Below are positions 1 through 29,680 of a stretch of 29,680 bases of DNA, piece by piece. The DNA is from a virus (Duplodnaviria; Caudoviricetes). Position numbers and translations under genes: made by a program. The notes beneath the pieces were generated by a model. That model worked only from the letters and a program-made list of their open reading frames with translations. It was not told where the DNA came from and searched no databases. The stretch lies in the IMG/VR virus record IMGVR_UViG_3300035181_000465, positions 1 to 29,680 of that record; one strand, given 5' to 3'. Every line of letters starts with the position of its first letter. Position 1 is the stretch's first letter.

Positions 1-181
1 ATGCCTGCTCCGAGCTACGAAACCAATACCCCAACGCCATGCCGAAGCTAGGGCCAAGGCCGCTGATGAAGCTCTGCACATCTAGCCGGTCATGCAGCAT
101 CGCCCACAGGAGCGCACCGACGTAGACCGCCCCTAGTGAGAGTGTTGCGACAGCGCGGAAGTTGAATAGCCCTCGGCTCAT
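1..181 (-). CDS. holin/pinholin candidate (60 aa, stop codon just outside the window)
   Basis: Not in ORF track. ATG at 181 overlaps the endolysin TGA (ATGA). Reads MSRGLFNFRAVATLSLGAVYVGALLWAMLHDRLDVQSFISGLGPSFGMALGYWFRSSEQA: two hydrophobic segments and a GYWF..SS tail typical of small holins. Confidence 0.7.
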   Translation of the reverse strand, partial: MSRGLFNFRAVATLSLGAVYVGALLWAMLHDRLDVQSFISGLGPSFGMALGYWFRSSEQA

Positions 182-666
182 CCCAAGCCTCCGATGCACA
201 TCTGATACTCGGCCTGCCTACGCTTCACAAGCCCGGGCAGTTCATGCCCACCGGCCCGCGTCCATTTGAGCAGTTCGCGGCAGGCTCCGGTATAGTCCGG
301 CGGGTGTTGCTTGAGCTTCTTCACCAGCGTTGAATTGCAGGCCGCTCCCGTGCCGACATTGTATGACCACGACACGTATGCGTCCCATTCGCCCTTAGAG
401 AGCGGAACGTCTCCGATGCACTCGGCAAGCTGTCTGGCCCGCTGATCCGCGCCGCGCTGCAAGGCAATCACGGCGCGCACGGGATCGGTTTTGTCTCCGG
501 GCTTGACCTTGCCGGAATCGGTTTGAGTTGTACCGAACCCGAGGGTCTGCACGCCCACGCCGTCGTCATAGGATTGGTCGCGGTATCCCTCGAACGAAGC
601 AATGGAGGCAACCACGGCAGCCGTAGCGCCGATGGCCTTCCATTTCGTCGTCGAGATTCGTTCCAT
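178..666 (-). CDS. SAR-type endolysin (T4-like/GH24 lysozyme)
   Basis: Start re-called at ATG 666 (TGATG overlap with upstream gene). Catalytic triad E-x8-D-x5-T (FEGYRDQSYDDGVGVQT), YNVG motif, C-terminal LPGLVKRRQAE, and a weakly hydrophobic Ala/Gly/Ser N-terminal anchor. Confidence 0.93.
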   Translation of the reverse strand: MERISTTKWKAIGATAAVVASIASFEGYRDQSYDDGVGVQTLGFGTTQTDSGKVKPGDKTDPVRAVIALQRGADQRARQLAECIGDVPLSKGEWDAYVSWSYNVGTGAACNSTLVKKLKQHPPDYTGACRELLKWTRAGGHELPGLVKRRQAEYQMCIGGLG

Positions 667-980
667 CAGAATAGACCTACACGGTGCGCGATGAACATAG
701 CTGCAACGCTGCCAGCCGCCCACAGAGCAGACTGAACCCACTCGCTTGTCTTGGCCTGCATAGGCTCGGCGACTTCTAGGGATCGCACGCGCTCATCAAT
801 CTTTTCGACGATTGACATGACACGCTCGATGGCTTGCGATGCGGCGGCTTGGCGCTCCTCTACGATGGCAAGCCGGGTCACGGCCTCGCTCATGCGCTCG
901 ATAGCCGCGCGCATGGTGTCCTGGTTTTCGCGAATGTGCTTGATGTCTCTTGAGAGCGCCGTGATCTGATCGTCGGTCAT
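666..980 (-). CDS. lysis-cassette membrane protein (coiled coil plus C-terminal TM; holin/antiholin-like)
   Basis: 104 aa with heptad N-terminus and one C-terminal hydrophobic helix; translationally coupled to the endolysin gene. Confidence 0.65.
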   Translation of the reverse strand: MTDDQITALSRDIKHIRENQDTMRAAIERMSEAVTRLAIVEERQAAASQAIERVMSIVEKIDERVRSLEVAEPMQAKTSEWVQSALWAAGSVAAMFIAHRVGLF

Positions 981-1243
981 TTATTAGCCCTATAGGATGA
1001 TGGTAGCTGCGCACCTGATAGCTCGGATTGGTAACTAAGCCAGCAGTGTTCTTTCTCGAACGGGCGGAATAGGGTGTCAATCAATGGCCTGAGAATCCGG
1101 CCAGCGATTTTCCCGTCGTGCTCCATCCTCCATGCTGCGGCGCTGATTGTCTCATCTGGCTCACCGTTGCCAAGAGTAGTGAGTACCCATAGAAACTGAT
1201 CGGCAGCGATCAAGAGGTTCAATAACCGTTTACGGAAGTCCAA
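977..1243 (-). CDS. conserved phage hypothetical protein (PDETISA motif)
   Basis: TTG start with GGAG RBS; LIAADQ..G.PDETISA..R..ID..F...HC pattern familiar from phage tail/lysis junctions; stop overlaps next start. Confidence 0.75.
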   Translation of the reverse strand: MDFRKRLLNLLIAADQFLWVLTTLGNGEPDETISAAAWRMEHDGKIAGRILRPLIDTLFRPFEKEHCWLSYQSELSGAQLPSSYRANK

Positions 1244-1298
1244 GATAGCTACTCCGATTTGCTTCTAGAAATGCTCGCGCGGCACAACGCCATCAAGG

Positions 1299-1309
1299 TG
1301 GTATAAACT
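1299..1309 (+). promoter_or_regulatory. candidate extended -10 promoter for ORF 1317
   Basis: TGgTATAAA at 1299-1307, alternatively TAAACT at 1304-1309, 7-9 nt before the ATG at 1317. Confidence 0.4.
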
Positions 1310-1316
1310 TGAGGCC

Positions 1317-1526
1317 ATGACAACAGATGAACTTGCAAGAATTGCATCCGGGTCAGTTGGCATTATCTTCTGGTCATGGCTGATTGAGAAGGCCCGCCGC
1401 TGTCTGGCCCGCCGCAGGGAGCAAGAAGGGCACACTTTTCTGTATTCCATTGGCAAGAAGGCCGGCGAATTCTGGTCGCTGTGTCGCCAGCAAGTTCAGC
1501 GCGCGCTGCGCGGCTGGCGTGTATAG
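1317..1526 (+). CDS. small antisense membrane protein, possible superinfection exclusion factor
   Basis: 69 aa, N-terminal hydrophobic stretch followed by a basic segment; own promoter-like motif; convergent with and overlapping the last ejection gene by 153 nt. Confidence 0.45.
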   Translation: MTTDELARIASGSVGIIFWSWLIEKARRCLARRREQEGHTFLYSIGKKAGEFWSLCRQQVQRALRGWRV

Positions 1527-3494
1527 CGCCGATGCGCCGATCAAACTTACAGGGATCATCGGGTTGTAAAACCCTGCGCCTAGACCAGCGCCACCAAGCA
1601 ACAGCCGGCCAGCTGTTCCAGAGTCCGGGTACTTATTCCCAAGCACCTGCTGACCAGCATTGGCAAGGTCTTGCAGCAACGCCGTGCCGCGAGCCACCGC
1701 ACGGTTGCGCACGCTGTTGTCGGCTGACTGCACACCCATGTTCAGTTGCGCAGGCGTGAAAATCCCCTCGCTGTTCTTCGCTGCTTTCGCCGCCGCCTCA
1801 ACGCGCACGAGATTTGCCCATCCTGCATCAGCTTGTTGCAGCATAGACGCCGCTTCAGGGTTTGTGCGCCGCATCTGCTGGTTGAGCAGGTTTTTCAGTT
1901 GTGACAGCGCGTCGCCAAGTTCTTGTTCGCTGGCTTGGCTAGACCGCCCATAGCGAGCGGCAAGCGTGCCCAAATCGCTATCGATGGTCTTATAGGTCTG
2001 CCCAGTCAGGACGCCTTGCGGCGACATGCGCGAAAGCAACACATCATCCAGCGTTTTCTCGAACTTGTTCGCCATGTCCGGAGTCATACTCTTGGACATG
2101 CTCGACAGTTGAGTCAAATCGTTCAGGAAGTTAGGCTCGTTGAGCGGGACACCTTTAACTTGGCTCAGCGCTTGGTCGTAGTATTGGCTGATTGCGTCTC
2201 CGGCCTGCTTGACTCCGGCCTGACCAATGTCATCTACTTGCGCTCCGACCTGCGATGCCGCTCTGTTAATCGCGGCATTGTTGAACTGCTCTACAGAGCG
2301 TCGGCGAGCCGCTGTGACCGCGTCTCCGAAAATTGGTACGCTCTGTAGCTTTTCCTCGATTCTGTTAGCCGTGCCGCCAAGCGATTGACCGATCGTAGGC
2401 TCAACGCCTTCCGCTCGCAAAGCCGCTAGATTTGGGTTTCGTGATGCCTCTGGGCTAATAATCGAAGAAAGTCCAGCGCCGATTGCTGGAACTGCCCCAC
2501 CGACAACTGCTCCGCTGATGACTTGCTTGAGCTTTTCGTCTCCGAAATCTCCCGAACTAACCGGCGTCAGTGCGCCGAATCCTGCTCCAGACAGCGCTCC
2601 AACGCCGATTTTACCGGCCAATGTTGCCGCCTGCGGGATCTTGGAAGCAGCGGCAATGTTTGCGGGGCTGAGGATATTGCCAGCCATGCGAGCCCAATCG
2701 ATACCGTTGCTACCGGCTGCTTTGCGAGCGGCTTGGTACTGCTGTTCCGAATCTCGTACTTGTTGGTCGACCCCACCAGCCGGCAGTTTCCCTACAAGGC
2801 CAGTTTTGTCGGCAAGCCAGTTGTTGAGTTGGTTCCCGGCCTGAACGATATTATCAGGAAGCACATTCGTTAGAAGCTGCGCCCCGGCATCAATGGGGTC
2901 ACGCATGCCTTTGAGAACGCGATCCGTCAGTGTCAACGGCTGCGCTGCTTGCTGATGCTGAACTGGTTTCTGCGTAGCATTAGCAGTAGGAGCTTTGCTA
3001 GCAACGTCCGCGAAGATGTCGGAGTCGTCGTTTACCTGCCGTCCGCTTCCCCCCTGTGCCGCCGATCCGCTCGGAGTGCCGAAGATGTCCGAATCATCCG
3101 GAGCGGGCTTCCCTGCATACTGCTGCGTGTCAGGGTTGCCCTGGGTGATTTTCCCGACATACCGCTGCGTCTCCGGGTATGGCGGCACACCACCATACTT
3201 GCGCACTGCTCCAGGGCCAGCGTTATAGGCGGCAAGCGCAAGCTCTGGCGTCCCAAAACTCTTGAGTTGCTGCGCTAGATACCGAACACCGCCGCGAATG
3301 TTGTCGAACGGATCGTTTGGGTTAACACCAAGGTCTTTTGCCGTCGTCGGCATGAGCTGCATGGGGCCGATTGCACCTTTCGATGAAACCGCATACGGGT
3401 TCCCGCCCGATTCCGTCTGCATAACGCGCAGGACGAGGTTAGGGTCTACGCCGTTGCGTTGCGCTTCCTGCGCGGCAAACTCAAATAGGTTCAT
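1374..3494 (-). CDS. DNA ejection protein with N-terminal lytic transglycosylase (SLT) domain (P22 gp16 position)
   Basis: SLT motifs ESGGNPYAVSSKGAIGPMQLMP and ALAAYNAGPGAV, followed by a long Ala/Gly/Gln-rich helical body; third of three large genes after the tail hub. Confidence 0.85.
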   Translation of the reverse strand: MNLFEFAAQEAQRNGVDPNLVLRVMQTESGGNPYAVSSKGAIGPMQLMPTTAKDLGVNPNDPFDNIRGGVRYLAQQLKSFGTPELALAAYNAGPGAVRKYGGVPPYPETQRYVGKITQGNPDTQQYAGKPAPDDSDIFGTPSGSAAQGGSGRQVNDDSDIFADVASKAPTANATQKPVQHQQAAQPLTLTDRVLKGMRDPIDAGAQLLTNVLPDNIVQAGNQLNNWLADKTGLVGKLPAGGVDQQVRDSEQQYQAARKAAGSNGIDWARMAGNILSPANIAAASKIPQAATLAGKIGVGALSGAGFGALTPVSSGDFGDEKLKQVISGAVVGGAVPAIGAGLSSIISPEASRNPNLAALRAEGVEPTIGQSLGGTANRIEEKLQSVPIFGDAVTAARRRSVEQFNNAAINRAASQVGAQVDDIGQAGVKQAGDAISQYYDQALSQVKGVPLNEPNFLNDLTQLSSMSKSMTPDMANKFEKTLDDVLLSRMSPQGVLTGQTYKTIDSDLGTLAARYGRSSQASEQELGDALSQLKNLLNQQMRRTNPEAASMLQQADAGWANLVRVEAAAKAAKNSEGIFTPAQLNMGVQSADNSVRNRAVARGTALLQDLANAGQQVLGNKYPDSGTAGRLLLGGAGLGAGFYNPMIPVSLIGASALYTPAAQRALNLLATQRPEFAGLLANGIQKSVPFLLPAAGQTAAGLLNQP

Positions 3495-3500
3495 GATGCG

Positions 3501-5048
3501 TCACTGCTCCGGTTGCACAAACAGCGGGTTGCGCGCAGACCATTCTTGCAGGTTGTCGAAGAAGCTCTTGCCGGTTGCAGGGTTCACGGCATCAAGTCGC
3601 CCGTATCGCTGCGCCCATTTACGCGCCATCGCAGCCGTGTCCGCTTGGCGCTGGAGTAGTTTTACCTGCATATCGACCAATTGTCGATTGCCTTGCTCCG
3701 ATTGCATAATGTTTGGGACAGAATGAACCATGAACTCGCGGTCTGCGTCAGACATTGAACCAGGGAACAAAGTATCTGGTGAGCTACGTAGCGATAATGC
3801 AAGTTCGTTTGTAAGTGCCTGCGCTGCTTCCTTGTTAGGTAGGCTTGGATCGATATTCAATTTGAGCACTTTGGCGAATCTGGAAATCTCCATTCCCAGC
3901 GGTGTTAGCTTATTGCCGTTTAATCCATCCAGCAGTGCGCCTAGTTGTTGATACTTGGCAATCTTATTCGGCGCTGTAAATCCAGACTCCTGAATCTTCT
4001 TGTATTGCTCTGCCGCAGCCTTGGCCGCCTCGTCTTGATAGGTCTTATCGCCAGGGCTTTGTGATACACCAAGGGCCGGCTGGTTCGGCGAGAATGGGGC
4101 AGAGCCTCGTGGCTGCATAGCTTGACCGCCTAGGATGGATGCGGCTTGATCGCGTGGCATCATGCGCGTGCTGCCGTCCGCCATCGGCACCTGCACTAGA
4201 TCAAGACGCGCCTTTGCGCCCTCCGTCGCCTGCGTCTCGGCGCCCTTATATGCTGCGTTGAATTCAATCGACCCTGGAATCGGGACAATATGACCGTCAT
4301 TTGTAAGTGTCGCGCCCTCTTGAACCTTGGGTGCGTATGTATATTCTCCCGTGTATGGGTTGAAATAGTGCGTGCCAGGCTCGCGTTTGACGCCCTCGAT
4401 TGAATACTTCGCCATGTCGAATAGCTCTTTTGCACCAGGAGCGCCCAAAACGCTCAACGCGGCGATTTGGTTCAGCGAAAACGGGAAAGCGCCCGGCTTG
4501 GGCTGCATTCCGCTTGGTGCTGGTTGACCAAACGGCTGGGTGCCATTGGTTGCCGCCGTTTGCTGCTGCGCAGCCGGGCTGCCGCCACCTGGCTTCGGTT
4601 GAGCCGAGAAAATATCGGTGCTTGGCGCACGCAGCCCAATGCCGCCGTCGACACTTGGAACTTGCAACCCAGGCGGCATACCGATGCGCAAGCCGGTGCC
4701 TTGCGCTTGAGCGGGTTGTTGGCCGCTAGCCTGCGGCGAGCCTTGCGCTGATTGGCCGGTCGGCACGCCGACGCCAAGCATGCCTGCGACCAAATCTTGT
4801 AGTGCTTGCTGCCGTTTTGCCTGCAAGATGGCCTGATCTGTCTGAGCCTTGAGCAAATCGCCTTTCTGCTTTTCCAGCGCCATTTGCTGCCAGGACTGAT
4901 AGCCCTGAAGCCCAGACATAATGCCAGCGCCTAAAGCCTGCCCAAGGGATACAGGCACCCGAGACGGGCCGGACGCAGACAGCAAGCCTGAAGCCGCCGA
5001 AAGAAGGCCAATCGTGCTCGGGTCATTGAAAGAGTCGAGAATTCCCAT
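3501..5048 (-). CDS. DNA ejection/internal virion protein (P22 gp20 position)
   Basis: 515 aa; N-terminal MGILD..GLL..SGPSRVPVSLGQALG segment typical of podophage ejection proteins; synteny. Confidence 0.7.
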   Translation of the reverse strand: MGILDSFNDPSTIGLLSAASGLLSASGPSRVPVSLGQALGAGIMSGLQGYQSWQQMALEKQKGDLLKAQTDQAILQAKRQQALQDLVAGMLGVGVPTGQSAQGSPQASGQQPAQAQGTGLRIGMPPGLQVPSVDGGIGLRAPSTDIFSAQPKPGGGSPAAQQQTAATNGTQPFGQPAPSGMQPKPGAFPFSLNQIAALSVLGAPGAKELFDMAKYSIEGVKREPGTHYFNPYTGEYTYAPKVQEGATLTNDGHIVPIPGSIEFNAAYKGAETQATEGAKARLDLVQVPMADGSTRMMPRDQAASILGGQAMQPRGSAPFSPNQPALGVSQSPGDKTYQDEAAKAAAEQYKKIQESGFTAPNKIAKYQQLGALLDGLNGNKLTPLGMEISRFAKVLKLNIDPSLPNKEAAQALTNELALSLRSSPDTLFPGSMSDADREFMVHSVPNIMQSEQGNRQLVDMQVKLLQRQADTAAMARKWAQRYGRLDAVNPATGKSFFDNLQEWSARNPLFVQPEQ

Positions 5049-5057
5049 AGTGTCACC

Positions 5058-6377
5058 TCAAGCAAGAAATGCCATTGCATCTATCAGGTCAGTTGCACCT
5101 AAAGGTAGTGCGGCGCTCGTTGCAGCGGCACCTGCTGCACCCGTTCCACCTAAAAGGCCGGCCTTAACCAATCCGTTATAAAGTCCCAATCCACCAAGTC
5201 CTAGACCAACGGCATTGCCTAATGGGTTTGTGAAATACGGCTGCGATGCTGTTGCAGTGCCACCCAGTCTCGCGCCGTTTTGCACGATAGACGAGTAGTT
5301 GTTTAGGTTGTTCCAGTTGTGTTGATCGGCAGCATCAAGCAACCCTAAACGTTGCTGGTAATTCTGATCCTGTAGCGCGTTTCCGATGCCAAGCGTATTT
5401 AGGCCAGTAGTCCGGTTGGCGAGTTTCTGCTGAGCCAGTTGCATCGCTTGCTGGTTCTGCTGAAGCGCCAAGTTCGCGTTAAATGTCTGCGCCGCTAGTT
5501 GGTTAGCTGAATTGCTGGTTTGCGCCGACAAATCACGACTAGCATTAGATTGCGCGTTATTAACTCCAAGGCCGGCCATGTTGTTGGCCGTGCCATACAT
5601 ATTTTGCTGCGCTTGTTGATAGGCTTGGTTGTACATATTGTTCGCAACATCGCCCATCGAATAAAGCAGGCCACGACTTGCCAAGCCTTCTGCAATCCCT
5701 TGGCGTGATCCACCATATTGCCCCGAAGCAATAGCATTGCCGCGAATACCTGGGAGGACTTGTTCATTAAATCCCTCACCCAACCGGCGAAATGCTGATT
5801 GAACAACTGGGGCCAAGGTCGAAGTATCCGCTCTGCCGGTCAGCATTTGCTGGATCGCGCCAGTAGGATTCGCTGCGCCAAGCGAAGCAAATGCCTGGGT
5901 TGGGTCTACCATCTGCGCGACAATTTTGTCGGCTCCTGGGATGTCCCCAACTTTGGAAAGACTTGGATCGAACTGACCGCTGATAGCCGCATTGCCAACG
6001 CCATAAGCACGGCCAGACTGATCCGCCCGGCCTGCAAGGTTTTTGTTTTGCTCGTCAACGATGGCCTGCTGTTCAGGCCTCCAGCCGCCGCTCTGGTATA
6101 GGCGCTGCGCTTCGGAGAAAATTCCTGGCGCACCTACGGTTTCATAATCAGACGACGGGTTACTCAGGACGTTTTTAGTTTCCCATGCGCCGGAGCCTTC
6201 CCCACCGTCCCAAAACTTGCTGCCACCTCCGGTCGGGTTCCAGACTTGCTCAGTCTTGTAAATTGGCGCAACGCCTTGCTTCAAGCGCGTGGTTTGCGAC
6301 CCAAGCAAATATGGCTGCACGCCCTCCCAGGGTTCAGACTTTTGCGTGGTCGTGGTAGGGCTATCACCTTTAGACAT
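5058..6377 (-). CDS. DNA ejection/pilot protein (P22 gp7 position)
   Basis: 439 aa Gln/Ala/Asn-rich; MSKG..TTTTQ..PW start, GQYGGSRQGIAEG motif and hydrophobic Gly-rich C-terminus. Confidence 0.7.
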   Translation of the reverse strand: MSKGDSPTTTTQKSEPWEGVQPYLLGSQTTRLKQGVAPIYKTEQVWNPTGGGSKFWDGGEGSGAWETKNVLSNPSSDYETVGAPGIFSEAQRLYQSGGWRPEQQAIVDEQNKNLAGRADQSGRAYGVGNAAISGQFDPSLSKVGDIPGADKIVAQMVDPTQAFASLGAANPTGAIQQMLTGRADTSTLAPVVQSAFRRLGEGFNEQVLPGIRGNAIASGQYGGSRQGIAEGLASRGLLYSMGDVANNMYNQAYQQAQQNMYGTANNMAGLGVNNAQSNASRDLSAQTSNSANQLAAQTFNANLALQQNQQAMQLAQQKLANRTTGLNTLGIGNALQDQNYQQRLGLLDAADQHNWNNLNNYSSIVQNGARLGGTATASQPYFTNPLGNAVGLGLGGLGLYNGLVKAGLLGGTGAAGAAATSAALPLGATDLIDAMAFLA

Positions 6378-6807
6378 GATTGATCTCCTTTGCGTAAGTC
6401 ACAACGACATCACGCCATCCAAGGCCGCTTAGGGTTGGCTTCCATCCCTTGCGCCCATGTGCTTCGATTGCCTTGCATCCATGCGCTATAGCATAGCGCG
6501 TCAACGTGTCATCGAGAGCATAAACCCAATGCGGCATATCATGGCCTGCAACGATGATCGCCGTCAAGATTTTTGCTTGCGGCCATTTCCTTATCTCGGT
6601 CACGCAAACGGCTTTTAGCTCATCGTTTTCATGCACCACCCAAAGCTGCATGTCGCGCTGCTTGATGGCGCTCAAAATATCATCGAGCGAATAGCACTCG
6701 CCGCCATGTGCCAGCGCATCTGCCACCCAGTGCGATACCCTCGGCCACCAATCGTTGGCTTCACTTGAGAGAATACCGCGCACCGTTATTTGCATTTCGT
6801 GGCTCAT
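6370..6807 (-). CDS. virion-assembly protein, GNAT-like fold (P22 gp14 position)
   Basis: Start re-called at 6807 (ATGA overlap). QLWVV..VTEI..AG..GC.AIEAHGRKGW pattern; lies just before the ejection genes. Confidence 0.7.
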   Translation of the reverse strand: MSHEMQITVRGILSSEANDWWPRVSHWVADALAHGGECYSLDDILSAIKQRDMQLWVVHENDELKAVCVTEIRKWPQAKILTAIIVAGHDMPHWVYALDDTLTRYAIAHGCKAIEAHGRKGWKPTLSGLGWRDVVVTYAKEINHV

Positions 6808-7073
6808 CCGAGAATATGCCATGCTCCATTGTAATAGGCATAGATGCCAGTGCCGCTACCAGGGTTCCACCCAACGCCGTCAGCAAGCCGAATATCGCCT
6901 TCCCTTGGCTTCGCTGGCGCGGCTGTCGTTTTGTCTAGATGACCCGATGCGAGCAACCAGATCGCCGCAGCAACCTTGCGTAGTTCTTCCTCGACGTACC
7001 GCCGGAACTGATCCGCGTCATCTGGTACGTTGGCCGGTGCGTAAAAGACGCTAGATGCGCTCGGAGTCCTCAC
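6804..7073 (-). CDS. small conserved virion/tail protein
   Basis: GTG start overlapping hub stop (GTGA); helical EELRKV segment then PAKPREGDIRLADG.GWNPGSG.GIYAYY.GAW motif. Confidence 0.65.
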   Translation of the reverse strand: MRTPSASSVFYAPANVPDDADQFRRYVEEELRKVAAAIWLLASGHLDKTTAAPAKPREGDIRLADGVGWNPGSGTGIYAYYNGAWHILG

Positions 7074-8626
7074 CACATGCCCCCGTTTTCGACATCTAGG
7101 TCATAGCTGTCGAGCCGCCATTGGTAAGCCGTTCCAGTCTCAAAACGTATCGCAATGTAGCGACCTGAGACAAGGCAGTCATCTGAAATCGTGGCTCCGA
7201 TTACGTGATCCATAACCCGGCCCCACGTAGGCTCTGCATATGGGTCATGGTTAGACCAGCCGACGCGGATTTTTACAGTTTCCCCGGCATTTCCGACGAT
7301 GCGCGGTCGAATACCTCGCACTAGTTTGATGGCTTCAGGTGCGCCGAAGGACAGTCCGCGCCGCTCAATGTATGCCTGCGGAATCGACCCGTCAAAGCTC
7401 GCTGACGAGTCCATCATGTAGAGCTTTGTATTGGCGCTCGCCATGATCGAACGCGCCGCGCTCGGAACATAGTCAGGGCCGTTCCACAGCGTCAAATCAG
7501 AATCCCACGGCGCTGAATCCTGCGCCCAGTTGCCGATTAGGCCGTTGTCCACTGGCCCAGGGGCCGCATGATTTAGGTTCGGAATCTCGCGGAAGCTCAC
7601 CGTCCGGTCTTTGTAGTTCCATACCATCGCCATGTTGCACGACGATGATCCGATTGCCGGATAGCAGACAAAAACCTCGTTGAAAAACGGGTTCTTGAAT
7701 ACAAAGCACTTGTCAGGATTATCAACGTCGATATTCTGGAACATATGCCGGCGCGTTTGCTTGTCAAGCACCGATTGCGCGCTCTGTCCATCATGGACGA
7801 TCACGTCTGATCCTGTCAGCACAACATGGAAGCCGTCAACCTCCACCACGCAGTTAGGATTCAATGCCCCGCTTGTGCCTAGCACTTTTGAGAACTGGAA
7901 CACATATGGGCCACCGATGTAGTCCATGCGCCAGCAGGAGTTCTGCTTATAGATCATGAACGAATTACGAAGCTGCAATCCGTCAACGATTGGGTCGTAG
8001 CCCTCTGCTAGATCGGCCTCGCCAGCGTCCTTTGTCGCATCCGTCTGATCCCATGTGACCGGCAATGCCCCAGGGTCAGCGGGGTGCGACCATTTGACCA
8101 TGAACGGGTAATTCTGGCCTGACTTCGTGACGTTCAGCGCCACCAGGAAATTCTTGAATGACCGGAGCGCCTTGCAGTAGGTGTTTGCCGGCCAGTTTGG
8201 TAGCTCTGAAAACTTGTTCGACGTATTCAGGCTCCAATACATCGGGCCGGTGCTGGTGTCTCCGCTGTTCAGGATCGGGACGCCAGACAAAAGCGTTCCA
8301 GTCCATTTGTTCGGGACGCCGTTCCGCGCTACCAATGGCGTGATATCTGTATGAACAGCCACGCCACCCGTGATGGTCACACAAAACACGTTGGATGCCG
8401 TGGCATAGACCCAGTACCGACCGCCGCCGACGTTACAAGGCATCACATACTGCGGCGCGAACGACGGAGAGTTATAGACCTCACCGTGCCCGTAGAACTG
8501 ATAAGCGTAGCCGTCTAGGAAGCGGATGTTTTTCGCATCCGTCCATGCATTGTTTGGAAGCTCGTGCTGGCTTAGGTCTTTGATGACGCCAACAGCACCA
8601 ACGGCTGGCACGCGAACCAGTGGCAT
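7070..8626 (-). CDS. tail hub/nozzle (stabilisation) protein (P22 gp10-like)
   Basis: 518 aa, beta-rich and aromatic; begins with G.IKDL...LP.NAWTDAKNIRF; position in podophage tail module. Confidence 0.75.
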   Translation of the reverse strand: MPLVRVPAVGAVGVIKDLSQHELPNNAWTDAKNIRFLDGYAYQFYGHGEVYNSPSFAPQYVMPCNVGGGRYWVYATASNVFCVTITGGVAVHTDITPLVARNGVPNKWTGTLLSGVPILNSGDTSTGPMYWSLNTSNKFSELPNWPANTYCKALRSFKNFLVALNVTKSGQNYPFMVKWSHPADPGALPVTWDQTDATKDAGEADLAEGYDPIVDGLQLRNSFMIYKQNSCWRMDYIGGPYVFQFSKVLGTSGALNPNCVVEVDGFHVVLTGSDVIVHDGQSAQSVLDKQTRRHMFQNIDVDNPDKCFVFKNPFFNEVFVCYPAIGSSSCNMAMVWNYKDRTVSFREIPNLNHAAPGPVDNGLIGNWAQDSAPWDSDLTLWNGPDYVPSAARSIMASANTKLYMMDSSASFDGSIPQAYIERRGLSFGAPEAIKLVRGIRPRIVGNAGETVKIRVGWSNHDPYAEPTWGRVMDHVIGATISDDCLVSGRYIAIRFETGTAYQWRLDSYDLDVENGGMW

Positions 8627-9072
8627 TACTGCATCTTCCCTTCAAGAATCTGCGCCTTGCGATCTTCAGTTAGGATTCCTTTCGCCACCAAATATCCAAG
8701 CGCATCCTGCGTCGATTGCAGGTTCAAATCCACGTAGGTCAATCGTGGGTCGCCAACAATCTCCATGAAATCGTCGATTACCGGATCACCTGCTCGCGCT
8801 GCCTTGATCGCCACCCGCTCTTGCGGCGTGAACAACAACTTGAACTCGACCGGAGAGACGCTCGGGCGCTGAACGGGCTGGCTGATAGGTTCTGTCGACG
8901 GTTCAGGCGCTGGCCGCTTCACCAATGCGCCATCTATCCAGCCGTCACCATTTTCCGATTCGTCTGGAACGTCGGTGTTGTAAAGCTCTGCAATCTCTGG
9001 CCGGTATAGCTCGTTCGGGTCGCCTGGGCAAATATCACGAATGACGCCGTTTTCGATCCATGCTTTTTTCAT
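8626..9072 (-). CDS. tail fibre-associated protein (assembly chaperone-like)
   Basis: Start re-called at MKKAWIENG (9072); C-terminal SPVEFKLLFTPQERVAI..GILTEDRKAQIL pattern common after tail fibre genes. Confidence 0.65.
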   Translation of the reverse strand: MKKAWIENGVIRDICPGDPNELYRPEIAELYNTDVPDESENGDGWIDGALVKRPAPEPSTEPISQPVQRPSVSPVEFKLLFTPQERVAIKAARAGDPVIDDFMEIVGDPRLTYVDLNLQSTQDALGYLVAKGILTEDRKAQILEGKMQ

Positions 9073-9074
9073 GC

Positions 9075-10349
9075 TCAATAGCCCTCCGTCCATGCGAGAA
9101 GAACCATGCCGTTTCCTCCGGCCCCGCTGCTGATATTGCCCGCGCTTCCTCCGCCGCCACCACCAATACCACCGACACCTCCAGCACCTAAAGTGCCGTT
9201 ATGCCCACCTCCGCCACCGCCAATACCGCCAGCGCCACCATTACCACCATTGCTACCAGCAACAGCGCCTCCTCCGCCACCACCAACGCCACCAGCACCA
9301 CCGCCGATATTGCCCGCGCTTCCTCCGCCGCCACCACCAATACCACCAACACCGCCGCCTGATGTTCCGCCGCCGCCGCCTGAGCCATTGAAAATACCTG
9401 GCGTTACAAATGCAGCCAAGTAATTAAAGTCTGATGACGCTGCATTCGTGCTCTGCCCATTACCGCCAGCACCGGAGCTATTCCCCGCCCCACCAGCATT
9501 AAGCGCCCCTGCCCCTCCGTTTGTTCCTTGGGCTGTTGTTGAAGTGGCGTTTCCAATTACGCCTGCGCCTGAACTGCCACCGCCGCCAGTACCTACGGTG
9601 CCAGTGCCACCGCTGCTACCGCCATCCCGGTCGCCGCCTTTGTATAGCCCGCCGCCTCCGGTACCGGAATTTGACAGTGCTCCTGTCGCTGTGCTTGGGA
9701 TGCTTCCGCCTTTTCCGACAAACCCTCCGCCGCCAGTCCCAAAACCGCTATGTGCGGCATTCCCGTCCATCGTCCCGCCTTGCCCGCCTGCGCCAAGGAT
9801 AGAACCGGCGCCGCCGCCGCCGAATCCGCCGCCGTTCGACGTGTTTGCTACTGTTTTCCCGCCGCCAGCCCCGCCTGATGCTGTAAAAGCGCCGCGCAGA
9901 CTCGGCGCAGCAGAACCGGTTCCACCAGTGCCGCCAGCTACCGTAGCAGATGTGTTGCTTGCTTGGGTAAGTCCAGCGCCACCGCCCGTCGCGGTCAGCA
10001 AGTTCCCAATGGATGATGTTCCCCCCGCAACCCCGTTTGATGCGACAGTCACCGCTGCACCACCGGCTCCTACCGTGATCGTGGGGAGCGTCTGCCCTGG
10101 CACCACGTCAATGATGCCCATTGCAAAGCCGCCGCCCCCCCCTCCGGTTCCTGTTGCGTTCGTTGCAGCAAGGGCACCAGAGCCTCCGGCTCCGACAACA
10201 ACCGCAAGAACTTGATAGACATTCTGCGGAACGACGAAATCGTTGTAGGTGCCCGGTATTAGGTAGGCTTTGACGTTCTTCCAATACGGAGGCGCAACGC
10301 GCGTAGGTACGTTCGGAGGGAGCGGATATCCGTAGTTGCCTTTGTTCAT
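9075..10349 (-). CDS. glycine-rich tail fibre/adhesin protein
   Basis: 424 aa; VVGAGGSG..GGGGGGF..ITVGAGG..GGTSS motif followed by many GGGGG runs; ends GGNGMVLL.W. Confidence 0.8.
   Translation of the reverse strand: MNKGNYGYPLPPNVPTRVAPPYWKNVKAYLIPGTYNDFVVPQNVYQVLAVVVGAGGSGALAATNATGTGGGGGGFAMGIIDVVPGQTLPTITVGAGGAAVTVASNGVAGGTSSIGNLLTATGGGAGLTQASNTSATVAGGTGGTGSAAPSLRGAFTASGGAGGGKTVANTSNGGGFGGGGAGSILGAGGQGGTMDGNAAHSGFGTGGGGFVGKGGSIPSTATGALSNSGTGGGGLYKGGDRDGGSSGGTGTVGTGGGGSSGAGVIGNATSTTAQGTNGGAGALNAGGAGNSSGAGGNGQSTNAASSDFNYLAAFVTPGIFNGSGGGGGTSGGGVGGIGGGGGGSAGNIGGGAGGVGGGGGGAVAGSNGGNGGAGGIGGGGGGHNGTLGAGGVGGIGGGGGGSAGNISSGAGGNGMVLLAWTEGY
9132..9347. repeat. 42-bp exact direct repeat pair (9132-9173 and 9306-9347)
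   Basis: gatattgcccgcgcttcctccgccgccaccaccaataccacc occurs twice, 174 bp apart, encoding GGIGGGGGGSAGNI. Confidence 0.9.
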
Positions 10350-10723
10350 TAGAAGTCACCTCCATTGATGACGGTAACGCGGAATGTTTCTGCGTTATTT
10401 GTAGCTACGCTCAGTGTCGTACCAGAACCAAGCACAAGCCCGTTATCGAAAACCACGTCGGCAGACCATGCAGGAACTGCCGACGAAGGAGTCAATGGAA
10501 GCACTGGAATTTCTCGAATCAGTGACGAATTTACAAAGAACCGAATCATGCCCGCCGTTGTGGTACCCGTTGCAGTGATGTTCACCCGGTCAACGCGCGA
10601 GCCACCCGCCCCTGCAGTCATGAGCGTGACCAGCGTGCCAGTGCCGTCACGGTTTGCGTTGGCAGTTGAGATGGTAACGGACGGCGATTTCGGCGTGCCG
10701 ACGTATTGCGGATTGGATGCCAT
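10349..10723 (-). CDS. small beta-rich tail-associated protein
   Basis: 124 aa, AAGGAG RBS, TAATG coupling to the Gly-rich gene; ends in GGDF. Confidence 0.7.
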   Translation of the reverse strand: MASNPQYVGTPKSPSVTISTANANRDGTGTLVTLMTAGAGGSRVDRVNITATGTTTAGMIRFFVNSSLIREIPVLPLTPSSAVPAWSADVVFDNGLVLGSGTTLSVATNNAETFRVTVINGGDF

Positions 10724-10724
10724 A

Positions 10725-11549
10725 TCAGATCACTCCTTGGGACATGAGCAGGAATCCCGGCGTGCCAAAGCCCCAGGAAGCTACTCCGTTTTGCGATGTA
10801 AGAACGTACTGCGTGCCGTTATTGGGCTGCGCTGGCAAAGCAGCTTGGAACGCTTGTTGAACTACGAATGCTGTCGTTGCGATCTTCGTGCTATTGTCAC
10901 CAAGCGACGGGGTAGGGGCAATTGGCGTGCCCGTGAATGCCGGAGAGTCAATCGGTGCCTTCGTCGCGTCCACGGATGCCCTGATTGCGGCCTCCGCTGC
11001 CGTGCTCGTGTCAACATAGGCTGTACTCGCTGGCTTCGCCGAGTTGTCGCCTTGGGATTGCGTTGCGACATTGACCGTTGCGGCTGTGAAATTATGCGTC
11101 CCGCTGTAGATGTCTCCATTGCGGTTAGCACGGTCGTTGCCGCTGACAAGGTAGAAGCTTGTGCCGTCGTAGTATGCAGCGACGATTCCGCCGCTTTCGA
11201 TGTCGCCAGACTTTAGCGTAGTTGCATCGACCGCAAGCAACGACTTAGCCGTGAGGCTGTTGATCGTCAGTGTTGCTGCGCCTGTATTAGCGTGCCCCGC
11301 CTTGAACAGCACCAGCATGGATGCCGTGTAGGCTGCCGGTGCCGGGCTTACGGTGACGATGTAATCGTTGGACGTTGCGCCCTGCGCTTCGCTGCCGGTA
11401 ACGACTACCATGCCCGGGAAGCCGGCGAAGCTGTTTTGCATCACAGCCTTAATCATCCGCAGATGATCATCGCCCTGGCTCTTGGGGTCTGTGGATGTTG
11501 GGTTTGTCGCGTCAAGATTAGCGACGTAGGTTGCAGTTTCGAGCGGCAT
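10725..11549 (-). CDS. proximal tail fibre protein
   Basis: N-terminal MPLETATY..L.ATNPT..DPKSQGDDHLR anchor; phage fibre repeat KAPIDSPAFTGTPIAPTP..GDNSTKIATTAFV plus one degenerate copy. Confidence 0.85.
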   Translation of the reverse strand: MPLETATYVANLDATNPTSTDPKSQGDDHLRMIKAVMQNSFAGFPGMVVVTGSEAQGATSNDYIVTVSPAPAAYTASMLVLFKAGHANTGAATLTINSLTAKSLLAVDATTLKSGDIESGGIVAAYYDGTSFYLVSGNDRANRNGDIYSGTHNFTAATVNVATQSQGDNSAKPASTAYVDTSTAAEAAIRASVDATKAPIDSPAFTGTPIAPTPSLGDNSTKIATTAFVVQQAFQAALPAQPNNGTQYVLTSQNGVASWGFGTPGFLLMSQGVI

Positions 11550-11551
11550 AC

Positions 11552-12196
11552 TCAGTCCCCGCTGTAGAAGTTGAATGATCCGCTTCGCAGGCCGAGATCG
11601 GTTCGGAGAGTTGCGCTTCCCACATAATCGACGCTGCGGGCATTTATGAGCGCGGCTTGGTACTTTTGTTCGGCCATCGGCGCAAGCGTAACATCCCGGC
11701 TGAACATAGCCGCCTCATGGCAAGCCCCCCACAAATACAGCGCAGGGAAACGTTTTAGAATCACGTTCGTCGGGTTTGTATCCGATAGCGGATCAATGGT
11801 GTTCTGATAGAAATAGTCGACGGTGTACGCACCGTTCGGCGTCGGGTGCAGCACCAGATATGCGCCATCGAAGGCGATGAAATTAGGTAGGCTTGTGTAT
11901 TGCTCGAAAGCGTATTTCTGAGCGAGCACGCGAGCCGGGACGATTTGCATCGGAGTAGATGCCGGCTCTTTGCGGCGAGCGTACTCGATGCTTATCATTC
12001 CTGAAGGCGCGTCATATGTCCGCTGGCCGGCCACTGTGACAATCTGCGCCTCAGACCGCAGCAACGCAATGTCACTAATGTCCTGGCTTAGCCGCGATTC
12101 AGTGAGCGCGATGAAGTCAGGGATGCGCGCGCCTAAATCAGGTCTATGCACCCAGTCAGCAATCGCATCTTTCAGTTCTGAGTACGTCGAGATCAT
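11552..12196 (-). CDS. head-tail adaptor protein
   Basis: MISTYSELKDAIADW..R.DL...IPDFIALTESRL, PTPNGAYTV and LSDTNPTN.IL...P.LYLWG motifs; downstream of coat gene. Confidence 0.8.
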   Translation of the reverse strand: MISTYSELKDAIADWVHRPDLGARIPDFIALTESRLSQDISDIALLRSEAQIVTVAGQRTYDAPSGMISIEYARRKEPASTPMQIVPARVLAQKYAFEQYTSLPNFIAFDGAYLVLHPTPNGAYTVDYFYQNTIDPLSDTNPTNVILKRFPALYLWGACHEAAMFSRDVTLAPMAEQKYQAALINARSVDYVGSATLRTDLGLRSGSFNFYSGD

Positions 12197-12387
12197 TTGC
12201 GGCTGCCTCTGGTTGCCCGTTTTTTCGCGCCGTCATTATCGCCGATCTTCCGCTCGTTGAGCGAAATGTAGCCGCTGCCGACATATGTTTTTTCTTCCTC
12301 GGTGTCGTAAATGATTACGAAATCCGAGTAGTCATCCCAAGTCTTTTGCCTGAACAGCACTTTTGGGTACTCTTGAATTTGCACCAT
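12193..12387 (-). CDS. small hypothetical protein after the coat gene
   Basis: 64 aa, EYPK.L start and basic tail; ATGA coupling to adaptor gene. Confidence 0.6.
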   Translation of the reverse strand: MVQIQEYPKVLFRQKTWDDYSDFVIIYDTEEEKTYVGSGYISLNERKIGDNDGAKKRATRGSRK

Positions 12388-12393
12388 AGCGGG

Positions 12394-12420
12394 AAAGCCC
12401 GGCCCACATTATGGCCGGGC
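12394..12420 (-). terminator. hairpin/weak terminator after major capsid gene
   Basis: 8-bp stem gcccggcc/ggccgggc with 8-nt loop, followed by only TTT on the minus strand. Confidence 0.55.
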
Positions 12421-12429
12421 ATCATCTCA

Positions 12430-13626
12430 TCAGTTAGACAAGATTCGGCATGCAAGCTGCGGCCGGATCGTCTTGTATCCATACAGCACATCAATACGAC
12501 ACGGCAAGTTGTCGTTGTTGATGTCGTATGCGCGGACGATCCGCATGCTGATGCCGTCGTAGACCTCACGAGCCGCGAAGTCAACTCCCTTCGGCATAAT
12601 CAGGTCGGCAGTGGCGAACGCGAACGCGTCTTGGTGGAACACAACCGAAGGCTTGTAGACCGCGCTTGCGCCGCCGATCTTGCTCACCGCCGCGCTGTTC
12701 GGGATGCCCGATGCCGTGACGTTTTGCATGCCGCCCGACGTGTAAACAGCCGGGGAGATCGAGATCGTACCAGCGCCACCGGCGTAGTCCGCCGTCACAA
12801 CGAACTGCTGCAGCACGCCTGTATCTGCCTTCGTCTCAGGGTGTACCCGGTTGCAGCCCGCGAAGGTGATGATGTCGCCCTTCTTGAACGTAGTGGTGCC
12901 GCTAGCAAGCGTTACGGTCGTAGAGCCGTTTGCCGTAACTGCACCGTTCACGGTGTAGCCAGTAGAAGCCGCAGACGTGCCAGTCGTTTGAGTCGGGATC
13001 AGGGTATTTTCATAGAAGTCAAACCCTGCCGACCGGCCCATTTTGCCCTCGCGGTATTGCTTGGCGACCTCGTTGCCGTCTTGGAACAGCCCTTTTAGGG
13101 TGTCAACAAGGTCAACGTTGTCCTGCGTGTTCAGCAAGGCCGCGCGGTTGTTGTCCATCGGGGCCAGGTTGTCGTTGAGCACCTTGCGCCCCGTCAGAAT
13201 CTGACGCAGCGCAATTGCGGAGCCGATATTGTTGACGTTGTTGTACACGTCAAGGAACATCGACATAGCATCAGACTCGATGTTGGCCGCCAGGACGGCC
13301 ATTGCAGGCTCAAGAATACGCTGGCTGAAGTCGTCAAGGTTCAACGTCAATTCGGCAGAACTGAAGTTGACATCAACGCCTTTTTGCGTCCCGACAGTCA
13401 GCGGCACTTGGTTTTCCGTCGTGTCTTGTGCCGAGAGCGTCTTGCCTGTGCGAACCGTGTATTGGTTCGGCAGGCGGATTTTCATCGTATCGCCGATCTT
13501 CGCGCCAGTTTTGGCGAAAGAGTCGTCATATTGACGATTGATGTTCCCAACGAAGTTAAGTTTTTGATGAAGCACGCGCAAAGCTTCGCGCGTGATCATC
13601 TGCGGGGTGAGAATTGTATTAGCCAT
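12430..13626 (-). CDS. major capsid protein, P22 coat (gp5) family
   Basis: MANTILTPQMITREALRVL..NRQYDDSFAKTGAKIGDT.KIRLP and C-terminal RIDVLYGYKTIRP signatures. Confidence 0.93.
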   Translation of the reverse strand: MANTILTPQMITREALRVLHQKLNFVGNINRQYDDSFAKTGAKIGDTMKIRLPNQYTVRTGKTLSAQDTTENQVPLTVGTQKGVDVNFSSAELTLNLDDFSQRILEPAMAVLAANIESDAMSMFLDVYNNVNNIGSAIALRQILTGRKVLNDNLAPMDNNRAALLNTQDNVDLVDTLKGLFQDGNEVAKQYREGKMGRSAGFDFYENTLIPTQTTGTSAASTGYTVNGAVTANGSTTVTLASGTTTFKKGDIITFAGCNRVHPETKADTGVLQQFVVTADYAGGAGTISISPAVYTSGGMQNVTASGIPNSAAVSKIGGASAVYKPSVVFHQDAFAFATADLIMPKGVDFAAREVYDGISMRIVRAYDINNDNLPCRIDVLYGYKTIRPQLACRILSN

Positions 13627-13632
13627 GATTGA

Positions 13633-14499
13633 TTACCGTCCTTTCGATTTCCGAAGTTGTTCGCTACGCGCCTTCATCCAATCATTGATTGGCATCGAGT
13701 TCATATCACGGCGGGCAGGTGCATTTGTGCCCCCGACCTTTGTGACCGGCTTCGCCGCCTGATTGGATTGGGCGCTTCCCTGTTGCTTTTTAAGCAACTG
13801 TGCGCCGACCATCGCGTTATGCAAGACCTTGACAATGCGCGGGTCTACGATCTGCGCTAGCTCCTGCGGCTGAAATCCGTATTCCTTGGCCGCAAACTCA
13901 TTGATCTGCTTCGCTACGTCCGGCCCCCAATTGGGGATTTCGCGCTTCAGAACCGCATGGCCTTCTTCGAGCCGCTTGACAATTTCTTGCTGCGTCTCGA
14001 AAGCTCGCTGCTGCTCCATCTGTTGCACTCGCGTTGCAACCTGCTGCCGCGCGTCTTTAAGCTGTGCGTATTGCATCCACAGCTTTTGCGCTTGCACTGG
14101 GTCGGTATCGGACAGTTGCTGCCAGTTGATCTGATCGAACTGCTGCAATTGCTGATCCAATGCCGTCACCGTTGCCAGCGCCTGCACTTGTTCCGCATTC
14201 GCCTGCTGGAACCGCGTTTTCTCGGCCTCTGCCGCTCGACGTAGCTCCGCAAGCTCCTGCGTCTTGCGCGTATAGTCCGCTTGCATCATCAAAGCGCCTT
14301 TTAGCGCCTTTGGCACGCGGTACTTTTTGCCGTCTACATCGACCTCTTCCTCTTCCTCATCCGATGGATTGGCTTGGCCGTCTTGCGGCTGCTCATCCTC
14401 TGGAGATTCTTCGGAAATGGTCTGATTTTCGTCGGCTTGTGCGACTTCATCCGGCAATTCGTCGGATTCCGGCTGATTGGTCGCGGTTGATTCATTCAT
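13633..14499 (-). CDS. scaffolding protein
   Basis: Acidic N-terminus, MQADYTRKTQELAE motif, coiled coil; lies between portal and coat. Confidence 0.85.
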   Translation of the reverse strand: MNESTATNQPESDELPDEVAQADENQTISEESPEDEQPQDGQANPSDEEEEEVDVDGKKYRVPKALKGALMMQADYTRKTQELAELRRAAEAEKTRFQQANAEQVQALATVTALDQQLQQFDQINWQQLSDTDPVQAQKLWMQYAQLKDARQQVATRVQQMEQQRAFETQQEIVKRLEEGHAVLKREIPNWGPDVAKQINEFAAKEYGFQPQELAQIVDPRIVKVLHNAMVGAQLLKKQQGSAQSNQAAKPVTKVGGTNAPARRDMNSMPINDWMKARSEQLRKSKGR

Positions 14500-16606
14500 G
14501 GATCACTCCTGGTGCGGTTGGTGACATAAAAAAGTTGCCTTCTGGCTGCTCGGGCTGAATCGGAGGCGCGACAGGCAAAATGTCCGGAGACGATAGCACC
14601 TGCTGCACCGTTTGCAATACAAGGGCTTGCACTTCCTGTGGATTCATACCTGATTGAACAGCCTTTAGGCGTTGCGTTTCTGCATTGTATGCGTCGATCT
14701 CGATTTTGCGCAACTCAAGTGCTGTTTTCTCTTTTGCTTCCTGAAGCTGTTGCTGCAACTCTTGCGCCTGTTGCTGTAGCTGCTGGATTTGTTGGCCGGC
14801 CTGCTGTTGCAGTTGTTGCATCTGTTGTTGCATCTGTTGCTGCGCCTGCTGCTGCGCCTGGCCCTGCATTTGCCCCTGCCCTTGGATTTGAGCCGGTAGC
14901 ATAGCCTTAAACCGGGCCGCGATTTCTTCCGCATCCGGCCAATCAAGGCTCTTAACCAACAAGTCGCCGATCAACGGGGCCGCTGGCGGGTAGGCTCTCA
15001 GCAATTCTGACATTTGCGCCGCGATTTCCTCTCGACGGGTAGCGAATGACGGGCCAGCCTCCACAACGACGTCATAGCGCCCGACCGAAAGGTCATAGAT
15101 ACGCGATACGGCCTGTTGGGTCTCATCCAGCTCTTCCTGTGGCGACTCTGCACCTACTGTGATCGGCTGATTAACCGGTACTTTTGCCACGCTGCCATCC
15201 TCTCCGAGCACTCGCAAGATACGCGGCCCCGAATACACATGCGGGATTAGATCGACCACCACGCGGCCCAGGTGCCGGATCGCGCGGGTCATGTTGTCGA
15301 GAAAATGAAAATTCGTCAGACTGCTTTGCATCTTCCGAGCATTGATTGCGATGCCGGATGTTTCATTGCTGCGCTGGCCTAGAGATGGGTCGAAAATGCC
15401 CATGATGGATTTCATGTCGTCGCTTGCTGCCAGTGCCTCGCTCATCGCGCCCGCAGACGCCCCGGTGTCGAGCGGCTGACGCTGCGGCGGAGTCGGGCCG
15501 TCATATTCGACGTATGGGTGAGACGTAGTGTTAATCGTTGCCCATTTGGCCCCATCCGTTGCAAAAGCTCCACGCGGGCCAATGAACGGCACGCGCGGGG
15601 CCAGCGCCACCAGTTCCGTGCTCGTGGTGCGCCAGTAGTTCAGCATCCGCTGTGCGTCTTTGGAGTCGCGGATCAGGCTTCGCCAATAGCGTTTGCCCTC
15701 GACGTTAATATCATCCCCATAGACAGGGACGATCGGGATATAGATCCCAGGCCAATCGTTTTCTTCGAGAACTTCAGCGCCCGTTATGACGCGCTGTTTG
15801 ACCTTCCACGATTTCGTCTCACGATCTCCGCGAACCGTAATGCCTAGCAGGTCGAAATAGTCTTTAGCTTTGCTATATTGATCGGCATCGAGAATAGAGC
15901 CATCCGAAAGCTGTACGATCTTTCGAGCGACCTCCTCGCGCGTCCACCATTCAGCGATCTGGATGGCCTCGCCGTCCGCCCACGGAGCTGGCAAGCTGCC
16001 ATAGCCGGCTCCTTCCCAATCGACTTCTTCCGCGCCTTTGTATTTTTGACGAAAGGCGTCTTTTGTCATGCGGTCAACGATAAAGGCCGTATTCCAGTCG
16101 CTTGAATCCGCCGCTTCGCTCATCGGGTCGCCATAGACCGAGAACGGGTTAGGCACCCGCAAAATGCGCACGTCCATATCAAACGTATCATCATGCGCAT
16201 AGTCAATATCAACGCGAAGATAACCGATTCCGCATGAAACCGCGTATTCAACCGCCGTGTCATAGGCAACGTCGGCGTTGCTGATGTACTCGATATTGCG
16301 AAGCAGGCCGTTGATTACTTCAGCCGTTTCCGGGTCGGCCTTGTCATCGACTGGCTTTACCTTAATCGACGGCTTGTTTTGCCGCGCGTCATTAACGACC
16401 TGCCGGATAAATGACGGCAGCCGGTTGATGGTCAGGCACGGGCGGCCTTCTAACTCGCGCTGTTTGCGCACCGATTCCGGCCACTGCTCCGATAGCCGCG
16501 CGAATCGCAGATCGTCGAGGGCTTCCGCACGGTTATCAGATTCAGCCTGTACGGCTTCGTCAAACGCCTCTCGTGCGTCTCTTAGCAGGTCATCATCTTT
16601 TGCCAT
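14492..16606 (-). CDS. portal protein, P22-like
   Basis: Start re-called at MAKDDD (16606). DLRFA....QWP..RPCLTINRL, RDSKDAQRM.NYW and SNETSGIAI.AR motifs; Gln-rich C-terminal barrel. Confidence 0.93.
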   Translation of the reverse strand: MAKDDDLLRDAREAFDEAVQAESDNRAEALDDLRFARLSEQWPESVRKQRELEGRPCLTINRLPSFIRQVVNDARQNKPSIKVKPVDDKADPETAEVINGLLRNIEYISNADVAYDTAVEYAVSCGIGYLRVDIDYAHDDTFDMDVRILRVPNPFSVYGDPMSEAADSSDWNTAFIVDRMTKDAFRQKYKGAEEVDWEGAGYGSLPAPWADGEAIQIAEWWTREEVARKIVQLSDGSILDADQYSKAKDYFDLLGITVRGDRETKSWKVKQRVITGAEVLEENDWPGIYIPIVPVYGDDINVEGKRYWRSLIRDSKDAQRMLNYWRTTSTELVALAPRVPFIGPRGAFATDGAKWATINTTSHPYVEYDGPTPPQRQPLDTGASAGAMSEALAASDDMKSIMGIFDPSLGQRSNETSGIAINARKMQSSLTNFHFLDNMTRAIRHLGRVVVDLIPHVYSGPRILRVLGEDGSVAKVPVNQPITVGAESPQEELDETQQAVSRIYDLSVGRYDVVVEAGPSFATRREEIAAQMSELLRAYPPAAPLIGDLLVKSLDWPDAEEIAARFKAMLPAQIQGQGQMQGQAQQQAQQQMQQQMQQLQQQAGQQIQQLQQQAQELQQQLQEAKEKTALELRKIEIDAYNAETQRLKAVQSGMNPQEVQALVLQTVQQVLSSPDILPVAPPIQPEQPEGNFFMSPTAPGVIHE

Positions 16607-16607
16607 T

Positions 16608-17930
16608 TCATCCCATCCATCCGCCGTACATAGCGGCATTTTGTTGCGTCTTGGGCCGCGCCACCTCGAATAGCTGTTCTGCGCAGATCGCCATCAATCC
16701 GAAGGCGTCCGCCGCGTGGCTTGACCAATCATGCTCAGGACCAAGGCCAATACCTCGGGATTCGTCGCGTTTTTCGTGATACCAGCCTAACGCCTCTAGC
16801 CCTGCCGCCGTAGTGTATTCGTTAAACCAGCACGCGGGCAACCAACGCCGCACAGCCTCAATGCGCTGACGCGCAGCGCCTTTTCCCTGATTCGGCACAA
16901 CAGAAACAAAATACCCGGCCTGTCTCAAAGCCGATTCGTAGCTGACAGCATATACCTTGTCATTCTGCGCCCCGTCATGCGGAAGCCATACCTGCGCCCG
17001 CTCCGGTGTGTACCCCCTGCTGCGCATCCAGTCAAGATGCACAGCGAGCGGCTGGCCCACAGCCTCATAGTAATCGAGCACGCGAATCTCTTTGCCGATG
17101 ATCTGCACTGCCCATATCGCGCAGGCATCAGCCCGCGCACCAGTGCCTCCGATGTCCCAAAATAGCCGGATCGTCATGAGCGGATCAGCGGCAACCCTGC
17201 CGATTCTCCGATCTGCGCGGGCTTCGGCCAAGCCCTTGGCGAAATAGGCGCCGGTCGATACGGAGGCATAGTCACCTTCCCATATGTGCGCGTACTGATC
17301 CGGGTCATTGCGCAAGCAATCTTGCCGCTCTTGTTCCAGCACTTCGGGAAAATACGGGTTATCCGCCCAATTGGCCCGCACCACGACGGAATTAGTCGGG
17401 GGATTCTGCCCACGTAGCATTGCGTCCACCGGGTCGGTTTTCCGGCGCGGGTTCCACGAAAACCACAATTCAGAGCCGTCCGCCCGAATTGTCGGCCTCA
17501 GTAGCTGTAGCGACCGCTCCGATAGCGTCTGCGCTTCTTCGACCCATGCGCGGCTGAAGCCCTCCATCGACTTCACGGATTCGGCGGTGTGATCTTGCAT
17601 GCCCTGGAAAACGATCACGCCATCGCCTGGGGTCTGGATAACGTCTGCGAATATCTTAAACCCGTCGCGCTCGCCTAGTCCGTATTTCTGCAATGCGTCC
17701 TCAATGAGCCGCTTGCTCGACTCCTTGAGCGACTTCTGAACCTCGCGGATGCAGACCGCGCGAAGGCCAGCGCCGCCATTGGCACCCGGGAATAGCAGAC
17801 ATTCCTCGACTAGAAGCGTCGCGAAGAACCAGGATTTTCCCGAACCGCGTCCGCCGTATGCGCCTTTATACCGAGCCGGCTGCAAAAGCGGCTCAAAGAC
17901 GCGGGGAGTCTCAAAGACTACCGCCGCCAT
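16608..17930 (-). CDS. terL: terminase large subunit
   Basis: Walker A YGGRGSGKS, CIREVQKSLKES, Walker B RAWVEEAQ, nuclease motifs WDIG and HDWSSHAADAF. Confidence 0.95.
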   Translation of the reverse strand: MAAVVFETPRVFEPLLQPARYKGAYGGRGSGKSWFFATLLVEECLLFPGANGGAGLRAVCIREVQKSLKESSKRLIEDALQKYGLGERDGFKIFADVIQTPGDGVIVFQGMQDHTAESVKSMEGFSRAWVEEAQTLSERSLQLLRPTIRADGSELWFSWNPRRKTDPVDAMLRGQNPPTNSVVVRANWADNPYFPEVLEQERQDCLRNDPDQYAHIWEGDYASVSTGAYFAKGLAEARADRRIGRVAADPLMTIRLFWDIGGTGARADACAIWAVQIIGKEIRVLDYYEAVGQPLAVHLDWMRSRGYTPERAQVWLPHDGAQNDKVYAVSYESALRQAGYFVSVVPNQGKGAARQRIEAVRRWLPACWFNEYTTAAGLEALGWYHEKRDESRGIGLGPEHDWSSHAADAFGLMAICAEQLFEVARPKTQQNAAMYGGWMG

Positions 17931-18381
17931 CGGTCTCCTTCTTCGGGTCTACGATCTTCCGCACGACCTCTTGCACAACCGGTCCGCCATTCTTGCCGGT
18001 CAACTCCATAGCGGTTCGGTCGCCGTATTTCTCAGGACACCATCTAGCCAGCAACTGCAAGCGCGTCCAGATTTGGAGCTTCCGATGCCCGAGCATATCG
18101 GCACGCTTGACCTTTACCCGGTCGCCATCTTCTTCGATTTCCTCGCCCATTACCGGGGTGTTGGCAATCTCGAAGGCTTCTTCTGCAATGGCGTCAAACC
18201 CGAGTTTTCTGGATTGCGCGAAGCGTGCGGCAAAGTCTTGATTGACATTCAGCCAGTCATAGACCGTTCTCCAAGACGGCATATGCTCATCCCGACAAAT
18301 GGCACGCAGCGTTTCGCCCTCTGCGATGCGATCGCAGATTTCATCGGAGATTGCCTCTGTATATGTCGAATGTCTGCCCAT
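17911..18381 (-). CDS. terS: terminase small subunit (Sf6 gp1-like)
   Basis: Start re-called at MGRHSTYT (18381); ICDRIAEGETLRAIC..MPS..TVYDWL HTH, PEKYGDR..ELTGKNGGP tail. Confidence 0.9.
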   Translation of the reverse strand: MGRHSTYTEAISDEICDRIAEGETLRAICRDEHMPSWRTVYDWLNVNQDFAARFAQSRKLGFDAIAEEAFEIANTPVMGEEIEEDGDRVKVKRADMLGHRKLQIWTRLQLLARWCPEKYGDRTAMELTGKNGGPVVQEVVRKIVDPKKETDGGGSL

Positions 18382-18387
18382 GCGACG

Positions 18388-18416
18388 ATAATATACTATG
18401 GTGCGCATGGGTGCAA
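18388..18416 (-). promoter_or_regulatory. sigma70-like promoter giving a leaderless terS mRNA
   Basis: Minus strand TTGCAC(18416-18411)-N17-TATTAT(18393-18388)-N6-ATG(18381); no SD. Confidence 0.65.
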
Positions 18417-18560
18417 TTGAGCCGAAGATTTAGCGCTGCACAACCTAGAGCCAGTAGCTCGTGGCGCAGGAATCTCCTCCCCTGGCTGCTACACGATCCT
18501 ATTTTCACCGGCTAGCCAGTCGTTAGTCCAGTCCGGCGCCGTCGTACCCTCTTGCCCACG

Positions 18561-18755
18561 TTAGTCGTCTGGATAAGACTCGCGCCAAAGCACGCGATCA
18601 AGGCAGTACCAGGAATCGGCCTCGGGGATGTCGACTGTGATGCGATCACGCCGCAGCTGTGCAGCCGCATGAAGAGCGCGAATCCTTGCCAGCCACGTAG
18701 CGGCCCACCCAACCTGCTGGCGCTGTACTTTGCCCGTGTTCGCTTCTTTGTCCAT
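18561..18755 (-). CDS. hypothetical protein (64 aa, MDKEANTGKVQ...)
   Basis: CGAAGGAGC RBS before ATG 18755, inside the longer ORF 18561..18926; no recognisable family. Confidence 0.5.
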   Translation of the reverse strand: MDKEANTGKVQRQQVGWAATWLARIRALHAAAQLRRDRITVDIPEADSWYCLDRVLWRESYPDD

Positions 18756-18816
18756 GTCTGCGCTCCTTCGTCGCCACGCATGTTTACACTTTGTAGCCAT
18801 TTTCTCATCAAGCCCC

Positions 18817-18844
18817 TTGACAAGTAAACATTCACGTGTATCAT
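18817..18844 (+). promoter_or_regulatory. sigma70-like promoter of a two-gene moron
   Basis: TTGACA(18817-22)-N16-TATCAT(18839-44). Confidence 0.65.
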
Positions 18845-18918
18845 ACCTACCCATGGACAGCACAGAGCTTCCACCCGATCCCCGGGGTTCAGGGGCAAAA
18901 CATCGAAGGAGCAAGACA

Positions 18919-19188
18919 ATGAACACCTACACGATCGCGCTGATTGATGGCGTCCTCTACGGAGTCGTCCCAGACGGAGGCGACATCAAGGCCGAGGTTA
19001 TGCGCGTGCTGGCCTCGGTAGACATTGATCCAGAGCAGTTTGACCTCAGCGGCCTTGAGAGCATCAAAGGATGCACCCTAACCGATGAGGTGAATGAAGG
19101 CGATGAAGTGATCTACAAATGCCGCGACGGCGGGTATCTCTACGACGAGCATGACCGCCGGTACTGCGCGGCGGTAATCCGCAAGTGA
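18919..19188 (+). CDS. acidic hypothetical protein (89 aa, moron gene 1)
   Basis: GAAGGAGC RBS then ATG 18919; downstream of the promoter; opposite strand to flanking operon. Confidence 0.7.
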   Translation: MNTYTIALIDGVLYGVVPDGGDIKAEVMRVLASVDIDPEQFDLSGLESIKGCTLTDEVNEGDEVIYKCRDGGYLYDEHDRRYCAAVIRK

Positions 19189-19237
19189 GAGCAGTTTGGC
19201 AAAAGCCATCTTTACAAAATCAAAGCCGGAGCAAGAC

Positions 19238-19513
19238 ATGGAAACCGCATACAACACCTTCAACACCGTGCATGGACCCGTCACCGTTGCCCTCTACATC
19301 TTCGTCATGGGCCGAGCTGAAGCGGTTGACGTCTACGCACTCGACAGCTTCCGCTTCGGCTGTGGAGGGTGGCGCATCGATGGTGTTATCAACGGAACCC
19401 CGATCGGGACGCGCTTCTACCCAAATGGAATCTTCTGCTCTTCCTACTTTGGCGGCGACACGGAGGACGTGGCTCGCGAGTTCCTAGCGGCGGCGCGCCA
19501 GGATGGACATTGA
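19238..19513 (+). CDS. hypothetical protein (91 aa, moron gene 2)
   Basis: GGAGCAAGAC-ATG leader nearly identical to that of the preceding gene. Confidence 0.65.
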   Translation: METAYNTFNTVHGPVTVALYIFVMGRAEAVDVYALDSFRFGCGGWRIDGVINGTPIGTRFYPNGIFCSSYFGGDTEDVAREFLAAARQDGH

Positions 19514-19538
19514 GACTGGTGGCTATTGGTAATCAGTT

Positions 19539-19913
19539 TCATGCTGACTGTCCATATGTGTCTATCACAACATCGACGCGTCCGCCTTTGACGATCTCCG
19601 GAAGCATCTCTATTCCGAGCCTGAATCGGGAATCATCAATGCCAAGCGCATCCGAGATGCCGTCAAGCCCGGACTTGAGAGACGCCACGATGTTGTCCCA
19701 ATCTCTCCGGCGCTTATCTGGAGGATAGACGCGCAGTGTGACGCACAGCGGATCGCCCTGTGGCAACGACTTAGCCATATAACGAGCGCCAGCAGCAATC
19801 GCAAGGATGCGGGCCTCTGAGCGATACCGAGCGCGTGCTCTGTGAAGCGCGGCCCAGTGCATCCGAGCGTTTGGACTCAGCGAGCGCGGCGGCCAGGGCA
19901 ACGATACAAGCAT
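19539..19913 (-). CDS. rusA: RusA-family Holliday junction resolvase
   Basis: LPWPP..SPN start and PPDKRRRDWDN...K..LDG....GIDDS catalytic motif. Confidence 0.88.
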   Translation of the reverse strand: MLVSLPWPPRSLSPNARMHWAALHRARARYRSEARILAIAAGARYMAKSLPQGDPLCVTLRVYPPDKRRRDWDNIVASLKSGLDGISDALGIDDSRFRLGIEMLPEIVKGGRVDVVIDTYGQSA

Positions 19914-19958
19914 TTTTTCACTTTGTTACAAAACATGCGTCGGATTACTTACGTGTCA

Positions 19959-20252
19959 CTAGATTGCGGCCATGACTTCCGCCAATAGGTCATCCTGGCG
20001 TCCGTACTTAGCTTCGAACCTAGCTCGCCAAGGGTGAACAGCGATCAAGCCGGGGATTCCCGTCCCGTCTTGATGGTGTCCAGCGCATAGCGGAAGAACT
20101 CGGCTATGCGCTCCGGGTTTCGTCCGTCCGTCGATATGGTGGATAGACACGGATGGATTGTGCCATCCGTCCTTACGACAAGCGACGCACCCATAAGCTG
20201 CGATTCGATCCCATAGCGCCCGCTCTTCTTTGGTCGGAGGCCGTCCCTTCAC
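19959..20252 (-). CDS. Ref-like (recombination enhancement) HNH-type nuclease
   Basis: GTG start at 20252; GCVAC..IHHIDGRTKPGAH..VLPLCAGHHQ..FEAKYG motif. Confidence 0.8.
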   Translation of the reverse strand: MKGRPPTKEERALWDRIAAYGCVACRKDGWHNPSVSIHHIDGRTKPGAHSRVLPLCAGHHQDGTGIPGLIAVHPWRARFEAKYGRQDDLLAEVMAAI

Positions 20253-20295
20253 AAATCCCCCGTCTGCTTGAGCGCCCATCGGATAAGCGCGGGCA

Positions 20296-20547
20296 TTATG
20301 TCCGCCCCGTCCTTGACGGCGTCGAGGATCGCTTTTGCGCGTGCAGCCGCTCCATCGCGGCCTTCAACTCTTCGACCGATCCGCGCGCCTTCTCTCGTGC
20401 AGTCAGCGCCTCGCGTCTTGCATCCAGTGGCATCGTAAGCAAGTGCCTTGCCTCGCACTCCACCAGCCATTCCCGGCACCATGTGCAGACAGCCCGCCCG
20501 TCCGATAACGGCGCCGTCTTTTCTCGCGTGCATTGTTCGCACCCCAT
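20296..20547 (-). CDS. conserved phage hypothetical protein with CxxC pairs
   Basis: ATG 20547 coupled (TAATG) to upstream stop; MGCEQC..CTWCREWLVECEARHLL. Confidence 0.7.
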   Translation of the reverse strand: MGCEQCTREKTAPLSDGRAVCTWCREWLVECEARHLLTMPLDARREALTAREKARGSVEELKAAMERLHAQKRSSTPSRTGRT

Positions 20548-20747
20548 TAAAAAGTTCCTGGCAGACCACAAACCTGGGCATTTCGCAATTCGATGCGAGA
20601 AACGCCGCAGCAAATCAGCGCAAAAGCCACCATAATGGCCGTAAAGCCGTTTTTTTGCACCAGTCTATACCAAGGTGGCGGCTCACAAAAATAATCGCTC
20701 CTAGGCCCTATTTTCCTGGCCTCACTGCCCGCGTCGTTTTCCCCCAT
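20547..20747 (-). CDS. small membrane protein (66 aa)
   Basis: GAGGAG RBS, one hydrophobic segment, tightly packed between neighbours. Confidence 0.55.
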   Translation of the reverse strand: MGENDAGSEARKIGPRSDYFCEPPPWYRLVQKNGFTAIMVAFALICCGVSRIELRNAQVCGLPGTF

Positions 20748-20750
20748 GTT

Positions 20751-21212
20751 TTACTCCTCCACGAACGACTCGGCCATCTGCTCCACCTGCTCCGGCGTCA
20801 GGTCAGGCCAGTATTTCTCCGCAATGAATCGGCACATGGCCCGCGCCGCCTCGTGAAATTCGCCTTCGTCCATCGTGTGAAATGCAAGGCTTTTCGGGAT
20901 GGTGACAAGGCATCGACCAAGACCCGGCATGTCTACCGCCTGCTGTTCGCATGCGATGCCGCCTTCGAGCTGTATGCGCTTGATCGCCTCGTGTGCTGTC
21001 ATGCCAGCGAAGTCCTCGATGTTTGCCGCCGCAAGTGCGCCGATGTGGTGAACCAGCCGATGAAACCGAGGGTTGCGCAGTTTCACAAGATCGGCCTGCA
21101 AGATATCGCCCACCTTGAATACCCGGCTGCGGAGCTTGCTTGCGGCGCAGTCATCAGCAGGAACGAGAGCACCTTTGACCACGCGGAGGTAGATTTTTTC
21201 GCGCCCCATCAT
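20751..21212 (-). CDS. DUF1367/NinB-like protein
   Basis: GALVPAD..RNPRFHRLV..PKSLAFHTMDEGEF motif. Confidence 0.75.
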   Translation of the reverse strand: MMGREKIYLRVVKGALVPADDCAASKLRSRVFKVGDILQADLVKLRNPRFHRLVHHIGALAAANIEDFAGMTAHEAIKRIQLEGGIACEQQAVDMPGLGRCLVTIPKSLAFHTMDEGEFHEAARAMCRFIAEKYWPDLTPEQVEQMAESFVEE

Positions 21213-21826
21213 TTCGCCGTCAGCAGTTTAGCAATGCCGCCAATCGGCGTTTTGACGCCGCCCGATTTGTAGACCTCGCGGGCCTTTGCGGGTTCGCCGA
21301 TCGGCACCGGCTTCGGAGGCTCAAGCCCGCGCATCCGGTAAACGTCATCCGAGCTTCGGTCGCCACTGAGCTTCCGCGGGTAATCGAACGCCCCACGCTC
21401 GGCATAGGCTCGGTATGACTCGCAAAACCGGTGCTGAAGATAGGACAGGTCTTTGGTCTCGGCGCGGCAAAACTTCGGCCATCCGCCCATGTCCTCGATT
21501 GCCGCATGGATCGCTGGATCGTCAAAAACAACGTCGGAATATGCCCCGACGCGCTGCGCAGCATCGAGCGCCTTGCCCCATGCTAGAGCCGCCTTGTCCT
21601 CTGTCGTGCCCTCAAGCAATCGCACGATGTCCGCAACCTTCGGAGCGAACTTACCGGCACCAGCGTTCATCGCGTGCCTGGTGAGGGCTTGACGTACCTG
21701 CTCCATCGTGTACCGCTCGCATGCAGCCCACCACACCGAAAGTAGGTACGGGCTTGCGGTCGCGCCGTAGTACGCCATTGCGTCGGTCAACAGCTCCATG
21801 AATTGATCGCGGTCTTCGGGTTTCAT
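21209..21826 (-). CDS. DUF6475-type replication-associated protein (helicase-loader position)
   Basis: Start re-called at 21826 (ATGA). F.PKVADI..AW....VGAY..VVFDDPAIHAAIEDMGGW..C motif; follows the initiator gene. Confidence 0.75.
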   Translation of the reverse strand: MKPEDRDQFMELLTDAMAYYGATASPYLLSVWWAACERYTMEQVRQALTRHAMNAGAGKFAPKVADIVRLLEGTTEDKAALAWGKALDAAQRVGAYSDVVFDDPAIHAAIEDMGGWPKFCRAETKDLSYLQHRFCESYRAYAERGAFDYPRKLSGDRSSDDVYRMRGLEPPKPVPIGEPAKAREVYKSGGVKTPIGGIAKLLTAK

Positions 21827-22704
21827 GTACCCTCTCCTTGCTGCTTGAACTTCTCCAGCCACTCTTGGCCGACGCGCCGGTTTTCTTCCTCAAGCGCGAT
21901 TTGTCGGTTGAAAAATGTCCGCTGCCCTTGCGCCTGCTGCCTGCCAGACTGCTTCGCGGACGTGTACCAATCTGCCCGAAATCCCTGCCAGCCGGCTAGG
22001 CAGCAATGGGAGATAGCGTCATGCAGGTTGATCCCGGCCTTGTCGGCTTCGCGCCTCATGCTGTCTAACACGGTCTGAGTGACCGGCCCTGCTCGCTTGG
22101 CTTTTCTGACCTCGAGCCAGTCGCTGAACGTCTGCTGGTCAACGTCAGTCGGGCATCCGGCGATGCGCGCGGCATGCGCGCCATTGCGCACGCTCTGCGT
22201 GCGCTTATCTATCTTTGGTGTTGGTGTTGGTGTTGGTGTTGGTGTTGGTGTTGGTGTTGGTGTTGGTGTTGGTGTTGGTGGCATTGCCATAGCATCGCTA
22301 TCACATGCCGCGGCATCATCTTTCAATGCCGCTGCATTGCCTAGTGCGGCATTGCCTAGTGCGGCATTGCCGAGCTTCGACCGCTGCACATCCCATCGCT
22401 TGTTCGCCTTCTCGCGCTGCTTCTGCTGCTTTTCGAGCATGGACAGAATTTCGTTATCCGCACGCTTGTTCACCCACCCGTCCTCGGTAAGCTCAAAGAA
22501 CTCCTCCAGCACCGATCGCACTGCTTCGCGCTGCGATTCTGTCTGCGCCATGACAAGGCGGCACACGGCGCGCAGCTCTGCCGGGAGCGGCTTCTCGGTC
22601 ATGTAGTAAACATCGAGCAGACGACGAAACGCTGCGTCCTCTTCCCAACTGAGGTGCCGCGTCGCGCTAACATAGTCCCCGATGTGAAAAGGGTAGTAGT
22701 TCAT
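21823..22704 (-). CDS. DUF1376/YdaU-family replication initiator
   Basis: Start re-called at MNYYPFHIGDY (22704, ATGA overlap with cro); TRHLS.EE..A.RRLLD.YY.TEKPL; C-terminal W...RKAK..GWQGF.ADW. Confidence 0.88.
   Translation of the reverse strand: MNYYPFHIGDYVSATRHLSWEEDAAFRRLLDVYYMTEKPLPAELRAVCRLVMAQTESQREAVRSVLEEFFELTEDGWVNKRADNEILSMLEKQQKQREKANKRWDVQRSKLGNAALGNAALGNAAALKDDAAACDSDAMAMPPTPTPTPTPTPTPTPTPTPTPKIDKRTQSVRNGAHAARIAGCPTDVDQQTFSDWLEVRKAKRAGPVTQTVLDSMRREADKAGINLHDAISHCCLAGWQGFRADWYTSAKQSGRQQAQGQRTFFNRQIALEEENRRVGQEWLEKFKQQGEGT
22215..22280. repeat. perfect hexamer microsatellite (TTGGTG)x11 encoding a Pro-Thr linker
   Basis: 66 nt of uninterrupted TTGGTG units. Confidence 0.97.
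22280..22374. repeat. iteron-like repeats, candidate replication origin
   Basis: 15-bp unit GCATTGCCTAGTGCG at 22334 and 22349, partial third at 22364; further GGCATTGCC at 22280 and palindrome TGCCGCGGCA at 22306. Confidence 0.6.
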
Positions 22705-22934
22705 TGCGAACCGCCTTGCAGCCGCTGCCGCATGTAGCCCCAATTGATATCCGGGCGCAGTTCCTCGCACGGAACGCCTGTCGCTGCTTCGATCTTCGGG
22801 CAAACCTTCACCGGAACCCGGCGTCGATTCGCCCACATCCAGATGCCCTGCTTGGTACTTCCGATGGCTCTGGCAAGTTGTGTAAGCCCCCCTGCCGCCT
22901 TGATAGCTCGATGTAGTCCATGTGCTTGTTCCAT
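22701..22934 (-). CDS. Cro-like HTH regulator (YdaS family)
   Basis: AIKAAGGLTQLARAIG....IWMW....VP...CPKIEAATGVPCEELRPDINW; AAGGAGC RBS. Confidence 0.9.
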   Translation of the reverse strand: MEQAHGLHRAIKAAGGLTQLARAIGSTKQGIWMWANRRRVPVKVCPKIEAATGVPCEELRPDINWGYMRQRLQGGSQ

Positions 22935-22945
22935 ATCTGCTCCTT

Positions 22946-23100
22946 AGTTGCGGGGTCGGCATGGTACGCACGAAGGAGAACAGTTGGCAAGCCGAGCGCG
23001 ACAGTTTTACACTCCGATTCACACTGTTACGCGCTGTTACGTGTTTCGTATGTTTGCCGTGTTTTCTGCGGTATACTCACGCCGCCGAACAACAATTCGG
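22946..23100. promoter_or_regulatory. divergent control region between cro and erf
   Basis: Non-coding; TATACT at 23072-77; CTGTTACG direct repeats 10 bp apart (23024, 23034); TTTACAC at 23006. Confidence 0.55.
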
Positions 23101-23120
23101 CGTCAACAAAAGGAGCACCC

Positions 23121-23804
23121 ATGAACACTGAACCGAAGGACGAACAAGACAAGCCGCGCACGGTCTATCAGCTCATCGCAGCGGTTGCTGGCGAGCTGGC
23201 TCAGGCCGGGATTAGCAAGAACCAGCGCAACACCCAGGGAGCGGGCTACAACTTCCGGGGCATTGATGACGTTTACAACGCGGTCGGCCCCGTGCTGGCA
23301 AGGCACGGGTTGGTGATCCTGCCGCGCTGCATATCGCGCGAGTGCATCGAGCGCGTGAGCGGCAAGGGTAACGCCCTGTTTTACGTCACGGTCGAGGCCG
23401 AGTTTGATTTCGTCAGCAGCATCGACGGGAGCAAGCACACCGTGACCATGTTCGGAGAGGCGATGGATAGCGGTGACAAGGCCACGAACAAGGCGATGAG
23501 CGCGGCCTATAAATACGCGATGTTCCAAGCCTTCTGCATCCCGACCGAGGGCGACAATGACGCGGACGCGCAGACTCATACGGTTATGTCTCGTGACAAC
23601 GAGCAGGTAGAAACATTGCACGCCGATCAGGTAGCCGCGATTAAATCTCTTGCCTCTGCTGTCGGCGTCGATATTGGAGCGATTTCCAAGTTCTACCGCG
23701 TCCGGTCAATCGATGACGTGCCTGCGGCGTACTACGAAAGCATCATGCGGTCACTCGAAAAGAAACGCAAGCCGACTGAACAAGCTCAAACTGCGGAGAA
23801 TTGA
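23121..23804 (+). CDS. ERF-family single-strand annealing protein
   Basis: Start re-called at 23121 (AAGGAGC RBS); YNFRGIDDVYNA, GEAMDSGDKATNKAMSAAYKYA..IPTEGDNDAD motifs. Confidence 0.9.
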   Translation: MNTEPKDEQDKPRTVYQLIAAVAGELAQAGISKNQRNTQGAGYNFRGIDDVYNAVGPVLARHGLVILPRCISRECIERVSGKGNALFYVTVEAEFDFVSSIDGSKHTVTMFGEAMDSGDKATNKAMSAAYKYAMFQAFCIPTEGDNDADAQTHTVMSRDNEQVETLHADQVAAIKSLASAVGVDIGAISKFYRVRSIDDVPAAYYESIMRSLEKKRKPTEQAQTAEN

Positions 23805-23805
23805 A

Positions 23806-24090
23806 ATGAAAATCACCATCCCGGGATATATCTGCGCTCAAATGTACGAGTGGGACAAAAAACCCACGTTCATTTGGACTTCGATTGAACCTTCCAGCGA
23901 TCATTGTGTCGTAGTGAGGGCGCATGATCTTGACGTTGAAGTTCCTGATGATTTCGACTTCAATGCATTCAGACTTGCATCGCTTGTCAAACGCAAAGCA
24001 GAAATTAAGGAACGCGAAATCCCGCGAATTGATGAGCAGATCAAAAACGTTCTTGAGAAAATCGTGCAGAAGCGGGAAGATGTGAAATGA
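23806..24090 (+). CDS. hypothetical protein (94 aa)
   Basis: GGAG RBS, ATG 23806 right after the erf stop, ATGA coupling to exonuclease. Confidence 0.7.
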   Translation: MKITIPGYICAQMYEWDKKPTFIWTSIEPSSDHCVVVRAHDLDVEVPDDFDFNAFRLASLVKRKAEIKEREIPRIDEQIKNVLEKIVQKREDVK

Positions 24091-24920
24091 AAACAGAAGT
24101 TATGCTTGAACAAGGTTCGCAGGAGTGGCTTGATTTCCGGCGTAAGTACCGCATGGCGTCTGAAACTCCGGCAATTATGGGGCTAAGCCCATATCAAACT
24201 GTCTATGACGTGCGCTCCGCGAAGCTTGGTAAAGTCGCATTCGCAACCGAAGCTATGCGCCACGGCATTGAGCAAGAAAAAGAAGCGCGTGCAGAATACG
24301 AAAAGATGTTCGAGCCAATGCGCCCCGCCATGTTTGTTTCCGGCGATTATGGGTGCAGCCTAGACGGAATCAATATCGACGGGAGCGTCATTCTTGAGAT
24401 CAAAACACCATACAAAGACGCCCGCAATTCTGATCGGTGGCTAGCAGTTTCGCGTGGCAATCTACGGCCAGACGATTACGCGCAGGTGCAGCATCAACTC
24501 ATGGTAACTAGAGCAAGCGAGGCGCACTTTCTAGTCTTTGATGCTGAGTCTCGGAAGTTCATCATGACAACGGTCGCGCCTGATCCAACGTTTTGGGAAC
24601 AAATCAGAGCCGCATGGGATGAAGTGTGGCCTACCCTTTGGGATCGAGATGATTATGAATGGGCCGAAGCAGCAAGCGCCTATCGTACGGCCAAGGAAGC
24701 CCTTGAACTGGCAACGGCTGAAGTGGAGAAAGCCAAAAATCGGCTTGTTGAAATGACGATGGGGCTGTTAGCAATCGGCGGAGGTGTCGAGGTAAGGAAA
24801 ATCGAGCGGGCTGGCGCTGTGGATTGGGCCGCTGTCAAAAAACAGTATCTACCAGACCTAGATGTTGAGCCTTTCAGAAAGAAGGCGACTACATATTTCG
24901 AGGTCAGAGTTATTGACTGA
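24087..24920 (+). CDS. YqaJ/lambda-exonuclease family protein
   Basis: QGSQEWLDFR..ASE..AIMG.SPY, CSLDG..ILEIK and Y.QVQHQL.V motifs. Confidence 0.92.
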   Translation: MKTEVMLEQGSQEWLDFRRKYRMASETPAIMGLSPYQTVYDVRSAKLGKVAFATEAMRHGIEQEKEARAEYEKMFEPMRPAMFVSGDYGCSLDGINIDGSVILEIKTPYKDARNSDRWLAVSRGNLRPDDYAQVQHQLMVTRASEAHFLVFDAESRKFIMTTVAPDPTFWEQIRAAWDEVWPTLWDRDDYEWAEAASAYRTAKEALELATAEVEKAKNRLVEMTMGLLAIGGGVEVRKIERAGAVDWAAVKKQYLPDLDVEPFRKKATTYFEVRVID

Positions 24921-24948
24921 GTTGTTACAAAACGAAAGGAATTTAACA

Positions 24949-25389
24949 ATGCTTAACAAAGTCCAATTGATTGGCCGTGTCGGGAAAGACCCTGAAATTC
25001 GTCACATGGCAAACGGCGATGCGGTTGCGAATTTCACTATCGCCACATCGGAGCGTTTGAAGGACAAGCAGACTGGAGAAGTCACGGAGCGCACGGAATG
25101 GCACAACGTCTCAGCGTTTCGCCGTCTTGCTGAGATCATCGGTGAATACGTGCGCAAGGGGTCGCTTGTCTATATCGAGGGGAAGATTCAGACAAGGAAA
25201 TACATGAAGGACGGCGTAGAACACTATTCCACCGGCATCCTCGCATCTGAGCTTAAGCTGCTCGGCGGCAAGAGCGAAAGCCGAGAACAGCAGCCGCAGG
25301 ATCGCCGAGCGCCCGCTGTAAGGCAAAACACTCAGAAGCCTAACCAGGGCAGCGGGTTCGATGATCTTGACGATGACGTGCCGTTTTGA
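24949..25389 (+). CDS. ssb: single-stranded DNA-binding protein
   Basis: MLNKVQLIGRVGKDPEIR..TEWH..KGSLVYIEGKIQTRKY; acidic DDDVPF tail. Confidence 0.97.
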   Translation: MLNKVQLIGRVGKDPEIRHMANGDAVANFTIATSERLKDKQTGEVTERTEWHNVSAFRRLAEIIGEYVRKGSLVYIEGKIQTRKYMKDGVEHYSTGILASELKLLGGKSESREQQPQDRRAPAVRQNTQKPNQGSGFDDLDDDVPF

Positions 25390-25402
25390 TTAGGAGGCGA
25401 AG

Positions 25403-25540
25403 ATGAAACCTGAAACCAAGTTTGTATCTATTCGGATGCCTGTCGAGCTTGTTAAGCAGATAGACGCGCTAGCGAAAGAATCGATGCGCAGCCGCACGGC
25501 GCAGATTCTCGTGATTTTGATGCAAGCGTTGAAGCGGTGA
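25403..25540 (+). CDS. Arc/CopG-like ribbon-helix-helix regulator (45 aa)
   Basis: Not in ORF track. AGGAGG RBS; MKPETKFVSIRMPVELVKQIDALAKESMRSRTAQILVILMQALKR fits the RHH pattern. Confidence 0.85.
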   Translation: MKPETKFVSIRMPVELVKQIDALAKESMRSRTAQILVILMQALKR

Positions 25541-25546
25541 TATACT
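25517..25546 (+). promoter_or_regulatory. extended -10 promoter overlapping the RHH stop codon
   Basis: TTGATG(25517-22)-N18-TATACT(25541-46) with TGn extension at 25538-39. Confidence 0.6.
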
Positions 25547-25552
25547 GCGCCC

Positions 25553-25606
25553 GCTCCTTCGGTGCTTTTCGCACCACTTCGCCCCGCCCCGTGCGGGGCT
25601 TTTTTA
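25553..25606 (+). ncRNA. predicted ~54-nt sRNA with 5' anti-SD seed
   Basis: Bounded by promoter and terminator; 5' GCUCCUUC, hairpin GGUGC-UUUUC-GCACC, terminator hairpin; no ORF. Confidence 0.5.
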
Positions 25607-25609
25607 TTT
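25581..25609 (+). terminator. Rho-independent terminator
   Basis: GCCCCGC-cccgt-GCGGGGC followed by TTTTTTATTT; at the junction of convergent units. Confidence 0.9.
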
Positions 25610-25786
25610 CGGCCAAGCAGGGTCGGCAAGTTTCTCGCTCAAGTACAGACGCCATGCATACGTGAGCCGCTTCCGATTGCGCCACTGGTACGCGGTGATC
25701 GGCTTCACGCCAAGGACTCGGGCCAGCGCTCGGACGGTGCCGCCGCATCTGGCAACGGCTGCATGGATGATTTCTTCGTCAGTCAT
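25604..25786 (-). CDS. small Cro/CI-like HTH protein (60 aa), apparently leaderless
   Basis: AVARCGGTVRALARVLGVKPITAYQW HTH; upstream TTGTTT(25821-16)-N17-TAAACT(25798-93)-N6-ATG. Confidence 0.75.
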   Translation of the reverse strand: MTDEEIIHAAVARCGGTVRALARVLGVKPITAYQWRNRKRLTYAWRLYLSEKLADPAWPK

Positions 25787-25947
25787 AGCCCGAGTTTACA
25801 CCGGTAGCGCACGGGAAACAAGGGTTGCCTTGTTACCAACTTTTACACTTTATTCTCGCGTCCTCTAGAGTTTGCTGGCGATTTGTAGTATACTAGCGTA
25901 AACGTAGCGACGGGATGCTGCGGGATCAAAAGCAACAGGAGCAAGCA

Positions 25948-26169
25948 ATGGGAACACCATACAAGACAAAGAAAGGCATAAAGATCGGTTCTGCCTACTA
26001 CCAAAAACTCCAGCGCTACGGAATAGACAGCGATGCCAGTCTGCTTCAGGATGCGCTTCTTCGAAAAGACACTGGGCGGCGCGAGTTTCTAACAGAGGGA
26101 CGCATGACGGCTTTCATGCTTGCCATGATCGTTGTCGTTGTCTCGTGCATCGCTGCGGGGTGGCTGTGA
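25948..26169 (+). CDS. hypothetical protein with C-terminal TM helix
   Basis: AGGAGC RBS, ATG 25948; PYKTKKGIKIGSAY..LQDALL; TATACT at 25889 upstream. Confidence 0.7.
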   Translation: MGTPYKTKKGIKIGSAYYQKLQRYGIDSDASLLQDALLRKDTGRREFLTEGRMTAFMLAMIVVVVSCIAAGWL

Positions 26170-26405
26170 TGGACATCGAAACCCGCGTGGCAGGCATACC
26201 CTGCGTTGTGCGCGTGACGTATTTCGCACCAGCCGACCTTGGATGCATGGGTGGCGAGGCTTATTTTTGGCGTCCACCGTCTCCGCCTGACATTGAGTAT
26301 TACATCCTAGACCGACTCGGTAGACCTGCGCCGTGGCTTGAGAAAAAGCTCAACAACCGTGAGCGCGATCGGATAGAAGATGAGATTGTTGAGGCGTTGT
26401 CATGA
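26169..26405 (+). CDS. conserved phage hypothetical protein
   Basis: TGATG coupling; IETRVAGIPC..ILDRLGRPAPWLEKKL motif. Confidence 0.75.
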   Translation: MDIETRVAGIPCVVRVTYFAPADLGCMGGEAYFWRPPSPPDIEYYILDRLGRPAPWLEKKLNNRERDRIEDEIVEALS

Positions 26406-26635
26406 CTACATCGATACAAGAGCGCATCTGGCAGACATTGCGCGATGAGGGCGGGTATTGGAGTGCTCGGGAGCTACTCGCACATCTGCGCGAGAACGAT
26501 CCGGGCGGCACCTATCACAAGCGGAACGTGGTGCGAACGCTCAATGCTCTAGTGCGTGATGGCTGTGTTGTTTCCAAGCCGTCAATGATCGGCATTGAAG
26601 TCTACGGCGTCACATTGCGATGCCGCGCACCTTAA
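26402..26635 (+). CDS. winged-helix-like protein (paralog A)
   Basis: IWQTLRDEGGYWSAREL..L..L...G.V..YGVT..C; paralog at 29030-29332. Confidence 0.7.
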   Translation: MTTSIQERIWQTLRDEGGYWSARELLAHLRENDPGGTYHKRNVVRTLNALVRDGCVVSKPSMIGIEVYGVTLRCRAP

Positions 26636-26659
26636 ACCGTTAACAGATCAGCAGAAATC

Positions 26660-27100
26660 ATGGCTAAAGAGAAACTCACTGAATCGGAATCAAGATACCT
26701 GTCGATCATCGGTAGATTAGGGGGAACTGCGACAGTCAGACAAGTGGCAGATATGTTGGGGGTAGTCAGGAAGCTAGAAAGAGTGCGCGAAGAACTGCTC
26801 TCAATGAGCGTATGTGGACTAATCAGCATGGATAAGGGTGCAGGTGGGGTATATACGGTGTCGCTGACCACGCGCAAAGCATACAGGGAAGAAAACGCAG
26901 CCGTCGCCAAAATTCGGACATTCGTCAACGCATCTAGCAATGACGCATACGACGGCGCAGACCTGCGCCCTATTCCTGGCATGAACCCTTCACGGCTGGT
27001 TGCGTTTTCTCTACCGAGCCGCGTTGGAAATCGGCTGTATCACTGCGATGGACGTGTAGAGGCCATATCACAATCTGAGTTTGATGATGCTAACAACTAG
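26660..27100 (+). CDS. winged-helix-like protein
   Basis: LTESESRYLSII...GGTATVRQVADMLGV..L...GLI; C-terminal AFSLPSRVGNRL..DGRV. Confidence 0.65.
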   Translation: MAKEKLTESESRYLSIIGRLGGTATVRQVADMLGVVRKLERVREELLSMSVCGLISMDKGAGGVYTVSLTTRKAYREENAAVAKIRTFVNASSNDAYDGADLRPIPGMNPSRLVAFSLPSRVGNRLYHCDGRVEAISQSEFDDANN

Positions 27101-27112
27101 GAGGTAGTAACC

Positions 27113-27469
27113 ATGCGATATGTATCCAGTGTATCCCAACATGGGAATAGCTCTTGGAGCATCAGTAGTCAGGCTGAAGCAGATTGCCGCTGTATGGCGC
27201 TCGACGACGCTGGATGCGTCGACTGTACCAACTGCATCGGATGCATTGGTTGTTCCGACTGCACAAACTGCATCGGCTGTGCCTACTGCGTAGGCTGCGC
27301 CGGATGTGCCGACTGTACAGACTCTGTCTGATGCACCGGATGCACCGGATGCGCAAATTGCATTAGCTGTTTCGGCTGCACTGGCTGCACTGGTTGCACT
27401 GGCTGTTTCGGCGGTCTCGACTGCATAAGCTGCGTTGATTGCGACGGCCGCATAGGGCGAGATAACTAA
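27113..27469 (+). pseudogene. (CXX)n cysteine-repeat gene with in-frame TGA at 27329-27331
   Basis: AGGAGG RBS; 12 CXX triplets before the TGA and 12 more in the same frame after it, ending at TAA 27467-69. Confidence 0.65.
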
Positions 27470-27534
27470 TATCAGCTTCGCGGAATGTCGTATTACAAAC
27501 GTACTGATTAACGCACTAACGGAGCGGCCACAAA

Positions 27535-28197
27535 ATGGTGAAACACAAGATGAGAGTTATTACACAAGATGAGTTTGATGCGCTCCCAGTAGTCGACGGC
27601 ATCAAACGATGCCCTACCGGGGACTACTCGCAAATAGAAAAGTTATACGAGCGTTGTAGCTTTGGCAAGTTTTGCATCTTTAGCGCTGGGCGCAGCTTCG
27701 GTAGGTCTTGCAGATTCGGTAGGTCTTGCAGCTTTGGCGTTGGGTGCAGCTTTGGCGAATGTTGCGGCTTTGGCGGCCATTGCAGCTTCGGCGAGTATTG
27801 CAGCTTCGGAGAGTCGTGTTGCTTCGGCGGTGGTTGCAGTTTCGGCGGTAGTTGCAGATTCGGCATGTGGTGCCGTTTCAGCGGTCATTGCAGCTTCGGC
27901 ATTTGGTGCTGGTTCAGTGGTCGCTGTAGATTCGGCCAAAGGTGCATTTTCAACGGGAAGCGCGCAAAGCCAGGCTATCCGATGCTGGCATTGTCCGGCG
28001 CCGGCAGTGCCAATCGAACGGTATACGCTTTCAACGTCGAGGGCGGCCCCTGGATTGAGGCCGGATGCTTCTCTGGAGACCTTGATTCGTTTCGCGCAAA
28101 GGTTCGTGCAGATGGCGACGCGCTTAAGTGTCTGCAATACCTAGGATTCGCAAACATCGTCGCCGCGACCTGGTGTCCTGAAATGATCGAGATGTGA
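27535..28197 (+). CDS. hexapeptide-repeat (CSFGxx) beta-solenoid protein
   Basis: 17 tandem hexapeptides; C-terminal GS..RT.Y.F..I.AGCF.G.L..F domain common in phage repeat proteins. Confidence 0.8.
   Translation: MVKHKMRVITQDEFDALPVVDGIKRCPTGDYSQIEKLYERCSFGKFCIFSAGRSFGRSCRFGRSCSFGVGCSFGECCGFGGHCSFGEYCSFGESCCFGGGCSFGGSCRFGMWCRFSGHCSFGIWCWFSGRCRFGQRCIFNGKRAKPGYPMLALSGAGSANRTVYAFNVEGGPWIEAGCFSGDLDSFRAKVRADGDALKCLQYLGFANIVAATWCPEMIEM
27655..27960 (+). repeat. 17 x 18-bp coding tandem repeat (consensus TGCAGCTTCGGC-N6)
   Basis: Read unit by unit in frame; first 12 nt semi-conserved, last 6 nt variable. Confidence 0.9.
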
Positions 28198-28248
28198 CTT
28201 CAAACGCAAAAACGAGTTTTTATTAGCTGACTACCTTGGAGATAGCAC

Positions 28249-28515
28249 ATGACTGAGCGGAAACGCTTTGAATCGCTGGTGAAAACAGCCGACGCCTACC
28301 AGGTCGGAGGCAACCACTATAAGGAGTTGTCGGTGCAGCCGTGGTCTGCGATGCAGTCATGGATGAGCGAGGCAGAGTTCGAGGGCTTCCTGCGCGGCAA
28401 CGCGATCAAGTACCTAGCGCGCGCAGGTCGGAAGGGCGACGAACTGCAAGACTTGCAGAAAGCCATGCACTACCTTGAAAAGCTGGTGAGCATGAAACAG
28501 GAAGGGGGCGAATGA
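28249..28515 (+). CDS. DUF3310 protein (T7 gp1.7-like nucleotide kinase family)
   Basis: QVGGNHYK..GFLRGNAIKYLARAGRKG...DLQKAMHYL motif. Confidence 0.9.
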   Translation: MTERKRFESLVKTADAYQVGGNHYKELSVQPWSAMQSWMSEAEFEGFLRGNAIKYLARAGRKGDELQDLQKAMHYLEKLVSMKQEGGE

Positions 28516-29033
28516 TGGCCGGACGGACAAAGAAGCGCCCGCAAAAACGCCGCTGGGCTGCATCGCCCACTGCGCCGCTGCGAGCAATCTCTGGTGTTAT
28601 CGCTTTCGATGAAGCCGAGCAAACAAAGCTGCAACTGCCTGGGCACCTTGCGTATGAGGCACTTCGTACCGGAACGGCTAGCGAAGAAGCCGGGGACTTC
28701 GACACGTTGGCAATCATTGCGAACGTCTGCCTCGTGCGGGCGGAACAGATCGACAAGGTAGCCAAGCGCGACGGTAAGGGCTCAAGCGACGCGGACTTCC
28801 TCGTGCCCGTTGTGCAGGACGCACAGGAAGCCCTGATGCACATCCAAGCGCGCGGCATGCGCACCGGGCGCATGGTCGCCACCGGGCCTGAGCTTCAGGC
28901 ACTGGCAACGATGCTCGACATTCACGATCAGCTTGTCGCCAATTCGACGCCTAGGCAGATGGAGCTTGCGCTGCGCGAGGTCGCGGTTCGCATGCGGCGG
29001 CAGCAGGTGTATCGGCTGGAAGTTGCGCCATGA
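28512..29033 (+). CDS. conserved phage hypothetical protein
   Basis: 173 aa, ATGA coupling at both ends, helical composition. Confidence 0.7.
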   Translation: MMAGRTKKRPQKRRWAASPTAPLRAISGVIAFDEAEQTKLQLPGHLAYEALRTGTASEEAGDFDTLAIIANVCLVRAEQIDKVAKRDGKGSSDADFLVPVVQDAQEALMHIQARGMRTGRMVATGPELQALATMLDIHDQLVANSTPRQMELALREVAVRMRRQQVYRLEVAP

Positions 29034-29332
29034 GCACTGCCGATGCGATCGAACGGCAGCGACAACTGCCTGGATAGAAGCAGCGCATGGCGATGGATGC
29101 CCGCGAGCGCAGTCGTGCGATCTGGCTGGCGCGGCGAGATGAAGGTGGCTATTGGATCGCGCGCGAGCTGATTGACCATCTGCGCGAAATTGACCCTGAC
29201 GGCGGGCATTGGACTCGATCAGTCACCAGGGCTCTGAACAAGCTCAAGGCCGACGTGCGCGTGGTTGCGAAGCCCAACCGGTATGTGGTTGAAACCTACG
29301 GCGTCACGACATTGTGTAGCGAGCCCAAATGA
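29030..29332 (+). pseudogene. winged-helix-like paralog B with in-frame TAG at 29075-29077
   Basis: ATG 29030 is coupled to the upstream stop and in frame with ORF 29087..29332, separated by one TAG; could also be an intact gene from 29087. Confidence 0.5.
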
Positions 29333-29383
29333 TGACCATGAACGGCGATTTTTGACAAACGATTCTTGATGGAAGGAGCTGGA

Positions 29384-29680
29384 ATGAAGATCAAAGTGAA
29401 ACGGATGCACCCGGATGCACGGATGCCGTTCTATGCAACCGAAGGGGCTGCGTGCTTCGACCTGTATGCGGCGACGGTCATCGGCGAAATGCGCGGAGAC
29501 TATCTATACCAAGGCAGTCGAATCGTCGTCGGCACAGGGCTGTCGTTTGAGATTCCGCCTGGGTACATGATGAGGATCGCCCCGAGAAGCGGGCTTGCCT
29601 TCGCTCACGGAGTCGAAGCGTTTCAGGGCGTCATTGATTCTGACTTCCGAGGCGAGGTAAAGGTACTGCTGCGCCGCTTG
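29384..29680 (+). CDS. dut: dUTPase (truncated by window end)
   Basis: GAAGGAGC RBS; motifs AACFDL, PRSGLA and GVIDSDFRGE. Confidence 0.93.
   Translation, partial: MKIKVKRMHPDARMPFYATEGAACFDLYAATVIGEMRGDYLYQGSRIVVGTGLSFEIPPGYMMRIAPRSGLAFAHGVEAFQGVIDSDFRGEVKVLLRRL

Follow-up and report, generated by a model that had tools for sequence, protein, structure and literature searches.

A predicted small RNA (sRNA) of 53 nt, encoded directly behind an Arc-like gene of a phage, likely pairs in trans with the ribosome binding site (RBS) before the first gene in each of five early operons and so damps early translation. The unit is real and probably functional, and its most likely role is that of an early-gene translational damper or timer. 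Because its seed mirrors five RBSs and both sides change together in a related phage, L208, early protein synthesis is likely turned down as a group. If this is true, one 53-base RNA reading a shared RBS tag would provide RNA-only timing of the early-to-late switch, and a host regulator family would have been repurposed by a virus.

Genome setting and anatomy of the sRNA unit

The DNA analyzed (the window) is the complete 29,680-base virus record IMGVR_UViG_3300035181_000465 of IMG/VR. Comparison of its 47 proteins with PHROGs identified a podophage whose head genes are P22-like and whose early region is lambdoid; there, cro-repO-repP-ninB-ref-rusA are read leftward and erf-exo-ssb-RHH, followed by more small genes and dut, are read rightward. 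The divergence of cro and erf (window 22701-23121) is lambdoid, with about 190 bases between them and CI absent there. A near relative, G004 (loci L121 and L523), shares 87-94% DNA identity with the window across most aligned blocks and joins both window ends, supplying the remainder of dut together with genes for an SNF2-like helicase and a methylase and an Rz-like gene; in L523 (1906-5530), the helicase and the DNA methylase close the circle without an integrase. Neither a tyrosine integrase nor an S24 peptidase was matched in these two records (0/2), which agrees with an initial annotation of the window as a phage with no visible CI, and no partition gene or antirepressor was recognized among the 47 window proteins scanned against PHROGs. 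A few kilobases are possibly unseen, since the CheckV completeness of the window and G004 records is 80% and 86% and an identical RHH sequence was found on a 39,996-base contig. The RBS style and GC content point to a host among the Betaproteobacteria. The unit and its surroundings comprise the following features.

25403..25540, plus strand: Arc-like ribbon-helix-helix (RHH) gene directly upstream of the unit (Pfam Arc and RHH_1 above cut-off)
25517..25546, plus strand: predicted sigma-70 promoter with a weak -35 and an extended -10; overlap and spacing kept in L208
25553..25605, plus strand: predicted double-hairpin small RNA, 53 nt (sequence and fold)
25553..25560, plus strand: unpaired 5' seed GCUCCUUC, anti-Shine-Dalgarno (fold and complementarity)
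25561..25575, plus strand: first hairpin, 5 bp (fold)
25581..25605, plus strand: intrinsic terminator, 7-GC-pair stem (25581-25599) followed by T6; 25 bases identical in L208
25604..25786, minus strand: Cro-like HTH gene, 60 aa, predicted leaderless (HTH matches all below cut-off, best E value 2.4e-5)

The extended -10 promoter, the hairpin, and the strong terminator lie where the initial annotation had placed them, as judged from the sequence, a promoter scan, and the fold (z = -4.1; 0/200 shuffles equally good). The -35 (25517-22) sits within the RHH gene. The extended -10, TGnTATACT, reads TGATATACT at 25538-25546 (TTGATG-18-TATACT with TG in the promoter scan), and its TG is part of the RHH stop codon. 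Directly from the expected +1, G25553, which is the seventh base after the -10 hexamer, the RNA begins with GCTCCTTC. The proposed 9-nt seed is 8 nt long as free sequence (unpaired probability at least 0.99); its ninth base, a G, is in the hairpin, which is opened by the next five bases. The 5' arm of this hairpin extends the complement to the RBS of gene 18919. A short 5-base linker, ACUUC, separates the first hairpin from the terminator, which ends in a U6 tail and likely doubles as the end of the erf-exo-ssb-RHH operon. In Hfq-dependent trans-acting sRNAs, a U-rich stretch and the tail of the terminator contact Hfq. The HTH gene on the minus strand converges on the terminator, its stop codon overlapping the U tail. 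It is predicted to be leaderless because a -10 hexamer lies six bases upstream of its ATG, and its mRNA may run on in antisense through the sRNA and RHH genes, since the minus-strand hairpin has no U tract. It is without a counterpart at the corresponding place in L208.

The same arrangement would arise without a separate RNA if an ordinary erf-operon terminator happened to follow a mirror-image RBS, left by chance or as the relic of a lost minus-strand gene. An operon end requires a terminator anyway, the -35 is weak, promoter-like sites are about as numerous in the window (9) as in shuffles (7.2), and many matches to a CTCCT-terminator pattern in other phages are simply the RBS and start codon of a gene on the other strand. 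We nevertheless regard this explanation as improbable. Behind the mirror RBS, the minus strand has no start codon in the window or in L208, for which reason a hidden minus-strand gene there was rejected, and L208 keeps the hexamer-to-seed spacing, the stop-codon overlap, and the two-hairpin fold despite differing spacer bases. Few 9-mers of the 262,144 possible match the first-gene leaders equally well (10 for the window; 2, or 12 in the other register, for L208), although the counts of 10 and 2 overstate the case because any anti-Shine-Dalgarno sequence scores well.

Predicted targets in the phage leaders

The window contains three divergent promoter pairs. All five first genes with leaders carry AGGAGC; the sixth first gene, the predicted leaderless HTH gene, had been missed in the initial annotation. 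Every RBS quoted there is correct, the eight that match as well as the three of structural genes. The predicted targets are listed with their ranks by accessibility-corrected binding among 45 genes.

18904..18912, plus strand: predicted target RBS CGAAGGAGC of first gene 18919; rank 1 of 45
18762..18770, minus strand: predicted target RBS CGAAGGAGC of first gene 18755; rank 4 of 45; kept in L121
22939..22945, minus strand: predicted target RBS AAGGAGC of cro, first in the replication operon; rank 15; GAAGGAGA in L208
23110..23116, plus strand: predicted target RBS AAGGAGC of first gene erf; rank 3; 12-nt match to its own seed in L208
25937..25942, plus strand: predicted target RBS AGGAGC of first gene 25948; rank 7; CGAAGGAGA at the L208 counterpart
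29372..29379, plus strand: predicted target RBS GAAGGAGC of dut; rank 2 of 45

These targets lie 0.4-6.8 kb from the unit and match it over 6-9 nt. The dut RBS ends in T in the near relative, and a G-U pair is thereby kept. The five first genes rank 1, 3, 4, 7, and 15; terL ranks 9, capsid 24, scaffold 28, and portal 41. With early and late classes and gene starts as assigned within this analysis, first genes differ from late genes in accessibility-corrected binding (p = 0.0003), and other early genes do not (p = 0.28). It is the promoter-first genes that carry the complementarity signal, rather than the early genes as a class. An enrichment of GGAGC in early leaders, suggested earlier as a check, is modest (8/27 early versus 1/19 late, p = 0.043); among GGAG-type RBSs, the counts are 8/14 and 1/8 (p = 0.052), and for seed matches of at least 7 nt they are 5/27 and 1/19 (p = 0.20).

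Structural-gene RBSs had been described as ending differently. This is correct for the three quoted, but matches at terL (GAAGGAG, 7 nt; the RBS is AAGGAGC in L121), at ejection gene 3494 (GGAGC), and in the portal gene at 16015 on the minus strand had been left out. The portal-gene match spans 8 nt (window 16008-16015, minus strand) and precedes an ATG that lies out of frame and opens a frame of 52 codons. The ranks of terL, a moderate match, and cro (9 and only 15) count against early damping, as does the AAGGAGC of terL in L121. For the five first genes of the window, its seed falls within the best 0.44% of the 4096 possible seeds (N-CUCCU-N5) and within the best 1.8% of the 1024 that already contain CUCCUU; figures conditional on CUCCUU are the fair ones, since any anti-Shine-Dalgarno sequence scores well. 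Four late AGGAG RBSs are unmatched by the window seed (87.5%).

A further point against early damping is that AAGGAGC is an ordinary betaproteobacterial RBS. The initial annotation had stated that the idea would fail if GGAGC were equally common in host RBSs, and this is partly so. In three stand-in betaproteobacterial genomes, the holders of L318 (Achromobacter), L335 (Variovorax), and L397 (Sulfuritalea), raw AAGGAG-N-ATG counts for C/A/G+T are 117/94/103, 164/151/138, and 66/89/94. Thus, C follows AAGGAG in 27-37% of sites, with 66-164 AAGGAGC-ATG sites per genome, and the AGGAGC tag is not private to the phage; in the third genome, the C pattern is barely above its backwards control (66 versus 61). 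Full 9-nt sites before ATG number 6, 32, and 7 per host genome (controls 4, 8, and 11) versus 2 in the phage. Among unrelated fetched loci, AGGAG is followed by C in 20% of cases at a GC content of 0.50-0.62 (n = 583) and in 40% at a GC content above 0.62 (n = 122), and by A in 36% and 26%, respectively. If independence is assumed, the chance of C at five of five sites is about 0.007 at 37%, and that of A at three of three sites is about 0.04.

Phages L125/L126 and L131-L134 use AAGGAGC widely. GAAGGAGC stands at many early genes in other phages, and the promoter-seed unit was absent from the 5 incomplete records searched. A long RBS leader with CGAAGGAGC at its end recurs before many early genes of L125 and L126, preceded by repeated hairpin cassettes; one of these leaders has a 13-base complement to the 5' end of the window RNA.

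The L208 orthologue and searches for further copies

Searches with Erf (80+80+80 loci), exonuclease (80 loci), and RHH (4 loci) yielded one independent syntenic orthologue phage that has the unit, L208 (a 7,397-base record that also appears as L502 and L535), and no third orthologue. Close protein relatives of Erf, P0003-P0015, share 74-80% identity. L208 is a syntenic cro/erf/exo/ssb/RHH phage (46-80% protein identity) whose proteins overall are 34-80% identical to those of the window. Its copy keeps the RHH stop codon that supplies the TG of the extended -10, the hexamer, a six-base spacer, the G at +1, a seed followed by a hairpin, and a terminator identical over 25 bases; the identity of the spacer bases, the hairpin sequence, and the seed have changed. 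A search for the unit in related phages, as had been recommended, found the anatomy conserved but the seed itself altered, with the RBSs altered in step. The L208 seed reads UCUCCUUCGGG instead of GCUCCUUC, and the RBSs of cro, erf, and the first gene beyond the unit are GAAGGAGA, as against AGGAGC in the window. At all three orthologous first-gene RBSs (3/3), C after AGGAG has become A, and in the seed G has become U.

The L208 seed pairs over 12 nt at erf and 11 nt at the gene next after the unit. Own seeds give more extra paired bases than swapped seeds in both phages (13 versus 8 and 13 versus 9). The L208 seed is in the top 0.05% of the 4096 seeds for its three first genes, in the top 0.02% for all 14 AGGAG RBSs, and in the top 0.2% of the 1024 seeds already containing CUCCUU. 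We interpret the paired change of seed and RBSs as compensatory; read from these alignments, it supports the earlier proposal of a trans-acting sRNA on early first cistrons, as does the lack of integrase and CI-peptidase matches in the window and its near relative. The covariation extends to one nucleotide plus a short extension, and C-type sites make up 4/14 of the L208 AGGAG RBSs. By energy, the window seed is nearly as good on the L208 leaders (-16.1 versus -17.2) and better at 1/3 of them, and the unit is represented by two independent copies only; these two points count against early damping. L121 adds no independent evidence because its 500-base intergenic stretch is wholly identical to that of the window. 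A MAFFT alignment of the two copies misplaces the seed, and two sequences are unable to test structure by covariance. The two natural seed/RBS pairs constitute a built-in swap control, and the unit would be cheap to test with reporters.

Seed and RBS differing in step between relatives would also be expected if the RNA of a resident phage silenced the early genes of superinfecting kin, the seed/RBS pairs setting immunity groups. CI was not found in the window, the adjoining leaderless HTH gene would escape such an RNA, and c4 sequence differences underlie P1/P7 heteroimmunity (PMC12197685, PMC6906374). We consider immunity quite improbable as the main function. Swapped seeds still pair over 6-9 bases, which is weak ground for specificity, and the HTH gene is missing in L208. 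With no integrase and no recognized partition genes, a stable resident state is not evident.

Other copies were sought with sequence patterns. A loose TATACT-gap-GCTCCTTC pattern matched 120 loci in viral contigs, which we read as chance matches; a seed-plus-hairpin pattern matched 6 loci (1 near relative, 2 opposite-strand RBSs, and 3 inside genes); and seed-plus-terminator patterns matched 30 and 44 loci, of which the near relative and L208 were the only syntenic ones. The unit pattern had no match in a prokaryote genome collection. The exonuclease had matches in 401 + 172 + 301 bacterial genomes, and 12 stretches inspected held no other gene of the phage module. No GenBank phage record spans the region, and a terminator scan of six related podoviruses revealed no such unit. 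The unit is absent at the corresponding place in L233, L400, L131-L134, L536, and L537. In two other RHH relatives, the gene is not followed by an RNA, a further point against early damping.

A survey covered 507 terminators in 326 loci, which had been retrieved either through a protein or as complete phage records; 43 have an extended -10 upstream, and 2/43 carry CTCCT at the start, one being L208. In an own-versus-cross test on 25 seeds (9 loci with fewer than 4 RBSs excluded; the L288 and L503 units set aside as probable opposite-strand RBSs), 12 unrelated promoter-seed-terminator units fit their own RBSs inconsistently (ranks 3-25 of 25). This weighs against early damping, in that self-targeting does not follow from the anatomy by itself. 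The unrelated phages L478, L499, L514, L503, L484, L500, L492, L497, L512, L521, L293, and L295 show a -10-like site with a 5' CUCCU seed, a U-rich linker, and a terminator, and their seeds fit their own RBSs inconsistently; the L499 and L514 copies lie on one contig. In L282, an int-alpA RNA motif lies above its cut-off at 6127-6193 (minus strand).

Relation to known RNAs and proposed mechanism

The initial annotation had named P22 Sar, P1 C4, and P4 CI as precedents; the anatomy is nearest to a host family, the betaproteobacterial toxic small RNAs (RF02278), instead. No Rfam family reached its cut-off in the window. The RF02278 covariance model gave a sole match at E ≤ 1, 25552-25606 with 12.9 bits, and control genomes also give matches around such scores; the L208 copy scored 28 bits (E = 7e-4 in 301 bases). 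Neither phage copy reaches the gathering cut-off of 50 bits, and each of the three host genomes has one member above it. The original report on RF02278-type RNAs is said to have described toxicity in E. coli. Like the unit, the RF02278 RNAs ncS03, ncS05, ncS27, and ncS62 of Burkholderia cenocepacia have a free CU-rich 5' end that complements RBSs and then two hairpins, of which the second is a terminator (PMC5688073, PMC4603805). They are described as double-hairpin RNAs of 57-92 nt; in 55-80% of their predicted interactions the CU-rich stretches lie over an RBS, and growth is slowed when they are overexpressed (PMC5688073). Two papers call their function unknown (PMC4603805, PMC6321483), and the unit would offer a handle on it. 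The predicted folds of the unit have two hairpins, the second an intrinsic terminator, and its unpaired CU-rich 5' stretch is complementary to RBSs. The 5' consensus UGUCUCCUCC and the second CU-rich stretch in the first hairpin are lacking in the window, which has GCUCCUUC and a UUUUC loop; L208 matches 8 consensus bases and has the inner CU stretch. Host members read UGUCUCC, hairpin, short linker, and terminator. The described members are chromosomal, whereas the present unit is phage-borne and its predicted targets are the phage's own early leaders. The unit may derive from such host double-hairpin sRNAs, with the seed retuned to phage RBSs.

This likeness underlies the main rival, host shut-off, in which a real, phage-borne double-hairpin copy lowers host translation broadly and the fit to phage RBSs is a by-product. 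The L208 copy opens with the 8 bases of the RF02278 consensus, AAGGAGC-ATG sites abound in betaproteobacterial genomes, the published growth effect fits, and other phages carry sub-threshold RF02278-like units (e.g., L482, 45.9 bits) with seeds unfit for their own RBSs. Both phage seeds, however, read CUCCUUC and not the host consensus CUCCUCC, departing from it where pairing to phage leaders improves; host seeds bind the phage leaders more weakly (means of -10.0 versus -17.0 and -8.8 versus -17.2 kcal/mol). Full 9-nt sites are rare in the hosts relative to the two in a 30-kb phage, and an RNA with such a seed would strike the phage's own first genes hardest. We hold host shut-off to be rather unlikely as the main action, and it is not exclusive of early damping.

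Sub-threshold RF02278 matches occurred in 27/50 phage records, most of them picked for a CTCCT-terminator match, and 0/50 exceeded the cut-off. The L482 match (7877-7934, plus strand) lies between two large genes in a structural-looking block, and a phage unit in L480 (10012-10074, plus strand) scores 34 bits. In related phages of freshwater type, an RF02278-like double hairpin stands at the end of the late/lysis operon (L134 12627-12678 and L133 9403-9455, both minus strand). Nine bases of its 5' stretch are complementary to the erf RBS, the other RBSs are mostly AAGGAGC, and no promoter was seen for it. Matches to suhB, RyhB, anti-hemB, and SorX were rejected as terminator-driven and far under cut-off.

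The unit is like c4 in logic and RF02278 in build and belongs to neither by the tests run. The C4 model (RF01695) had no window match at the gathering score and none at E ≤ 5 in 25300-26000, and the predicted targets are five first genes, not the RBS of an antirepressor operon of the icd-ant type. The c4 RNA is processed from its own target operon, and P22 sar adjoins an arc gene. The c4 RNA of P1/P7 likewise pairs with short sites near a phage RBS and blocks translation, and its sequence too varies slightly from one relative to another in concert with its targets (PMC12197685, PMC8198154, PMC6906374). It is described there as controlling one operon (icd-ant) beside the C1 protein repressor through loop sequences, whereas the present unit has a single 5' seed with matches in five operons. 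Sar of P22 is likewise a short phage RNA that blocks translation initiation of a phage gene, but it is cis-antisense to ant only (PMC12197685); the unit follows the Arc-like gene in the same sense and complements its targets in trans over short stretches, lying neither opposite them nor matching them over its full length. On these accounts, c4 and Sar each target one phage operon. The prophage anti-sRNAs AgvB and AsxR (PMC4104026) are 51-60 nt long with a conserved 3' part, a variable 5' seed, and a Rho-independent terminator; they lie 3' of PR' and sponge host sRNAs, whereas the unit has an anti-RBS seed at the end of a recombination operon. The literature searched, with most subscription journals outside reach, contained no paper on a phage-borne RF02278-like RNA or on a single phage sRNA that masks RBSs in several early operons.

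Under early damping, the sRNA would be transcribed from its own sigma-70 promoter, and it would be made early together with its targets because the TATACT hexamer is shared with the erf and 25948 promoters; perhaps cleavage of the erf operon mRNA near its 3' end additionally yields it. Its shortness and presumed stability would let it build up over time and as DNA copies increase, and its accumulation would exert delayed negative feedback on the first cistrons. A first-cistron block would silence downstream genes via lost coupling or polarity, and the capsid, portal, and scaffold leaders would escape. The sRNA would act as an early-phase damper or an early-to-late timer in a phage with no CI or integrase found. 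A bolder version, which we regard as unlikely, is that this CI- and integrase-less phage of lambdoid layout captured a host double-hairpin sRNA as the master RNA repressor of every early operon, with co-drift of seed and RBSs, possible immunity groups, and a leaderless HTH gene that escapes the RNA and possibly opposes it by convergent transcription.

Several minor features of the window were observed. A GTTGGT tandem repeat at 22227-22279, which encodes a Thr-Pro run in a replication protein and has direct repeats nearby, is a possible origin region. Cys-rich repeats occur at 27200-27470 and 27650-27950, in genes 27113 and 27535; the 27113 frame ends at 27331, and the repeats continue beyond it. 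Two small genes, 26402-26635 and 29087-29332, are paralogous, and the 29087 protein matches the relative's 26402-type gene at 55%.
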